This document shows, one piece after another, positions 1 through 64,000 of a stretch of 64,000 bases of DNA. Location: the sequence record MW272540.1. One strand, written 5' to 3'. The notes under the pieces were generated by a model. That model did no database searches. It was given only the letters and a program-made list of their open reading frames with translations, and had not been told where the DNA came from. How positions within the stretch are numbered: position 1 is the stretch's first letter; each line of letters starts with the position of its first letter. The translations under genes were made by a program, and so were the position numbers.

Positions 1-411
1 TGTGAGATTCGTAAACAGTTTGGATATTCATTTGCTTTCCCTCGATTCAATCTTACCTTCCCACCACCGGGTTACTGGTATCTGGTCACTATGGCGTCGC
101 TTCTTGTTCTGCTCTCGTTCTTTGGCTTTCTTCATCTGGTATTGGAAGAAAGAATCGCTATTAAATTCAGACATATTATTTCCTTATGATGCAAGTTTTG
201 GAGTGAAATCAAATTCACCATCGATAAACACCCGGAGAGATCCGCTGTTATCTTCATAGGTAAACGCGAGGGGTGATTCACAATTAGCAATAGCCAGCGT
301 TACCTTGTTACCCTTGGAGGATAGGCGCTCGATTGCTTCGATGAGATTCTTAACTGGATTAATAGAACCACCAGCAACGAAATTATTGTAAACGGTTTCG
401 ATACTCATATT

Positions 412-669
412 TTATTCCCCTTCAATATCGAAGTAATTACGTTCACTCATGAACACAAAAGCACCCCAACCGTTGTTGGTGTCGTTGATAGTACCATCGT
501 CATTCAGAATGATTTCTTCCCCGTTACCGTCTACCAGTTCGATAGTCCCATTGAAACAGTTTACCGCTTCGTGGGGAGCGTCTTTCATGTATTCTGCGAT
601 AGCTTGGTTAGCACGACCCAGACTAGCGAATTCTATTCGGGCTTGGACTGATTTAAATTTGATTTGCAT
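412..669 (-). CDS. Small KFKS-family protein, paralogue 1
   Basis: N-terminal MQIKFKSVQARIEF and C-terminal ERNYFD, shared with seven other ORFs in the window. Confidence 0.75.
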   Translation of the reverse strand: MQIKFKSVQARIEFASLGRANQAIAEYMKDAPHEAVNCFNGTIELVDGNGEEIILNDDGTINDTNNGWGAFVFMSERNYFDIEGE

Positions 670-675
670 TGGTTA

Positions 676-885
676 TTACTCCATGGTGTCTACAATGTCA
701 AAGAAAACTTCTACGTCTTTCTTAGAGATAACAAACTGCTCGTTTTCATAATCTTGACCATTATCCTTAACCCAGAACGGGAGAAGTCCATAGGTATTTT
801 TCAGATTGTTGGCTAGGGGTGTATATGAACTGAATGCCATCATGTTCATATGACCATCGGATTTGAACTGGATTTTAATCTGCAT
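676..885 (-). CDS. Small KFKS-family protein, paralogue 2
   Basis: IQFKSDGHMNMM...GLLPFWV...FVISKKDVEVFFD. Confidence 0.7.
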   Translation of the reverse strand: MQIKIQFKSDGHMNMMAFSSYTPLANNLKNTYGLLPFWVKDNGQDYENEQFVISKKDVEVFFDIVDTME

Positions 886-894
886 GATAACACC

Positions 895-1095
895 TTACTT
901 GATGATGTCAAAGTGTTTGAGGGATTCTTCGTCTATGACAAAGAAAGACAAACCAGCAACGTTAGCAATGAAACCATACGGGGCTTCGATTACATCAAAC
1001 CAACCATCACCCATCGCGTTAGCGAGGATATCGAATTTAGGATGCAACCCGGAGAACAGTTTCGCGTCTTCAACAGATTTAAATTTGACTTTCAT
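895..1095 (-). CDS. Small KFKS-family protein, paralogue 3
   Basis: MKVKFKSVEDAKLF...FVIDEESLKHFD. Confidence 0.75.
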   Translation of the reverse strand: MKVKFKSVEDAKLFSGLHPKFDILANAMGDGWFDVIEAPYGFIANVAGLSFFVIDEESLKHFDIIK

Positions 1096-1435
1096 AATAT
1101 CCCCTTAGAAATTCTTAACAACGATATGAGTAATGGAATCACCAAAAGATTCTAACGCTTTACGAGTGGACATACAACCCATTTCCACCACAGAACCATC
1201 TTCTTTTTTGATGGATACGTTAACCACGAAATCCATACCACCAGAAGTCAGTTCACCCTTCATGGTGATGGTGCCTTCGGTGGAAGTACATACCAGAGTT
1301 TGATTCCCGAGCATGTTATTCAGACGATTGCGAAGTTTGGTATTCATGGTTAGTCCCTCTCGTTTCGATAGAGAGGATTTCATCCTCTCGAAGAATCGCA
1401 CCGCGATTCGATAGAGATATAATACCAGAACTAGA

Positions 1436-1663
1436 TTACTGCACAACCACTTTTTCAAAGTATTTGCTTTCTTCTTTTACTTCGATGGTAAAGTCACCAT
1501 CAACCGTATCCCACCATTCATCGTTATCGGGATCTTCATCAACTGCAAAAGGCTCCATACCATAACGGTTAGCCATATTTTGATTGTGACCAGTATGACC
1601 ATCAAGGTCGATGCGAGCAAACATATCCTTGTGGGCTTCGGATTTGAATTTGACAAAAAACAT
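1436..1663 (-). CDS. Small KFKS-family protein, paralogue 4
   Basis: FVKFKSEAHKDMF...GMEPFAV...WWDTVDGDFTIEVKEESKYFE; GGAG RBS. Confidence 0.8.
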   Translation of the reverse strand: MFFVKFKSEAHKDMFARIDLDGHTGHNQNMANRYGMEPFAVDEDPDNDEWWDTVDGDFTIEVKEESKYFEKVVVQ

Positions 1664-3591
1664 AATGACTCCTTATTTGATAAATTCTTTGTTCAGACGG
1701 TAAATGTTTTCTTCGTAATAGTTGTCACCATAAACACGGTCGCGACCATAGTTATATTTCTTCAAAGTCGGTTCTTTCACAGAGAACTTATGATCGACAA
1801 TCAGAACACCCATCTTGATAAGAGCACGAACAGTAGCACGGTTCACAGCACCCAGACGGAAAGTCATATCTTCTTTGGCCTTACCCTTGGGGGTGTTTTC
1901 CCACTTAACCAGATCGATTTGATACTGATCCCAGAGACGGTTTACTTCAGCAACACACAGAGCGATAACTTCGTTTTGGGCTTTGCTAATTTTCATAATC
2001 CTATCTCCGTCTCTGGGAAACTCTGTTTCGATATGGATATATTACACCAGACAGGATTATGAGATCAACAATTATTTATCGATATTCTCGAAGAAGATCA
2101 CCATTCCAGTTTCGCATCAAACTATTTTGTCGTTCTGCTCGAAGTTCATTTTGGCGAATATGATAAGCTCGAACTTCCCGGTTGTGCATATCCAGTTCCA
2201 AATCAGCAACCCTACGCAACGTAGAGAGATTTTGGTGGGACATGGTACACTCATCCCTTGCCTTGTCCATATGTAGCTCGTACAGGCTATCAAAGGGGAC
2301 ATCGCAGTACCCATTAGCAACATGGACGAAATCAACGCTATTCCCAACCATAGATTTCATACGTTGCATCACTTCATAGGATTTGTTACCACGAAGCAAC
2401 CAACATTTATTCACCGGGTCAAAAACCAACATCCTGCTATACGTGCGATCTGAATAATGGATTTGCTGCTCGGCAGTTTTACCCAACCATGACCAACATT
2501 GAGAAGGTATACTCCCAACACGGTCTGGGAATTTCTGGTCCACATAATCACAAGCGATTGCAATGTCTACCGGGTGAGAGATAAAGAAGCACCAATATTT
2601 CATAGCTTATTATTCCTCGTTAAACAGCCAGTGACGAACTTTATCACGCATAACCCCATGCATGTATTTGGTCATCTCGTCCGCTGCGATATCATCACCA
2701 CATGCGTCATAATCGATTACGCGACCAAAGAAGTTACGAAGGGCAATACATTGATCGTTGCGCAATTCACAACCATCCATCATATCACGGAATGCGTGAG
2801 ATTCCGGGGAAATTACCAGAGCGATCCGAGTATCGTGATAAGTCTTGATAAGGTTAACCAGTTCAGCTTGATGGTCAGTAAAATAAACTCGCATAATAAT
2901 TTCCTCGTTTCGTTTCCAATATGAGTATAGTAACCCCATTAGCTGGGGTATGCAAACACTACTTGAGGTTTATTTTTACGATGAAGTTCCAACAGTTCCA
3001 CCAGCAACTTTTCTTGGTGTTCCCAAATATCCATAGCGGTCTTTGGCTTTTCTTTTTTCTGGTAGACCGTAATCTCTTCAATCTCACCATTACCAATCAT
3101 CGCATTAGTGTAGAAGCACCACAAATGAGTTTTGCGGTCTTCGATATTATAGACAGTCCCGGTGTTGTGCATCTTGATCGTGGTCATACCGGTATAACTT
3201 TCTCGTGGCTTAACCATCAACACTTCGAAAGAATTACCCACCACCATTTCCGGAAAATTATCAGACAAATCTGTATATTCTTTCCGGATGATATAACTTT
3301 TATTCAACATGATTAGCTTCCTTTACTTTTTGGACTTTTTGGAGATAATTTTAGAGATAATATAACAGAAAATATTCATCATCAACATCACACTGAGAAC
3401 TTTTGGATCATCACCATTTACACTAGCGTAGAAAGCCCCCAGTCCAACATAGGCGATTGTGAAGATCATGATGAGGGTAGACGCAAAGAGATCGTTAGGG
3501 AATCGTGATTCCCCCATTTTCATGATAAACGGGATAATCATGAAAAAAGAAAATATAATAACCGCAGAATAGATAGTGGTCATGATATCCC

Positions 3592-3807
3592 TTATTCAGA
3601 AACGATGTCGAAATATTTTGATTCGAGTTTGGCATCAACAGTATAGATAACACTACCACTAATCGGATCCAAGATATCCCACCAATTTTCATCAACTCGG
3701 TCTATTTGAATAATACCCATACCAAACTCATTCACGAAATCGATATTATGATTGAAAATATTACGAAACTCGTTTTTAGCTTGGACAGACTTGAAACGAA
3801 TCTTCAT
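3592..3807 (-). CDS. Small KFKS-family protein, paralogue 5
   Basis: MKIRFKSVQAKNEF...WWDILD...ESKYFD; start moved to the ATG at 3807, downstream of GGAG. Confidence 0.75.
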   Translation of the reverse strand: MKIRFKSVQAKNEFRNIFNHNIDFVNEFGMGIIQIDRVDENWWDILDPISGSVIYTVDAKLESKYFDIVSE

Positions 3808-4980
3808 GCAACATACTCCCATTCACCAGAACAATCATTTATGATCTTGTAGGTGTGTCCATAGTCCTTGATGGTTTCTGCAACCAGATTAATGATCTCT
3901 TCATCGCTTCCCCAATGACCCAGAGAGAAGATGATTTTATCATCACTCTCGTTCACTTCCTTATAGTCACAACCACAATGAGTGTACATGTGGAGGCAGC
4001 GAGTTTTTCCATCATAACTAAACTTGAAAATGAAATGTTGAAAATCTGGACTATGGATATCAACAACGCAACTCAGCTTTTCCCAAGGGTCTTTAATATC
4101 TTTGTTGTTGTTGTATTCGATGAAGTTACGACATCCAGCGTCTTCAACTACCTTCTTAGCATATTTCTGTACGAGTGCGCTAAGAGCTTTGTATACCTTA
4201 TTTCCTATCTCGGTTGCCTTCAGACCAGCATCAACAACAAATACATTAGAACTAATACTCATGATAATTTTCCTTATGGATTAACTTTCAGATTTTTCAG
4301 GGCATCGATTCGTTTAAGCTCGCGCATCTCTGATTCGTACTGATAAGACCGATGGAGAGCTTTTACCCTTGCTTTCTCCAATGCCTTAATTTCTTTCTTG
4401 GTAGAGATATTGTTGAAGATTTCAACACAAGGTTTGCTTGGTTCGTTCAGGAAAATAGTACGAACCTTCCCATTACTATCCCGACTGAAACCAAGATGGA
4501 ACCCATTAAAGAAAACGATATTCGGAGAATCACCAAACATATCACCGGTTGGGTGATTCTCCATATACTGAATCATCTCAGCGGCTTTGGAATCGATTTT
4601 ACGAAATAATCCGAACATGTTTCTATCTCCTTTCAGATATTCCAGAGTTTGTTGATGGTTTCTTTGTGTTTGTTAAGAAACTCGATAAATTCATCCACTT
4701 CATGTTCTTCGATGGATTTGATGAAATGGGGAGAGAAGGCACCTTTACGCTGGTGGATCATAAACACTTCTGCGTAGTAATTACCACCATCACGAAGAAT
4801 ATCCCAGCGAAATACGAGGTTCATATCGACATCAGCATCTTTGAACTCGTTCAGGAAATCTGTCATAGTTTCCCATTCACCATTCCACGACCGGTCATCG
4901 TAGTTTGAAGTGGAACAGTAATACGGGTGAGACTTGGAAAGCTTGTGGATTGATTCAAGTTTAGTCATGGTGATTTTCCC

Positions 4981-5199
4981 TTAGTGAGTCAGAGTTTTCA
5001 TTTTCTTGGTAACGATGGTAACGGCCTTGCAACCATTCTTGCGGACACCGCGACCAACAGACAGGGTTTTGTTCCCGGTAGAGTTCACATCTACAGTACG
5101 AGCCCAACGCTTATCGGCCTGAGTACCGTTATCAGTCATTTTACCAAAACCAGCAACACGAGCAGCAGAACGAGTGGCGAAGAAGATTTGTGCAGTCAT
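4981..5199 (-). CDS. Small basic immediate-early protein (FFATRSAAR...GKMTDNG...KRWAR family)
   Basis: Lies directly downstream of the early promoter at 5258-5286, with an AAGGAAATGACCATG start context; paralogue at 58178-58405. Confidence 0.75.
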   Translation of the reverse strand: MTAQIFFATRSAARVAGFGKMTDNGTQADKRWARTVDVNSTGNKTLSVGRGVRKNGCKAVTIVTKKMKTLTH

Positions 5200-5257
5200 G
5201 GTCATTTCCTTTTTCAATAAGAGGGGTTTCGTTTCACAGAAGCGTTTCAACAAGGAC

Positions 5258-5286
5258 AGTATCTCAGAATCTGATTTCGCCGTCAA
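5258..5286 (-). promoter_or_regulatory. Sigma70-type early promoter
   Basis: TTGACG-17 nt-GATACT with extended -10 TG; followed by the conserved GTCCTTGTTGAAAC leader. Confidence 0.8.
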
Positions 5287-5880
5287 CTACTTCAGTCCAA
5301 TATTTCAAATTAATTTTTCCAGATTTCCACATTTTTGAAATCAGACGGTTTGCCAGAACACTACCACCGACATAAATGTTTTCGCCGTCGTAATCTTCAC
5401 ACATACCAACAAAAAGATGGTTCAATGTATAACTCTCTTTGGTGAAGAAGTTATTCAAAACGATACAGTAAGAGAAATCGTCGCTAGGGCCTTCCTCGGT
5501 AAGGACACGAACGATATTACCTTGAAGGACTTCCAAGTACCAGACTTTTTCCTCTACACAACCAAAGGAGTCCTGAACTTTAATAGTCTCGTTGATATCG
5601 ATGGTCATCTTTCTTCCTCATGTCGTTTCAAGAAGGGGCTTATTCTCATAAACAAAGATAGTATCTCAAAACCAAATCGAACTATTTTATGAAATCTTTA
5701 TTGACCCAACCACATAACCAAGAGAAGTGAAATATTCACGGATCTTGTTGTAGTCGTAGAATCCGTTTGAATCAACATAGCGCTCACAACGCTTCGGACA
5801 AACAACACCATTCAACTCAATCTCGACATAAATCATAACAATTCTCCTAGTGGTTTGGGGAGTATCCCCGGAACAAGAAT

Positions 5881-5909
5881 AGTATCTCAAAACCGAATCA
5901 GAAGGTCAA
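5881..5909 (-). promoter_or_regulatory. Sigma70-type early promoter
   Basis: TTGACC-17 nt-GATACT; spacer ends in TTTTGA, as at 58441. Confidence 0.8.
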
Positions 5910-5918
5910 CACTTATTT

Positions 5919-6128
5919 CTAAACAATTTCAAAATATTTTCTTTCTTCTTTTACGTTAATGGTGAAATCTCCATCGACCGTATCCCACCATTCACCAAAC
6001 TCATCCGGACACACTTCAAATTCGTTCATACCATGTCGCATAACAAGATTTTTGTTATGGCTGGAATAACCAATCGAAAGTTTAGCGAACTCTTTCATAG
6101 CTTCTTCAGACTTAAAACGGATTTTCAT
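5919..6128 (-). CDS. Small KFKS-family protein, paralogue 6
   Basis: MKIRFKSEEAMKEF...WWDTVDGDFTINVKEERKYFE; C-terminal half nearly identical to that of 1436-1663. Confidence 0.8.
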   Translation of the reverse strand: MKIRFKSEEAMKEFAKLSIGYSSHNKNLVMRHGMNEFEVCPDEFGEWWDTVDGDFTINVKEERKYFEIV

Positions 6129-6802
6129 GGTCATTTCCTTTTGAATTAAGACAACAAAGATATAATAGTACCAGAACAATTAGTCTTTGCCAACACGACT
6201 TTTCAGAAAATTCTCATATTTTTCGAGTTCTTCATAAATCTTTTGAGATACGAACCCAATACTTGATTTGCTATTTTTCTGAATCGTACCAATTACCCGG
6301 ACATAACGGGAGGTTGAGAACATCCAACCCAAATCCGGATCCGTACCATACAGAAGAGTGAGGATCATAGCTGTGTTGTTACGGCCTTGGATATTACCCT
6401 TCACCAAATCGTTGAGTTCCTTCCGGACTTCCTTGGTCAAGGAAACCAGTTCCATCGGGATACCAAATTCGCTATTTTTCAGAACTTCGTTATTCATGGT
6501 CATTTCCTTATTTCAGAAGGGAGTTGATTTCTTGCATATCATCTTTCAGAGACGGGAACCAGCATTGAGCCGGGAAGCAATTCAGGAACTCCATATAAGC
6601 CCGGATAACCTCGATGCATTCTTCCACATCACCGAGATAAATCATTTCGCAAGCCCAATCATAGTCAACACCAACAACGTTAGTTGCCTGATCATACACT
6701 TCGTCAGTGATTTGATGTTCAGCAACGTTAACCAGTTTCTTAGCAAGAGAAGCGATATGAGACATGATTTTTTTCCTTTTGGTATCTCGTTTCAACAAAG
6801 AC

Positions 6803-6831
6803 AGTATTACACAGGCCGGGTATGGAGTCAA
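6803..6831 (-). promoter_or_regulatory. Sigma70-type early promoter
   Basis: TTGACT-17 nt-AATACT followed by the GTCTTTGTTGAAAC leader. Confidence 0.7.
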
Positions 6832-7716
6832 CTATTTTTATCGATCATCATCCAACATCCACACATCATCCACAACAGGACCTACCCAGATACCAAAGAT
6901 ATCGAAATTATAAAAATCATCAAATACCCGTTCTTTTTTGGGGAGGGTATTTACATACTCACACCAACGAACAGCAGCTTTATAGCTGTAGAAAGTACGG
7001 TTGGTGGAGTTCATGTGTGGAAGGTGGATACCAGAATCTGACAAGCTGAAATTATCTTCGTAATAATTCTTACCCGAAATACGACTATAACCCTCGCTAT
7101 GTGGGCGACGATAATTAACCCACAAAGTCCCATTCAGACAGGAACCTTTTTTCTTGTAGACATAGGGCCGAGATGTGATGGTCATTTTTTGAATATGGGC
7201 AGCCGGACCAAATCCACATACACGATAAACAGTTTGACCAGCGCGAAGTGATTTAACAGTTACTTTACCTTTAGCCATGATATTTCTCCTTAGATAGTGG
7301 GTTTAGCTTTTGCGTGATACACACCAGTATATTTTTCTTGGGTCTTTTTAACTGCGTCGTCCAGATCCAAAGCCCACACGTATTCATATAAAACTTTACC
7401 AGCAAAAGCGTTTTGGATTTTGAATGAAACGATAAAGCAACTCTTTTTCATGTTATCCCCTAGAAATTTTCTCAATCAACACAGCTAGTGTCTCATGCCT
7501 GTTTGTACTCGTCAAGCATCTTTTTAATCTCCATCAACAAATTCAGTTCCAGTTTGGAGATCTGTTCTGGGGTAAAAACAGGTCTGGTGTGTCGGTTGTG
7601 TATTCCCCATTAACATGGATCCCAGCGACAAACCCCAAGTGTGTACCAGAATCCCATTTGGAGCTAACAATCAGACGTTCATTATTTCCGATATTCAAAG
7701 AAAACATAATAACTCC

Positions 7717-8040
7717 TTATTTCACTTCGATTGATACGATGATCGCACTACCCATGGAACCTGACCAGACGGCGGACACACCTTCAATGGTGTTGATACC
7801 ACTTACCAGATTTTGTACATTCTCAGCGGGTTGGTCAAATTTAAAGTCAACATAAATTTTATGGATCCCGGTTTCCTCAACCTGATTGTACATTGCGAAG
7901 TTAAACTCTCGGTATGCATCAGTCAAATCGGTTTTACGGAAGGACGCGATCTTGTTTGTATCTACCTTACGAATGGCCTTGCGAAGTTGAACCACTGCTT
8001 GGTGAGTCTTGTTCGCGGTTTCTGTGATAAATTCTGCCAT
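7717..8040 (-). CDS. Early hypothetical protein
   Basis: GGAG RBS, directly downstream of the promoter/terminator cassette at 8075-8110. Confidence 0.7.
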   Translation of the reverse strand: MAEFITETANKTHQAVVQLRKAIRKVDTNKIASFRKTDLTDAYREFNFAMYNQVEETGIHKIYVDFKFDQPAENVQNLVSGINTIEGVSAVWSGSMGSAIIVSIEVK

Positions 8041-8074
8041 GTTATTCTCCTAACTGTTTTGTTTCAACAAGGAT

Positions 8075-8110
8075 AGAATAACAAAGGGCTTGAACGATTA
8101 CAAGCCCTTT
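8075..8110 (-). terminator. Rho-independent terminator overlapping an early promoter
   Basis: Stem AAAGGGCTTG / CAAGCCCTTT; TTGTAA-17 nt-TATTCT begins inside the stem. Confidence 0.7.
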
Positions 8111-8117
8111 TTGAAAA

Positions 8118-8927
8118 TTAATAGTAAACGACTAAACATTCTTGAACTTTTTTACGATTGCTACCATCGCTACTTACGGTTCTCTGTAAATCGAATAGAT
8201 GGATTTCATCTGCGTCGGAATAGAGATTTTCTGTATATGGAGTCCAATGATTGCTTATCATTGCTACACTATTACACTCTTTCGATAATTTTTTTAATTC
8301 TTCTTGTTGTTCTAAATTGAACCCGTCTTTGGTGTATTTGAAATTGGAAGTGAGTGGTACGTATGGTGGATCTGAATAAACAAGACAATCATCACGACCT
8401 TTGATAAGTTCAAATATTTCGGAGAAGTTTTTGTTGTGTAATTCAGTATTGTCTCTGTGTTTTTCAGATAGAGCTATAATACTATCCGATGGAACGACTT
8501 TCGGGTTTTTTGTAACAGTCCCTTTACTAACGTTAAAAAGTCCATTTTTATTATACCTACAGAGTCCATTGAATCCATGTTTATTCAGATATTGGAAAAT
8601 CGCAGCTCGTTCAACTTCATTAAATTTTCCAGAATTGAATTTATCTCGGATTGCTTCATATGAGTCAAACCCAAATTCAAACAACCTTTTTGAAATTTCA
8701 ATGTACTTTTCTGGTTCTTTAAACATAACGTTATAACTATCAATTAAATCTTTATTATAATCATTCCAGATATATCCTTCTGAATCATAATTTAGACTAA
8801 TATTAGCTGCACCAATAAATGGTTCTACCAATATTGATTTCTTAAAATTATTTAATATTGGGAGGACGTGAGGGAGAGCCCTCGATTTACCACCAACCCA
8901 CTGAAATGGACTATTAACATATTTCAT
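8118..8927 (-). CDS. dam: DNA adenine methyltransferase (T4 Dam-like, alpha class)
   Basis: PFQWVGGKS, LVEPFIGA (motif I), NKHGFNGLCRYN, VYSDPPY (motif IV). Confidence 0.93.
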   Translation of the reverse strand: MKYVNSPFQWVGGKSRALPHVLPILNNFKKSILVEPFIGAANISLNYDSEGYIWNDYNKDLIDSYNVMFKEPEKYIEISKRLFEFGFDSYEAIRDKFNSGKFNEVERAAIFQYLNKHGFNGLCRYNKNGLFNVSKGTVTKNPKVVPSDSIIALSEKHRDNTELHNKNFSEIFELIKGRDDCLVYSDPPYVPLTSNFKYTKDGFNLEQQEELKKLSKECNSVAMISNHWTPYTENLYSDADEIHLFDLQRTVSSDGSNRKKVQECLVVYY

Positions 8928-9173
8928 TAGAATACCAATCCTTTAATTTTTACCAAGAAACGATCTTCATCAAATGGAGATACAACAGCCCGCCAACCAG
9001 AACAATCCGGATAACGATCATAGAGAATTTCTTCAACTGCACGATAAGAAGAATCCAACCATTCCCAATTTTCACCAGAACTGTTTTCTTTAAAAGTTTT
9101 ATTCGCTTCGTCTGATTCTACCAACAGAGCAAACAATGGGTCATTACTTACTACTTCAAAATATTGATTCATA

Positions 9174-9740
9174 TCAAGCCTTCTCTTTCCACTTTGCAAT
9201 TTTCTTTTCCATAGTAGACAGGAAAAGTTTCTCGATCTCTTTCGGTTCCATATCACCACAAGAGAGTGCGAACATATCCATAGCAGCGATAGCCAGATCT
9301 ACAGCTTCACCAGCAATACCGTCCTTACCACGTTCTTTATAAGACAGACCGTTTTCAATCTGAACCTCGACCGACAGCTCTCCGAGTTCTTCAACACACT
9401 TGGACATAACATAATCGTATGTGCGTTTTGGACTATCGAACGGTAGACCAAGACTAACCGATGTTTCGAAGATAGAGGACAAAGCTGGTTCTTTTTCGTT
9501 CGCTTCTTCCACAAGTTCAAGAATAACATCTTCGTCTTTTGGAGCGGCAAAACACCAAGCACCATGATCATAGTATGGATTAATGGCGACACCCTGATAA
9601 CTAGCGTCTCGGGTGTAGAGATAACCAACTTCGTCTATGTAATGACATGTGACAATAGAACCAGCGGAAACACCATAGACATCACAAAAACTTGGCTTTG
9701 CATACACAACTCGATATTTTTTATTCAGTTCATATTTCAT
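9174..9740 (-). CDS. MazG-like nucleotide pyrophosphohydrolase with an extra N-terminal domain
   Basis: C-terminal KCVEELGELSVEV...EAVDLAIAAMD matches the all-alpha NTP-PPase EExxE...ExxD motif. Confidence 0.75.
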   Translation of the reverse strand: MKYELNKKYRVVYAKPSFCDVYGVSAGSIVTCHYIDEVGYLYTRDASYQGVAINPYYDHGAWCFAAPKDEDVILELVEEANEKEPALSSIFETSVSLGLPFDSPKRTYDYVMSKCVEELGELSVEVQIENGLSYKERGKDGIAGEAVDLAIAAMDMFALSCGDMEPKEIEKLFLSTMEKKIAKWKEKA

Positions 9741-10310
9741 TTAAACATTTCCTCTAGCCGTTGACGATTACCTTCAAATCTGGCTGCTTTTGTTCTTTCC
9801 ACACTCGCAAGCCACTCGTCAATTATACACAAAATTTCCCCGGTGTGTAGTCCGTCGTTTAGACAATATGTTTTATCATCTTTGGTTGCGTAAAATTCAT
9901 AGTCCTTTTTAGTTATGGTAATACCTTTTGGTGTCACAATATGGTCATACTCGGGGTCGTATACACCGATACGCATTTGTTGAATTATTTTCATAACAGG
10001 TTACTCATTTTTAACAGAGACCTCGATACTCTCATATACACATTTGACATCGAAGCCGTTTTTCTTAAATTCTGGGATCAAATACTGTCGGATAAAATCC
10101 CAACGACCGATTGTTACCTGCGGACCTGCGTCAAATAGGAAATTATCAACATCTCGTGATTCTACAATGTGAAATGTTACTTCCATATCCAACATTTCTT
10201 TTACTATCTGATCATATAACGTTTTGCTTAATGTTGGAAGGTCTTTTTCTCGTTCTTTCTGATTGATACCAATCTGTTTAACTAACTCAGCTGCGTTCAT
10301 ATTTTATTCC

Positions 10311-11405
10311 TCATTTGTAAAGATGATCTAGTATAGCTTGTATCATATCCTTTTTGTCAAGCTTTATCAGCTTGTTGTAAAGTCGTTTTCCAACTTCGAT
10401 TTCCGGAGTATACCCATTCGCTCGGATAGTGTCAATCAGTTCCGGAAGAATTTTGATGATATCTATCCAATTTTGAAGGATTTCAGTTGTTCCATCACCA
10501 AACTCTTCTGGTGTGATGATAGGATGGCTCATATCCTGCCTGTATGGCTTTGTGAGACGTTCTAGCTCTTGTGGGATAGAACCATCTAGGAACTTGAATA
10601 CAATTAGCTGGTTGGGCTTATACGACGTTTTACGAGCTTGGTCTTTTATACGTCTGGTATAGTCGTTTGATATACCGATTTTGAAAAACTCGTTGGTATC
10701 TTCATCGTTGTTTATCCAGTTTGTTACGTATATGTATCCGGGTTTAGCTGGTTGATACCCTCTATTACCCGTACAATCTGGACAACGACTACCACCACTC
10801 ACGAAACCATTATATGAAGCTTTTTGTTTTCCATGTGTATGACAGTTGTATTCAAACTTTGATAATGCGTTTTTATAACCTTCCGGAAAACCTAGGAACT
10901 CGTATCCTTCTTTCTCGCAAAGCTCTTTTACAATGGTTTCTGCTTCTGAATTTCTTTGTTTATCCTTCATTGATTCAGTTCCACATAAAGGACAACGAGT
11001 ACCCCTATTCACGAAATCATTATATGAAGCTTTTTGTTTTCCGTGAGTATGACATTTGTATTCAAACTTAGAATTTTTATGTTTATAACCTTCCGGAAAA
11101 CCTAGGAACTCATATCCTTCTTTCTCGCACAATCTTCGAGTAATGATATTAACTTGTTGTTCAGACCATTTAGGTGTTTTTGCACAACCACAAGGAACAG
11201 AACCTTTAACCAAATTGCACTTCTGACTCTCGAACGAATCAGGAAACAAATCTTTATCCAAAGAACAGATAGAACAAGACAATCCATATTTCTTATGGCT
11301 ATACTTATCTTTACCAACAACACCAACAACAGTAAGCACACCACCTTTCGGAGTCGGAAAAGTTTGTCCAATAAAATCGTCTTTAACTTCACAAGAACCG
11401 CACAC
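10311..11405 (-). mobile_element. Free-standing homing endonuclease with tandem Zn-binding repeats and a C-terminal GIY-YIG-like nuclease domain
   Basis: Repeated EGYEFLGFPEGYK..SKFEY.CHTHG..KASYN.FV..G.RCP.C; C-terminal GYIYV...FFKIGISND..RRIK; GGAG-8 nt-GTG start at 11405; paralogue at 45166-46128. Confidence 0.75.
10800..11129. repeat. Intragenic direct repeat (10800-10919 and 11010-11129; period 210 bp = 70 aa)
   Basis: Both copies contain aaccttccggaaaacctaggaactc.tatccttctttctcgca and cattatatgaagctttttgttttcc. Confidence 0.9.
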
Positions 11406-11427
11406 TATAACAACTCCGAAAAATAGA

Positions 11428-11473
11428 AAAAGCCTATATCCGCTAAGATACAGGCTTTTGGTTTTTATGTCAA
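11428..11473 (-). terminator. Terminator hairpin fused to an early promoter
   Basis: AAAAGCCTGTATC-TTAGCG-GATATAGGCTTTT; TTGACA-17 nt-TATCTT overlaps the 5' arm. Confidence 0.75.
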
Positions 11474-12693
11474 CTAGATTTATTTTGTCAGAACTTCTAT
11501 ACAAATCTTATATTCGGTTTTTTCGAAATCCGGATATTTTGTTTCTTCGACACAGAACACATAAACCACGAACGGATCCGATTCTTTTATCTTTTTAATC
11601 GCAGTCTCTAAATCTCGAACAGTTCGGGCTTTTATTTCGAATGTTCGAATGTCGTCCAATATAGAAATCTTAAATACCGGTGTGGTTTTTTCAACCCGAA
11701 TATCAAGATCTTTTAATTTTTTAATAAACTCATCAGTTATCTCGCGTTTCTCAACACGGGTCGGTTCACTCAAATCCAAACCTTTCATTATATTTTTCCT
11801 TATCTCAACATTCTTTTTAATCAATTACAATATATTTCACATCAATTTCGTCATAGCCAAGAATTCGACAATAACAATCAAGATCTGCAACTATCCATTC
11901 TTGTATTCCACAATCTTGATCTTCGTAATCCCACACATACAAAACACCATCGATATACTTGAAGCTATCGCTATGTAGTTCGTCTTCCAATTCCCACACC
12001 ATAACGAATGCACCATTTTGGGGTATTTCTTTAATGATTTTCATTCTCAATTACCTCAATTACAGAACACGGAATAAACCCATCTTCTACCATACGACCA
12101 AACACCCCCGGATTTTCGATTGACTCTTTCAAACGCTGTTTGAAATACTGATCGGGCATATTCATCAGTTCGTTGAAAGCATCTTCAATAGCCTGATCTT
12201 TAGTTTTCATTGATAATATAATCCTCGATTTTAACTCGTGTGTCAAACCATTGTTTATCAATAGTTACGTTACGAATAGTTGCGGTTCCAAACCCTTTCT
12301 TATCATCAACCCAACACCCATAACTAGAATGTGGACGATTAACAAAAGCAAAAACCATACCACCCGGATTCATAGCCAACCAACCAGATTTGTATTTGGT
12401 TGGGACATCAACAACAACACCGTGAAATTGTACCTTCATCGGTGAGTCTCTTCCAACCTCACTTTGGTGTAGGTCATTACCCAGACTTTGATACAGTTCT
12501 AACAAGCTATCTTGTGCTCGGAGCAAAAGAGATGCATGGGGCTTAACTGCAACATGCACGTCGCTTATGTCTTCTCGATCAACAGAACCGAGAAGACTTT
12601 CCATCATGACCCGGATTGAATGTACCCGGTCCAAAGCAACCAGAATAACATCAGGGGATTGATGTTTCATTTCTTCACTCATTTCATAATTCC

Positions 12694-13548
12694 TCAATCG
12701 TGTTTCTTAGGACGTTGAATCACAGTTTGCTTAACGCCTTTGTATTCTTCGTGGTCCTTTATACTGAAGGACATCACAGCACTGCTACCCTTAACCGGGA
12801 TGGACTTCAGAGAAGAACCCATGTATTTGTAGGTCCGACCCTCAGAATCAATCATGAGTGCGAGATATACATCATAATCACCGTAGAACTGGGCAGGTTT
12901 GATACACATTTCAAACGTGGTGGTCAGCTCAACTTTTTTGACTCGCTCACCAACAGAACCAAAGTATTCATTCTTCTGGTTCTTTTTGAATTCGAAGTCA
13001 GCAATACCATTTTCAATGGCAGTGCGTTGAGCTTGGGACATTGAACAGTAATGGATACAGGACTCGATGATCTCTTCAATCCACTCGTAACCAGTAGCCA
13101 GACCAGCAGTAAACAATTCGATATGAGCTTCACGATAAGAACCGCGTTTCATATCCCATTCGTCCTGTACGGCTTTCTGAGCCATTTCTTTGTCAGTCAG
13201 ACCACCATTACGCGCACGTTCCTCGTCGTTGCGCTTGCGCGTTTCTGCGGCCTTCTGTGCGTTGTTGAAAGCTTTACGCTCGGCTTTCACTTCGTCGATC
13301 AGTTTGGTGTCGTTGGTGTAGTTCACACACTCACAACCAACAACAAATTTTTTACCTTCTGCATCATGGATCATGTAGTTATAAATGATACCAGTACCAC
13401 AAACATGACAGGAACCAGCACCATAACCTTGGGGAAGGGCTGCATAATCTTGCATGGTGGCAGTATCCTTGTTAGGCATCTTGAACATACCAACACAACG
13501 GAACGGAGCCTTACCAACACCCTGAGATTCCCACTTGTTCATTTCCAT
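12694..13548 (-). CDS. Zn-finger plus C-terminal OB-fold nucleic-acid-binding protein
   Basis: CHVCG...GCEC zinc motifs; C-terminal YFGSVGERV...IKDHEEYKGVKQTVIQRPK resembles phage OB-fold proteins. Confidence 0.6.
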   Translation of the reverse strand: MEMNKWESQGVGKAPFRCVGMFKMPNKDTATMQDYAALPQGYGAGSCHVCGTGIIYNYMIHDAEGKKFVVGCECVNYTNDTKLIDEVKAERKAFNNAQKAAETRKRNDEERARNGGLTDKEMAQKAVQDEWDMKRGSYREAHIELFTAGLATGYEWIEEIIESCIHYCSMSQAQRTAIENGIADFEFKKNQKNEYFGSVGERVKKVELTTTFEMCIKPAQFYGDYDVYLALMIDSEGRTYKYMGSSLKSIPVKGSSAVMSFSIKDHEEYKGVKQTVIQRPKKHD

Positions 13549-14300
13549 GATTCAATCCTCAAAAAGTTGTGTCCCAATCGACAAAACAAGAATAACCGAA
13601 AGTGTGTCATTCGGTCAACTAGTTTTTTAATCTTTTTTCAATTTCCTGATACTCATTGAAAAACTGGTCATCTGGGATAGAGTCCAACCAAATTTTTGCA
13701 GCCTCTAGGCTTGCTTTGTGAACATCTGACAATGCAGATTCACATTTTTCCTGACTATCAGTCTTTGTTTTCATTTTCATCGACCAAGCTACTAGGATCC
13801 AGTGATTTTGACATGTAAAAGTATCGGTTTGCTGCCAAATCTCGGGAATCCCCGATTGGTTGCTTCCCTTCTTTGATTTCACGTTTCATACGTTCAAAAT
13901 GTGAACTTGTCAGGTTATCAAAGAACCGCCAGAAGTATTTCAGACCGTCAACGATGATCCATTGCATTGGACCGACTTTTAATCCCTGCTCGTCATGCTC
14001 GGGTTTCACATATAATTCCATCTTAATTCCCTTTATGTAAGGATTGATTTAACATTTCAATCGGTTGGTATGTGTTTTCTGGGTCTTCCCCTTCAAGATC
14101 AACTGTACAAACAACAGCTGATTTGTTATCAACCCCTCGATATCTCCATGGGTTATGTTTGTAAACATAAACATACCCATTACTATCAGTCTTCATCCAC
14201 CCATATTGATATTCAGACGGGATCTCAATCCACATCCCGTAATACCTAACAAAGAAAGTTGTTTTGACGTTATGTTGATGAATTAGTTTCATTCTATTAC

Positions 14301-14948
14301 CTATTGAAGATCGAAACCCATCTTGCGAGCTTCCCGATATAGGGACTGAAGATTTTGTTCATGTTCACGAGCATTATAAGCCAACCTTTGCAAATTGGTT
14401 TCATACCCGCGTCGTATAGTATCGTACTCATTAACCAGTTGAGACCGGTTATCGTTGACTGTCTTCAAGACTTCACGAACTTTTTGAATTTGGTCTACAA
14501 TCGATTGATATTTTTCTCCACCATCCAATTTAAATGTCTGCCCCTCTTGTGGTTTCTTACATTTAATGACCATGGTTAGGGGATACTGTTTATTCCCGCC
14601 ACTGTAAGACGCGGTTGAGACCTTGAAGATTTTACTCAAGATTTCGAAAACACCTTTTGCAGAAGCCGCATCTCGAAAAAACATTCGCACACCGTAGTTT
14701 TCACATTTGATATCGATGTTAGCGAACCGGGACCAAACCATAAAAGTTTTCCAAGATTTTGGGTCATCTGTGTTAATGAATGGAAAAAGGAGAGAAGCAA
14801 CGGATCTCCCACCAACACAATACTTTGGTTGACGGACATTGGACAAAAACGCAAATAGGTCATTATTGTTTTTTACATGGGTATGAATTTGGTTAAACCG
14901 GTTGGTGATTGCAACAGATTTGTCGGTTTTAGTAGTTTTCTTAAACAT
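14301..14948 (-). CDS. Possible Srd-like (sigma-targeting) protein with C-terminal coiled coil
   Basis: FMVWSRFANIDIKCENYGVRMFF segment and coiled-coil tail recall T4-type Srd; match is from memory only. Confidence 0.35.
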   Translation of the reverse strand: MFKKTTKTDKSVAITNRFNQIHTHVKNNNDLFAFLSNVRQPKYCVGGRSVASLLFPFINTDDPKSWKTFMVWSRFANIDIKCENYGVRMFFRDAASAKGVFEILSKIFKVSTASYSGGNKQYPLTMVIKCKKPQEGQTFKLDGGEKYQSIVDQIQKVREVLKTVNDNRSQLVNEYDTIRRGYETNLQRLAYNAREHEQNLQSLYREARKMGFDLQ

Positions 14949-15906
14949 GATGATTTTCCTTAAAGTTTTTTGATTTTTTCAAATACAGAAGAAGATTTTT
15001 CTTTCAATTTTTTAATATCTTCATTGAGGTTACAGTATATACCAAAACTAACCATATTCAAAGGGGTGTTTTCGAAATGAACTGTGTCCTTGTGAACATG
15101 ACCTTCTTTCCCGTCTAAGGTAAATTTGATCCAATCAAAATCATACATCAAGTTTTTACATGGTGTCAATACCACATCGTCAACAATGATAGTATAAGTT
15201 TTTTCTGGGATTTCTTCTGGACCATCAACTGCATTAGGTTCGTAGATAGAGAACAGATTGAAAGGACATTCTTCTTGAATAAAAACCCCAACATGGAATT
15301 TGTGAAGTTCCATTTCGAGTTCATACGCCCGATACCGTTCACTACCATCATAACCAAGAATTGACAGGGCTTGATTGTAACTGATGAGCTGTAGGGGGAC
15401 TGTTACCTGCTTCCGGATCCCGTTATAACCTTCAATATCCCAGACAACCGTGTTTTTTGTAAAGGCGTATTCGTATACACATGCAAGCCCGGTTGGATCT
15501 ACTTGGTCACACAATTCCTGATATTTCATTTTTGTTCCTTACTAATGTCATTTACGTGGTCTTGAAGCATCTTACCATGAACTGTTTGTGCACCCCAAGC
15601 CCCAATCACGTTATAATTCCAAAATTTTCGGTTTGAGTTTACATACCACAATTCTTTTTGCCATTCGTGAGTTTTTAATGGCACCTTATCAGAAAAACAC
15701 CGTTGGAGAGGAATACTATTTCTCTCGAAATCCATAGCGGCCTTCTCGATTAGTAGTAAGAGGTTATCTTTTTTAGTGTGCTTATTGACAGGTACAGACA
15801 GTGATACGGTTTGGAGAAGAACAGGACAACCCAAGCTATCTATATAAGAGAACTCAGTTGTAATCCGGATAACATCATTACCACCAGTGAAAAAATCTTT
15901 AAACAT

Positions 15907-16149
15907 AACAGTTCCTTGATTAATTAATACGAACGAAGTGAGTCGCCGGAGGCGGTTCGCTACGCTCACACCTTCTAATTATAGATCTTCTATATAAATA
16001 CTTATAGAGATTTTATAGTTTGATTGCAAGTGAAACTAGATAACTCCTAGGAAGCTCTATAATCAATTTTATCATTTTTGTATACAAACATACTCAGGTA
16101 AGACAGAAATTGATTGTAGAGCTTCCTAGGAGCCTTGGTTTTGATATTT
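15907..16149. other. Non-coding element with TATAAATA and a 26-bp inverted repeat (candidate origin or late antisense RNA)
   Basis: TATAAATA at 15993-16000 (+); arms at 16044-16069 and 16107-16132; palindrome TTTGTATACAAA at 16077-16088. Confidence 0.6.
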
Positions 16150-16378
16150 TCAAGAAACTATCTTCCTACATTCTTTTATGAATGATTCTAGGGAATTTTC
16201 TTCTTGACCCTTTTTCAATTCTTGTGTTTTTACTGGTACATATGGGGGGTGTAAAATTGACATACAACTGGGGTCTAGGTGTTCCCTTACGTCAATTTTG
16301 GTTGAAAACATAGTACCATCTCCCCCGTCATCTTCAATATAATATTCAACCTGCATTGTCTTTGCATCGTAATGTTTT

Positions 16379-16858
16379 TTAATGATTTTCATACAATTTC
16401 CCAACTTTCATGATATCTCGACACTTTCTAACGAAATTTTCATATTGGATGTTATGGAGGTTTGATATTTTATTATAAAGTTCTGGGATCCGAGATGACG
16501 CATGGTTGTAAATCTTAACCCCAAAAACTGCCCCCTTGTAAGAAAAATGCATAACACACAAATTGTCGCCTGATGGTTCTGACATTTTTCTGATATCATT
16601 TTTTCTATTCAAACGGGCTGTGTTGTACTCGTATCGATAACACTCAAGATATTTTATATCTGACGATGAGTCAACAAATTTCAAAAAATTTTTATCTGCG
16701 TTCTGGTTCTCTAAAAACAGTAATGGTGGTAGAGACCTATTATCTTCTGCGTTCCACCAACTATGATCTGATACATCCTTCCCTAAACCGTAATGCTCCA
16801 GTTCTTCAGCTAGACCGGAATACCCACTTCGAATTCTGATACAATCAATGTTTTTCAT
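16379..16858 (-). CDS. Hypothetical protein, tandem paralogue A
   Basis: MKNID...EEL...GLG...PPLL...FVRKCR is shared with the next ORF; start at the ATG at 16858. Confidence 0.7.
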   Translation of the reverse strand: MKNIDCIRIRSGYSGLAEELEHYGLGKDVSDHSWWNAEDNRSLPPLLFLENQNADKNFLKFVDSSSDIKYLECYRYEYNTARLNRKNDIRKMSEPSGDNLCVMHFSYKGAVFGVKIYNHASSRIPELYNKISNLHNIQYENFVRKCRDIMKVGKLYENH

Positions 16859-17325
16859 TTCACCATGCCCCGACATTTTTTAATAAACCGATCCACTACG
16901 TTTTTCTTATTTGTTTCAATCTGTTTACAAATTTCGACTGGATCAATAGCATAAGTATCAAATCTAACTGCAAATTTCTCTTTTTTGTATTGATAAACGT
17001 GTACCGCATTACTGCTCGATGATGGTTTTTTCATCCGTTCAATGTCACTAAGGGAATCGTTCATATTGAAGCTACCCCATCGAAATTTTAGACATTCAAC
17101 AAATTCGATTTCGTTTTCTTCTGCAAATTCAATAAATTTATCACGGTCATTATAAAAAGAGACATACAGGACTGGCGGAATTGTGTGGTGTGCAATATAT
17201 CCCGATTTATTTCTTTCCCATATATTAGAAGGACTGGCATGATTTCCAAGGCCAAATGTGCGAAAACATGAGATTAGTTCTTCTGACAATTTCCCGGTTT
17301 CTTCAAGATAATCAATGTTTTTCAT
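16855..17325 (-). CDS. Hypothetical protein, tandem paralogue B
   Basis: MKNID...EEL...GLG...PPVL...FIKKCR. Confidence 0.7.
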   Translation of the reverse strand: MKNIDYLEETGKLSEELISCFRTFGLGNHASPSNIWERNKSGYIAHHTIPPVLYVSFYNDRDKFIEFAEENEIEFVECLKFRWGSFNMNDSLSDIERMKKPSSSSNAVHVYQYKKEKFAVRFDTYAIDPVEICKQIETNKKNVVDRFIKKCRGMVK

Positions 17326-17346
17326 GGATGGTCTCCTAAAAGTAAA

Positions 17347-17368
17347 GGGGGTTACCTAAGTAACCCCC
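17347..17368 (-). terminator. Rho-independent terminator
   Basis: GGGGGTTAC-TTAG-GTAACCCCC followed by TTTACTTT. Confidence 0.8.
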
Positions 17369-17382
17369 TCATTTTATCTCTC

Positions 17383-17973
17383 TTATTTCAGGGAGTCAAT
17401 GTAATTTTGGACTTCTGCGCTAGTCACTTCAGTTTGCTTGTCACCTTGGAAGGTTTCAATCCGCATCAGAGTTTCGTCGATGTCGATCTTGGTCAGGGCA
17501 GACAGTTCAACTACATCATCAGCACAAGTGATACCAAGGGCATTCGCGGCTTTAGTTTCACGGATGTATTCCAGTTTAACCGCAAGGTCCATTCGCTGAT
17601 TGTCCATTTCAACAACTGCACCAGCGATTTCAGTCCGCATACCAACAAGGTCATCTGCTTTCTTAATGAGTGCTTCAGCAGTACGACGGAAAAGAATAGC
17701 CAGTTTTGCGTGGGTAGTAACCGGGAGACCTTGTTGGGACAGATAACGAATTTCCTTATCCTTGGCTTCTGCTTGTTTCTGCTTCTCAGATGCCAGTTCC
17801 CGCATACGCCGTTCTTCACGTTCGGATTTAACAAAGACAGTACGAAGGCGAGTGATTTCATTAATCAGTCGGTCAGCTGCACTTGCGTACTGGTCTTCTA
17901 CGCTGGTGTTCTTGGTTACAAAGCTGTTGATCTTGGTGGTGATGAATTTCCACAGGGATTTCAGTGCTTTCAT
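17383..17973 (-). CDS. PspA/IM30 (ESCRT-III-like) coiled-coil protein
   Basis: Amphipathic N-terminal helix LKSLWKFITTKINSFVTKNTSVEDQY parallels PspA [25 protein letters not shown]; long heptad helices; 196 aa. Confidence 0.62.
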   Translation of the reverse strand: MKALKSLWKFITTKINSFVTKNTSVEDQYASAADRLINEITRLRTVFVKSEREERRMRELASEKQKQAEAKDKEIRYLSQQGLPVTTHAKLAILFRRTAEALIKKADDLVGMRTEIAGAVVEMDNQRMDLAVKLEYIRETKAANALGITCADDVVELSALTKIDIDETLMRIETFQGDKQTEVTSAEVQNYIDSLK

Positions 17974-18026
17974 TTTTAATTTCCTTTAGTTTTTAGATTT
18001 AAGTAAAGTATACAGATTATTTAGAT

Positions 18027-18281
18027 TTAGTCAAACCGAATTGTGGAGTTTTTGAAGAACAGACCAGAACATACCGCCCCTTCTACTCGCATACCACTCG
18101 CGATATTGGTTGCTTGAAACCCCGTACTAAAAAAGTCTTTTTCATCACAGGACAAGAAAGAATATCCAGTGATATGAATATCAGTATAACCATTTTTAGA
18201 CAGAGTATTTCGGGCACCATCAGCATCGGTACAACCAGATAATACCACAACCATCAACAGACTTGCAATAACTTTTTTCAT
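18027..18281 (-). CDS. Phage lipoprotein
   Basis: MKK + hydrophobic stretch + lipobox LSGC; two further Cys. Confidence 0.8.
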   Translation of the reverse strand: MKKVIASLLMVVVLSGCTDADGARNTLSKNGYTDIHITGYSFLSCDEKDFFSTGFQATNIASGMRVEGAVCSGLFFKNSTIRFD

Positions 18282-18665
18282 TTGTATTCTCCGTTTCGTT
18301 GTTTACGGGAGACATCTTATCATCTGTACTCCCAGTGTCAACAATTTTTTAAGATTTTTTCAGTCGGTCTTGGATGACCTCATCGAGACAAGCACCGCCG
18401 TTGTACCATAAGGCGCTAAACTCTATGGTCCCATCATCATTATGTGTGATTGAGACATCCCCATATGGGTCAAGATCTACCATATCCAAAACTTGATAAA
18501 CTTTACCATGTAGGATCATGAACTTTTCGTCGTTTTCCCAGTCCATTTCGTAGAACTGTTCAACGTATGAATATCCTTCATCTGGAACGATACCCCGACC
18601 ACGTAGAAACGTTTCCGCAGAAACCCCCAAGGGAAGGATTTTACCCTTTTTAAACTCCATCTCGC

Positions 18666-19139
18666 TCATTTGTTTGTCCTGATAAAATAGTTGTACATAC
18701 TATGTGATTGATCATTAGTGACTTCTTCTTTAAACCAATAAGGAACATTATCAAAAGCTAATGCTTGTTCCACGGTTTGAAATTCAATTTCCGCATATAC
18801 GAATGGGAAATCTTCCATCAAATCCAATTCGATAGTTACATCTCCATATGGAATTTTATACCTAGTTTTTCTAACTGGTTTGCTATTTTTGGAATTGATA
18901 ATTCCCCAGAAGACATCACCGTCGATCTCGTCTTCTATTTCTTCACGGTCAAGTCCGGTTCCTGTTTTGATCGTCTTGATATAGGAATTCCACCCATGGA
19001 ATGTTTCCACGTGGCGATATCTAACACCATCAATATACCATTGTTTTTGATATTCTAGGTCTTCTTCGAATTCATCAATCATTTTCCAAGGGATGAAAGG
19101 TCGGTCAACAACCCACTTACGTTCTATTTCACGCGCCAT
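18666..19139 (-). CDS. CYTH (triphosphate tunnel metalloenzyme) domain protein
   Basis: N-terminal EIERKW, RYR, REEIE, KTRY, ELD, YAEIEF, and WFKEEVTND tail. Confidence 0.88.
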   Translation of the reverse strand: MAREIERKWVVDRPFIPWKMIDEFEEDLEYQKQWYIDGVRYRHVETFHGWNSYIKTIKTGTGLDREEIEDEIDGDVFWGIINSKNSKPVRKTRYKIPYGDVTIELDLMEDFPFVYAEIEFQTVEQALAFDNVPYWFKEEVTNDQSHSMYNYFIRTNK

Positions 19140-19413
19140 TATTCACACCGTAATGTTTTTTAAATTCATCTTCTGATAAAATCATAGTGTCATCCCACCC
19201 ATTATCGTTTACATATCTCAGGATATAATCCCCTTCTGTTACTGGGAGTTTTCCGATCATACAACGACCTTTGGCGAGTGGACTACGGTCTTTTTCAAAA
19301 CCGTGTGCTAGACCATAGAAATAATTTTTTATTTGTTCGATCCCTTCTGAACTATAAATGAATTGAATAGCATAGGGATTTTCTGGATATTTCTTAAGAC
19401 TGTACTTTTTCAT
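19129..19413 (-). CDS. Divergent KKP..A.Q...GDYI family protein
   Basis: KKYPENPYAIQF...VTEGDYILR...EDEFKKHY parallels 20160-20450. Confidence 0.5.
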   Translation of the reverse strand: MKKYSLKKYPENPYAIQFIYSSEGIEQIKNYFYGLAHGFEKDRSPLAKGRCMIGKLPVTEGDYILRYVNDNGWDDTMILSEDEFKKHYGVNNGA

Positions 19414-19890
19414 GTACCTTTACCTTCAAATTTTGCATGTGTATTTCTTCGTATTCCCAATGAATAGTATCCTTCTCAATATTACGATCATACCAACCAC
19501 AATATACATGGACGTGTTCTTTGAGAGTATTGATAAGGTCATTATTATCTAATTCCCCATCGGTTGGAATAGATACGATTGTTGTGTTTTCTCCATCCCA
19601 ACACGGATACTCACACCAAAGCATGAAATAATTTTGTTCTTTCTTTCCTTTTTTGTAGTATCCGATTGTATTCTGAATAAATTGTAAAGGATACGACAAA
19701 AGAATAAAGGGCCAAAATAAACTCAGAAATCCGATGAACTTCCAAGAACCGGGAGCGTTGATAGGAAATTTATGATCTAACTCATCAAATTTTTTATAAC
19801 GATACCATTCGTATGAATATACACATACCCAGAATAAAATCGATATACCAATATACCCGGCGAGTGCATATAAAATATAAAGGAGATAAG

Positions 19891-20163
19891 TCATTTTTCT
19901 ATCACCGAATAGAGGACCGGGGTCGTATATTCCACGAATTCGTATCCGTGCATAATGAAATATGAAGTATCCTCAAAAGGAGTATACCCATTTATTTGAA
20001 CTACATCACTACCAAGAAATCCAAATTCAAATTCATCATCTGGTGTGAACTGTACAAATATGTCATGAACGACCCTTGCCTCTTGATACCCTTCTTTAAT
20101 TTCATCACAGATAAGTTCCATGAACTTATCGTAATGTTCATCACTTTTAAATTTATATTTCAT
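19891..20163 (-). CDS. Small KFKS-family protein, paralogue 7
   Basis: MKYKFKSDEHYDKF N-terminus. Confidence 0.6.
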   Translation of the reverse strand: MKYKFKSDEHYDKFMELICDEIKEGYQEARVVHDIFVQFTPDDEFEFGFLGSDVVQINGYTPFEDTSYFIMHGYEFVEYTTPVLYSVIEK

Positions 20164-20450
20164 TTTTCCACCAATTCGTAGGTTTCCATAAAGATATCTG
20201 GTTTACAAGGATAGTGTTCGTCATGAACACCCCGAATGATCCAGTCACCGACCGATGCGGTTACGTTCCCCTCTAGGGTGAAAATTTTAAATTTGTTTTG
20301 GTCTTTTTTAACGTAATTTTGATATTCATCAAAAGAACTAAACCATTCATCAAACCTTGGATGTTTACCAGTGAACTCCAAAACTTCTGACAAGTTTTCA
20401 CCTGTCCATTTAATGGCTTCTATGATAACCGGTTTTTTTCTAAAAAGCAT
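20160..20450 (-). CDS. Conserved phage protein (KKPVIIEA...TLEG...GDWII...YPCKPDIF..TYE family)
   Basis: Full motif set of this widespread phage family is present. Confidence 0.8.
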   Translation of the reverse strand: MLFRKKPVIIEAIKWTGENLSEVLEFTGKHPRFDEWFSSFDEYQNYVKKDQNKFKIFTLEGNVTASVGDWIIRGVHDEHYPCKPDIFMETYELVEK

Positions 20451-21839
20451 ATTAGTTTTCCTTAATAAAAGACACTACAGAATCATAACCAAGCAAAGCA
20501 TTAATATAAACTTCACCTCGTTCCGAACCATGAAAGATCATAGATAATACTGTTTCAGTATCGATTTTGAAATGGTATTCAACACGTGGGATCCCGGTTT
20601 CGATGTTTTTTACGGAAACATCAATATCACCTAAGTGCTCTTTCCGGAGAAGTTTTAAAGATTGTGCGATAGTCGATTTATGGACTTCTCCCATGTTACC
20701 AACTGCTTTATAAAACGCATCCTCTTGAACCAACCGGATACCTTTTTTGGCTTTGAGGATAATCTTTTCAACCCCTTGGGTTCTATCATAACTCATACGA
20801 TGATTCATTTAGTAGTCTCGCTTTTTGAAAGTTAACTTTACTTTCCAATTAACATGGTCAAATAATGAGAAATTCCAACATAGGAGTTCGTAACCAATCT
20901 CGTTTGCGCAAATTTCTGCATCGTTGAGAACATCTTGAATGATATATTCCCACATTTTCCCATCATACTTTTTAAACCCTACGTTTGGGAATAAAGTTTG
21001 TAGATTAGTAGCATCAACTACAACAATTTTATCTTTCCAGAGCGTCATAATCAATCCCACCCCAGTTTTTGGATACGAACCAGATCACCAACCTCAACCG
21101 CATTTTCCAACATAAAGCGATGAGTAATGCAGAAACCCTCTTCGCCGAATTGTTGAACTGCAACCAACACCCGATCCGGGTATACATAGTTTCGAGTCAC
21201 TGCACCGGTTGGACCGGCACTTTCCAAAATACACATGATGTCGTCACGATAAACAACACTAGAACCACGACCAATAAGACGCTGGATGAAATCGTAATCA
21301 GTCATAAATATTCTCCTTATACACACAAAATCGCGTGAAGCATATTAACATAAACCGGATAATAATCTTGCTTGTGACATTCCTTTACTACCTGTGCATG
21401 ATCATACCCGTTCATCATCCAACTGTCAACAGTTGCTTTATCAATCGGTCGATGTGGGTTCCCAGAAAGACGGACAATGATCGTGTGTGGTGATTTGTAA
21501 ATGACCCATTCATTACACCCAGCCATAGCCTTTCCATTTTTGATGATCGCTTTTCTGATATCGTCTTGAATATAGTCCAACATTTTAAACCCTCTTATTT
21601 CTCTAGGTATACTTCAATCGCAGCAACGACTTGAGTGATCTTGTCACACTCACTAGTAAGTGTGTTGATTTCCTGTTCATAATGACTTCGGACGTCATCC
21701 GGAATCACTATAGATAACGAGTTGATGACCTCTGAAATCGACTCGATCCGGACCTTTTTTTCGAAGTAAAGGTCACTCATTACGTCTTTGATGAACTGAT
21801 ATTCCATGGTTTTCTCCTTTTGTTTAGTTTACGAGATAC

Positions 21840-21888
21840 ATTTTACACATAAAAATAAAAGGGTCAAGTGATTTCTCACAAGACCCTT
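21840..21888 (-). terminator. Terminator hairpin fused to an early promoter
   Basis: AAGGGTC...GACCCTT stem; TTGACC-16 nt-TAAAAT begins in the 3' arm. Confidence 0.65.
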
Positions 21889-21892
21889 AAAA

Positions 21893-22222
21893 TTATTTCT
21901 TCAACATCCCCACTAGCTTATGCCGAGCAAGGTTCATACTTTGTTGTGTGTCTGATTGAGCACGTTTCCAAGTCACTTTGCCAAAGTCCTCTATTGGACT
22001 GATGTTAACTTTGGAATCCACATTTTCCTTAACCCAACGCTTCCATTCTGCTTGTTGTAGTTCGTAATATCGCTTTGCTTCTCGCATCCCGGCAGTGTTC
22101 ATTTTAGCCTGAACAGAGTCTAACATAGTGATATATTGTTGAACTATCCGGTTATAGTCTTTCGCGGTTTTCTTCTCAAAAGCCTCGTCAATGCGCTCAA
22201 AGAATTTTTCGTTAGAAATCAT
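21893..22222 (-). CDS. Putative internal head protein
   Basis: MISNEKFFERIDE/A resembles a capsid-targeting sequence with an (I/L)-X-E cleavage site; GAGGA RBS. Confidence 0.5.
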   Translation of the reverse strand: MISNEKFFERIDEAFEKKTAKDYNRIVQQYITMLDSVQAKMNTAGMREAKRYYELQQAEWKRWVKENVDSKVNISPIEDFGKVTWKRAQSDTQQSMNLARHKLVGMLKK

Positions 22223-22503
22223 TATCTTTGTCCTCTTCGTCAAAACTATCCATGTATTCTAAAGGATTGTATCCAGAAATGGAAGTCCCCAACAGAGAAA
22301 CCAACCATTCGATTTTTTCTTGGTCGTCAGTCACAACTTCTAGATCAGCTTCATCTAGTGTCCCATACACTTCAGAATGTTTACCTAGGATCTCACCAAA
22401 ATAAACCTGATGACCGATTCGACTTTCAATTTCTTTACTGTCAGCAACGAATAGTCCTTCTACGCTACCCTGCCGACCACAGTCCCAATAAAACCGATAA
22501 AGC

Positions 22504-23055
22504 TTAAACATTTTCAGTATCCTCTACATCAAACACAATAATATCATCTACATCTTGACCGATCAGGTCTTTGGCTTCATTCAGCATACCTTGGAACTCT
22601 TCAGACAACATAAGTTGTTCTACCAAAGCTTCCATCAAGGCTTGTTTTTGCCCAGCGCCAAGCTGTTTCTGGGAGATTTTACCACCAGTACCTTTCGGCA
22701 TAACAGTTACAAAATTAACCTCACGACCCTTTACAGAAGCTACAACAGATTGGTTTTCGCTTTGACTATGGAACATGTAAGTACCAGACTTTATCTTGTT
22801 ATCTTCGACATGCTTAATCATTTTGCGGGCGAATGATTTCCAATCTTCTGCGCTTTTATCGCTACGCCGTTGAATACTGCGGGCTTGTGCGTGAACCGAA
22901 CTTTGCACCTTATAGGCACCGACGCGCATTGATACCGGTAGTTTTGCTTTTTTACTCAGCTCAAATTCTTGATCTTTTGTTAAAGTGACTACTTGATTTC
23001 GAGATAGCTGCATACTCTCATCAAGTCTTTTGAAAAAACTCTCAGCAGTGATCAT
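22504..23055 (-). CDS. Putative late internal head protein with a HAxxR..R (BECR-like) core
   Basis: MITAESFFKRLDE/S; additional LME/A and LNE/A sites; CCTAAATA upstream. Confidence 0.55.
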   Translation of the reverse strand: MITAESFFKRLDESMQLSRNQVVTLTKDQEFELSKKAKLPVSMRVGAYKVQSSVHAQARSIQRRSDKSAEDWKSFARKMIKHVEDNKIKSGTYMFHSQSENQSVVASVKGREVNFVTVMPKGTGGKISQKQLGAGQKQALMEALVEQLMLSEEFQGMLNEAKDLIGQDVDDIIVFDVEDTENV

Positions 23056-23088
23056 TTTCAATCTTTCCTTTTTCGTTATTAGTATATG

Positions 23089-23096
23089 TATTTAGG
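23089..23096 (-). promoter_or_regulatory. Late promoter (CTAAATA type)
   Basis: CCTAAATA about 34 nt upstream of the ATG, immediately downstream of a terminator (23106-23121). Confidence 0.65.
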
Positions 23097-23124
23097 ATAA
23101 AAGAAAGGGGCAAGTGCCCCTAAT

Positions 23125-23283
23125 TTAAAACAGGTTTGAATAAAATTCCGGTCTTAGAACGAAGATCTCAAAGAGGAAGCCCATCACAATAGCAACAAAA
23201 AACGAAATTTTCTCTTTTTTATTTTTTCTATAGAGCATACCCAACCCACATAAAAAACCAAACAACCATAACATGAAATTCAT
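23125..23283 (-). CDS. Small membrane protein (52 aa, not in ORF track)
   Basis: MNFMLWLFGFLCGLGMLYRKNKKEKISFFVAIVMGFLFEIFVLRPEFYSNLF; GAGG RBS; two hydrophobic segments. Confidence 0.6.
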   Translation of the reverse strand: MNFMLWLFGFLCGLGMLYRKNKKEKISFFVAIVMGFLFEIFVLRPEFYSNLF

Positions 23284-23290
23284 AAACACC

Positions 23291-23431
23291 TCAACTCATA
23301 GCAACAAAGGCCAAACCAGAGAGACCAGACGCAACGTATCCGATGGTACAGGCTGTTTGTACGTTAGCACGCACTGACCGAACAGAACTAACGAAGAACA
23401 CAGCACACATAACACCAAACAATACAGTCAT
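23291..23431 (-). CDS. Small membrane protein (46 aa, not in ORF track)
   Basis: MTVLFGVMCAVFFVSSVRSVRANVQTACTIGYVASGLSGLAFVAMS; GGAG RBS. Confidence 0.55.
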   Translation of the reverse strand: MTVLFGVMCAVFFVSSVRSVRANVQTACTIGYVASGLSGLAFVAMS

Positions 23432-24259
23432 TTAATCTCTCCTAATCAATCAACAAGTACATTGTAGTATGTCTGATTTGAGAAATCAACGGGTTTTTGG
23501 CCCCCGGTGTAAAATAAAATTGTTTCACCTAGGTTCTTGGATGGTAGTGGTAGTTTGTTTAGATAACAATTCCACCTAACGCCATCTGGACAATCTGCAT
23601 ATTTCCAAATCCATGTTATGATGTCATTCATTTCATATTTTTAACCTTTAGTTTCCCACAACACGAGCATCTAAGATCGTACCTAATATAAGATATCCAT
23701 CCCGTTATTGTAGTATCTTTTACTTCATAAGAGTTTATTACTTTATACTCGTGGACACCAAAAAAACACCACCACTTTTTGTTCATTTTCCAAACCTGAC
23801 ATCAGATCCACGTGGTAATTTTGTGATGTGAATGACACCGAAAATCGAAACCCGGATTTTACCCTTGTCATTCTTACCCCAGACAACACTTTTCGCTAGT
23901 TTTGTTTCGATCTTACCTTTAACATCGAACCATACAGACCACAACTTCCATTTTAATTGATTCCAATCAAACATCTTTTTTAACTCCTTCGGACAGAATA
24001 TGTCCCATGTTTTTATGATGGGTCGCAACCCCAGATTCTTGAACGATTAAAACGTGACCAACTTCGTTTTTAAGTGAGTTGATATAAACTTTATCAAAAA
24101 TGTTATTATATGTAGCCATACAGTTCTGTGTGTAAACTTTACAACCTATATACACAAACATTTCTAGGGAAAGATTCCTCGTCAAAGAAACCCCCTCGGA
24201 TTCGATAACTGCTTTTGTTTTATCCAAAATCTTGTAAAAATCGCGACCTACTTTCATAA

Positions 24260-25420
24260 TTACACCTTCAAGAAATCTTTATGTTGAATTTGTTCTTTAA
24301 GTATATTATCGAAACCTAGTAACTCAGTCAACCGATTTCTACAGGCAATGACGTTATCTTCTACTATGTCAAATCCATAAAGATTGTGGGTGATATCTTC
24401 CGGGTTGTGACCTAGCTCCAATCTCTTTTCTGCGATGCGATATAGGATGTTTCCGTCTCCACACGCCGGATCGAGAAAAGACCCGTCCCAGTTAACAACC
24501 CTCGATAATAACATATCTGTTACAATGTTAGGTGTAAACACCTCATGAGTTGATTTCTGACGCTCTATGTCAAACTCTGACGCCACCCTATTCTTATCCA
24601 CTATGTGGGTCCCTGAATGATATTTCCCACGTGATTCTACATCGTAGTAAGGTAAGATTCCCATATAGTCACAAATCCATTCACGAATCGTTGGGAGTGG
24701 TTTGGTTAGATCTGGATATGGCACTGATGCAAGAGTACCCGAGTCTAGATGTTGATTATTCTTATATAGTGCCAAGAACACCCTAGCATAATCTGATTTT
24801 ATATATTCTAAGAATTTGTTAGCTTCCTCTAACGTATCAAATCCATAATGATGCCATTTAAGGTTTGGTTCTGTTTCTACTTTGTATTCTTTTGGAACCA
24901 TTGTAAAGAAATCAGAGTTGAACCTCTCTCCAGAAATTGGTATATGACCACGAATCAACCCAATATTTACGAAATAGTTTCCTTTTGGGTTTTGATTATC
25001 CAAAAGGTTTTTTGAAACCGGTAATACGTCATAAAGTTTTTTAATCTTTGTGCCGAAATAGTTGAGTTCGTCAACCTTCATCCGATCTCGACCATTTGTC
25101 ATAGGTCCATATACCTCGATATACCCATCATATGGCAGCTTACAGATTGTGTGAGTTATAGATAACGGGACAAACAGACCAGCAGAAAAATATAGGTTAC
25201 CATCAATGAGTTCCATTGAAGTCATATTCTGGCTAATTATCTTTTTGAAGTCAGTCACCCGTTTCTGTTCTCTAACTGGACGACGATTAAAAAACGGTGC
25301 TGATGGATGGATACACACGATCTCTTTCGAAATTGTGTGTGCCTTATTGAAGAAATCTAGATGAAGGTTTCTTAAATAAGGTGGATTCATAATAACATAA
25401 TCAAACATTCGATTATTCAT
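24260..25420 (-). CDS. Circularly permuted amino-DNA methyltransferase (Eco57I/TaqI-like motifs)
   Basis: N-terminal FDYVIMNPPY (motif IV), central TRD-like region, C-terminal HEVFTP (X), FLDPACGDGNIL (I), LYGFDI (II), IQHKDFL (III). Confidence 0.85.
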   Translation of the reverse strand: MNNRMFDYVIMNPPYLRNLHLDFFNKAHTISKEIVCIHPSAPFFNRRPVREQKRVTDFKKIISQNMTSMELIDGNLYFSAGLFVPLSITHTICKLPYDGYIEVYGPMTNGRDRMKVDELNYFGTKIKKLYDVLPVSKNLLDNQNPKGNYFVNIGLIRGHIPISGERFNSDFFTMVPKEYKVETEPNLKWHHYGFDTLEEANKFLEYIKSDYARVFLALYKNNQHLDSGTLASVPYPDLTKPLPTIREWICDYMGILPYYDVESRGKYHSGTHIVDKNRVASEFDIERQKSTHEVFTPNIVTDMLLSRVVNWDGSFLDPACGDGNILYRIAEKRLELGHNPEDITHNLYGFDIVEDNVIACRNRLTELLGFDNILKEQIQHKDFLKV

Positions 25421-25430
25421 TTTCTCACCA

Positions 25431-25452
25431 AAAGGAAAGGGGGTTTCCCCCC
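25431..25452 (-). terminator. Terminator immediately upstream of the permuted methyltransferase
   Basis: GGGGG-GAAA-CCCCC-TTTCCTTTT, ending about 10 nt before the ATG. Confidence 0.75.
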
Positions 25453-25688
25453 TCGTTTATTCAACTTTATCAATTTCACCAATAATACTTTCAACAAACC
25501 CCACTAGGGAATGGAAATCCCCAAACAAAGCCTCGTCCACTTCTTCGATAAAAAACACTTTTCGAAATGAATCATATTTCACATGTAGGTCTGTAACCAT
25601 AAAGATATTATAATCACGCTTCATACGAACAGTTACTTTGCAAACCGGTACGTTTTCCATGATTTTTTCGATATTGATATTGTACATA

Positions 25689-26156
25689 TTAGTATTCCTC
25701 GTCAGTTGTTAAGATTGTAATTACTCGGTCTTGATTTCTAACAATTCGTACATCGTCTGGGGGATTTTTTACATACTCCCGAATCCGGACTTGTGCGTTT
25801 ATATCCAGTATACCATATTTTACCATGTACCAAACACAATACATATCTCGGTCTTTTATCGTAAACTTCGGATATTCATTTTGAAGGATCCTATCATCTA
25901 TTGTGATATTTTCAATTCGTTGAAAGTACCTGACAATAAAATGATCGGTTAGGTTTAATACACCAACAGTTCGCCATGTGCTGTATTTATAATTATCTTC
26001 GATCCTCCCACCAAGATAATCCCCCGGTCGTAATGTGTGCTCAACTTGTTCTAAGATCCTATGAGCGTTTGCAATTTCGTCATTTATCAACTGGATCTGT
26101 CTATTCATTCTAGCAATTTTATTTGGGTTTGCTCCCTTCACTCTACGTCCATTCAT
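25689..26156 (-). CDS. Hypothetical protein with TDHFIVRYFQR motif (RelE/BECR-like)
   Basis: LTDH..VRY..R and terminal VITIL are typical of BECR-fold-like phage proteins. Confidence 0.4.
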   Translation of the reverse strand: MNGRRVKGANPNKIARMNRQIQLINDEIANAHRILEQVEHTLRPGDYLGGRIEDNYKYSTWRTVGVLNLTDHFIVRYFQRIENITIDDRILQNEYPKFTIKDRDMYCVWYMVKYGILDINAQVRIREYVKNPPDDVRIVRNQDRVITILTTDEEY

Positions 26157-26482
26157 AGATACTCCATTTGGTTTTTAAACTACTTCTAAATGGTCTATGC
26201 AAAATACCACTCTTGATGCTTCATTGTCAATATCCACAGATTCAGAAATAAAACACCCGATAATAGATACACTTCCGATATTACTGGATACGACTGCATC
26301 AAATTTTCCACCAACGGATAATAGGAAATCTGCCTCATCTTTACTAATTACCGCTTCCCAGTTTTTGACAAAGCTTCGACCCATACATCCAAAATGTGGA
26401 AGTAAATCTTGCTGGATAGTTGGATACCTTTTAATAACCGAAATTATTTCCTTATATCCCTTTATATCTATCTTAGCTAACA

Positions 26483-27169
26483 TCACCAACCTTCCATCGG
26501 AAATTCCAAATAAACTTGTGCATTTTGACGAATTTCATTAGTGATCTTTTTTACCCGGTCTGTATTACGACTTACTCGACCAAACCAGCGCCAACCATTA
26601 CCGACAGTTTTTGACCCGGTATGCCAAGTTTGCCAATCAAATTGAAGCAACGTCCGATCCGGTGCAGTATGCATTACCAGTTCACCACTGTCAATCTTTT
26701 CTAAAACCTCTTTATGCCATTGGCGATAGATCAACTCACCATCAGGAACCTGAGTAAATTCGGATTCTCCAACCGCGAAGTGTGTGGGACAAATATCCGC
26801 GTTAACGAGTCCTAGAATGTGTTCTGAGAGATATCGGGGGTTGTCGTAATCTGGTTGTCCAGCGGTGATGAAGTGTTGCCCTACGGGGATATCCGGGCGT
26901 GGTACGTCATCGTGGTGATAACCGGGGATTGCCGGATACCATCCGGGCATGAGCATATGAACACGAGAATCGAAAACTACATCGTCGTATTGCCACTCTT
27001 TGGGCAACTTTGCAATGAAACTTCGAGTAATCGGTCCACCATGTGTAATTGCAAAAGCAAGATCGCAGTTGAAGAACATTGGTTCGTTTTTGATTTCATC
27101 GTTAGACACATTTGTGGCAAACGAACCACGATTTTGAAATTGAGAATTAAAAATTTTTGAACTTTCCAT
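26483..27169 (-). CDS. Putative 2OG-Fe(II) dioxygenase-like protein
   Basis: PGYHHDD (HxD), distal WHTG His and WRWFGR Arg, in double-stranded beta-helix spacing. Confidence 0.65.
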   Translation of the reverse strand: MESSKIFNSQFQNRGSFATNVSNDEIKNEPMFFNCDLAFAITHGGPITRSFIAKLPKEWQYDDVVFDSRVHMLMPGWYPAIPGYHHDDVPRPDIPVGQHFITAGQPDYDNPRYLSEHILGLVNADICPTHFAVGESEFTQVPDGELIYRQWHKEVLEKIDSGELVMHTAPDRTLLQFDWQTWHTGSKTVGNGWRWFGRVSRNTDRVKKITNEIRQNAQVYLEFPMEGW

Positions 27170-27544
27170 AGTTTACTCCTTAAAACGTCAAGTAAAAAGC
27201 ATAGATTCCAATGGATATCCCAAGGATCGACATGCAAACAACCGCCGTATCCATAGTAGACCATTTGTGGGGAGCTTTGTCAACAAGAATATCAAAAGTA
27301 TATTTCTTCATTTTTCATCTCAATCGCGAGTGTTGAAATAGTCGTCACCATAGTCTTCTGTGAGTGCGTCGTGTTCACTACTGTCGAATAATTGTACCTT
27401 AACTTTTGTAGAGATACTACCACAATTATCACGATGTTCCACATCTACCCAGAGACTGATGTTTTCCTTGATATATCGCACCAAAAATTCCTGATTTTGG
27501 GTTACCCAATTTTCGTAGGCAATATCTTTTTCGTTAGTCATATC

Positions 27545-27814
27545 TTAAACCTCTACTTTGATAATTTCATAACCGTAACCGAGATAACCAAGCTCTTTCT
27601 GCATCGCAGCAGCGCGGCCTTGCGCTTGGAAATATGAAGCACCGTCGTATTGGTTCATGGTCTCAATGAATACCGCAACCACATAGTCCGTAGAATCCGG
27701 ACCGTTTTCAATTACTGCGTGAGCCTGACGAAGCTTGACCCCTTTACGAATGGTTGACTTTGCTTGTTCCAGCTTGGCCTTGATTGCTTCGTTCATCATA
27801 ACTTTAGTATCCAT
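27545..27814 (-). CDS. Early hypothetical protein
   Basis: AAGGAG RBS directly downstream of the stem-loop promoter at 27843-27871. Confidence 0.7.
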   Translation of the reverse strand: MDTKVMMNEAIKAKLEQAKSTIRKGVKLRQAHAVIENGPDSTDYVVAVFIETMNQYDGASYFQAQGRAAAMQKELGYLGYGYEIIKVEV

Positions 27815-27827
27815 GATTATCTCCTTT

Positions 27828-27872
27828 TGTTTCGACAATGAGAGTATCCCACGATTGGGATACCCAGTCAAC
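27828..27872 (-). promoter_or_regulatory. Early promoter with internal stem-loop, copy 1
   Basis: TTGACT-17 nt-GATACT; spacer region forms GTATCCC/GGGATAC; near-identical copy at 53879-53923. Confidence 0.8.
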
Positions 27873-28416
27873 CGAAATAGTAAATTTCTTTTGTATAGTC
27901 GAAATCTGGTTCGACCATCCCTTCGATGTAACCTAGGATCCACCAACTAAGATTCCCATCTTCTTCATCTGAGGACCAAAATTCGTTAAGGTGGTCCACG
28001 CGAAGATCGAACTCATATTGTGATTTCCAGATAATAACCGCCCCATTACGGTCTATGGTGATGACAAACTTTTCACCAATAGACGCCGGTACTTCAATTT
28101 CAAGTCCGTTTCTAATAGTTACAGTTTGTTGATATGGGGTATATTTCAGCTTCATACTTTACATCCAGTCAATACAACGATCTCATAGTCTTCTAGTGGA
28201 AAACCTACGTCTGGGTCTGAATACCCAGTATCAATATCACGGCGAATCTGTCCACGATTTAAAACATATTGGATGTCCAGATAGTTGGGGACACACCACA
28301 CATTATCCGCATATTCATATTCAGTCAAATTATATGTGGTTTCACCATCTATAAAGCTAGTAAAAACTTCCCACCCGGCAAATTTTCCAGTTTCTTTGTG
28401 AGCCAGCGCAAACATT

Positions 28417-29334
28417 TTAACCTCCAAAAGGTCTAAGTATATGTTCATTTTTCAAAAACAAAGAAAGATAGTTTTCACCTTTCTTGTTCTGTTCATCGTA
28501 AATATGGATAACTTTTGTATAATTTTCCCAAGCATATTCACGGAACCAACCGGATGTGATAGAGGTACAAACTTTTTCTAAAGCCATTGAGAAAGCCTGA
28601 CCGGGGGAGAGCTTACCGGGAAATGGGATTATAGATCTCTCTAATGCCAAAACGCAAGCTTCTTCGTACACACCCAAAAGCTTTGTTTGTTCTTCACAAT
28701 CAAAGAATTTTTGTTTTGATGTCATGACTTCTTCACCATCCATCATGTAATTGCGATATGCTGGCTTATCTTTTACTGCAATTGCTTCATGAATGGAGTC
28801 GTGGTCTATCGTATAGATATCATCTTTGAAAAAACTTTGTTTGTCAACATTTAGCTTAGGATGACCATAATTCAAAGTCTCTTCTTGTCTTTTCATATAG
28901 ATTTGGTTTTCAATATCATTCATGACTACACCGTGATCACGAAGATTGTGAATAGTTTTCATAGTCTTTATGAAATTTCGTGTATTCTTCTTATATCGAT
29001 GTGCCATTTTTATTGCTAAAAGAACACCAAGAGGCGCATTCTGGATCACACCATGTTCATTACCTAGGTAATTAGCAACCATATCATCAGAGGAACCGGG
29101 TTCAATGATATAGGCTTCGTGATAGCAACACCGGGATTTCCCGTCGCCTACAACGAATGCACGGACATTTTTAGATTGAACTCTAACTGGCCTCCCCATC
29201 ATCAATTCTTCATATTCGGTCCATTCTTCATCTGTCGCAATGAAGTCATAATCCATGTCTTTGTTTGGTACAAAATTATACCCAAGAAGAGTTGATAACC
29301 CTTCTATCTCTGCGCGAGATCCTATCTGAATCAT
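28417..29334 (-). CDS. Putative Pol-beta-superfamily nucleotidyltransferase with a C-terminal helical domain
   Basis: IGSRA...DMDYD (GS + DxD); conserved DHDSIHEA, EEACVLALER, TSITSGWFREYAWEN. Confidence 0.6.
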   Translation of the reverse strand: MIQIGSRAEIEGLSTLLGYNFVPNKDMDYDFIATDEEWTEYEELMMGRPVRVQSKNVRAFVVGDGKSRCCYHEAYIIEPGSSDDMVANYLGNEHGVIQNAPLGVLLAIKMAHRYKKNTRNFIKTMKTIHNLRDHGVVMNDIENQIYMKRQEETLNYGHPKLNVDKQSFFKDDIYTIDHDSIHEAIAVKDKPAYRNYMMDGEEVMTSKQKFFDCEEQTKLLGVYEEACVLALERSIIPFPGKLSPGQAFSMALEKVCTSITSGWFREYAWENYTKVIHIYDEQNKKGENYLSLFLKNEHILRPFGG

Positions 29335-29383
29335 TAGCATATACCTCATATCATAATAGGGGGAGTTTACCCCCCTCATTCGT

Positions 29384-29602
29384 TTAGCAGCTACTTTCTT
29401 CCCAGACGTGGTTATCATCCTCGTCTACAGTAAATCCTTCACCACCTTCACCATAACAAGAACTGCTCAACCAATCCTCGAACCGAATCTGACCATGTTC
29501 AATTTCCATACCATAATCATTCTGGCTTGCAAGTTCCCGTACTTCTTTAATCTTTTCCGCCAGTTCTTTGGCTTTTTCTATCAATTCTTGACTACGTGCC
29601 AT
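29384..29602 (-). CDS. Small WxSSS(x)C-motif protein A
   Basis: Coiled N-terminus; WLSSSC and WEESSC. Confidence 0.6.
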   Translation of the reverse strand: MARSQELIEKAKELAEKIKEVRELASQNDYGMEIEHGQIRFEDWLSSSCYGEGGEGFTVDEDDNHVWEESSC

Positions 29603-29620
29603 TTTTATTTCCTTTTAATT

Positions 29621-29905
29621 TTAACATTCATCACTAGAGCTGACCCAAACGCCAACATCATTTACTTCATCACCCCAACCACAATATTCCCCAGCAGGGT
29701 AATATGTCCGACCATACCCATAATCACCAACAGAGAAAACAACATTCTCCTTGTCTGCAATGGTGGTGGCAATATCTTCTAGTTGTTGTGACAGATGTAG
29801 GGTGTTTTTAATTTTAATATCACCCGGTATTGTCTTATTTTCCAACTCAAATTCCAATTTCTGAATTTCAGATTTCAGTTTCTGGATAGATTCGTGAATT
29901 TCCAT
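29621..29905 (-). CDS. Small WxSSS(x)C-motif protein B
   Basis: Coiled N-terminus; GVWVSSSDEC C-terminus. Confidence 0.6.
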   Translation of the reverse strand: MEIHESIQKLKSEIQKLEFELENKTIPGDIKIKNTLHLSQQLEDIATTIADKENVVFSVGDYGYGRTYYPAGEYCGWGDEVNDVGVWVSSSDEC

Positions 29906-30422
29906 TGATTTTCCTACTCATTTACTATTACTTGGATAAAAGTTTCGTTTCTGTCAAATTGTACTGATGCATTGTATCCTAAATTACACAAATGTGCAAC
30001 AAATTGTGATACACTACCAGATTTCAGTTTCAAAGCGCTTGGATAAAAAGATTTTGTCATTTTATTGTCAGAAAGAAATTCCGACACCATTAAACTCATT
30101 GCCTCTTCGAAATTTTGGTTTTGGTTCTTCTTAATTTCTTTGAATAGATCTCTACTTTTCATTTTTCAATCCATATAATCGTCGTGGTTATAATACTTTT
30201 GATAAATATTAACTGGGATATATTCGTGTCCGTCAATTTCATAAAATTCAAAATTTACGGAATTAAATACGGTATCAAACCCGTCTAACCATACATCGGT
30301 GTGACATCCATGTACATGAAGACTACTAACCTCATAATACCGATATAACTCCAAATCGCGACACCTATCTTTATCTCGGTCATACCCAGCATTCGGGTTG
30401 GTAAATTGTGCGTATAAATTCA

Positions 30423-30935
30423 TCATTCTACCTCAACCTCGATAGAAAAGTCATTACCTGCTAAGGTAGAGCCGTAGACTTTTTCATCGTTTAGATAAAT
30501 ATAAACTCGACCACCATCGTAAGATAATTTGATATTTTTTACGGGTGTGTTTTTGATCTCAGATCCCACAGTATGTTTTGCAACATTATATTCGTGTGAT
30601 TGATAATGTGTTCTAACTTGGGTTTTATCAGAAGCTTCATAGTTAAAACGTCGTAAACCTCGTTCCAACTCTTTTTTGGTCAAGCTATTACGGATCATAT
30701 CAGAATTAATACTTTCTCGAAATTCTTTTTCTGATTTAAATTGTCCTGCGTAATTCTTGAGAAATCCGAAGAAAAACGAGCTAGTGATATGCTTACTTGT
30801 ATGGAGTTCCAACGTTTTGGGCATAGCATACATAAAAGCTTGTTTTGCTGCCCGATTCCCCTGTTCTGGACCAGTACACAGATGGAAACCCGAACATAAG
30901 TCGTCAAAGTCAACTTTCATGGTTCTTTCCTGCAA
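30423..30935 (-). CDS. STAS-like (DUF4325-type) domain protein
   Basis: TGPEQG...ITSSFFFGFL pattern in the N-terminal half. Confidence 0.5.
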   Translation of the reverse strand: MQERTMKVDFDDLCSGFHLCTGPEQGNRAAKQAFMYAMPKTLELHTSKHITSSFFFGFLKNYAGQFKSEKEFRESINSDMIRNSLTKKELERGLRRFNYEASDKTQVRTHYQSHEYNVAKHTVGSEIKNTPVKNIKLSYDGGRVYIYLNDEKVYGSTLAGNDFSIEVEVE

Positions 30936-31334
30936 TCAAAAGAACAATCCCAACAATAACCGGACTGAAAATCAGTGACCCAATAACCCAAGCAAACGGA
31001 TTTCGATTATATACATATGCGGCAGCTGCTACCAGCAAAGTCATAACAATAAATAGAGGATCGAATATGTACATAATTTATTCCTCACATTGGAAAAATT
31101 GTTTCAATTCCCAATCGTACACGCATACGCTAAATGGCATATACCCACCTACATATTTTGAAAAGAACATATACCCTTGTGGTTCTTTTTGGAAAGGATC
31201 CTCGGTAACGAAAATATCTTGTTTGTTTTCGTTTGCAATACGGAAGATATCAACCAATTCTTTGTTTAGTTCCAAAATTTCATCGTCAATAGCCGAATTC
31301 AGAAAATCTTGTGGTTTGGTCATAATAACTTTTT

Positions 31335-31586
31335 TCATTTTTTCATAGCCTCTTGTTGAGTTTCAATAATGCGGAATTTTTGAAGATTCGTGTTTTTGGA
31401 AAAAATCATGGGTGATACCAAACCGGTTTTAAAATTATAGGTTGAGATTACAGACCCGGTATCTATGTTAACACCATACCCAGACACACCACAAGTCATA
31501 ATCACCCCAGATGCAAAATTTTCCCCTTGTACCCATTTACCTTCTAATGCAGCGTCGATTGCTTCATGCATATTCAGATTATACAT
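31335..31586 (-). CDS. Small protein with a Tad2-like N-terminus
   Basis: MNMHEAIDAALEGKWVQ resembles the M.F.EA..A...GK.V pattern. Confidence 0.3.
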   Translation of the reverse strand: MYNLNMHEAIDAALEGKWVQGENFASGVIMTCGVSGYGVNIDTGSVISTYNFKTGLVSPMIFSKNTNLQKFRIIETQQEAMKK

Positions 31587-32414
31587 ATAATTGTTCCTTT
31601 TTTACTGTTGTGGATATTTTGGGTGGTATTCAGTAACCCAACTACATTGATACACTTTCTTTTCAACGATATCGTATTTGGTTGGGATCATATCCCGCCC
31701 AAATACAAAAAACATACACATCCAACCGACTAACATACATTTGTAATACCATTTAAAACGGTCTTTATATGATATTGTCGCAATGAGTGCAATTATAATG
31801 GGGAGAATCAACCCCATTGTGGTTATACCAACCGCCCACCAAAGACGCATCTCCATCAAGTCTGTCATGTTAAACTCCTTATTAATTATTTCATCTTACT
31901 AAAAACAACGAGCATATCGTAATCGGATTCTACTGGGTTACGCCAACATTCATTAACGCCATCCCAGATCCTTGGTCCGTGTATGATTGGATTATACTGA
32001 TCTTTTCCAGAATAGCAAGCAATCAAACCCAATTCTTTTTGGACCTTGGATGAATTCAACCATGCTAAGTGTGCAGACCCAAACAAATTTGAAAAATGAT
32101 ATACATCTTGGTGGTCTTTGTGATATGCGACAATGTAATATTGCCAGTCTTTTCCTAGAAACATTTTACTACCTCTTACTCTATACTAACAATCATTCTG
32201 CCACCACAAATTTGATTTCCAAACCGGAATAAAATTCATTGTCAAGGTCAACCGGATACCACCCAGATTCCCAATATTCGATTGATCCTTTTTCTTTTAT
32301 TTTCCAGTTTTCGGATTGGACACACCCGGTATTATCTACCCAAACCGCAACGAAAACACCGCTATCTGGTAAAATATTAGTCAGTCTCATATTATATTCC
32401 TTACAATACTTATT

Positions 32415-32459
32415 AAAAAGCCTATACACATATGGTACAGGCTTTTTCTAAAAGGTCAA
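32415..32459 (-). terminator. Terminator hairpin fused to an early promoter
   Basis: AAAAAGCCTGTAC...GTATAGGCTTTTT; TTGACC-16 nt-TACCAT overlaps the 5' arm. Confidence 0.7.
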
Positions 32460-32779
32460 GCGTTATTCATATACAATGACGGTTTTTTCTACCGGGAACA
32501 CTTCTGGACAATCAATTTCGTCTGGTTCGTACTCATATGGGCTTTCGTCTTGACATTCTGTCGAACCTTCGGACCAACCAGTCCGATAAAACTTGGTCAC
32601 GCCATCTTGTGTTACCGAAAATACTTGGTCGTAAAACGTACTCCAACGACTTGTATCTACAATCTCTTTCTCTACAGATTTAACAATAGTAGGAACTTCG
32701 AAACCATAATCACCCGCTTCCAGATTCATGGTCGATTCGTATACCATTTCTACCAAAAATTCTTTTTGAAATTTCATTT

Positions 32780-33967
32780 TTAATCTTTCCATTTATTTGG
32801 AACAAATTGTTCCGGATATTTACAAATTACTTCCATAATAGCAGGGACAAGTTCAAGGTTTGTTCCTTGAAACATCTTCATCGCAATATTAAAGAACATC
32901 TGTTCATTTGCGAATGCACCCTTCATATGAATCGCATACTCTCGGCGTTCCATACCAGAACATTTTGCATACTCTTCCTTTAGTTTCTGATATGCATTCC
33001 CAGCAACACCAATTACATGGTCTTCAAAATCTTTGATCTTGGTAAGGGAATTAACATCGTCGATAAACAGTTGACGTAGATCATCAGACGCCCCCTTAGC
33101 AACACAGCAAACCAGCTCTTTGTTGTTGGTGATAGAATCCTTGGTCCGGTGTAGTGCAACGTAAGATTCGGTTTTCACCTTAACCCGAGTACCATCTTTA
33201 AATACCAGAATATACCCTTCGATACCCTTATCTTTATACATATTAGCAACTGCTTGCTCGATATTAGTACCTTCCACAAACATAAACTGATCTACGGAAT
33301 ATTTCAGGAAAACCGGAGACCGAAGAAGTTCGTTATTAGGGTAATACTCCCCAGTTTCACGATGCCGAACGTTCAAGATCTTCAGGCTTTCTTGCGGGTA
33401 CAGAATAACGATTTGATTTTTTGGAGAGCACCATTCCAAATTCACAGTATAACCCGCATCTTCACAATCTTGAATAAACCCCATCAGGTCCTCACGATCT
33501 GGGTGATACAACCAACGGTTTGCATCGTTCGCCTGTTCGCTATGGAGTGACGTTTTACTCTTCAGAAGATAATTAGTACGGACGTTATCAGAAGGATCAA
33601 CAAAATGGTATGAACTCATCAGACTACCATCTGCTTTATCTTCATATCGATCAATATTGTCATATTCCAGTACAGGCTTTTGAAGTGCGGAGATACCACC
33701 ATCCGTGATGTTCCAAGCTTGACGTTCAGCAAGGTTGAAAAACTTCTCCATAGGACGGCTGGCAATTCGATATGGTTCACCATTGACCATCTCAAACATG
33801 ATACCACGACATTCTAGAGCGTCTGGTAGCATCCATTGGGTAAGACCGGCAATATGGTAGGAAAATACCCGCATATGATTACCAAAGGATGTGTAATGGT
33901 CTACAAAGAAGAAATATTTATCCTCTTGGTTACAAAGATTAATAAGGTTGTTGTACAATTGTTTCAT
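32780..33967 (-). CDS. rnlA: RNA ligase 1
   Basis: LECRGIMFE, SRPMEKFFNL, motif I KADGSL, LKSK, NLEW, EGYI, VKVKTESY. Confidence 0.95.
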   Translation of the reverse strand: MKQLYNNLINLCNQEDKYFFFVDHYTSFGNHMRVFSYHIAGLTQWMLPDALECRGIMFEMVNGEPYRIASRPMEKFFNLAERQAWNITDGGISALQKPVLEYDNIDRYEDKADGSLMSSYHFVDPSDNVRTNYLLKSKTSLHSEQANDANRWLYHPDREDLMGFIQDCEDAGYTVNLEWCSPKNQIVILYPQESLKILNVRHRETGEYYPNNELLRSPVFLKYSVDQFMFVEGTNIEQAVANMYKDKGIEGYILVFKDGTRVKVKTESYVALHRTKDSITNNKELVCCVAKGASDDLRQLFIDDVNSLTKIKDFEDHVIGVAGNAYQKLKEEYAKCSGMERREYAIHMKGAFANEQMFFNIAMKMFQGTNLELVPAIMEVICKYPEQFVPNKWKD

Positions 33968-35070
33968 GTTTTAAATCCCGTCTAAATTTGAGTATGTTTC
34001 ATCGATACAATCTTGTAGCTTTTCCAAACCAATTTCGTGAACGATATCCGATAAACTATTATTGATGACCAATTCTTGGATCAATTCCGATAGGTCTACC
34101 CCTTCTAGTTCAACAAAAACCCCATTATCACAATACTGGCTTTGTTGCCAAAGGGAAACTAACGCATCACATTTAATTTTAAGATTCATAGTCAACGCAT
34201 CCACATATTTACAGTATTCATGTCTTCCAAATCCTGTTCGGAAAGCTCAAATTTTTCATCACCTCGGTTTACTGCCTCAATTGCGTTCTTTGTGAGGATT
34301 GCCAAACGAGAAAATACATCGTGATATTTTTGTAGTTTTTCTATATCTTCAATTTGTTGTACTTCTACAATCATAAAAAATCCTTGATTAGGTTATATTC
34401 ATCATAAGAGAGTTCTATGGACTCGACATACTTGGAATGTTTAACAATCTCATAGATTTTATAATAAACTTTCCAAGTTTCTTCGTTAAGGTGGTTCATA
34501 ACATCCGGTGAACTAAAACACCACATTTCAGTAAGTTCGCTAGTTTTTAGAATTAATTTCATGGACGTTTCCTTTGTTTAATTCGTTCTTGGATCCGGGC
34601 TATCGCCTCTTCTCGTTCATTAACATTTAAGGTGTAACCAATTTTCAACATATGCATATATTCTCTTTCTTCCTCAGTAAGAAAATCTAATGCAGTGTAC
34701 CAAAATTGTTGACCACCGACACGAGAAGATAAATATTCTGTTAGCCTTTCTTGGGCAACGTCACCCACACGTTGGATTTCCGATACAACCCTTTCTCGAC
34801 CTAGGTTTTTGAATAACGCATTGGCTTTATCTTCAAAATACATATTAACCCTCCAAATCCAACCAAAAGAACTTGTTCTTTTTGAAAAAGGTTTTCCTTT
34901 CGTCTTGGCTCATATTCAACACTTGGTGTTGGAAAATATTAGACTTCCAAGATGGAGACGGTTGTGTGAATTTATGAGGTAGTTCACCTAACTTATAACA
35001 AGATTGTGACAATACTTCATATATTGGAAGACCATTTTCGATATCATAATTCTTAATATCCATAATATTC

Positions 35071-35376
35071 TCATATGTCAAATAGCTTGTCTAAGGAAGG
35101 TTCAAATAGTTTATTGACAACGTAGGCTAAAATATCTGCATGGCATTTCTTAGGCTTACAGCAGCAACCAAGCCGTTTTCCTTCCAATTCTTTAAAATCC
35201 TCTCTGGTCAAATTTCCAGATCGTATTTGTTCCACCAAGTAATTTTTATATTGTTCTAGAACAACATCACGATCTTCTTCTTTCTTCAAGAAGACCGGGT
35301 TTCCCCATTTTGACGGACGCATAACAACAACATCACATGGTTCCTTGTTGATGTTTACAGCCACACATTTTTTCAT
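35071..35376 (-). CDS. DUF4326 family protein
   Basis: RPSKWGNP...LEGKRLGCCCKPKKCHADIL. Confidence 0.85.
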   Translation of the reverse strand: MKKCVAVNINKEPCDVVVMRPSKWGNPVFLKKEEDRDVVLEQYKNYLVEQIRSGNLTREDFKELEGKRLGCCCKPKKCHADILAYVVNKLFEPSLDKLFDI

Positions 35377-35593
35377 TATTCGATTTTATAAACAGTTCCG
35401 CTTTTGGTAGAAACAGAGACAAGTACATCATCTTCATATTCCCACCCAGTAATAACGGAAGTTGTGATCACCGCACCATCAGTAAACCGACCCAATTTGT
35501 CATCGTATATGGTTCCGATCAATTTCTTTTCAAAGAAAGGATGTGGTTGTACATCCTTCAAAATAGCATCGTGCATTTTAATACCTCGGTTGT

Positions 35594-35968
35594 TCAATTT
35601 TTGTTAAAATGTATGTTCCATCGTGGGTTGATCGATTCGATGAGTTGTCTTTCTTCCCAATATAGACTCATACTATCGTCAACTTTCCGAACATACAACC
35701 ACAAATTTTTACCACTACTGATAAAGTCGGTAATTATTTTGTTCTTTTCTACATTGCTCTGTTTTGGGTTTGCCCAGTTAACCACGTTTCTATAAGTATC
35801 AAACCTCTTCCATAGGTCTTTTGCTTGACCTATGTACATGACTTGGTTCCCGTAGACAAACGCATACAGAACGTTTTGGTAGAACGTAGGGACAAGGAAC
35901 TCTCTTGACAATAGCCCTTGTTTATCTAACCCCATTTTCGCGACTTTTTTAAATCCTTCCAGCTTCAC
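35594..35968 (-). CDS. denA: Endonuclease II (GIY-YIG)
   Basis: NVLYAF...MYIGQAKDLWKRFDTYR...EERQLIESINPRWN parallels T4 EndoII; GGAG-GTG start at 35968; upstream of rnlA as in T4. Confidence 0.82.
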   Translation of the reverse strand: MKLEGFKKVAKMGLDKQGLLSREFLVPTFYQNVLYAFVYGNQVMYIGQAKDLWKRFDTYRNVVNWANPKQSNVEKNKIITDFISSGKNLWLYVRKVDDSMSLYWEERQLIESINPRWNIHFNKN

Positions 35969-36990
35969 CCTTACTCCTTTGTCGAATTTTTGAGGTCCGA
36001 CAAAGACGATGATACGAAACTTGGTTTGAAACCAAAGCCAATAGCATATCCATAATTTCACTCATATGGTCGTCAATGTCAAGATCTAGATTTTGTTCTT
36101 TACAAAATTTAATAAAAGAAGGTTCTATTACCGTCATATCTGGGTCCGTGGCTAGTTTACTAAGACCCAACAACTCCGTAACGAATTCCTCACTATCTTC
36201 AATATTTTTCAAAAAAGAAAATCGGGAATCAAGGTCTTCGTACATAATTTTCATTAGTTGATTACCATGTGTATTCCAAGTACAAAATTCGTTATAAAAG
36301 AAGTATTTCATTTTTATCCCTTTTTGGATTGACGGGTAATTTTATACTTTGTAAATTCGTAGTTCATCACAGAAACCATGATTTGGAAAATTTGATTCCG
36401 CAGCATCGGGCTAAACGGGGTCTGTGTGTATTTCCCTTCTGGATAAATCCCAAAACAATTACAATAGTCTACGTGCATTTTATATAGGATAGAGTCATTA
36501 TGACACATATTATAAAAATGGTCAATCATTGCTTTGCTATATTCACCACCAGACATATCGTCGAATGATTTTACCCAAGACTCTAATACCACCGTGATCA
36601 TATTTGCGAGTTGCTGACCTTGTTTAGTCTGAACACCAAAATTATCAATATAGTTCATTTTTTGTTTTCACCAATTAATCCGATAATCCAGTCTTACAGT
36701 TGTTGCCCACATAGTCACCTCACCAACAAAGATTTCGTATGCCTCGGTGTAATAATCTGGGTCCCTAACTTCTGTGATACCTGTGTTTTCGTGCATAGCG
36801 ATAACTTTATACAAGTGGTGTGGTTCCTTAGATAGTTCACAAACCATATTACACACAAAATAAAGAAGTTCGGGGCCTTTCAGATCGGAGACCCCGGATT
36901 CCTTCGCATAATCTAGAATATACAAAGAACAAGCCCGGTTAAAATCAACCCCCTTGTCGTTCAACATAAACCTATTTTCATCAAAGAAAA

Positions 36991-37524
36991 TCATTTCATC
37001 ATCCTTATAGCCTCATCGGCTTTCTCTTTAGATAAACCTTCTCTATGGATCTTGACCAGTTTTTCATGGTCGTATCGAAGGTCATCAATAATAACGTATT
37101 TATCAACACCGTGTTTGACCGCGTACTCTTCTGCACACGTGAACCGGTATGAACCACCACCAGTATAATCTATAACACCGTCCAATTTCAACCCGGTAAC
37201 ACGAGTGAACATATGAGAACCAATACAATCAACATTACCACCATTAAACCAAGAACTGATACCAATCAATTTCACATCATCATAGGCCCTCAGAACGTCA
37301 TACAGGTTGTTTAGCATCCATGGGCATATAAGGTATATGATCCCACCACAAACCTCCCATACAGCTTCTGGTGAGACATAGGAATTAACAAGATTTGTGT
37401 GGGTCTCTAAGGAAGTTTCATAATTGTTAAGAGGACCGTCTACGTCTAGAAATACGAATCTAGTCATATCAACTTTCGCTATAAACTGTAAGATAATATT
37501 CTTGTTCGTTGTGTTTAAATCCAA
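36991..37524 (-). CDS. HAD phosphatase, Swiss-army-knife RNA-repair type
   Basis: FLDVDGPLN (motif I), ISSW (II), YVIIDD (IV). Confidence 0.8.
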   Translation of the reverse strand: MDLNTTNKNIILQFIAKVDMTRFVFLDVDGPLNNYETSLETHTNLVNSYVSPEAVWEVCGGIIYLICPWMLNNLYDVLRAYDDVKLIGISSWFNGGNVDCIGSHMFTRVTGLKLDGVIDYTGGGSYRFTCAEEYAVKHGVDKYVIIDDLRYDHEKLVKIHREGLSKEKADEAIRMMK

Positions 37525-39182
37525 TCTTACTAAGCGTGTTCTCGACTAACAGAATCTTATCTAAAATTTTATCCAGTTCTTCATGTGTAATGTTAAAGGT
37601 AATTTCCCACCTACTGTAACAGTATATACCGGGGACACTATGAGAATTGAAGTTTAAATTGGACTTATCCAATATTTCGACTGGCAAATAAGCCATTAAA
37701 GCTGACAATGCATGTTTTTCTATTTCATCATCATTGGTTTCAGATTCAACATAGGCAAACGTACCCTGACCATCCAAATAATCATCCCAAATATTAATAC
37801 AAATCTCTTTCATACCAATGTACCTCCCTGAAGTAGATACATAACTTCTTCTGAATTGAGTTTACTTCGTATGGAATCAATCTTTTCCTTTCGGAGGATA
37901 TCATCCCAATCCTGTTTCTCATTCACAAATTTGATGTTGTCACAAAGCTTAAATGTCAGTTTACCCAGATCTTCGTGGCATACCGTAATCATTTTGTATG
38001 CGATTGTAGATACAGTGTGTGTAGACCCATAAGTTTCCATTGCCAATTCTTTGGCTAGTTTATGGTTGTCAGAGTGCATAGCCACATATCCGTCAAGGGA
38101 CCGGATTTCTCTTACATCATCCCGAATAATAACCGTTGCATTACTTAGCTTTTTCATTGAAGTATTCCTCATAGATATTATCAAAAATAGAAATAGATTT
38201 TTCTTTTAGTCTATCGGAAAACGGTTTGAATGTGTACCATTTATACCAAAAAGAAAATTCAGAATTATCGATCTTTCCTTCGAAAAGAAAGTTATCAGCC
38301 GGAATTGGATTGTAGAATGAACCACTCAACCAAAAAGTAACATAATTTGAAATATGAGAAAAACTCATATACATGATACGGTTACCCGGTTTTTTTCTGT
38401 TTTTACATTCCAGACGACGAATCTTTTTTCCAAGGGCAACTTCCTTTTCGAAACCCATATTCATGATGTGAGTTTTGAAATACTGTTTTACATCAAATCC
38501 GGTGTCTTGAACTTTCCAGTAAAGCTTTTCTGCCTCTTCTACCAATCGGACAAGGCTAACTTTGTCTTGACCCAAGCTAATAGCTTCAACAAATACCGGC
38601 TCGATATCCGCATTTTTTATAAGGAGGTACTTAGTTTGGGTTTTCCCAACAACAATTGAAAACTCGTAATCCCATAGGTCGAAAACTCGACACCGAGAAT
38701 CACATCTCAGTTTAGAATTGATCGCGGATTCGTATTTTGTTTTATATTCTAGCATACTTTTGATGCCAATCATAGACAACATCAAGCAAACCGGTCGTCC
38801 ATATTCATTCTGGGTGTCTTGATTGTATGTTCTAATCATTAGTATTCTTCTCCATATGGAACATTGATATCATCTTCGAGAACCTTTTCACCATACTCAG
38901 TCCACCCACGGTCCCAAGTATACACGATTTTATCTTGTTTTTTACTCAACACATCGGCATAAACTTGGAGACTTTCAGAAAGAGGAAGACCTTTGAGGTC
39001 GTCTTTAGTCAAGTGATAAGAACGAATATCAAAACCGTCTCCATATTGCTGGGACATTTTACGACAAAAACTTTCGACATCCCACATTTTAGGTTTAGTC
39101 TCGGCCAACGTCCAAACAACATCACCTTTAAAAACAACAATTAACGTTTTCATGAATTCATCCTTCTGTAATTTGTGTTGTC

Positions 39183-39223
39183 ATGATAAACAAAAGTCCC
39201 AACCGTGTCAACAGCTGGGACTT
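39183..39223 (-). terminator. td terminator fused to an early promoter
   Basis: AAGTCCCA...TGGGACTT stem; TTGACA-17 nt-TATCAT with the -35 in the loop. Confidence 0.75.
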
Positions 39224-39228
39224 AAAAT

Positions 39229-40083
39229 TTACGAGGTAAATGGAATTTCCAGTTTACCGTTGTGTTTGTAACCTACAACCTTGACAATATCATCAATTTT
39301 TGTTGATTCATCAAGTACATAGTTGAGGTCGATACAACGGTCGTCGAACACGAGTTCTGGAAAATTATCGTGTCTCGGAGATCTGTGAAGAAATTCAAAT
39401 CCTGCTTCTAGTTGGTTTTCGTATATGTGGATGTTGTTCATCACGTGCATTACACTACCAACCTTATGACCGGTGATCTTAGCCATCAGACAAAGAAAAA
39501 ACCACGATTGGAGCATATTAGCCGGTCCACCAAGAAGAATATCTGTACTACGTTGATATGAGGTCAGATAAAGGACATCTCCGATAAGGTGGAATTGGTG
39601 CATCATCATACAAGGACGCAAACAACCCTCATCAAACCGAGACGGATCCCAGAATGTGATAATCTCACCGCGATTGTCAATACCATTCTTTAGATCTTGA
39701 TACACATCCCAAAGAAGGTCGTATTGTCCATCTTTTGCACCAAAATCCCGAGCAATAGCACCATAGACGTTACCCATATCATCTTCACCCTTTCGGTTAG
39801 GATTAGCAAGCCATGCCTTGGTTTCATTTGCGTTGGCGTCCCATGTACGGGTCCCCAGATCTCGGAATTGCTTTGCGTTGGTATAACCTCGAAGATATCC
39901 AACAAATTCCGCAATAAACATTTTAAAAAATATTTGCTTACGAGAAATCATTGGGCATTGTGTGTACATCATAACCGCAGACGGGAAGGTTCTACAATTA
40001 GTTTTTGTTCTGTCGTTGTAGATATCAACACCATGGCGATACACAGTTTCGACTATTTTGTAATATGATTCTTCAAAATTCAT
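39229..40083 (-). CDS. td: Thymidylate synthase (intronless)
   Basis: RTKTNCRT, MGNVYG, LRPC (catalytic Cys), YQRSTD, Asn in PANM (dUMP specificity), HIYENQ. Confidence 0.95.
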   Translation of the reverse strand: MNFEESYYKIVETVYRHGVDIYNDRTKTNCRTFPSAVMMYTQCPMISRKQIFFKMFIAEFVGYLRGYTNAKQFRDLGTRTWDANANETKAWLANPNRKGEDDMGNVYGAIARDFGAKDGQYDLLWDVYQDLKNGIDNRGEIITFWDPSRFDEGCLRPCMMMHQFHLIGDVLYLTSYQRSTDILLGGPANMLQSWFFLCLMAKITGHKVGSVMHVMNNIHIYENQLEAGFEFLHRSPRHDNFPELVFDDRCIDLNYVLDESTKIDDIVKVVGYKHNGKLEIPFTS

Positions 40084-40366
40084 CAGAAAATAATCCCAGA
40101 TTCAGAACGATTAAAACCACCACTACCAAGTTGGTTTGACGCTTCTTTTACCGTATCAAATTGTTCATACAGAGTAGTCATAGCCAGTTGCAATTCCGTA
40201 ATTGCGTTATGGTGTGATTTGATCGTATCTTCCATAATTTTAATATTTTGTTTTTGGTTTTCTATCTGGTTATAAAGAAGATCTACCATATGGTTTAGAA
40301 CAAACAAGGATTCATCGGTTGTTAGGTCTTCTTTAGTCAAAAGTTCATTAATTTCCATTTCTACCT

Positions 40367-40888
40367 CTATTTTTTAAATTTTGTATATACTACATTTAGT
40401 CCTTCGCATGTGACTAATTTTTGAACTTCTTGGATGTTCATATTAGATGCAATCTCTTTCGTGAAATCTGAGTCTAGAAGAACATCACAATGGTAAGGTG
40501 GGGGCATAGTTGCACAAGAAACAACAGTCATGTGGACTTCTTCCGCTAGGTCATAAAACTGATACAACATAGACGGTCCACCAATAACGCAATAATCAAC
40601 ATTCGGGTTATCTGTCATGTGGGTTTTAAGAAGTTCTAGATCGTCAAATATCAAATCTGGCTTCTGTCCACTTCTGGCGTATACTTCTTGTGTGGATGAC
40701 AGAACTATATTCAACCTGTTTGGAAGTAGCTTAGGGAGCGATTCAAACGTATTCCTACCCATTACAACAACCTTATGTAGGGTTACGTCTTTAAATTTAT
40801 TCATATCTTCTTTCAAATGGGGCCACGGCATAGTACCGTTGTGTCCAAATTGAAGCTGCTCACCAACAGCAAAAACTAATGAAATCAT
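40367..40888 (-). CDS. frd: Dihydrofolate reductase
   Basis: GTMPWPHLKEDMNKFK, VVMGRNTFESL, LPNRLNIVLS, VIGG. Confidence 0.95.
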   Translation of the reverse strand: MISLVFAVGEQLQFGHNGTMPWPHLKEDMNKFKDVTLHKVVVMGRNTFESLPKLLPNRLNIVLSSTQEVYARSGQKPDLIFDDLELLKTHMTDNPNVDYCVIGGPSMLYQFYDLAEEVHMTVVSCATMPPPYHCDVLLDSDFTKEIASNMNIQEVQKLVTCEGLNVVYTKFKK

Positions 40889-41877
40889 TTTATCTACCTT
40901 AAAAGAATAAAGTATAGCACGGATTTACCGTGCTATTAATTTTTAATATGTACACTCATAGCAAGAAAACATATATTTACTTTCTTGTCTCTGATCTGGG
41001 TTCTTAATCTTAATAGGAACACCACAAAGACAAGTGTCTTCCCAAGGAAGACACCGATGTTTCTTGTTATCTACCCCAATACATCGTATTAGGTTGTTTT
41101 CTATTTCTTCTTTTGTCATGGTTTCAAAGTTTCATCCATTTTAGTTACATCGAACAGATATACAGCCGGATATTCACTTACGTAATTATCACATTCGAAA
41201 CCAAAATACATGCTGTCGCGTGATACATCCCGGTTTGTAACTTGCATGGAATATACCTCACCACCTTTCATATAGAGAATAAGCCAATATTTCCCTTTCT
41301 CTTCAAAGAAGGTTCTCCATGGGTATTCTGTATAATCGAATTTGTACTTGACATTGGTCATAATACGTTGCTGGTCTGCATAAATATAATTCAGATTCAC
41401 TCGACTTCCTCCAAACAATCCTCTATGAGTTTCCAATATTCCGTTTTGGAATAAGGTCCATTAAACATCAAAATTCCATCATATGGATCCCCGTATTCGT
41501 CAACACTTATTTTAAATGCCTTCACTCCAATCCAAGACACGGAAAATACCTCGATTACATCACCAACACCAACAATGTGAGTATTAAGAACCGGGGTGGT
41601 GATTTTATATTTCTTACCTACTTCGATCATGATTTATCCTTTTTGTCGCGCGAATGCATACTAAGAACAAATAGTAGCATGATGAATTGTGCAATCAACA
41701 TATTATTACCATATTCTACCATAACACCAGCGATTGTCATAACAATTGATAAAACAACAAAGAAAAGGCACAAAACAAGTTCGTGGATGTGATGAGCGGA
41801 ACGAGTCAGAGACAACGAGGCGGCTACGTTTAAAGAACCCATCATAACAATAATACCTTCGATCATAAAATTCTCCT

Positions 41878-42096
41878 TTATACCTTTACAAAAAATGACT
41901 TTTCATATTCTGTGATTATAAAATTTTGACCACCTTTAGAAACCCAAAATCCACCAAGGTCTTTATAACCTTCTTCGTAATAAATTCGGAATGGTTCCAT
42001 CCCAACGATACCAGCAAATAGAAGATTGTGAACGTCTGTTTTTGGAGATTCCGATACGAACTGATTCATTGCTTCGACTGATTTGAATTTATACAT
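41878..42096 (-). CDS. Small KFKS-family protein, paralogue 8 (frd.2/frd.3-like position)
   Basis: MYKFKSVEAMNQF...HN...GMEPFRI...FIITEYEKSFF. Confidence 0.75.
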   Translation of the reverse strand: MYKFKSVEAMNQFVSESPKTDVHNLLFAGIVGMEPFRIYYEEGYKDLGGFWVSKGGQNFIITEYEKSFFVKV

Positions 42097-42151
42097 GATA
42101 ATAATATCCTTGTTCCTATAAGCTATATATTAGGGAAGCACCGCCACAAAG

Positions 42152-43132
42152 TCAATAAACTTTTGAAAATAAATCCAAAACCGCAGAAGTTTTTGCTTTT
42201 GCCTCAACTTCAAGACAACCCAAAGCAGATAGAATTTTAGCTTGTTCAATGACCATGGGGTTATCGATAAAATCGCTATGTGATCTGGATACTTGGTCTA
42301 CTTCTCGGCTTTGTGAAACATGGAAAAATGGTGTTTGGTTTCCCCAAGTGGAAATGATTCTCTTGAATGTGACTGATCCTACATCCAAATATTCCCCAGT
42401 CATAACAAGATGGTGATGACAGTCGTACAACATCTTGATACCATATTTCTCACAGACAGACAAAGTATTTTGAGTATCCCCGGTGAAAATCTTACCGTTT
42501 TTATCACTGTTCTCGAAAGACAACCATGGGATAAGGTCTGAATATTGACCGTTATCAAATTCGGGGAGGTGATCTAAGTTGCCTTCCAGATGGATATTGA
42601 TGCACGATTTGTCAAATGTAGTCAACCGTTCCATAAAATATTTGTGATAAATCAGAGTGGCAAATGATTGATTCCTTGTATCTTGGCTAACAGAGTTGAT
42701 GATCACAAACTGGTCTGGGTGAGTAGAAACTACAATGTTGTGTGAGTCAATTACTTTTTTGCAACGATTAAGTAACATATCCACCACGGATAACATGTCA
42801 TCATCATAAAGAGACCCCAAAACAGGATGATCAAACAGCGGTAGAAGGTCGGAACTGACCCGCAAAGCGTGACATTCGGTTGGCATACCAGAAACAAAAA
42901 CCAGTTGGTTATACAGGGCATTAAGATTTTGTTTAACTTTAGGCAACAACTTTGCCTTTAGTTTGATGGAATTTTTAGATACTACATCCAATGTAAGTAG
43001 TGATGGGTCATCAATCCCACAGATTTGCATCATACTTTTTCGGGTAACTGTACCCATTTTTGTATCTTTATGGGCGGTAAAAGTGGATTTAGACTTATCA
43101 AAAATCCCAGTCATACAAACAGTGCCAAGCAT
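42152..43132 (-). CDS. uvsE: UV damage endonuclease (UvsE/UVDE, TIM barrel)
   Basis: LRVSSDLLPL, STHPDQF, NIH, FENSDK, YDCHHH, FHVSQ, HSDFI, LEVEAKAKT. Confidence 0.9.
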   Translation of the reverse strand: MLGTVCMTGIFDKSKSTFTAHKDTKMGTVTRKSMMQICGIDDPSLLTLDVVSKNSIKLKAKLLPKVKQNLNALYNQLVFVSGMPTECHALRVSSDLLPLFDHPVLGSLYDDDMLSVVDMLLNRCKKVIDSHNIVVSTHPDQFVIINSVSQDTRNQSFATLIYHKYFMERLTTFDKSCINIHLEGNLDHLPEFDNGQYSDLIPWLSFENSDKNGKIFTGDTQNTLSVCEKYGIKMLYDCHHHLVMTGEYLDVGSVTFKRIISTWGNQTPFFHVSQSREVDQVSRSHSDFIDNPMVIEQAKILSALGCLEVEAKAKTSAVLDLFSKVY

Positions 43133-43163
43133 TTAAAAACCCTTTACAACATAATGTGGATGT

Positions 43164-43196
43164 ATAATAACAAAAAGGGTTGACCTAAGTCAACCC
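43164..43196 (-). terminator. Terminator hairpin fused to an early promoter
   Basis: GGGTTGAC-TTAG-GTCAACCC-TTTTT; TTGACT-18 nt-TATTAT. Confidence 0.7.
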
Positions 43197-43588
43197 CATT
43201 TTTATTGGATTCCCTTTATTTCTCGGACGTCATCAAACGTTCCACCACCCAACAGACAAGTTACAACCTTTTTCATAACAGATTTTGTTTTGTTATTGAT
43301 GGGAATATATCCAACTAGATCGTAATAACCGCTTCCATCGAATTCTAGGATTTCAACTTGTTGATTTTCTTCGTTGATACAAGTGGTGAGATAATACAGA
43401 TTATGCGATTCTGGGTCGATATCGTCGCTTAGAAGCTGGTCAAACAGACCAATACAATTATCATCATATCCCCAATCAATTGTATCTTCAAACAGTTTGT
43501 CAAATTTAGTGGATTGTTCTTTAGTCATTTTAGCCATATATATATCATTCCAATTAAACGGGGATGGTAACATCCCCAGAGAGTTTTA

Positions 43589-45124
43589 TTATTCTACCAG
43601 ACCAGCGAGAGCGCGGGCTTTAACATCCTTCCAGATTTGGAAGTTAACAAACTTACCGTCGCGGAAAGAAAGTTTCAATTCACCAGTTTCAAATTGTTCC
43701 ATGGTTTGGTTTTCATACAGAACATATTCGCCGTTTTCCTTCTCTACTCGCAGCAGACCCCGAGCGGATTTTTTGCTATCCAGAGCGGTTTTCGGGTTCT
43801 TCTGCATGGACACATGAAGGTCATCGATAATGGAGTGAGTACCCTTGATTGCAATGGAGTAGCTATCGCGGGAAGCATTCTTGAGGAAGCCCCAGCTACC
43901 AACACCCATCAACACGTTAGAGATACACCAGCCACGAGCAATCATACCTTGTTCGATCTTGTCTTGCATTGCACCATCAATCGCCTCACCGTAGATGATC
44001 CCGATTTTCGGATTCAGTACACGAAGACCCTTTTCATTGACAGTACCACCGAAGGTATCCCACAAAATTTGCAGGGTTCCTTTGCGTTCGAGTTCATCGT
44101 CAGACTCATCATCACCCACGATAACCTCAAACGGGGTTTTCGGGCTACTGTCAGGACGAACTACAAACTTACACAGACCCAAGGAATCCGGGGTACGAGC
44201 TTCGATTTCAGGTTGCAGGGCTGCCAGATCCGAAGAGATAAACCGATAGTAATCTTCAGAGTCAGAAACGTAACTCAGGATCCCGGTCGGATACACGTTG
44301 ACCAGAAGGTCACGGACACTCTCACGCTCGGCATGTTCGAAGCCAAGAACGTTACGGTAGTAGGCGATACGCTGGGTTGCGGTTGCATGTTCAAACGCAT
44401 TCACAGAGCACCCAATCAGCTCATTGTCGCTGTTTGCTCCATAGTAGTCTTCGATATAGTCGATTGCCCAACCAGTGTCAGTACCTGCACTAAACAGCAT
44501 ATGACCCATACCGGAGATAGTGGAATCCTCAATACCACGATGTCCGCGAGCAGCAAAACAGTGGAATGCGATTTCAAGCCAGAAATCCGGAGCACCAGAC
44601 CGTTCCATCCACTTCATGGCGGTTTTACGGTATTGACCAGAAACCATCGCAGCATTGCTCATGGGCCAAATCATTGCGCTCAGGTATGTTTCCAGATAGT
44701 TAACCAGCCAGAAGAATTCATCCAGAGTGTTGTTGACTACAAACAGGGGAATACCCATGTTTACCCAGTTACCTTCTTCGATAGAGCGAACTTCTACCGG
44801 GAGGTAACCAAGGTCATGAAGCTTCTTCATTGCTTCAACCATGGATTTACCGTGTTCCGGACCAATGGAGTTTTTCAGACGACGGGCGAAACGCTGAACA
44901 ACCTTCACTTTCGGCTGTTTGAAGAAGTTTTGGTCCCATTGCTCAACAAGATGAGCCAGTGCATATTGCAGACCAAAGAACACCATTTTACCGTTCGAAT
45001 CAATTACGTTTGCGTATTTGTCTGAACGTGGGGTCATGTTAGAAAATACTCGGGTTGTACCCTTGCAATATTGATCAATATGGCTCCATTTGTAGAAGTC
45101 GGACGTCATGTGTGGATATTTCAT
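43589..45124 (-). CDS. nadV: NAMPT/NadV-family phosphoribosyltransferase (probable NARP1 Namat)
   Basis: TSDFYKWSH, FFGLQY, HCFAARG, AFEHAT, SYVSDS, VVRPDS, IIYGEAI, MGVGSW, KNPKT...KKSARGLL. Confidence 0.9.
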   Translation of the reverse strand: MKYPHMTSDFYKWSHIDQYCKGTTRVFSNMTPRSDKYANVIDSNGKMVFFGLQYALAHLVEQWDQNFFKQPKVKVVQRFARRLKNSIGPEHGKSMVEAMKKLHDLGYLPVEVRSIEEGNWVNMGIPLFVVNNTLDEFFWLVNYLETYLSAMIWPMSNAAMVSGQYRKTAMKWMERSGAPDFWLEIAFHCFAARGHRGIEDSTISGMGHMLFSAGTDTGWAIDYIEDYYGANSDNELIGCSVNAFEHATATQRIAYYRNVLGFEHAERESVRDLLVNVYPTGILSYVSDSEDYYRFISSDLAALQPEIEARTPDSLGLCKFVVRPDSSPKTPFEVIVGDDESDDELERKGTLQILWDTFGGTVNEKGLRVLNPKIGIIYGEAIDGAMQDKIEQGMIARGWCISNVLMGVGSWGFLKNASRDSYSIAIKGTHSIIDDLHVSMQKNPKTALDSKKSARGLLRVEKENGEYVLYENQTMEQFETGELKLSFRDGKFVNFQIWKDVKARALAGLVE

Positions 45125-45141
45125 TTTCTCATTTTCCTATG

Positions 45142-45149
45142 TCTAAATA
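45142..45149 (+). promoter_or_regulatory. Late promoter for the antisense homing endonuclease
   Basis: TCTAAATA 17 nt upstream of the ATG, with a GAGGT RBS. Confidence 0.6.
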
Positions 45150-45165
45150 AAGTTAGAGGTATTAT

Positions 45166-46128
45166 ATGTCAAAAGATTTCATCATTACAAGAATAGATAA
45201 AGAATTTATTGGTTCAGAATTTCCAACACCACAAGGCGGAACAATAAAAGTTACCGGGGTATTCGGAGTGGATAAAAACAGAACTAAAATATTCACATCA
45301 ACTTGCACTATTTGTTCCAAGGATACAGAGCTATATCCCAACGAATTTACTTGCTTAAAAGACCACCTATTGAAAGGTTCTGTTCCTTGTGGGTGTTCAA
45401 AGAACCCTTCTTTAAATGAAGCTCAAAGGATAATTCTCATAAACAGGATACTATCTAAAGAGAAATATTCTTTCAACCACTTTATATCAGGTTACAAAAA
45501 TAAACATTCTAAATTTTCTTATGAATGTCCAGATCACGGACAACAAATAACATCATACCAAAGTTTTAGCGAAGGTAGACGTTGTTTGGAATGTTCAAAA
45601 GACAGAAAACGTCATTCCAATGCAGAAGATATTATGGTTTCATCTTGCGAAAGTCAAGGATTAACTTTCATTGGTTTTGAATCGAAGTATGAAAATCAAA
45701 AGTCAAAAGTAATTTATAACTGCCCAAAACACGGAAACCATACCACAGAATTTCGAATTTTAAAATCTGGTCATGGGTGTCCTGCATGTAAATATACAGG
45801 GTTTGACGTTCATAAGCAAGCATTTTTATATCTTGTAAGATGGAAATCCCAATCTGGAAAAACTTGGTTGAAGTATGGAATAACAAACAACCCAGTGGAA
45901 TTTCGTATAAAAAGACAACAACAAACCCACGAATTAGAAACCGGTGAATTTATAGAATATGAAATTCTTCATACCAAAAAAGGGTTGGGCTCTGATATCA
46001 AATCAATAGAGTTGTTAATCAAACGTCAATTCCCACATTCCGGTATATCAAAATCAGAAATGTGGGACGGGTATACAGAGACATTAGAAGAAAAACATCT
46101 ATTTGATATTTTATCAATAATTAGTTAG
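45166..46128 (+). mobile_element. Free-standing homing endonuclease (Zn repeats + GIY-YIG-like), inserted antisense
   Basis: FPTPQGG...CTIC...KGSVPCGC shared with 10311-11405; C-terminal FLYLVRW...LKYGITNN..RIK; only convincing plus-strand gene. Confidence 0.8.
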
Positions 46129-46653
46129 CCGACTTCTGTCGGTTTTTTCTTAAAACACAGAATAACCATACCAATAATAAAGTCTAAAAATCCAGTAATA
46201 GCAAAAAACAAAACGGAATACATGATAAAGCTAGGCCAAAAACCAAAAAACGCAGTTCCCAAAACCGTGAACGTTGCACCTGATGACACCAAGATTAAAA
46301 ACAACGCTATGAGTGCCAGACCAATCAAGGACCCAATCGCACCAGACTTCAAATAATCATCTCTAGACATATAATTCTCCAATCAGTTTAATTCACCAAA
46401 CAATAAAGACCCAACCGCGATATTATAAACGAAACTTTTGATTTCTTCATCAGAAGACCCAGAATTTTTCATTTTTATCATAACATCCCGGACTTTTTGA
46501 TTTTTTGTTACAAGATCGATTCTCTCGTTTAGGATAGACATCATTTCTTCGCTCATAAAATCCTCATGAATTAGTCGGGAATAGGTGGCTGATCAATCAA
46601 CCACCGTAAGACTATACTAGCATAGACAATCTTCTTGAGTCAACAAAAAAATA

Positions 46654-47457
46654 TCAAACGGTCCAATCATATTTGCAATATACGTTGTCGATGAATTCGA
46701 TATTTCGACCCTTAGAGAATACCCCATGGGTAACATACAAGTCAACTTGTTTCGCACCTTTTTCTTTTAATACTTTTGCAAGTTGCATGAAAGTAAACCC
46801 ACCCTCACAGAGATCGTCTACGATAAGAAGAGTTTTTCCATTAACATCCCCTAGAACTTGGGGGTTTGACAATTCTCCTGTAGAAACGTTGCGATGTTTA
46901 CTTGCTTGGATTACATCTTCAACACCTGCTTCAGATGCAACCTTATAAACTTTTTTCAGTGCACCACCATCAGGACTAACGATTGCATCATAGTTATTTG
47001 CATCCAAACCTTCAACACCAATGATACTTTGATTGATATTTTGGCAGTTGTTTAGAAGGGCGACCCCAACATCACTATGACAGTCATCAACAACTACCAA
47101 ATCGAAATTCATGGAATTGATGAAGTTACAAAACACCTTCAATGAAAAACTTTCACCTTTGACCATTACACGGTCTTGTCTGGCGTAAGGAAGGTATGGG
47201 ATATATAGTTGATAGAATGGTTTTGTTACAAACAATTTATCTAATGCATCCTTTAAAATGGCTAGTTGCATAATGTCACCATCTTTGATATCCGCATAGA
47301 TTGATACAACCGACTTCGATCCAAGTTTAATAGCTAAACTTGGATCGATTTTAACGTTGTGTTCTCCACAGTTAAATCGATGAAAATCAAAATCAATCAT
47401 AGTGGTGGATGATAGATCATCCACATTACCAATAACCACTTTAAATTTATTCTTCAT
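46654..47457 (-). CDS. prs: Ribose-phosphate pyrophosphokinase-like protein (probable NARP1 Adps)
   Basis: FNCGEHNV, PYLPYARQDR, DCHS, VSPDGGA, ASKHR, LIVDDLCEGGFTF, VTHGVFS. Confidence 0.9.
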   Translation of the reverse strand: MKNKFKVVIGNVDDLSSTTMIDFDFHRFNCGEHNVKIDPSLAIKLGSKSVVSIYADIKDGDIMQLAILKDALDKLFVTKPFYQLYIPYLPYARQDRVMVKGESFSLKVFCNFINSMNFDLVVVDDCHSDVGVALLNNCQNINQSIIGVEGLDANNYDAIVSPDGGALKKVYKVASEAGVEDVIQASKHRNVSTGELSNPQVLGDVNGKTLLIVDDLCEGGFTFMQLAKVLKEKGAKQVDLYVTHGVFSKGRNIEFIDNVYCKYDWTV

Positions 47458-48025
47458 TTTTAATTACCTTAAATTCTATTTGCTTGAAAGTACACCCTCT
47501 ATGGGTATTTCTTTTTCCTGATACAACTGCATGTACTAACCGATAATCAAATCCGCGATACTTCATTTCGTCATTACCAACCATTATACCAACAATGGTA
47601 TTGGTTTTGTCAAGAGCAAATGTGGTATATTTTCCTCTAATTGAAAATCTCCCAACATCTTTCTTTTGAAGTCCAATTTTATATGCATGAAGGGCGTTTT
47701 CTTGGTTAGTAACCCACTCAAGATTAGAAACATTATTATTGGTTTTGTTTCCATCTTTGTGATTTACCTGATAATCATCAAAACAACCATTCAACGGGAT
47801 GAACAACATAGCAACCATACGATGGATTCTAAAAGATGCCTTTACTTTACCAACCCCGGTACGTATTCTGGGGTATCCACATCGGTCTAATTGAGTCTTT
47901 AGGATCTTGGGTTTGACAATCGCACCTCTACTAGTAACTCGTTTTACACTTTTAACTAAACCTGTACTACTTACGTCAAGTTGAATACCGGTTTTTTCAT
48001 CCTTAAATCTTTTCCAAATTTCCAC
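47447..48025 (-). mobile_element. NUMOD4-HNH homing endonuclease
   Basis: VSSTGLVKS, HRMVAMLF, VNHKDGNKTNNNVSNLEWVT..ENALHA. Confidence 0.9.
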
Positions 48026-48043
48026 CTATTATACAAACCCCAT

Positions 48044-48508
48044 TTAAAATATGTATTGTTCTCGAATATCACCCAAGATATCAACAAACTCAGATTCTGT
48101 CAATATGGTATTTGTGGGATCTTTACATCCCATGGTATGGGTCAAATCTCCGTCTTTGGACATTTCCAAAGCTTTTCTGAATTTTGGGCACTGTTCAAAC
48201 ATGGAAAGATACGCATTGTAGATCAGACCGTCATATGCATCAGATAACCGGTGCATAGGTTGCCCCTTATAATACAAGGTCTGTTCTTTTTTCCAACCCT
48301 GAAATTTCTTCCCCATACGATATGCCCCAATACCATCCAATCCATAAAATTGTTCTGCTTGGAATGGGTCTGCACACTTTAGGGACTGTAGGAAAGCCTC
48401 AATACATCTGTATTGGATACCGTCAAATGTAAAATGGTGTTCATGTAGATTCGATAATGTTCTCTCTACGAAATCACCACTACCAGAGTATATATCATAG
48501 ATTTTCAT
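48044..48508 (-). CDS. 30.3: NADAR ADP-ribosylhydrolase (T4 gp30.3/AdfN-like)
   Basis: LSNL...FTFDGI....EAFLQSLK...FRKALE...LTHTMG..DPTNTILTESEFVDIL aligns with T4 gp30.3. Confidence 0.85.
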   Translation of the reverse strand: MKIYDIYSGSGDFVERTLSNLHEHHFTFDGIQYRCIEAFLQSLKCADPFQAEQFYGLDGIGAYRMGKKFQGWKKEQTLYYKGQPMHRLSDAYDGLIYNAYLSMFEQCPKFRKALEMSKDGDLTHTMGCKDPTNTILTESEFVDILGDIREQYIF

Positions 48509-50239
48509 TTTTAAAGAATAAAAAAGCTACGGATTTCAATTCCCCATTTTCGATCATCCTACCCATAGAGAAGTCTGTATATGAGGTAATATTTTCAACT
48601 GCCTGACCCATTCGATAGATATGTTCCAGCATTTTTGATTTGTCTTTTAATTCAAACCGAATAACCCAACGGGGTTGACACCCAAAATCGGCACGTGTGT
48701 ATTCTGTGATTGAAATATGAACATGATCCCGTAGGGTTTTCAGATTTGTTGGTTCGAACCATTCAACACATTGAGCTTTTTTCTGGATTGTCGCGATTAC
48801 TCTCCCCAAAACAAATTGGTTGGTGTAGTCGTTTTCTTTGTTAACAATTCTCTCACCAAACGCATCAATTTCGTTTTGAAAAAACTTTCTTACATAAGTA
48901 GAGATTTTCATAATATTCCTTAATTTAGAAGGTGTCCGTATTTATTTTGGATATTATCATAGTCGTCACCGTATTGACAAGACTTATCTTTTGCCAATAC
49001 GATTTCAGCCGAGATGAATCGTTCGAAATATCCTGTAATAAACCAAGTAGAGATTTTTTGACGCTTGTCCTTGTCTACCCACATCATCATATCATCATAG
49101 ATATCGTCACTCGTAGCCCAAGGCATTTTTTGAAGGATTTTCTTTAGATTATTTTCTTTATCTTTAGTCAATCCCCAATCATTGAATGCGTTATAGAATT
49201 CGATAAACTGCATCAACTCTTCATACCCGGTCAATGCATCATCATATTGCTTCCAAGCAATACCAAGGGTATCAGAAGTTTCATATGATTTGAAGCTATC
49301 CCCAGTGACATAATTAACTTTAATTTCATAGTGCATTGTATTATCGCTCGTTAAGGATTTTTCTTACTTCGAGTGAATATTTATCTCGCTCTCGCTCGAT
49401 TTCAGAAATATTGTTTTGGATCTTTTCCATCTCCAACGTATATGCGTGGATCCGGTCATTGAATTTTTTCATATCGCAACGAATAATATCAAAAACTGAC
49501 ACTTCTTTTTCAGTTTTTTCAACAGATTCGTCAATGTTTTCATTCTTATTCGTAGAAAGTGTGTTGTAAAAAACGATGGTAACTCTGTCCACACCTTTTT
49601 CAACGGTTCGAGTAACCGAGATTGGATAGACCAACATGTTTTCTGCTACGTGTGAAAACACCTTGTAAAAATATCCCATGACTTTCATATGACCGTAAAT
49701 ATTAACATTTTTGTTATAAATTGCAATTTTATGATTACCATGTATGTCAGTAGACCGATTAATACAAATCGAATTAGACATCCTGAAAGAGGTAGGTTCA
49801 AAAGGACCTTTATTTTTTGCCACAATGCGACCAACCCGAGCAATAAACGCACCCATAGTGTTGTAGTTTGCCAGATTAAACACTGGCGCATCTAGACCAA
49901 CACTAACATTCTTTAGAAGAACAGACCCATAAACGTCGGTCATGTTCGAGAAATAGTTACTAAGATACTTTATAAGATTTTGATTTTTCATTTTATCTCC
50001 TTATTTTTCTACTTTATATTCGACTTTCTCACAACGAAGGCTCTCCAACTCGAATAATTTTGTTGTCTCTTGTTGGAGTTTAAGATCGCATACAGATTTT
50101 GTTGTTGCTAGTTCTACTTGGAACTCCTCACAAACGATTGTGTTGTTTTCGGAAATTACACAAGAGGTAAGAATCAAAGCAAACAAAGTTTCCATATTAT
50201 ATTATCCTCGTTGTTTTCTATATGGACATAATCCCAGAT

Positions 50240-50434
50240 CTAGACCCCACTGTCAAGCATAAATTTATGCTTACAACGACGGCATTTCATATCACAATTT
50301 TGGTTTAACCAACTCACTAATTGTACTTGTTCTGTCGAACAGTTGGGACAAATAGGTTTCATAGAACTAATGGCTCGACGTCGTTCAACTAACTTTGAAA
50401 TGTCTTCATCAAACTGAATTTCATCAAAATGCAT
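50240..50434 (-). CDS. Zn-ribbon protein
   Basis: CPNC...CRRC. Confidence 0.65.
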   Translation of the reverse strand: MHFDEIQFDEDISKLVERRRAISSMKPICPNCSTEQVQLVSWLNQNCDMKCRRCKHKFMLDSGV

Positions 50435-51523
50435 TTTATACACCCAAAAAAGAAAAAACGGTAAGAAGATTTTACCCCTCTTACCGTACAAAGTCAACAA
50501 TTATCTTTTCTTAGTTCTGATATGATCCATCTGGCTAAATCTCTTCTATACTCACCGTATTTCCCAACGTACATAGTCTTATGCTTTCGCATCAACTTAT
50601 AATACTCGTCAGGTTTCAGATGACTACAAGATTTAATCGGGTATCCTAGAACACCAGAGTATTCAGGCCAAGTAACGAACGTCTTTTGTAAAACACCATA
50701 AATGGTGCCAACAAAAGATTTTGTTCTATCTGGCATGATAGAGTTTTGCCTTTTCTTCAAATCATAATAAACGTTAGAACAAAGACCCGCAGAATGTCTA
50801 TAGTCACTAAAGTCATTCATTAACGCAGTTTCTAGCGACTGAATTATAGCTTGCTTTATATTTTTCATTATTCCGACCTCTCTTAATGAGAGGGGAGCCC
50901 CATTCGACTCGCCCGGTAATTTATACAACTACCGTTTTATTTAGGGTAGGAATATTCCTACAAGATTAACCACCGCGTCGAACATACCCCACACCACCCC
51001 AACCGGGAAGAATACAGCAGCATAAAAACGATAATATGCCTCGGCTGGTTCACCGGGAAGATAGATCATTGTGTGTACGTTGTACAGCCAGAAACCAAAC
51101 CAAATAAAAAAGGGAATTACATGTTTAACTGCAATACGGACTATGAAATTGAAAATATTGACAATCCACATAATAATTCCCTCTCTTTTCCTCAGTATCT
51201 GATTAGATTATCTCAGGTCGTGGTCTTTAAGTCAAGAGGATTTTTTGATAAAAACATTATAAAGAACTGTAACCAAAACCACAGGCCAAAACAGAGTCCA
51301 GAACAAAAACGCGAAAATGTATCCAAGGATTCTAACTTTCTTAGGATCTACACCACAATCGATGCATTCTTGTTGGATACGTTCAAACTCTTTCTTTCCT
51401 TTCACCAAATAGTCTGTATCGGCGGGAGCTTTACCAGTAATGACCTTATCGATCTCAGCGAATGCAAAGACTGCGATTACAGCAAAAATTACAGCACCGA
51501 TAACATAAATTGTATACATATTT

Positions 51524-52495
51524 TTATTTTCCTTCAGTAATGATGATATCACGATAATATTGATAGATGTAGTTATTCCAGTATTCCATATCAACTTGTT
51601 CTGGCATACCGTTTTTTGCAGCTTCAATAGCTGATTCTTCTGCAAGATCCATGATGTGTTCCAAGTACGGTTGAACCTCAGTATTGAAATCCAACTTACC
51701 TTGTTTTACATCCTTGATATATGATGCATTTCGTAAAGGGAATTTTAGGTCACCTGTCGTATAGATTTCATAAAGCTGTTCTGCCCCACGAATCGCGTGA
51801 CTCATCGCCTTCCAATCGATACCGGTAGAAGCCTTTTCAGCTCTCGCACCATACTCAGCTTTGATCTTCAAGATCTGTTCAACAAATTCAGAATAACGGA
51901 TCCCAAAAAGATATTTACGACCAAGAACCTCATAATAGTAAACCAACTGGTGTGACGGGTCAACAAATTTCCCAACAATCAAATTTTCACTTTGTGGCAT
52001 ACCAGAAACTAATGACCCAAGCCGGTCGTTTCCATATTCTGACACAGGACGATTCTCGATGAAGGATAACACAGAATTCAATTCTTGTAGCCTAGAACCC
52101 TTCACGCCGTATTTCGACGCCTGTTTACGTACATACCCTAGGTATGCTTGCATCTTTGTCGTATAGAAGCTTGTACGCTGTTCCCGAAGATGTTGAAATA
52201 CAGGATCACAAGAGAGAATCATGTTTTCTGGCGCATGAAGCATATCGATAGCGGCGGTTTCACCCTTCGCAGCCATTTGGATAAATTTCTTAAGAGAAAA
52301 ATATTCCCGGTCAATATCGTCAGATGTGTTTGCTTTTCCTTTAGCCCCGGTATCTCGATGGTATACTTCTTTAGTACCCATAATGATCTGTTGTGGGGAA
52401 GGAATAAATACACCCTTATAATCGGTGTCACTCTCTGGTGTATCCGTACCATAAAGACGGGAACCAAAAACACATTCGTAAATTAGTCTACTCAT
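51524..52495 (-). CDS. nrdC.11: Nucleotidyltransferase (T4 NrdC.11-like)
   Basis: FGSRLYGTDTPESDTDYKGVFIP, GETAAIDML, YLGYVRKQASKYG, DWKAMSHA.R, DLKFPL. Confidence 0.88.
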   Translation of the reverse strand: MSRLIYECVFGSRLYGTDTPESDTDYKGVFIPSPQQIIMGTKEVYHRDTGAKGKANTSDDIDREYFSLKKFIQMAAKGETAAIDMLHAPENMILSCDPVFQHLREQRTSFYTTKMQAYLGYVRKQASKYGVKGSRLQELNSVLSFIENRPVSEYGNDRLGSLVSGMPQSENLIVGKFVDPSHQLVYYYEVLGRKYLFGIRYSEFVEQILKIKAEYGARAEKASTGIDWKAMSHAIRGAEQLYEIYTTGDLKFPLRNASYIKDVKQGKLDFNTEVQPYLEHIMDLAEESAIEAAKNGMPEQVDMEYWNNYIYQYYRDIIITEGK

Positions 52496-53878
52496 TTGTC
52501 AATTTTATCCTTTGTAGATTTACGGAGCCGTCATAATCAACATATTCTACGTTGACTAATACGTGGTCCCCATTATCTTTAAATGAATGTACCTTAAAAG
52601 ATAATTCATCTAGATTAAATCCAGTGGTTCTTGTAATACAATGCATAAAAACTGATTGCATCGTATTACCGCATTGTTGCCACGCCAATTTCATTTTCAA
52701 CTCTCATCTTTAAACAGATACCCACCACAGGTGTCCATGAACCCACGAGTACCACGGTTTTTCCACTTCCGGAAACCTACACGAGTTACATCGAAATTGT
52801 GTGACCGTTGATTACGAATGATAGAAACGTCAGTCTTGTTTACATAAAATTTACATTTTCCACCACAAAACGTGACAAGTACACCACCAAATTCATCAAA
52901 ATAAAGCTCATATTTTCCACCATAATTGATAGCGGTATAACCTTTACTACCTGATGTAGTTCTAGACCACATTATGTGATTTGCAATTCGCTTTGCCATC
53001 ACAAATGATACAAAAATATTTGCGTATACGTGATAAAATCCACGAGACCCATATTTACAACCATTGGCAGGGACCAGTCCCATATGTTGCATAATAGTAG
53101 AAAAAAGTTCTATCTTTTTCATTTATCCAATCCCCAATCTACCATATAACCTTGATTTTTTAGAAAATTATCAACCATAGAACATACCATATAAAGATTA
53201 GATACGTTTGTGGTTGGTGCAACAATTTCAAAATCATTTATGGTTTCTGTATGTTCGTTAAAACGGACTTTATGTGACGATTCAAGACTTCCCATTTCGC
53301 AACGAAACGTATCTAAAAAATCACGCCATGACTCACACTCATAATCATTTTCCAGAATTACAGAAAACCCTACACGATAATGATGATCTATTTTTACATT
53401 TGTCATAAAATCAAGAGGGTTCATAAACCAACACCCCAATATATCGAGTTCCGCGCTCTGTATAATCTGATACTTCGTAACCGAATTCTTTCAAAAAATC
53501 TATGAACCCGTCAATCACATCCGGAGAAATACGATGTAGAATGTTTTGTGGGATGTCAATATAATCTCTTACTGTATCGATGATATCTCGTGTACTAACA
53601 GGGACATCAATCATACTGTAACTTTCGATGATTTTTTGCTTGTAGCAAGCACAAAATACATCAGGGTAATACTGTGAAATATTTTTAAGCAAAACCTGAT
53701 AATCAGCTTGACATTTAGCTTTCAATTCGTTTGCATGTACCATAGTCATACATACCTCTCTTAACGCATCTTACGTTTCTTACTTTAAATTCTGACATGA
53801 TCACATCATAGATTCGTGCTTTACGACCATATTTCGCAATCAGCATTTCCAGTGAGATTTTCATATCAGAACTCCTTG

Positions 53879-53923
53879 TGTTTCGACAAAGAGAGTATCC
53901 CACATCGGGATACTCAGTGTCAA
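53879..53923 (-). promoter_or_regulatory. Early promoter with internal stem-loop, copy 2
   Basis: TTGACA-18 nt-GATACT; GAGTATCCC/GGGATACTC hairpin; near-identical to 27828-27872. Confidence 0.8.
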
Positions 53924-54675
53924 TTATTTTTTTGCAAAACAATACCAAAAGAGAAGGAATATGACCGGTCTGCCTCAACACAGTAGATATCAATGAATCC
54001 GTGTTCACTGTCGATAGTCACTGTGAATTTTTCCGACCCGTTATCTCTAACCATCTGGTCGTATGTCAATTCATCTTCGAAAAAATCCTTTCGCAGAACG
54101 GAATCATAAAATGTCATGGAGTTTCCATCACCGTCCCAACCATCCCATTCCTTAATAAGGTTTGTTTCATACCCTAATGTGTTTGTCTGCCAGACAAAAA
54201 ATTCGAGGTCAGAAAGGATCCGGTTAATTTTACATTTAGTGATGTGGGTGTTGTCCAGTTGGTCCAGTTGGTCAACAAAATCCCAGAAGTTTTTGTCCAT
54301 ATATTGAACAAATTCTGTTGGGCTACCACGGCTAGTATAACGATCCATGAAAATTTCTTTCAAAGCATTGTTTTCGTTTTCAGCCCAGATTGAATGACGT
54401 TCATCTACTTTCTTTTCTGGGTAAACTAGATAGATATCAATCCCCTGATCCACCAGACCCTGAATTACTTCCGGATGGGTAGAAACAAAAAGAAAGTCTA
54501 CTTCGTCCCGCTTAATCTCATCAAAAATAGCAGAAAGGTAGTTATCCGGAAATTGGTCTTTGTTGAATTCAGACGAATCCAGATCTTTTACTTTATATTG
54601 AACGAATTTATTGTTTTTCGTCAGAAAGGATTTCCCAGAACCGGGAAATGCACTATATACTTTAACTTTACTCAT
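53920..54675 (-). CDS. P-loop nucleotide-kinase-like protein with a C-terminal extension
   Basis: AFPGSGKS (Walker A), DLDSS, FVSTHPEV. Confidence 0.7.
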   Translation of the reverse strand: MSKVKVYSAFPGSGKSFLTKNNKFVQYKVKDLDSSEFNKDQFPDNYLSAIFDEIKRDEVDFLFVSTHPEVIQGLVDQGIDIYLVYPEKKVDERHSIWAENENNALKEIFMDRYTSRGSPTEFVQYMDKNFWDFVDQLDQLDNTHITKCKINRILSDLEFFVWQTNTLGYETNLIKEWDGWDGDGNSMTFYDSVLRKDFFEDELTYDQMVRDNGSEKFTVTIDSEHGFIDIYCVEADRSYSFSFGIVLQKNN

Positions 54676-55111
54676 CTTCCATCTCTCTGTTTCTAAAGGC
54701 TATAAAGCTCTCGATATAACCTTTAATGTTTTCCCGACCAATCGGGTTTTGTGTGTGATAATAAATGTGTTCCGGAAGTTCCAGATTATCATATTGCGCA
54801 ATATCGATCAAATACTTAGCACAAGACAATCCATTATATTCTACACCATCTTCATCAAAATCCGCTAGATCATGGTCAAAGCTGATGTACTTCGGGATCC
54901 CGTTATTCCGGATCTCTTCTTTGAACTCTGCGTAATTTCGAACGATTACCCATTGAATATCGTGATCGTAATTCATCCAAAACACATCAGACGGGGTTCT
55001 TTCGTCATCAATGAAAATACCCCGGAATTTTTTACTCAGGTGCTGATTGACTCGATACATCCCAATCAAAATGATGATCAAACCAATCATAGAGAGTACG
55101 TAACCAGTCAT
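54668..55111 (-). CDS. Cyclic-phosphate-processing receiver-like domain protein
   Basis: IFIDDERTP, VRNY.EF, ISFDHDL, GLSCAKYL, HTQNPIGRENI. Confidence 0.82.
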   Translation of the reverse strand: MTGYVLSMIGLIIILIGMYRVNQHLSKKFRGIFIDDERTPSDVFWMNYDHDIQWVIVRNYAEFKEEIRNNGIPKYISFDHDLADFDEDGVEYNGLSCAKYLIDIAQYDNLELPEHIYYHTQNPIGRENIKGYIESFIAFRNREMEDE

Positions 55112-55127
55112 ATCAGTTATCCTTATC

Positions 55128-55502
55128 CTACGGTCGGAATGCTTGTTTGGTAACTACCAACTCCCGGTCTCCGATAATATCAAAAACCTCTGTTGGGATA
55201 GCAGTTAGAACATCCACGAAAACGTGGGTTGCATCCGGAACTCGTTCGAGTGCTTCGACCAGTTGTTGCTTGAGTCCGTGCTGACCGTTAAACAACGCAC
55301 CACCTTGAACAGATGAAACGCACATTTCAAAAGTAAACGAGTCCGGGGAGATGAAATCGTTGATCCGAGAGAATGCGGCGTGTTCGTCCATCTCTTCTGT
55401 AATCACGATAATCGGGCTCACCATAACTTGTTGAGCAGCTTTAGACAAAAGACGGGTGGTTTTGCCAGACCCAACAGTGCCCATAATCAGTTCGTAAATC
55501 AT
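55128..55502 (-). CDS. Small P-loop protein
   Basis: GTVGSGKTT (Walker A), VFVD (Walker B-like); 124 aa. Confidence 0.65.
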   Translation of the reverse strand: MIYELIMGTVGSGKTTRLLSKAAQQVMVSPIIVITEEMDEHAAFSRINDFISPDSFTFEMCVSSVQGGALFNGQHGLKQQLVEALERVPDATHVFVDVLTAIPTEVFDIIGDRELVVTKQAFRP

Positions 55503-55503
55503 T

Positions 55504-56010
55504 TTATTTTTCCTTTTGTTCGGTAGTCCAGCCAAATTTGGTAGCGGTTGCGCTAAGGCGGTAAAATCCTTCTTGATATTTGAAGGAACGTTTCATATCT
55601 TTGTCCGTGACACCCTTCAAGCGACGGAGGTCACTATTATGGCGGAAGTCACACATTTTTACAAGACAAGCCATCCGGTTGGATTCGATACCTTGTAGAT
55701 ATTCCTCATAAACATCTGGATTAGTGTAATCCAAGCCATGTTTCTTAGTCAAGAAAACAATAGATTTTACAACTTCCGGGTCGAAACCGTATTCTAGTAG
55801 GTCTTCTTTGCACGAATGTTGAACATCTTCCAGATAGTCATGAAGAATCGCAACCTGCTTCAGCTGGTCTGAGGCTTTAGGACCTAACTTACGACATACT
55901 TCCATACAATGTTCAAAGTAAGGACGACCACCTCGATCCAATACCGTAGCAAACGCATCAGCAGCCAAGCTATAAGCAATTGCGGTCATTTTTGCTTCAT
56001 GATTTTTCAT
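55504..56010 (-). CDS. HD-domain hydrolase, small alarmone hydrolase (SpoT/Mesh1) type
   Basis: DRGGRPYFEH, AILHDYLED, LVKMCDFRHN. Confidence 0.85.
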   Translation of the reverse strand: MKNHEAKMTAIAYSLAADAFATVLDRGGRPYFEHCMEVCRKLGPKASDQLKQVAILHDYLEDVQHSCKEDLLEYGFDPEVVKSIVFLTKKHGLDYTNPDVYEEYLQGIESNRMACLVKMCDFRHNSDLRRLKGVTDKDMKRSFKYQEGFYRLSATATKFGWTTEQKEK

Positions 56011-56474
56011 AATTTACATCTCCCATTTAATAGTATGAAATGGCTTATTAATTCTCAGTTCTTCTTTTAAACTTGAGGGTAGTTCTTCACCATGTGTAAT
56101 GTATTCCCTCAATGTAGGACCTTGCCCAAGCTTACCATAAAAAGGTCCACGACTAAAACAAGTACCAGCTTCTATCACGAGATATTCCCCGTTGTATCTA
56201 CGGCTAATATAACGACCGGTAACCAATTCAGGAGAATACGTATTTGCTTGGTAAGTGACTCTCATAGATGACCTCGCATCAAACTGTAAATCCATATTAT
56301 CAGTTTGGTGTTGGCTGGTCAACAACTATTTTCATATCATGACCAATTCTTGCAGTCGGTCGGTTTAAATTACCCTCTACGTAATCATACATATTGGACT
56401 CGAATCGTTGTTTTTCCAGTTTATCATGTGAAGCAGAAATAAAAAAGCACAACGCGATTGCAAAGAAAACAAAC

Positions 56475-57536
56475 TTACCCATTAAATTTTACCTCTCGTA
56501 CTGCGGTTTCCCAGCTTACCCAACCATATTTTAGGTCTTGGTAGGCAACCCTGTCCTTATAAAGTTGATCGATGCGTCGCTCACGTTCAAACATAATCAG
56601 ACGACCTAGATCCTTCCCAGTAACTTCTGGGAACGTCTCAGAAGTTACTGAACGATACGCCTTAACTTGCTCTGCGTCAACCATTCCTAGTTCCAAAGCG
56701 ACTTTCAACATGGGGGTGTCCTGATCACCACGACATTTCTTGATAAGCTCAAATTCCGAACCTTCAAAAAACCAGACATCAGCGAACATTTTAAATTCGT
56801 TGGGGATCTTGTATACCTTATCCAGATTTTTAAAATCATCTCTGGTTTCGCATACCGTACACAGAAAATATGGAAGTGTTGCATTATATGTGGAATTCCC
56901 ACCATAATATTCCGTAAAACCGAATGCTTCTAGCATATCACAATCGCGAATGAAATTATAGAACTGGTTGAAAGTTCCATCATCATGGATTTTACACAGC
57001 TCTTTAAACATACGCTCTCTGGGGAGATTGGAAAGAGCCCCAGACTTAACCATGGTTTCGATTTCCTTCATGGTATCGTCTTCAATTTCAAACTCATAAC
57101 GACAAGCAAACCGGATCCCACGAAATACACGAAGTGGGTCATCTCGGAATGCATTTACGTTTACCATACGGATTTTCTTGTTGATGAGGTCTTTAATTCC
57201 ACCATACGGATCGATATAGCTTTTAGTTTCATCATCGTATGCAATCGCGTTAATGGTAAAATCTCGACGATAAAGGTCCTCGATGATAGTTACATCTGGA
57301 CCAAAAGCGACTTCGAAATCGTTGTAGCCGGACCCGGTTGAAATTTCTGTACGGGCCATGGCTAGTTCTTCACCGTTATGGAGTAGATACACCGGGAAGT
57401 GTTCCCCAACCTTTTCATACCCACAAGAATCCATTTCTTCTACAGTTGCACCAACAATAACCCAATCCCGATCATGAACTTCACGACCTAGAATCGAATC
57501 CCGAACCGCACCACCAACCAAATATACTTTACTCAT
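56475..57536 (-). CDS. cca: tRNA nucleotidyltransferase (CCA-adding enzyme family)
   Basis: YLVGGAVRD, DRDWV, MARTE, EDLYRRDFTINAIA, DPYGGIKDL, DDPLRVFRGIRFACRY, ERMFKEL. Confidence 0.92.
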   Translation of the reverse strand: MSKVYLVGGAVRDSILGREVHDRDWVIVGATVEEMDSCGYEKVGEHFPVYLLHNGEELAMARTEISTGSGYNDFEVAFGPDVTIIEDLYRRDFTINAIAYDDETKSYIDPYGGIKDLINKKIRMVNVNAFRDDPLRVFRGIRFACRYEFEIEDDTMKEIETMVKSGALSNLPRERMFKELCKIHDDGTFNQFYNFIRDCDMLEAFGFTEYYGGNSTYNATLPYFLCTVCETRDDFKNLDKVYKIPNEFKMFADVWFFEGSEFELIKKCRGDQDTPMLKVALELGMVDAEQVKAYRSVTSETFPEVTGKDLGRLIMFERERRIDQLYKDRVAYQDLKYGWVSWETAVREVKFNG

Positions 57537-58177
57537 TTACCACCCCACAAATTTTCCATGGTAGTCCTTAGAGACGAAATGATCTAAGTACCCTTTATGA
57601 GCTTTGATACTACCATCTTTTTTATCTTCATACAATGCTTTAGTCATCAAATCATAGAATTCATGACCGGATACAGTTTTACCCATTTCCATGTATCCGC
57701 TAGAGGTTTCAAAAATCCACCATTTCGAGAACCAAATCCGAGATTTTACTTCCATGATTTCGTAACCGGCGTTACCTAGCGCATTCAACACTTTTTGTGG
57801 TGTTGCACAAATCTTTTTGTACATCTTCCATTCATTGTATGTACCCATCATGAGAGAGAATAAAAACAAACAGAGGATACCAATAGAAAATTTAATCATC
57901 GGGTCAAGAAACACGGTTATACCTCTTTATTATCAAAATGGACTCGAAGATCACACAAGGCGATATATGCCCCGCTATCAATCATCACAGATTCGTAATG
58001 CTTGAAATTGCAAGCCTCATGAAGTTCTTTGAGGTCTCGATATACAGAGTAAAGAGAAAATATGTCGCTAAGAAACATGTGTTTTACTGGGGAACTTTCC
58101 CAATTAAAATCCTTCAGGGACTTCAACAGTTCATTAACTGTTTCATATTTTACGCTTACGTTCATATCTATCTCCTA

Positions 58178-58405
58178 TTAGGCGCGGCGGGATTTCTTGA
58201 CAACAACGGTAGTAGAAGGTTGTTCACCACGACGACCTTTGCGAGTCAGTACCATGGTTTCTTTCTTTCCGGAACTCGGTTGAACTTCGACAGTGCGAGC
58301 CCAGCGTTTTTCGGAACCTTGACCGTTGTCGGTCATTTTGCCGAAGGAAGCTTGACGAGCAGTAGCGCGGGAACCGAAGAACATTTGTACGTTAGTCATA
58401 GTCAT
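58178..58405 (-). CDS. Small basic immediate-early protein, paralogue of 4981-5199
   Basis: FFGSRATARQASFGKMTDNG...KRWARTVEV. Confidence 0.78.
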   Translation of the reverse strand: MTMTNVQMFFGSRATARQASFGKMTDNGQGSEKRWARTVEVQPSSGKKETMVLTRKGRRGEQPSTTVVVKKSRRA

Positions 58406-58440
58406 TTCCTTTTTGGTTTGGGTTTTCTCTCTACGGGATT

Positions 58441-58469
58441 AGTATCTCAAAACAAGGATCTGTCGTCAA
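58441..58469 (-). promoter_or_regulatory. Sigma70-type early promoter
   Basis: TTGACG-17 nt-GATACT with extended TG. Confidence 0.8.
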
Positions 58470-58499
58470 CACTTTTTTCAAAATAATTTCCAAAAACAA

Positions 58500-58523
58500 A
58501 AAAGCCCCAATAAAGGGGCTTTT
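58500..58523 (-). terminator. Rho-independent terminator after the 31-rIII-30.9 block
   Basis: AAAAGCCCC-TTTATT-GGGGCTTTT. Confidence 0.85.
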
Positions 58524-58528
58524 TAAGA

Positions 58529-58744
58529 TTAACTACGGACTTTCAGGGCTTTGCGTACTTGCTCACCACTCAGAACAACCCCGTTACCTACGTATTGGGA
58601 TTCTTTGTCCTTAACAAACTTCAGGACGTTCAGAGCCTTTTTCACCTTTTTGTCCAGAGACAGAGCGAATTGAGATTCTTTCTGACCACGGAATACTTTC
58701 TTTTGCTTCTTAACAGCTTCTACTTTCTTTTGACCTTTGGACAT
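58529..58744 (-). CDS. Basic protein, gp30.9-like
   Basis: Lys-rich MSKGQKKVEAVKK; located directly after rIII as T4 30.9 is. Confidence 0.55.
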   Translation of the reverse strand: MSKGQKKVEAVKKQKKVFRGQKESQFALSLDKKVKKALNVLKFVKDKESQYVGNGVVLSGEQVRKALKVRS

Positions 58745-58755
58745 TTTTATTTCCC

Positions 58756-59043
58756 TCATTTAGCCAGATTTGCAACACGAGCACGGATCATGCTCACAAC
58801 ACGCGGGTCCAGTTCTTTAGCGTACTTCAGAACATCAACACCATGTACACCCAGAGCTTGTTCGATATCAAATTTGATTGCATCGTAAGCCGGGTTGGTG
58901 TCTTGTACAGAGATTGCATCAAGGATGACGCTATAAACATCAATGGAAGCACCGGAGTTTTCGTGACCAGCGTTAAACAGCTGGCGTTGCATATTCAGGG
59001 AATCAGAGGTGATGATATGCAGATCATTAAATTTCTTAGACAT
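58756..59043 (-). CDS. rIII: Lysis-inhibition accessory protein rIII
   Basis: QRQLFNAGHENSGASIDV and LKYAKEL match T4 rIII GHENYGASIDV and LKYAKPL; synteny with gene 31. Confidence 0.88.
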   Translation of the reverse strand: MSKKFNDLHIITSDSLNMQRQLFNAGHENSGASIDVYSVILDAISVQDTNPAYDAIKFDIEQALGVHGVDVLKYAKELDPRVVSMIRARVANLAK

Positions 59044-59048
59044 TCAAA

Positions 59049-59426
59049 TTATTCCTTATCGGTATGAGTATAAACAGAGCGAATCGCGTTGTAATGACAG
59101 GTAACATAAATAGTATCTTTTCCAGAGTCTTCCTTGAGTTCTTTTCGAACGACTCGTGGATCCCACATCTTTGCAAAATGACCAGAACTTGGCAAAGCAA
59201 CCTCAGCACCAATCATATTATGAAAATCTTGTGGGCAATTACCACCTACAGAAACGATAATCCCATGAGTCGGGATACCACCCTGTTTAGTTTGTTGTGC
59301 GGTAGAAAGAACGATACCCAATTCGGATTTTTCTTCTTCACCGGCACGTTTGGCTTCACACATCAAAACGATATGGTCGCCCATAGCTTGAAAGCCTAAT
59401 TTTTCAGTATTAACTTCTTTGTACAT
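59049..59426 (-). CDS. 31: Head assembly co-chaperonin (GroES-like)
   Basis: QAMGDHIVL, GEEEKSELGIVL, PTHGIIVSVG, CHYNAI. Confidence 0.9.
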   Translation of the reverse strand: MYKEVNTEKLGFQAMGDHIVLMCEAKRAGEEEKSELGIVLSTAQQTKQGGIPTHGIIVSVGGNCPQDFHNMIGAEVALPSSGHFAKMWDPRVVRKELKEDSGKDTIYVTCHYNAIRSVYTHTDKE

Positions 59427-59510
59427 TTTTCAAAATATCTCTTTTCAGAGTTATCGACCCGAGGCTTTCACAAGCAGTCCCCATTTACTTAATCAGTATA
59501 CCATACGTTT

Positions 59511-59840
59511 TTAGGAAACTGAATTAATAATATTTGCTAGGTTTTTATCACCAACAGAAACCAGATTTTGGATCTTAAAGGTACGGAACTCTTTGATGTC
59601 TGTATCAAAGAATCTAACCACATCAGGATTTTCCTTACGAGGTTTACTATCTGGCTTACCTTCGGTTGATTGACCGGTTGATTCGACAATAACGTCAACA
59701 TTCAAAGTTGCGTTGCTTGCTCGTATAGTACCGTCAACCTTTGTAAATACCAAGTGTACCACATCTTTAAGAACTTCTTTAATTTTTTCTTTTACTAAAG
59801 TGCGACTTTCTTCACTTAGTTCATTATAACTTGCTACCAT
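59511..59840 (-). CDS. 31.1: gp31.1-like (WYL/SH3-like) protein
   Basis: VFTKVDGTIR..NATL, KENPDVVRFFD...FRTFK; synteny. Confidence 0.8.
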   Translation of the reverse strand: MVASYNELSEESRTLVKEKIKEVLKDVVHLVFTKVDGTIRASNATLNVDVIVESTGQSTEGKPDSKPRKENPDVVRFFDTDIKEFRTFKIQNLVSVGDKNLANIINSVS

Positions 59841-59854
59841 TTATATTCCAACTT

Positions 59855-60379
59855 TTATTTTTTGATCCGAGGGACCCGAACCTCATAATTAGAAAAATCA
59901 ATCACATTTTCACACTGTTCAACCTCGATACCTTGGTCTTCCAGTGTTTTTTCCCATCCATCCGGAGATTTACTATACCTAGTATGATAGACCACCTTCT
60001 TAATACCGGCTGCTGCCATATGTTTTGCACAATTAGAGCATGGACTTAGTGATGTGACAAGAGTCGCACCATCTACAGATTGACCAGTCCGAGCGGCGTA
60101 AAGCAATGCGTTCATCTCACTATGTACCACATGGGTATTTGCCCAATCACTATAGTCGTTTTCGTATTCCGGATATAGACGAACTTGACCACGTTGGAAT
60201 CCCGTCCAACCCATAGACCTTGCATGTTCGTCAGGATTGACACCACCCGCACGTGTACCGTTATACCCGGTAGAGATAACCCGACCATCTTTAACAATAA
60301 CCGTCCCGACTTTGTGACTCGGACATTTACTTTCATTGCTAACGGCTAGTGCCATCGTCATAAGTGTTTTAATTTTCAT
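59855..60379 (-). CDS. cd: dCMP deaminase
   Basis: SKCPSHKVG, TGYNG, HSEMNALL, SPCSNC. Confidence 0.93.
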   Translation of the reverse strand: MKIKTLMTMALAVSNESKCPSHKVGTVIVKDGRVISTGYNGTRAGGVNPDEHARSMGWTGFQRGQVRLYPEYENDYSDWANTHVVHSEMNALLYAARTGQSVDGATLVTSLSPCSNCAKHMAAAGIKKVVYHTRYSKSPDGWEKTLEDQGIEVEQCENVIDFSNYEVRVPRIKK

Positions 60380-60953
60380 TAGTTAATAGCCTTTTCACCA
60401 GTTTTGAATTGTTGTCCGTGACAGTAATATACAACACCTTTATCAAGGTATAAAGTAAAAATCTGAAAAGGTTGACCAAAAGTGTCTAATACAGCTATCT
60501 CATATGAAAATTCAGATTTCTGTGCATATCCAACCTGACAATAGTTCGGGATTCGTTCCTGAAAGGAATGGACAAAACGCATAACTTCTTTTTGAAATAC
60601 TTCATTTTCCATTATATATCACTCATTTCTTATACTGAATATTTTCTATTTTACGGATCGTTAGTGTAGACCCGATTTGTATCCGTCTTCGGATCTCAGT
60701 TTGTGATAACCGTTCATATATATCTGGTCTAAACCATCTACGTTTTACTAGAACTCCATTTTGGATCGTTTCTTCCAAATATGGAACAAAGATATCAACT
60801 TCGTATTTTTTTGCTTCTTCCATGGTGTTGAATACCAATGCTCTAGCTCCATGGAATAAAAGGTGAGTCCTCCCGGATTCATCCGAATAAGTTAATGCAA
60901 ACATTTTATGTAACCTCCATAAAAATAATAACACATATAGTCTTCTATGTTAA

Positions 60954-61502
60954 TTATTTACATGTATTAGGAATCCCATAGACTACCTGCATGGTTTTAT
61001 TAAGCCCCTTCAAATCAACCACAATCGTTTTTGGATGTAGGGCTGGTGTGACGTATTGGATACTAACATAAGAGGCTTCTACGAGCTGCTTATAGCGCCC
61101 AGAGCAAGTATTCAACTCACTATAATCAAATAGTTTAAGAGCAACCGACGCATCGGAATTTCTGATTGTATCAGGAACAGACCGGGTATTGGAGTTTTGA
61201 GCTGTATAAGAATACTTCTCATCTTGCACATACATTATGATCTGTTCTTTTGGGTGAAACTCATTTTTCATGACAGTAATATTCATGTAAAACGCTTTGT
61301 TTCTTTGGATTGCTCCAACATGTAGCATATATGGAATATCGATATCATGCTCTTTATCTGGGTGTGGCAAATATCCAACTAGATGTAGGGTCTTATTGGC
61401 AGCCTTATCAGAAATAACATGTTCTCTCCAAACTCGGTCTGTGTCAAGTACCTCTGCACACAAAGGGAATGACATTAGAATTAAGAGAAGTATAGTTTTC
61501 AT
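60954..61502 (-). CDS. Exported/periplasmic hypothetical protein
   Basis: Signal peptide MKTILLLILMSFPLCA; two C-terminal-half Cys. Confidence 0.6.
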   Translation of the reverse strand: MKTILLLILMSFPLCAEVLDTDRVWREHVISDKAANKTLHLVGYLPHPDKEHDIDIPYMLHVGAIQRNKAFYMNITVMKNEFHPKEQIIMYVQDEKYSYTAQNSNTRSVPDTIRNSDASVALKLFDYSELNTCSGRYKQLVEASYVSIQYVTPALHPKTIVVDLKGLNKTMQVVYGIPNTCK

Positions 61503-61948
61503 TATCCATTCGCCCAAAGTCGATTTGTGATTTCATCGTCCAGCTGTTTTTCTAGTTCGACGATGCGAGCCCGTAGGTCTTGGATCGTCGATTCCGGGTC
61601 TTCCATATCCATCATATGACGAATGTTACCGGCACAATGGGTATTGATGACGTTTTTTCGAATTGCCCACTCGATTTCTTCTTTGTTAAGAAGAGACATG
61701 TTATCAGACAGATGGTCATATTTTGACATAAAAACCTCACTTCACGATTGGAAAAATTTCATGGTTTTTCGGTGTATTGAAGATTCCCCATACAGCCAAA
61801 TCCCGAGATGGGGTTGGATACCCACGATACCAACGAAAATGGAAAAGACGACCGTTTACATACTTGTACAAAGCACCAAATTGATCTGTGTGGGTTGCTT
61901 GAGTCCGGAGGTAATCCCCCCGGACTCTCATTAAGGTTCTATACAACA

Positions 61949-62650
61949 TTATTTTTTCCTCAATTTTTTACCTAAGATACATTGCCCAGAAATCAATCTA
62001 GGGTCGTCCTTACTATTGGCATGATACGCTTTTCCTGTTTGGACGTCAACTATCCAAATCCGCTTTTTGGCAGCTTCACTGTATCTGGATTTTGCTTCTT
62101 CCGACCGAATTTTTCCAGTATTTCCCATACTTATCTTTTTTGTCCACTCATCTTTTTCATCGTCAGACATTTTATAATAGCATGGCTTACCGTACATAGG
62201 ATTGTTTTCTCCGGATTGGTCAACCCCATTCCTCTTCCTACCTTCTTTAACAGCAGACTTAAATTTATCGTCCATTTTCATTCCACTATTCCAAGTTTTA
62301 TATCCGGATTTATATTTCTCTTTCATTATTTTACTGAGTTTTTTATTCAGTTCATCTTGAGAAATAACATTCTTGAATCCACCACGACCACCCAAACGGA
62401 TATTATATGTGTCTTCTCTCAGTAAGAACTCTTTGTTAACAACCAATTTCTCTTTTTGATACATTTCATCCTCAGATGAAAAATATTCAATTATAGTAGT
62501 TTTAAAATTCTCTTTGCCATAAAATTTAATAGCATTAAGAAGTCTTTTACCAGACCCAAAATACCCATCATCTAAATTTTTTGTCGAATGGACTCCAACA
62601 TAGATCATACCATTCAATAAATTTTTCGTTTCGTACATGTAATATATCAT
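61949..62650 (-). mobile_element. Seg-type GIY-YIG homing endonuclease with NUMOD3 repeats
   Basis: YMYETKNLLNGMIYVGVH, GYFGSG, YN...GG, GENNPMYGK, S(E)EAKSRYSEAAK. Confidence 0.88.
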
Positions 62651-62690
62651 TTAAAAGTCTCCCATTTTTATTATTTAGGGAGACTTTTAA
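62651..62690 (-). promoter_or_regulatory. RBS-sequestering hairpin containing a late promoter
   Basis: TTAAAAGTCTCCC-14 nt-GGGAGACTTTTAA-ATG; CCTAAATA at 62672-62679. Confidence 0.85.
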
Positions 62691-62704
62691 ACTATGGGAG
62701 ATTT

Positions 62705-63616
62705 CTAAAAATCACCACTTTGAACCTGCCAGCATTCCAATCCAAGAGATCTCCATTCGGCAACCACGCTATTGCGGTCATCAACACAGAAACAGACATT
62801 AAAACGTGGTGCGATATCACGCCAGAAGATTTCCTCTTTGATGATGTTATCAGGACGCTGATCGCCTTTCTCACGTTGGAAGTGGGCATCGTTAGGGATC
62901 CCATGCTTATCATACCATGCGGCAGTTTCTTCCATACAAACGCCATCACGACCGGAAACGTTGATGATCAGATAGCCTTTCTCTTTCAGGAGTTTTGCCA
63001 GCATAACCACGTTTTCGCGGGGGGTATCTTCACCAACCTTTGACCAGTCGAAAGCGTTGCGGTCGTTCTTTTCTGCGAGAGTCCCATCAGTATCAAAGAT
63101 AACTGCTTTGGGGAGAGACTGATCCGGTTCGTATTGCTTCTTGGTTGTTTCTTCACAAACCCGGTCAGATGGGTTACGGCGTTCAAATTGTTCATTGAAT
63201 TGAGCAATCATACGATTAAGAACCACGTCACCAACCGCCCAACCACCACGAGTTTTATCACGGCGTTTGAGTTCTTCTTCGGACACCGGGAACCAAATAA
63301 AAACAACTTCGTATCCAATCTTTTCCAGATCGTTAACAAGAACACCACGGAGATGTTCATTCAGATTGGTATCTGAGATGATAACGTTTTTACCGGCTTC
63401 TGCTGCTGCTTTAACCTTACCACGGTTAACCTCAGTCACCAGAGTTTCACGGTCCTTCCCGAAGTTATACGACTTCCAGTTTTTGATTTGGAACAGACTG
63501 CGCCGGGTATCATCACGGTTCACGTTTACCGTTTTACCTTGAGACGTTTTTACCATTGCTTCGGCAAAGGTACTTTTGCCGCTCGAACTTGCACCAATAG
63601 TGATATATGCGTACAT
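62705..63616 (-). CDS. pseT: Polynucleotide 5'-kinase/3'-phosphatase
   Basis: GASSSGKST, NRDDTR, ISDTNL; HAD domain IFDTDGTL, SGRD, CVDDR. Confidence 0.95.
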   Translation of the reverse strand: MYAYITIGASSSGKSTFAEAMVKTSQGKTVNVNRDDTRRSLFQIKNWKSYNFGKDRETLVTEVNRGKVKAAAEAGKNVIISDTNLNEHLRGVLVNDLEKIGYEVVFIWFPVSEEELKRRDKTRGGWAVGDVVLNRMIAQFNEQFERRNPSDRVCEETTKKQYEPDQSLPKAVIFDTDGTLAEKNDRNAFDWSKVGEDTPRENVVMLAKLLKEKGYLIINVSGRDGVCMEETAAWYDKHGIPNDAHFQREKGDQRPDNIIKEEIFWRDIAPRFNVCFCVDDRNSVVAEWRSLGLECWQVQSGDF

Positions 63617-64000
63617 AGTATTTCCTTATTTGAATCGTTGTTTAAGATTTCTAATAGTATTGTCATACTTTTCTTTGTAAGAGTCAATACAATTTTGTTC
63701 GGTTCCCAAACTTTTCTGCATGACGTTAAACATCGATCTGTGATGTTCTTCTATCTCACTATAAGCTTCAGAGAAATATTTTTTAAGGTCTTGGTCTTTG
63801 CTTAATTGAGTTTTCAAATACTTAAAAGAAAATTCCAGATAAGCACCAAATACGCCCATGACACCAGCAAGGTAAGGATATTTGATATTTTTCATGAACA
63901 AAGAACAAACCATCATATCTTTATATGATTGTCTGAGTTCAGAAAGCAGTGGGTTAGAGAAACTATATACTGTTTCACATGCGGAGATCCACCGCAGTTC

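What the first reader, a model, noticed from the sequence alone, without database searches (positions are those of the whole stretch)
24260..25452. Circularly permuted gamma-class DNA methyltransferase behind its own terminator
The motifs are TaqI/Eco57I-like (gamma type): EVFTP, FLDPACGDG, LYGFDI, DFL and NPPY. Their order here is IV-TRD-X-I-II-III instead of X-I-II-III-IV-TRD. The protein ends at IQHKDFLKV and begins at MFDYVIMNPPY, so the termini fall where a canonical enzyme runs ...DFL...FD...NPPY. This looks like a clean natural permutant, or a fusion of a split two-gene MTase. A strong terminator ends about 10 nt before the start, implying low read-through expression. It is a second methylase besides Dam, and its specificity is unknown.
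Basis: partly seen in the sequence, partly recalled or inferred. Interest (0 to 1): 0.72.

Follow-up and report, generated by a model that had tools for sequence, protein, structure and literature searches.

The report
Permuted TaqI-type phage DNA methyltransferase
An Aeromonas T4-like phage carries an intact, conserved adenine DNA methyltransferase whose two halves sit in swapped order compared with its own relatives, and sister phages encode the same halves as two separate genes, so one gene family shows how an enzyme gets rearranged.

Summary
Window 24260-25420 (minus strand) of Aeromonas phage ZPAH1 encodes a 386-aa protein with NPPY (motif IV) at residues 12-15 and motifs X, I, II and III at residues 293-384. 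All sequence and fold matches are to gamma/"class A" N6-adenine enzymes (HsdM, M.TaqI, CamA, BseCI), always in swapped order. None is to the beta-class family.

Full-length relatives in normal gamma order match both halves (E 2e-22 and 3e-14). The cut falls in the motif III-IV loop, with loop length conserved to one residue. AlphaFold gives one confident globule (pLDDT 93, pTM 0.91); only the linker that joins the old termini is uncertain.

The permuted form occurs in 31 phage records, all Aeromonas T4-like phages, and is under strong purifying selection (dN/dS about 0.05-0.09). Related phages (Ah1, Shigella PSD9, Vibrio phi-ST2, metagenomic contigs) encode the halves as two adjacent genes, catalytic/TRD first.

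Caveats:
- The linear order formally equals Malone's class beta order, so the order itself is not new.
- The upstream hairpin is real but is one of several similar ones, and its effect on expression is untested.
- Activity and target sequence are unknown.

Dam is present at 8118-8927.

The parts
24260..25420 (-). CDS of the circularly permuted N6-adenine DNA methyltransferase (386 aa plus stop codon)
   Evidence: ORF; annotation; full-length match to phrog_11371 at E 2.5e-200; AlphaFold pLDDT 93.2 and pTM 0.91.
25076..25420 (-). Catalytic subdomain, residues 1-115. It holds strands beta4-beta7 and two extra strands, with motif IV NPPY at residues 12-15 (25376-25387).
   Evidence: Eco57I profile positions 71-91 match residues 2-22. 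NPP[YF] is kept in 108 of 108 aligned homologues. Model strands are E6-11, E31-39, E66-72, E86-92, E100-105 and E110-115.
24644..25075 (-). Target recognition domain, residues 116-259. It ends at LPYY, which is the C-terminus of the gamma-order and split relatives.
   Evidence: Alignments. Foldseek matches catalytic subdomain plus TRD to CamA (about 214 columns, E 1.8e-5, probability 1.0) and to M.TaqI. It is the most conserved part between ZPAH1 and CC2 (dN 0.051).
24578..24643 (-). Linker, residues 260-281, joining the ancestral C-terminus (TRD end) to the ancestral N-terminus (leader of the SAM-binding half)
   Evidence: It holds the only model segment with pLDDT below 50 (residues 268-273). 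In the split relatives, gene 1 stops and gene 2 starts at this point.
24263..24577 (-). SAM-binding subdomain, residues 282-386. Motif X EVFTP is at 24530-24544, motif I FLDPACGDG at 24452-24478, motif II LYGFDI at 24365-24382 and motif III KDFL at 24269-24280.
   Evidence: Pfam N6_Mtase profile 17-93 matches residues 283-360. Matches HsdM, BseCI and P0016 N-termini. Model strands are E315-317, E347-351 and E378-380. Coordinates.
25436..25454 (-). Terminator-like GC hairpin (7 bp, GAAA loop) followed by an interrupted U-run. It lies in the 36-nt gap between the upstream gene's stop (25457) and the start codon.
   Evidence: Phage 65 has a different GC hairpin with a T-run at the same position. 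CC2 has none.
25424..25429 (-). Shine-Dalgarno-like GGTGAG, 3 nt upstream of the first ATG
   Evidence: Read directly from the sequence.

Best explanation
The gene encodes a functional, probably monomeric, SAM-dependent N6-adenine DNA methyltransferase of the TaqI/CamA/HsdM lineage, and its chain is circularly permuted.

Domain layout:
- Residues 1-115 form the catalytic half of the Rossmann-like sheet (beta4-beta7). NPPY would hold the flipped-out adenine.
- Residues 116-259 form a CamA/TaqI-like DNA recognition domain.
- A floppy linker of about 22 residues follows.
- Residues 282-386 supply the SAM-binding half (motif X helix, beta1-beta3). This half packs back against beta4 to complete the active site.

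Likely function: the phage expresses the gene from its early leftward gene cluster, by read-through of a short intrinsic-terminator-like hairpin. The enzyme methylates an as yet unknown sequence in phage DNA, most likely to block host restriction, alongside Dam.

Likely origin: an ancestral gamma-order gene was broken in the motif III-IV loop into a SAM-binding gene and a catalytic/TRD gene. The order catalytic/TRD then SAM became fixed in T4-like phages. In the Aeromonas phage lineage the two genes fused.

Shown: the motif order, homology of both halves to gamma-order relatives, the confident single-domain model, conservation under purifying selection, and the existence of split relatives in both gene orders.

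Inferred: enzymatic activity, adenine and DNA as substrate, anti-restriction role, monomeric state, direction of the fission and fusion events, and the effect of the hairpin.
For: Gamma lineage:
- Pfam N6_Mtase and Eco57I match in swapped order, as does BseCI.
- A family profile against the PDB hits only HsdM (7vru, E 6e-7; 3ufb; 2okc; 5ybb), M.TaqI (E 1.2e-4), DrdV and METTL5. In every alignment shown the order is swapped.
- Foldseek top hits are CamA (E 1.8e-5) and M.TaqI (E 7e-4).

True permutation:
- BLAST matches to P0016, P0018 and P0019 cover both halves in swapped order.
- P0016 matches the N6_Mtase profile in one unbroken stretch, motifs I to IV.
- Loop length at the cut is conserved: DTL+6 residues+FD in P0016 against DFL+7 residues+FD across the window protein's termini.

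One fold:
- pLDDT 93.2 and pTM 0.91. All seven core strands plus the two extra strands typical of class A are predicted. Only residues 268-273 are of low confidence.

Function retained:
- 31 phage records carry the full-length form.
- dN/dS is 0.055 (against CC2) and 0.086 (against phage 65), and the catalytic, TRD and SAM parts are all constrained.
- NPPY and the motif I glycines are invariant.

DNA as substrate:
- The same catalytic/TRD module sits at the C-terminus of 1100-1400-aa proteins. One has a weak ResIII hit and a related 1385-aa neighbour gene carries ResIII.
- It is fused to GIY-YIG nuclease domains.
- A stand-alone SAM half sits next to an Mrr nuclease gene.

Fission and fusion:
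- Split pairs with the catalytic/TRD gene first occur in L006, L009, Ah1_00104/00103, PSD9 ORF103/102 and phi-ST2 0371/0372.
- A split pair with the SAM gene first occurs in L008.
- All of these but PSD9 and phi-ST2 fall with the window protein in one clade (support 100/96), nested among gamma-order proteins.
Against: - No biochemical or methylome data exist for any member of this clade.
- I could not read the model coordinates. Packing of beta1 against beta4 is inferred from pTM and pLDDT, not seen directly.
- NPPY also occurs in protein and RNA methyltransferases (HemK, METTL5; PMC7544214), and METTL5 appears among weak profile hits.
- The tree does not fix the direction of events. The nine fused proteins form two groups with the split forms between them (support 84/93), and a single origin is merely not rejected (AU p 0.33). 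The fused form could be ancestral in this clade and the split forms secondary.
- dS is saturated, so dN/dS values are approximate.
- CC2 lacks the hairpin, so it is not required for the gene's regulation.
Confidence: 0.78

Rival explanations
1. It is simply an ordinary member of the long-known beta class (PvuII, RsrI, CcrM, Mod-like), whose standard order is IV-TRD-I. No recent permutation is involved.
For: The linear order is exactly that of class beta (PMC7544214). Foldseek lists beta-class structures (Mbo45V Mod, M1.HpyAVI) at E 4e-3 to 1e-2 over nearly the full length.
Against: There is no PF01555 or other beta-family hit at E up to 1. No beta-class chain appears in the PDB profile search at E up to 1. 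The motif IV variant is NPPY, whereas D/S-PP-Y/F is typical of class B (bioRxiv 10.1101/2023.12.13.571470). Gamma-order homologues match both halves. The beta-class Foldseek matches have rmsd of 17 A and TM about 0.3.
Confidence: 0.04
2. The permutation arose by tandem duplication of a gamma-order gene, in-frame fusion, and loss of the outer halves (Jeltsch 1999 model). On this view it did not arise by fission into two genes followed by re-fusion.
For: L010 shows SAM-half sequences on both sides of a catalytic/TRD gene. Upstream is a 77-aa remnant almost identical to the N-terminus of gamma-order P0048. Downstream is a separate 155-aa SAM half. A decaying tandem duplication could look like this.
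Against: No tandemly duplicated full-length intermediate turned up among 176 relatives. The two SAM pieces in L010 are not close copies of each other. Two-gene forms are common in T4-like phages, and in the window protein the gene boundary falls exactly at the linker.
Confidence: 0.15
3. The fused permuted gene is the older state in this phage clade. The two-gene forms are secondary, produced when mobile endonuclease genes or other insertions split it. This has happened to nrdA and gene 43 in Aeromonas T4-like phages.
For: In L006 an unrelated 244-aa ORF sits exactly between the two halves. PSD9 and phi-ST2 carry a GIY-YIG domain on the catalytic half. Homing-endonuclease splitting of genes in Aeh1 and phage 25 is documented, and the halves reassemble (PMC2988022). 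The tree places the split forms between two fused groups.
Against: This explains the splits at the TRD/SAM junction. It does not explain how the chain came to start at motif IV in the first place. L008 has the SAM gene first. The L006 middle ORF has no Pfam or PHROG match.
Confidence: 0.3
4. The protein is not an active DNA methyltransferase. It could be an RNA or protein methyltransferase, or a DNA-binding relic.
For: NPPY enzymes include HemK/PrmC and METTL5 (PMC7544214; weak hits). No experimental data exist. Most phage records annotate it as hypothetical.
Against: All SAM-binding and catalytic motifs are intact and conserved. The recognition domain resembles those of CamA and TaqI. Family members are fused to or neighbour restriction-type helicases and nucleases. 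Purifying selection is strong.
Confidence: 0.08

Closest known systems
M.TaqI and CamA (gamma-class, 'class A' N6-adenine DNA methyltransferases with a recognition domain after the catalytic domain; PDB 2adm, 8fs1)
   Same: They are the best structural matches. They share the NPPY catalytic motif, the motif X, I, II and III sequences, the two extra strands after beta7, and a recognition domain that directly follows the catalytic strands.
   Different: In TaqI and CamA the SAM-binding half comes first in the chain. Here it comes last, after the recognition domain, and the chain starts 5-11 residues before NPPY. Sequence identity is only 12-16%.
Type I HsdM subunits and M.BseCI (Pfam N6_Mtase PF02384)
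   Same: They are the best sequence matches for the SAM-binding half and for the FD..NPPY segment.
   Different: The matched segments are in swapped order. HsdM has no fused recognition domain and relies on HsdS.
Class beta amino-methyltransferases (M.PvuII, M.RsrI, CcrM, EcoP15I Mod, M.EcoGII; PMC7544214)
   Same: The linear order is identical: motif IV-VIII, TRD, motif X, motifs I-III. The connectivity is the same, with the TRD inserted between the last strand and the motif X helix.
   Different: No detectable sequence relationship. Motif IV is NPPY, not D/S-PP-Y/F. The recognition domain is TaqI/CamA-like. Class beta enzymes are thought to act as obligate dimers (PMC7544214), which could not be tested here.
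Previously described natural MTase permutants (M.BssHII; and, from my own recollection of Bujnicki 2002, the delta and zeta enzymes M.MwoI and M.TvoORF1413P) and engineered circular permutants of M.SssI and M.MpeI (PMC5944983)
   Same: All show that the MTase fold tolerates new chain termini. Fragmentation and re-fusion has been proposed as one route to permutation.
   Different: By my recollection those natural cases derive from beta-class or m5C enzymes. The Bujnicki paper could not be read here. This case is a gamma-lineage enzyme. Unpermuted, split (both gene orders) and fused forms all survive among its near relatives.
Genes split in T4-like Aeromonas phages (Aeh1 nrdA/mobE, phage 25 gene 43; PMC2988022)
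   Same: The split relatives (L006, Ah1, PSD9, phi-ST2) are T4-like phage genes broken into two ORFs that must reassemble. In some, an intervening ORF or a fused nuclease-type domain is present.
   Different: The window gene is the fused form. No endonuclease gene is associated with it.

Membership tests
Gamma-class / 'class A' N6-adenine DNA MTases (N6_Mtase, Eco57I, TaqI-like) | Significant sequence similarity to the family profiles | tested here: met
   PF02384 scores 26.5 bits against a cutoff of 20.4. PF07669 scores 18.3 bits, below its cutoff. A family profile hits HsdM at E 6e-7 and TaqI at E 1.2e-4.
Gamma-class / 'class A' N6-adenine DNA MTases (N6_Mtase, Eco57I, TaqI-like) | NPPY/F catalytic motif IV | tested here: met
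   NPPY at residues 12-15. NPP[YF] in 108 of 108 aligned homologues.
Gamma-class / 'class A' N6-adenine DNA MTases (N6_Mtase, Eco57I, TaqI-like) | Linear order X-I-II-III-IV-...-VIII-TRD (SAM-binding motif before catalytic motif) | tested here: not met
   The order here is IV...TRD-X-I-II-III. By the positional definition it is therefore not a gamma-class enzyme, although it descends from that lineage.
Gamma-class / 'class A' N6-adenine DNA MTases (N6_Mtase, Eco57I, TaqI-like) | Two additional strands after the last core strand (S0, S-1 of Samokhina and Alexeevski) | tested here: met
   Strands E100-105 and E110-115 follow E86-92 in the high-confidence model. This is a prediction, not a solved structure.
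Class beta amino-MTases (Malone 1995; PF01555 N6_N4_Mtase, MT-A70) | [quoted passage not shown] | tested here: met
   Definition quoted from PMC7544214.
Class beta amino-MTases (Malone 1995; PF01555 N6_N4_Mtase, MT-A70) | Sequence membership in the beta families, with a D/S-PP-Y/F motif | tested here: not met
   No PF01555 or MT-A70 hit at E up to 1. No beta-class PDB chain at E up to 1. The motif is NPPY.
Class beta amino-MTases (Malone 1995; PF01555 N6_N4_Mtase, MT-A70) | Obligate homodimer with division of labour between subunits | not testable with these tools
   Would need biochemistry or a multimer model.
PHROG 11371 (phage proteins of unknown function) | Full-length profile match | tested here: met
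   E 2.5e-200; residues 4-385 match profile positions 2-383 of 383.
Intrinsic (Rho-independent) terminator | GC-rich stem, short loop, U-run immediately 3' of the stem | tested here: inconclusive
   The stem has 7 bp (5 G-C) with a GAAA loop, at about -14 kcal/mol, but the U-run is interrupted (UUUCCUUUU). The whole-region folding z-score is -0.97. The position is conserved in phage 65 but not in CC2. Termination efficiency is untested.

The most novel reading that the evidence does not exclude
This clade may be a living record of a gamma-to-beta class conversion by gene fission in the motif III-IV loop followed by re-fusion.

On this reading the split forms are working two-subunit methyltransferases. 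A small SAM-binding subunit pairs with interchangeable catalytic/recognition subunits, some of them fused to GIY-YIG nuclease domains. In some phages the small subunit carries a C-terminal tail that resembles, from memory, a sliding-clamp-binding peptide.

That would make it a modular phage DNA-modification or nuclease system of a kind not yet described. It would also be a seventh catalytic-domain topology, outside the six (A-F) of the latest classification.
Probability: 0.3. Interest if true: 0.75.

Novelty: new variant of a known kind. Interest (0 to 1): 0.6.

Why it matters
How the alpha, beta and gamma orders of amino-methyltransferases arose has been argued since the 1990s. The candidates are tandem duplication and fragmentation followed by fusion. 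The classes are now so diverged that the steps cannot be traced.

This family keeps several states side by side:
- the normal gamma order;
- two-gene forms in both gene orders;
- the fused permuted form.

One phage, Ah1, carries both a fused and a split copy. The route can therefore be tested directly by phylogeny and by expressing the halves.

The enzyme also shows that beta order is not a reliable sign of the beta family. A 2025 topology classification of about 175,000 REBASE MTases lists no class-A-type enzyme with the catalytic motif first.

In practical terms, it is an uncharacterised second methylase in a group of Aeromonas phages under study for aquaculture. It could affect which host restriction systems those phages escape. 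Natural split pairs could also guide the design of split-methyltransferase tools.

Tried and rejected
Steps that led nowhere:
- Bujnicki's 2002 paper on MTase permutations is not held in the library. Statements about it rest on how other papers cite it and on my memory.
- Model coordinates are not exposed. I could not measure contacts between beta1 and beta4.
- Pfam and PHROG gave nothing for the 244-aa ORF that separates the halves in L006, so its HNH-like look is by eye only. They also gave nothing for the N-terminal extensions of about 280 aa in P0033, P0035 and Ah1_00104.
- Rfam found nothing credible around the hairpin.
- The first AlphaFold run, with 13 sequences, was mediocre (pLDDT 71.7). 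A 126-row alignment that included half-length relatives fixed this.
- Literature searches for a described permuted gamma-type MTase, for split adenine MTases in T4-like phages, or for the Aeh1 or phage 65 homologue found nothing specific.

Readings rejected:
- Beta-family membership: no sequence signal.
- Pseudogene or assembly artefact: 31 genomes carry the form, and dN/dS is about 0.05-0.09.
- A missed upstream exon or longer ORF: the reading frame is closed upstream, and the hairpin fills the gap.
- A general reading of the 45 short proteins that start at motif IV. I inspected only four contexts, and one (L010) is partly a broken gamma-order gene.

Not attempted:
- Prediction of the target sequence. 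There is no characterised close relative.
Full report
WHAT IS THERE

The window is the first 64 kb of Aeromonas phage ZPAH1 (Straboviridae, Ishigurovirus). On the minus strand, 24260-25420 is a 386-aa ORF, annotated in GenBank as an adenine-specific DNA methylase. It lies in a long run of small leftward genes.

- FDYVIM-NPPY at residues 6-15
- EVFTP at 293-297
- FLDPACGDG at 315-323
- LYGFDI at 347-352
- KDFL at 381-384, three residues from the end

The first ATG gives MNNRMFDY.... It has a GGTGAG Shine-Dalgarno 3 nt upstream.

THE ORDER IS REALLY SWAPPED

Pfam N6_Mtase positions 17-93 match residues 283-360, above the curated cutoff. Eco57I positions 71-91, the FD..NPPY stretch, match residues 2-22. 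The solved gamma enzyme M.BseCI aligns its residues 9-91 to query 284-364 and its 127-141 to query 6-20.

The decisive test came from homologues found in the 5.8-billion-protein search.
- P0016, P0018 and P0019 (381-385 aa) have the normal order.
- They match the window protein in both halves, crosswise. Query 293-385 matches subject 8-103 (E 2.7e-14). Query 6-237 matches subject 109-349 (E 2e-22).
- P0016 matches the N6_Mtase profile in one unbroken stretch from motif I to motif IV.

The cut is clean. P0016 reads DTL, six residues, FD..NPPY. The window protein reads DFL-KV-stop at its end and M-NNRM-FD..NPPY at its start, which makes seven residues across the termini.

At the other side, gamma-order and split relatives end at a conserved ..YY. 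They begin about 5-25 residues before E-V/F-F/Y-T-P. In the window protein those two points (LPYY at residue 259, EVFTP at residue 293) are bridged by residues 260-292. Residues 275-292 of this bridge align with the N-terminal leader of the stand-alone SAM-half genes.

FOLD

With a 126-row alignment that includes full-length permuted proteins and half-length relatives, AlphaFold2 gives pLDDT 93.2 and pTM 0.91. Only residues 268-273 fall below 50.

The secondary-structure order is:
- beta4 (residues 6-11, ending in NPPY), a helix, beta5, a helix, beta6, beta7
- two extra strands (100-105 and 110-115)
- a mixed recognition domain (about 116-259)
- the linker
- two helices carrying motif X
- beta1 (315-317), a helix, beta2 (347-351), helices, beta3 (378-380)

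That is a complete seven-stranded MTase domain. It includes the two additional strands that Samokhina and Alexeevski give as the hallmark of their class A (bioRxiv 10.1101/2023.12.13.571470).

Foldseek against the PDB puts CamA first (E 1.8e-5, probability 1.0, about 214 columns), then M.TaqI. Beta-class structures come later, with rmsd near 17 A. A profile of the family against all PDB sequences finds only HsdM subunits, M.TaqI, DrdV, METTL5 and a few other weak methyltransferase hits, and no beta-class enzyme. In the alignments shown the order is swapped.

I could not read coordinates. The packing of the C-terminal half against beta4 is therefore inferred from the confidence scores, not observed.

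THE FAMILY

A profile search of 1.84 billion representatives gave 5,419 hits. I sorted 176 relatives with separate HMMs for the two halves.
- The catalytic/TRD module occurs in gamma-order proteins of about 380-420 aa. 41 have a detectable SAM half in front, and 52 more have an N-terminal extension that my small HMM did not recognise.
- It sits at the C-terminus of 17 proteins longer than 800 aa, most of them 1100-1400 aa. One has a weak ResIII hit.
- It occurs in 45 short proteins that begin at motif IV.
- It occurs in only 18 proteins in the permuted single-chain form. Most of these are close relatives of the window protein.

In trees of the module the window protein sits in a well-supported clade (100/96). 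That clade holds nine permuted proteins and five split or N-extended ones, and it is nested among gamma-order proteins. A few other permuted proteins (P0026/P0031, P0040, P0061) fall elsewhere on long branches. The fused permuted form may therefore have arisen more than once, but that is tentative.

SPLIT RELATIVES

Catalytic/TRD gene first:
- L006 has a catalytic/TRD gene (694-1482), an unrelated 244-aa ORF, then a SAM-half gene (2338-2952).
- L009 has a 567-aa protein (an N-terminal extension plus catalytic/TRD), overlapped by a 200-aa SAM-half gene.
- Aeromonas phage Ah1 carries both a fused permuted copy (Ah1_00077) and a split pair (Ah1_00104, 545 aa, then Ah1_00103, 166 aa).
- Shigella phage PSD9 (ORF103 and ORF102) and Vibrio phage phi-ST2 (0371 and 0372) have the same pair. 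Their first protein carries a LEM-3-like GIY-YIG nuclease domain at its N-terminus.

SAM-half gene first:
- In L008 the SAM-half gene comes first and overlaps the start of the catalytic/TRD gene.

Ambiguous or partial contexts:
- L010 is a gamma-order gene broken after motif I, with a separate SAM-half gene downstream.
- L007 has a stand-alone SAM half next to an Mrr-type nuclease gene.

Two-gene versions therefore exist in both gene orders among near relatives. In the window protein the boundary between the genes falls at the low-confidence linker.

The direction of events is not settled. The nine fused proteins form two groups with the split forms between them. Monophyly of the nine is not rejected (AU p 0.33). 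Splitting of genes in Aeromonas T4-like phages by mobile endonucleases is documented, and the pieces reassemble (PMC2988022). Some splits may therefore be secondary.

CONSERVATION

tblastn finds the full-length permuted protein in 31 of 50,697 phage records. All are Aeromonas T4-like phages of three groups: Ishigurovirus, Ceceduovirus, and the Aeh1/phiAS5/PX29/Ah1 group. Identity goes down to 37%. Most records call it hypothetical.

dN/dS is 0.055 against CC2 and 0.086 against phage 65. The catalytic, recognition and SAM parts are each constrained. dS is saturated, so these are rough figures.

THE HAIRPIN

On the minus strand, 25454-25436 folds into a 7-bp stem with a GAAA loop (about -14 kcal/mol), followed by UUUCCUUUU. 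It fills most of the 36-nt gap after the upstream gene's stop. The pattern is not expected by chance.
- Phage 65 has a different GC hairpin plus T-run at the same place.
- In CC2 the upstream gene overlaps the start codon and there is no hairpin.
- Similar AGGGGG...CCCCCT hairpins follow at least two other stop codons within 10 kb (17370-17345 and 23121-23106), with a third candidate on the opposite strand near 29358-29376. This is a recurrent punctuation of the early region, not a private feature of this gene.
- There is no room for a promoter between hairpin and start. The nearest good promoter-like site on this strand is at 26230-26201.
- In T4, comparable weak terminators stop about 30% of transcripts (PMC2988022).

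Reduced read-through expression is plausible but untested.

CLASSIFICATION AND NOVELTY

Malone's classes are defined by order alone. Beta is motif IV-TRD-motif I, and gamma is motif I-motif IV-TRD (PMC7544214). By that rule the window protein has the beta order, so the order is not new.

By descent it is a gamma/class A enzyme. The 2025 topology classification of REBASE and UniProt MTases describes six topologies. It ties NPPY and the class A profiles exclusively to the SAM-first order. I found no paper describing a gamma-lineage enzyme with the catalytic motif first, or this phage family. I could not read Bujnicki 2002.

I therefore rate it a new variant of a known kind. Circular permutation of MTases is an established idea, and this is an unusually clear, recent and traceable natural case.

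MECHANISM

Shown:
- the architecture
- homology of both halves to gamma-order relatives
- conservation under purifying selection
- the predicted single domain

Inferred from the family:
- SAM binds to the C-terminal subdomain (motifs X and I-III).
- The target adenine is flipped into the NPPY pocket.
- The TaqI/CamA-like domain reads the DNA sequence.
- The product is m6A at an unknown motif.
- The role is protection of phage DNA from host restriction, alongside Dam (window 8118-8927, PF02086, E 2e-40).

Noticed in passing
L006:2338-2952, L008:1-363, L019:4139-4639 (Ah1_00103), C-termini of P0010 and P0168: The SAM-binding halves of the Ah1/phiAS5-type relatives end in a short acidic-hydrophobic tail (..TLDDMFGI, ..SLEDLLG, ..SLENLFDI, ..TLEAFF, ..VEEIFF). 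From memory this resembles the sliding-clamp (gp45) binding peptides at the C-termini of T4/RB69 gp43, gp33 and gp55. If so, methylation might be tethered to the replication clamp. The window protein lacks the tail.
   Followed up: no
L016:1506-3471 (Shigella phage PSD9 ORF103/102); L017:1352-3510 (Vibrio phage phi-ST2 0371/0372): A LEM-3-like GIY-YIG nuclease domain is fused to the catalytic/recognition half of the methyltransferase. An overlapping gene for the SAM-binding half follows. This could be a two-subunit nuclease-methylase of unknown role in T4-like phages.
   Followed up: partly
L018:7995-9242 and L019:2462-4639 (Aeromonas phage Ah1): One phage genome carries both a fused permuted copy (Ah1_00077) and a split pair (Ah1_00104 plus Ah1_00103) of the same family.
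   Followed up: partly
L006:1543-2277: A 244-aa ORF sits exactly between the two methyltransferase halves. By eye it has an HNH-like His...Asn...His stretch, but it has no Pfam or PHROG match.
   Followed up: partly
L013:1413-2573 (Aeromonas phage 65, GU459069): About 40 residues at the end of the recognition domain and the linker differ completely from phages 65.2 and avDM6. The flanks agree, which looks like a compensated double frameshift or a sequencing error in the 2010 record.
   Followed up: no
L010:3132-4770: A gamma-order gene is broken after motif I. A 77-aa ORF is nearly identical to the N-terminus of P0048. It is followed by the catalytic/TRD ORF P0077 and then a separate, divergent 155-aa SAM-half gene. 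This may be a snapshot of subunit replacement.
   Followed up: partly
window 17345-17370, 23106-23121, 25436-25454, 29358-29376: GC hairpins of the form AGGGGG...CCCCCT plus a T-run recur just after stop codons in the early gene cluster. Three are on the minus (coding) strand. The 29358-29376 one was reported on the plus strand only.
   Followed up: partly
window 8118-8927 (minus strand): A Dam-type (D12 class, PF02086) adenine methyltransferase of 269 aa. It confirms that the phage carries two unrelated adenine methylases.
   Followed up: yes
L005:2224-7366: The gamma-order homologue P0016 lies on a contig with RNase H and a eukaryote-type topoisomerase IB. This suggests a giant-virus or eukaryote-associated source for that branch of the family.
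   Followed up: no
P0013-P0025 (about 360-aa relatives): This subgroup has only about 68 residues in front of motif IV and no glycine-rich motif I. It may carry a degenerate or minimal SAM-binding half.
   Followed up: no

Follow-up and report, generated by a model that had tools for sequence, protein, structure and literature searches.

Positions 43589-48508 of the T4-like Aeromonas phage ZPAH1 (Ishigurovirus) probably, at about 60%, hold two known, neighbouring phage counter-defence units within an early gene block that runs leftward: a NARP1 pair (Adps and Namat) and an AdfN-type NADAR, with enzyme activities and defence targets that we infer from identities, residues, fold, phylogeny, the absence of an NMNAT, and gene linkage. 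The parts are ordinary, known, and already catalogued. The window, that is, the whole stretch of DNA analyzed, comprises bases 1-64000 of record MW272540.1, which is 230,916 bp in full.

Gene layout and probable mobile insertions

The three genes named in the first-pass annotation are confirmed as open reading frames, all on the minus strand: the gp30.3/AdfN-type NADAR gene (48044-48508; 154 aa; PF08010, E 1.7e-32), the Prs-like or Adps-like gene (46654-47457; 267 aa; PF00156, PF14572, and PF13793; phrog_619, E 1.5e-80), and the NAMPT-like or Namat-like gene (43589-45124; 511 aa; PF04095 and PF18127; phrog_448, E 1.6e-165). That annotation overlooked two small ORFs and a pair of genes of homing-endonuclease type, which interrupt the island. 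Its placement of gp30.3 immediately upstream of the Prs-like gene fails for ZPAH1, where an HNH/NUMOD4 homing-endonuclease gene (47447-48025, minus strand; 192 aa; PF13392 and PF07463; phrog_59) intervenes. The sister phage Aswh_1 lacks this gene, and its gp30.3 directly adjoins the Prs-like gene; the HNH gene is likewise missing from phage 65, CC2, and avDM6. In ZPAH1 it lies within a patch of approximately 1.4 kb (about 46660-48035) in which, by comparison with Aswh_1, the entire Adps gene has been exchanged as well: the Adps proteins inside it share 53.5% identity, whereas the flanks are 95-100% identical. We read the HNH gene as a selfish endonuclease insertion which arrived with a swapped Adps allele.

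The interval between the Prs-like and NAMPT-like genes contains two small minus-strand ORFs, both present as CDS in the ZPAH1 and Aswh_1 annotations, and, running in the other direction, an endonuclease-like gene of CapR/DUF723 type (45166-46128, plus strand; 320 aa; PF21817, E 3.7e-38, and PF05265; phrog_681 "endonuclease," E 8e-80), which is followed by a terminator-like hairpin (46127-46144, plus strand). The ORF at 46383-46556 (57 aa) matches phrog_17159 (unknown function; E 3e-13), and the one at 46125-46382 (85 aa; 46125-46370 in the annotation) matches no family over the threshold, with only faint hits to membrane-segment families. The CapR/DUF723 gene is probably a selfish mobile insertion splitting the Adps-Namat pair; its homologues occur in varied positions and orientations near NARP1 in L012 (two copies), L013, avDM6, and Aswh_1. 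A promoter-like site directly 5′ of the Namat-like start (45161-45190, minus strand; TTGTAA-18-TATAAT, 10 of 12 matches) could, on weak evidence, drive Namat separately from Adps; the scan returned 32 such sites, compared with an expectation of 21.7 ± 4.7 from shuffled sequence.

The probable NARP1 pair

The Prs-like protein is supported as a putative Adps-like ADP-ribose diphosphokinase, the first enzyme of NARP1. It is 37% identical to the biochemically verified Adps of ICP1 and to a Felixounavirus (Bas63-type) Adps, and 30% identical to E. coli Prs. It retains residues F18, R87, H121, D161, K185, D212, and D213 of ICP1 Adps together with a PP loop of Adps type (DDLCEGGFTF), and its shortened C-terminus leaves it without the (regulatory) C-terminal helices of Prs. 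Phylogenetic analysis, with a single Prs as the outgroup, nests it among the phage Adps proteins. Against the Prs equivalog models it scores 105-108 bits, below cut-offs of 296-297, as does ICP1 Adps, whereas E. coli Prs reaches 532. Osterman et al. 2024 included the ZPAH1 Adps gene in their Table S1 with the entry "Namat within 10 genes: Yes," and our survey found a Namat homologue within 10 kb at 79 of 80 Adps loci.

The NAMPT-like protein is, in turn, supported as a candidate Namat-like nicotinamide ADP-ribose transferase, the second enzyme of NARP1, here in a divergent subtype belonging to the Emmerichvirinae. The closest solved structure is SPbetaL1 Namat (9W5X/9W5W, E 6e-91), human and rodent NAMPT reaching only 1e-38. 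In the tree it falls, on a long stem (1.22), within the Adps-associated clade, separated with 100/100 support from the KVP40-like and Aeromonas 31.2 NadV proteins; its identity to NARP2-type NadV is just 27-28%. Table S2 of Osterman et al. 2024 likewise classes the gene as "Adps-associated" (NadV). The proposal that the two genes have the composition of NARP1 is supported by residues, trees, structure match, and prior listing alike, and the phylogeny joins both proteins to verified phage Adps and Namat rather than to Prs or KVP40-type Nampt.

In this Namat-like enzyme the NMN-side residues are retained, and changes are found on the AMP side: GD has become GE, two residues are inserted after RPDS, and the clamp helix reads GSWGFLKNASRD. 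Among 90 aligned Namat/Nampt sequences, three features are confined to this clade: GE in place of GD, an RPDSS-PK insertion, and a clamp helix of the form GSWGFLKN[AS]SRD. The helix is one residue longer than the published signature, Lys/Asn replaces the second adenine-stacking aromatic, and Glu occupies the position of the Asp that in SPbetaL1 Namat touches the AMP phosphate. The clamp loop TPRSDKY agrees with the published Lys-plus-aromatic pattern. Overall, the adenine clamp matches the published motif only partly. The protein also scores 359 bits against NF006629 (NCBIfam), under its cut-off of 405, which ICP1 Namat and KVP40-type NadV both pass. Because of these departures and this score the donor substrate could differ: the Emmerichvirinae enzyme might bind ADPR-PP in another pose or accept another NDP-ribose-PP, as the clade-only features and the long stem would allow. 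We consider this unlikely, since the partner Adps retains the ADP-ribose-binding residues of ICP1 Adps, an aromatic residue, Trp, is kept at clamp position 3, the clamp loop conforms, and single clamp deviations occur in other working lineages (Pakpunavirus has Cys, and a 146-kb lineage has Thr). Furthermore, Namat is 99.4% identical between ZPAH1 and Aswh_1 and Adps just 53.5%, so the same Namat is served by two Adps types, as expected if both produce the same metabolite.

The reported lack of an NMNAT in the window was confirmed and extends to the phage as a whole: a search for the NMNAT-type domain PF01467 found none in the window or in the complete ZPAH1 record, while 14 of 14 control genomes were positive. 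This bears on the reading implied by the GenBank labels, PRPP synthetase and nicotinamide phosphoribosyltransferase, namely classical nicotinamide salvage, in which the Prs-like protein would supply PRPP, the NAMPT-like protein would form NMN, and a host NMN adenylyltransferase would complete NAD+. Phage PRPP-type Nampt is paired with Nmnat in 94% of cases, and ZPAH1 has none. The Prs-like protein does pass the TIGR01251 subfamily cut-off (125.6 versus 113 bits), but it fails every Prs equivalog cut-off, possesses the Adps-type PP loop, and has lost the regulatory helices. SPbetaL1 Namat keeps about half of the PRPP activity of human Nampt in vitro, and the ZPAH1 clamp helix is partly Nampt-like, with Lys at the position mimicked by the Y396K mutant; both ZPAH1 proteins nevertheless reside in the Adps/Namat clades and not with Prs or NARP2 Nampt, and we regard salvage of this kind as very improbable. 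Under the NARP1 reading, ADP-ribose would receive a pyrophosphate group from ATP through the Adps-like enzyme, and the resulting ADPR-PP would be combined with nicotinamide by the Namat-like enzyme to give NAD+. Where Thoeris type I, DSR1/2, SIR2-HerA, or similar NADase defences have depleted the NAD+ pool, it would in this manner be refilled without an NMNAT.

The gp30.3 NADAR and its linkage to NARP1

Gp30.3 is supported as a predicted AdfN-type NADAR ADP-ribosyl N-glycohydrolase, as had been claimed. Besides the PF08010 match, the catalytic E36 and K43 of T4 AdfN align with E37 and K44, the C-terminal helix is present, and His124, nearly invariant across the family, corresponds to the histidine that Schuller 2023 describes for "phage NADAR". 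The AlphaFold2 model (pLDDT 97) finds credible PDB matches among NADAR proteins only: YbiA (2B3W, E 2.8e-5), the G. lovleyi NADAR (8BAT), and the P. nicotianae NADAR with ADP-ribose (8BAU). The enzyme would cleave the N-glycosidic bond of ADP-ribosyl-guanine, placed on phage DNA by DarT1-type toxins, releasing free ADP-ribose. Such an anti-DarTG1 role has been demonstrated for T4 gp30.3 (PMC11257639), which speaks against an unlikely alternative in which the NADAR, together with upstream cREC_REC (54668-55111) and RlaP (51524-52495) genes of the same leftward block, would remove ADP-ribose compounds left over from RNA repair, in place of a role against DarT. Iyer et al. 2022 do connect both cREC and NADAR with ADPr derivatives that arise in RNA repair, but KptA/Tpt1 (PF01885) is absent from ZPAH1, and the two genes are 3-6 kb distant with many unknown genes in between.

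The first-pass annotation further proposed that the NADAR product feeds Adps, the genes forming one recycling module. Since the NADAR product is chemically the Adps substrate, a hand-over of ADP-ribose is conceivable. In its stronger form, this view makes the NADAR a dedicated accessory to an extended NARP1, comparable with the Macro phosphatase Adpp of NARP1-AP or RyDEP, that would turn N-linked ADP-ribose conjugates into free ADP-ribose and, through Adps and Namat, NAD+. It might act on ADP-ribosyl-guanine in DNA and perhaps also on soluble signals, for instance His-ADPR or cyclic ADPR variants with an N-glycosidic bond. A de-ADP-ribosylase working together with DarT1 amounts to a net NADase, a loop that NARP1 would close. 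We regard this as a reasonable but tentative lead, possible but well short of probable.

A NADAR gene lies less than 2 kb from NARP1 in four independent lineages, the fourth of which came from the gp30.3-side survey. Linkage is retained in two genera of the Emmerichvirinae and their metagenomic kin. Of the other cases, L057 has the NADAR inside the operon, the only such instance (Adps - Nuc_deoxyri_tr2 - NADAR - Namat, genes abutting); L073 reads NADAR - SLOG - hypothetical - Adps - two hypotheticals - Namat; and L153 reads SLOG - HD - gp30.3 - small ORFs - Adps - Namat, with a NARP1 of Bacillus FADO type and a gp30.3 far from the Aeromonas clade. The first-pass annotation would have taken a lack of conserved linkage in relatives as refuting the module; the linkage is instead kept throughout the subfamily Emmerichvirinae, with three further lineages showing it as well, so this check leaves the module unrefuted, although overall the linkage is facultative. 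Proximity (<2 kb of Adps) was seen in 3 of 11 lineages carrying both genes, against 0.39 expected under uniform placement, a lenient null (Poisson P 0.007); the control gene, thymidylate synthase, gave 0 of 6. Both known genes embedded in NARP1 operons produce ADP-ribose, and Iyer et al. 2022 noted NADAR neighbourhoods with NadV/NadM.

Other counts weigh against a dedicated partnership. No NADAR-type gene was found in 58 of 80 Adps-bearing viral records, gp30.3 (PF08010) is present in just 3 of 50, and NARP1 was not found within 8 kb at 76 of 80 gp30.3 loci (present at 4). Near-complete NARP1 records carry a NADAR-type gene in 16 of 37 cases, near the published figure of 48% for medium and jumbo phages generally; co-occurrence is thus not above the base rate. 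T4 AdfN needs no NARP1 to function and seems adapted to the modified DNA of T-even phages, clustering of anti-defence genes happens without metabolic links, and in ZPAH1 the genes are parted by a homing endonuclease with no apparent harm. We estimate that the ADP-ribose flux from DNA adducts is probably small, at most a few percent of the NAD+ pool. NADAR and NARP1 each work alone in most phages, and their adjacency is best read as an anti-defence or ADP-ribose-processing gene cluster. The hand-over we take to be a side benefit and not the reason for the genes' existence; the independent recurrence of the pairing in a few unrelated phages makes a possible hand-over worth testing.

Comparison with known systems

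In gene families, order, and direction the ZPAH1 pair corresponds to the NARP1 of Bas63, SPbetaL1, FADO, and ICP1 (Osterman et al. 2024; Namat structure, PMC12774641; Adps structure, PMC13586617). Conserved in ZPAH1 are the catalytic and ADPR-binding residues of Adps as well as the clamp loop and NMN-side residues of Namat, and Nmnat is lacking. The ZPAH1 pair differs in that two small ORFs and an endonuclease gene on the other strand lie between its members, and in a predicted Namat with a longer clamp helix, the second stacking aromatic lost, Asp replaced by Glu, and the RPDS insert. NARP2 of Vibrio phage KVP40 (NadV and NatV) similarly rebuilds NAD+ with a phage Nampt-family enzyme, but it takes PRPP and requires Nmnat, whereas ZPAH1 has no Nmnat and its NAMPT-like protein belongs to another clade.

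ZPAH1 gp30.3 is approximately 35-38% identical to a Tequatrovirus gp30.3 and shares with T4 AdfN (PMC11257639) PF08010, the Glu/Lys pair, the phage-type His, the C-terminal helix, and the NADAR fold. The T4 gene sits among the 30.x genes beside DNA ligase with no NAD+ pathway nearby, whereas that of ZPAH1 is one gene upstream of Adps (zero or one in sister phages).

As an arrangement, NADAR plus NARP1 of the ZPAH1 type resembles two published "extended NARP1" operons. NARP1-AP of Vibrio phage Gary (Adps - Adpp - Namat; bioRxiv 10.64898/2026.01.28.702374) likewise places by NARP1 an ADPR-handling enzyme whose product is free ADP-ribose. Its accessory Adpp is a Macro-domain ADPR-1″-phosphate phosphatase and not a NADAR, and its synergy with NARP1 was shown experimentally; in ZPAH1 any such synergy would be putative. 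No RyR-domain protein was found among the island ORFs; such a fold (RyR-R12) characterizes RyDEP, inserted in the Mycobacterium phage DyoEdafos NARP1 operon (bioRxiv 10.64898/2026.05.28.727677). RyDEP cuts the O-glycosidic ribose-ribose bond of 2′/3′ cADPR, whereas NADAR cuts N-glycosidic bonds; it is nonetheless a glycosidase, and converts an ADPR-based defence molecule into linear ADP-ribose, from which NARP1 makes NAD+.

Gene layout and genome content of the NAD+ island

Over the 6 kb surrounding the island, the sequence matches Aeromonas phage ZPAH1 (MW272540.1) with 100% identity and identical coordinates. ZPAH1 is a T4-like phage (Straboviridae, Emmerichvirinae, genus Ishigurovirus), and nearly all of the genes around the island are directed leftward, on the minus strand. 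The three genes singled out in the first-pass annotation are real and lie where it placed them: a NAMPT-like gene (43589-45124, minus strand, 511 aa), a Prs-like gene (46654-47457, minus strand, 267 aa) and gp30.3 (48044-48508, minus strand, 154 aa; PF08010). The first two share one transcription direction, as had been described. gp30.3 is upstream of the Prs-like gene but, in ZPAH1, not immediately so, since an HNH/NUMOD4 endonuclease gene (47447-48025) intervenes. The space between the Prs-like and NAMPT-like genes is occupied by a CapR/DUF723 endonuclease-like gene (45166-46128, plus strand, 320 aa) and two small ORFs. A promoter-like site (45190-45161) directly precedes the start of the NAMPT-like gene; because this region shows no more than a mild enrichment of such sites, it constitutes weak evidence.

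[quoted passage not shown] INPHARED 2023 contains 859 NARP1 operons. The lack of an NMN adenylyltransferase, originally noted for the window, extends to the whole 230,916-bp record, in which a PF01467 search (E ≤ 0.1) found none; each of the 14 control genomes gave a match. The NARP1 call for ZPAH1 is already catalogued, as a prediction: the Osterman et al. 2024 preprint includes MW272540_00120 among Prs/Adps homologues with "Namat within 10 genes: Yes" (Table S1), and MW272540_00116 among NadV homologues as "Adps-associated" (Table S2). The Namat homologue lies four genes downstream of the Adps-like (Prs-like) gene on the same strand, and among the best 80 IMG/VR matches, that is, viral loci with an Adps relative, 79 carry a Namat homologue within 10 kb.

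The Adps-like protein exhibits 37% identity to Adps of Vibrio phage ICP1, for which ADPR-PP synthesis has been demonstrated (PMC13586617), 37% to that of a Felixounavirus (Bas63-type) and 30% to E. coli Prs. Alignment reveals that the ADP-ribose-binding and catalytic residues F18, R87, H121, D161, K185, D212 and D213 of ICP1 Adps are kept (the last six as R93, H127, D163, K187, D214 and D215), and that F92 is replaced by Met, as it is in Felixounavirus. The PP loop reads DDLCEGGFTF, compared with DDICDGAASF in ICP1 Adps and DDMIDTGGTL in E. coli Prs, and the 267-residue protein stops short of the C-terminal helices alpha11-alpha12, which in Prs serve filament formation and regulation. Its scores with the NCBI curated models are 105-108 bits; the Prs equivalog cut-offs are 296-297, and E. 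coli Prs reaches 532; ICP1 Adps likewise falls under these cut-offs. When the Adps tree is rooted with E. coli Prs, its sole cellular outgroup, the protein is nested among phage Adps, including those of ICP1 and Felixounavirus. The phylogeny, the PP loop, the conserved residues, the C-terminal loss and the equivalog scores together support the earlier identification of this gene as Adps.

For the Namat-like (NAMPT-like) protein, the closest solved structures are 9W5X and 9W5W (E 6e-91), which are the SPbetaL1 Namat according to the depositors' paper (PMC12774641); entries 9KE8/9KEO are the second-best match, and human and rodent NAMPT score 1e-38. Phylogenetic analysis places the protein within the Adps-associated clade, split with 100/100 support from the NadV proteins of a KVP40-like phage and Aeromonas phage 31.2, which stood for NARP2 in the tree. 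The Emmerichvirinae Namat clade has a long stem (1.22 changes per site). The SPbetaL1 core residues H187, F189, R192, D215, R306, D308, G360, G390, S391, R399 and D400 are identical in the window protein, and all those contacting nicotinamide and the NMN ribose-phosphate are kept. Beside the core, Asp361 is replaced by Glu, uniquely in the Emmerichvirinae clade, and Asp188 by Cys; the latter change (HCF for HDF beside the catalytic His) was rejected as a special feature, being present in another Namat lineage too.

The residues that clamp the adenine moiety present a mixed picture. The published rule for the Namat clamp loop is Arg, or Lys/Tyr followed by a stacking residue, and the loop TPRSDKY, with Lys36 then Tyr37, matches the Lys-plus-aromatic pattern (ICP1 has KY, Felixounavirus KW). 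In the published clamp-helix signature, GS-X-phi-X-phi-X-phi-TRD, positions 3 and 7 are aromatic. The corresponding helix of the window protein, GSWGFLKNASRD, conforms in part: it exceeds the signature by one residue and has Trp at 3, Phe at 5 and Lys at 7. The signature is a consensus with exceptions, such as Cys at 7 in Pakpunavirus and Thr at 5 in a 146-kb lineage. Among 90 aligned Namat/Nampt sequences the GSWGFLKNASRD-type helix, a Glu in place of the AMP-phosphate-contacting Asp and a two-residue insert after RPDS are all confined to Emmerichvirinae. Furthermore, the protein falls under the NCBIfam cut-off, which ICP1 Namat and KVP40-type NadV both exceed. Given the mixed signature and the low NCBIfam score, assignment to the Namat clade rests on descent and context; the protein reads as a divergent Namat, for which we infer specificity for ADPR-PP.

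The Namat-like gene has a G+C content of 47%, compared with 38% for the window. A 462-codon ORF lies antisense to it (43637-45025, plus strand); several Namat genes share long antisense frames (312-482 codons) in a single reading frame, with lengths that vary among close relatives, and this ORF is probably a codon-usage artefact and not a gene. In the record of the related Aeromonas phage 65 (NC_015251; L003:9884-11414) the annotation divides the Namat-like gene into two parts of 463 and 41 aa, and phage 65.2 has a full-length protein in a published table; the split is due either to a disruption close to the 5′-end or to an error in the deposited sequence.

gp30.3 and other ADP-ribose-linked genes

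gp30.3 matches PF08010 at E 1.7e-32 (112.5 bits; cut-off 36). In T4 AdfN, E36 and K43 are essential, and the RB69 allele is inactivated by C-terminal truncation (PMC11257639). Alignment to Tequatrovirus gp30.3 reveals Glu and Lys at these two positions of the window protein and a full C-terminus, with the helix 138-152 present. A word-based homologue search yielded five proteins and gave way to an IMG/VR scan. Across 51 gp30.3 homologues the catalytic pair, E37 and K44, never varies, and the "phage NADAR" histidine, H124, is almost always kept. A PDB sequence search with gp30.3 gave no match. The AlphaFold2 model (pLDDT 97, pTM 0.92), when used in a fold search, had as its top three PDB hits YbiA (E 2.8e-5), G. 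lovleyi NADAR and P. nicotianae NADAR with ADP-ribose, the rest having E > 2. With hhalign, comparison to PF08719 NADARs was not significant for a shallow alignment and weak for the 51-sequence alignment (E 8e-4, probability 25%). By family, residues and fold, gp30.3 is thus an AdfN-type NADAR, as the first-pass annotation had it, and it is predicted to remove ADP-ribose from DarT1-modified DNA and to protect the phage against DarTG1.

Three conserved genes are found directly upstream of gp30.3 (48495-48911, 48920-49336 and 49341-49991), the first overlapping it by 14 bases. The trio is kept in the related Aeromonas phages 65, CC2 and avDM6 and in metagenomic contigs; searches of the three revealed no Pfam family, no ESM Atlas match and no mutual paralogy. 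Elsewhere in the same leftward block are a cREC_REC domain protein (54668-55111, E 4e-21), a domain to which published predictions ascribe the opening of cyclic ADPR phosphate, and an RlaP RNA-repair nucleotidyltransferase (51524-52495, E 3e-17), labelled "thioredoxin" in GenBank. KptA/Tpt1 was not found in ZPAH1, and no RyR, Macro or Nudix domain occurs among the island ORFs. One Macro-domain ORF lies far outside the window (MW272540.1 200081-200428; L099), with an E of 3e-5, just at the cut-off. ZPAH1 has no PF08719 NADAR and no Nudix gene was found in it, whereas T4 possesses NudE, an ADP-ribose hydrolase.

Replacement of Adps and endonuclease insertions

Comparison of ZPAH1 with the related Aeromonas phage Aswh_1 reveals a replaced patch of ~1.4 kb, at about 46660-48035, which takes in the HNH gene together with all of Adps. 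The two Adps proteins share 53.5% identity, whereas Namat and gp30.3 are 99.4% and 97.4% identical and the DNA flanks 95-100%. A chimeric Adps, suggested by the ends of blastn blocks, was rejected, as a sliding comparison indicated that the whole gene had been swapped. The incoming gene belongs to a subclade otherwise only metagenomic (identities of 82%, 70% and 66%), which in the Adps tree forms a small group sister to the other Emmerichvirinae. On sequence comparison the patch looks like a homing-endonuclease invasion with co-conversion of the adjoining Adps from a divergent donor. Since Adps was swapped while Namat stayed near-constant, two Adps types serve one Namat, which is consistent with a shared diffusible intermediate.

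CapR/DUF723 endonuclease-like genes accompany NARP1 not only at 45166-46128 (plus strand) in ZPAH1 but also in other retrieved viral records (L012:5206-6147 and 8816-9772; L013:1361-2173; L017:8772-9743), and both slot and orientation vary from one relative to the next, in phages and contigs alike. Mobile endonuclease genes appear to have a hot spot in the intervals that separate gp30.3, Adps and Namat.

Linkage of NADAR and NARP1 and its possible meaning

The first-pass annotation had proposed that the NADAR and the NARP1 pair might form one recycling module, in which ADP-ribose released by the former is the substrate of Adps. A common gene order, gp30.3, 0-1 gene, Adps, 2-6 small or endonuclease genes, Namat, a hypothetical gene and UvdE, is shared by Aswh_1, phage 65, avDM6 (Ishigurovirus), CC2 (Ceceduovirus) and three metagenomic contigs; these form one lineage and therefore count as one observation. 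In a forward survey of the best 80 IMG/VR matches with an Adps relative, many of which are fragmentary contigs, PF08010 was present in three of the first 50 records, all three Emmerichvirinae, and canonical NADAR (PF08719) scored above cut-off in 19 of the other 77. A NADAR-type gene occurs in 16 of 37 near-complete Adps records, which does not exceed the published figure of 48% for medium and jumbo phages in general.

The 22 records with both Adps and a NADAR represent 11 lineages, and in three of these the two genes are ≤ 2 kb apart, compared with 0.39 expected under the simple null of uniform placement (Poisson P 0.007). A control gene, thymidylate synthase, lies within 2 kb in none of six lineages and within 10 kb in three; because it too clusters loosely, only the ≤ 2 kb class is informative, and "NADAR within about 13 kb" was rejected as evidence on the same grounds. 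An apparent adjacency across contig ends in one record (L058) was likewise discarded, as its complete relative G038 has both genes 87 kb apart.

By position, the NADAR qualifies as an accessory gene within about two genes of the NARP1 core in ZPAH1 and the other Emmerichvirinae and, outside that subfamily, in three viral contigs, of which L057 and L073 are the other two ≤ 2 kb cases of the forward survey. L057 has the order Adps, nucleoside deoxyribosyltransferase-like gene, NADAR and Namat, with genes that abut or overlap; L073 has NADAR, a SLOG-domain gene, a hypothetical gene, Adps, two hypothetical genes and Namat; and L153 has a SLOG gene, an HD gene, gp30.3, a few small ORFs, Adps and Namat. 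A reverse survey of the best 80 IMG/VR gp30.3 matches found NARP1 within 8 kb in four, namely three Emmerichvirinae and L153. The NARP1 of L153 resembles that of Bacillus phage FADO, and its gp30.3 is far from the Aeromonas clade in the tree, which indicates that this juxtaposition arose independently. The proposed linkage therefore holds within the Emmerichvirinae and recurs in L057, L073 and L153, but is lacking in most NARP1 loci: it is facultative, yet recurs more tightly than chance placement predicts.

Other genes were observed near Adps elsewhere. On a 310-kb contig from a jumbo phage, the gene for a protein of 577 aa (L050:3716-5449), with an N-terminal NADAR domain and a long uncharacterised C-terminal part, lies 5.8 kb upstream of the same phage's NARP1. 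Candidate accessory genes include calcineurin-like or metallo-phosphoesterases, a MazG-like pyrophosphatase and nucleoside deoxyribosyltransferase-like genes (L057:9025-13265; L006:1213-6004; L010:2062-2628).

Two readings fit this adjacency. The first is a general clustering of anti-defence and ADP-ribose-processing genes; such clustering was described by Iyer et al. 2022, who noted NADAR near NadV and NadM. Alternatively, the NADAR may be a dedicated feeder of NARP1 and would then join the Macro phosphatase Adpp and the glycosidase RyDEP as a third class of accessory enzyme. If so, NADAR would turn N-linked ADP-ribose conjugates, the candidates being DarT1 adducts on DNA and soluble His-ADPR or N-glycosidic cyclic ADPR, into free ADP-ribose, from which NARP1 would then rebuild NAD+, and at least four phage lineages, unrelated to one another, would have recruited it to a site beside or within the Adps-Namat operon, two with the gp30.3 type and two with the YbiA type. 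Strong precedents favor such a role, as Adpp and RyDEP both yield free ADP-ribose that NARP1 converts to NAD+. Feeding from DNA adducts is harder to reconcile with T4, where AdfN functions without NARP1, and with flux: the NAD+ pool is millimolar, and by our estimate ADP-ribosyl groups on DNA should be few by comparison. We therefore consider a dedicated feeder rather doubtful and prefer, with a probability of roughly 0.6, the reading that two known units, acting by known and here predicted mechanisms, are co-located in an ADP-ribose island.

Even without coupling, two features of this lineage are useful for the annotation of phage anti-defence genes: a naturally occurring Namat whose adenine clamp is altered, and a natural exchange of Adps while Namat stays constant. 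Were the coupling real, a single island would counter a DNA-ADP-ribosylating (or signalling) defence together with NAD+ depletion; DNA or signal de-ADP-ribosylation would be tied to NAD+ recovery, giving a metabolic role to NADARs, proteins present in roughly half of large phages. Depletion of NAD+ and ADP-ribosylation rank among the commonest bacterial anti-phage strategies. Neither the Adpp nor the RyDEP paper mentions NADAR. The enzymes that these two 2026 studies describe, Adpp in 15% of NARP1 operons (bioRxiv 10.64898/2026.01.28.702374) and RyDEP inserted in a mycobacteriophage NARP1 operon (bioRxiv 10.64898/2026.05.28.727677), reveal that genes embedded in NARP1 operons widen the pathway to new defence products.
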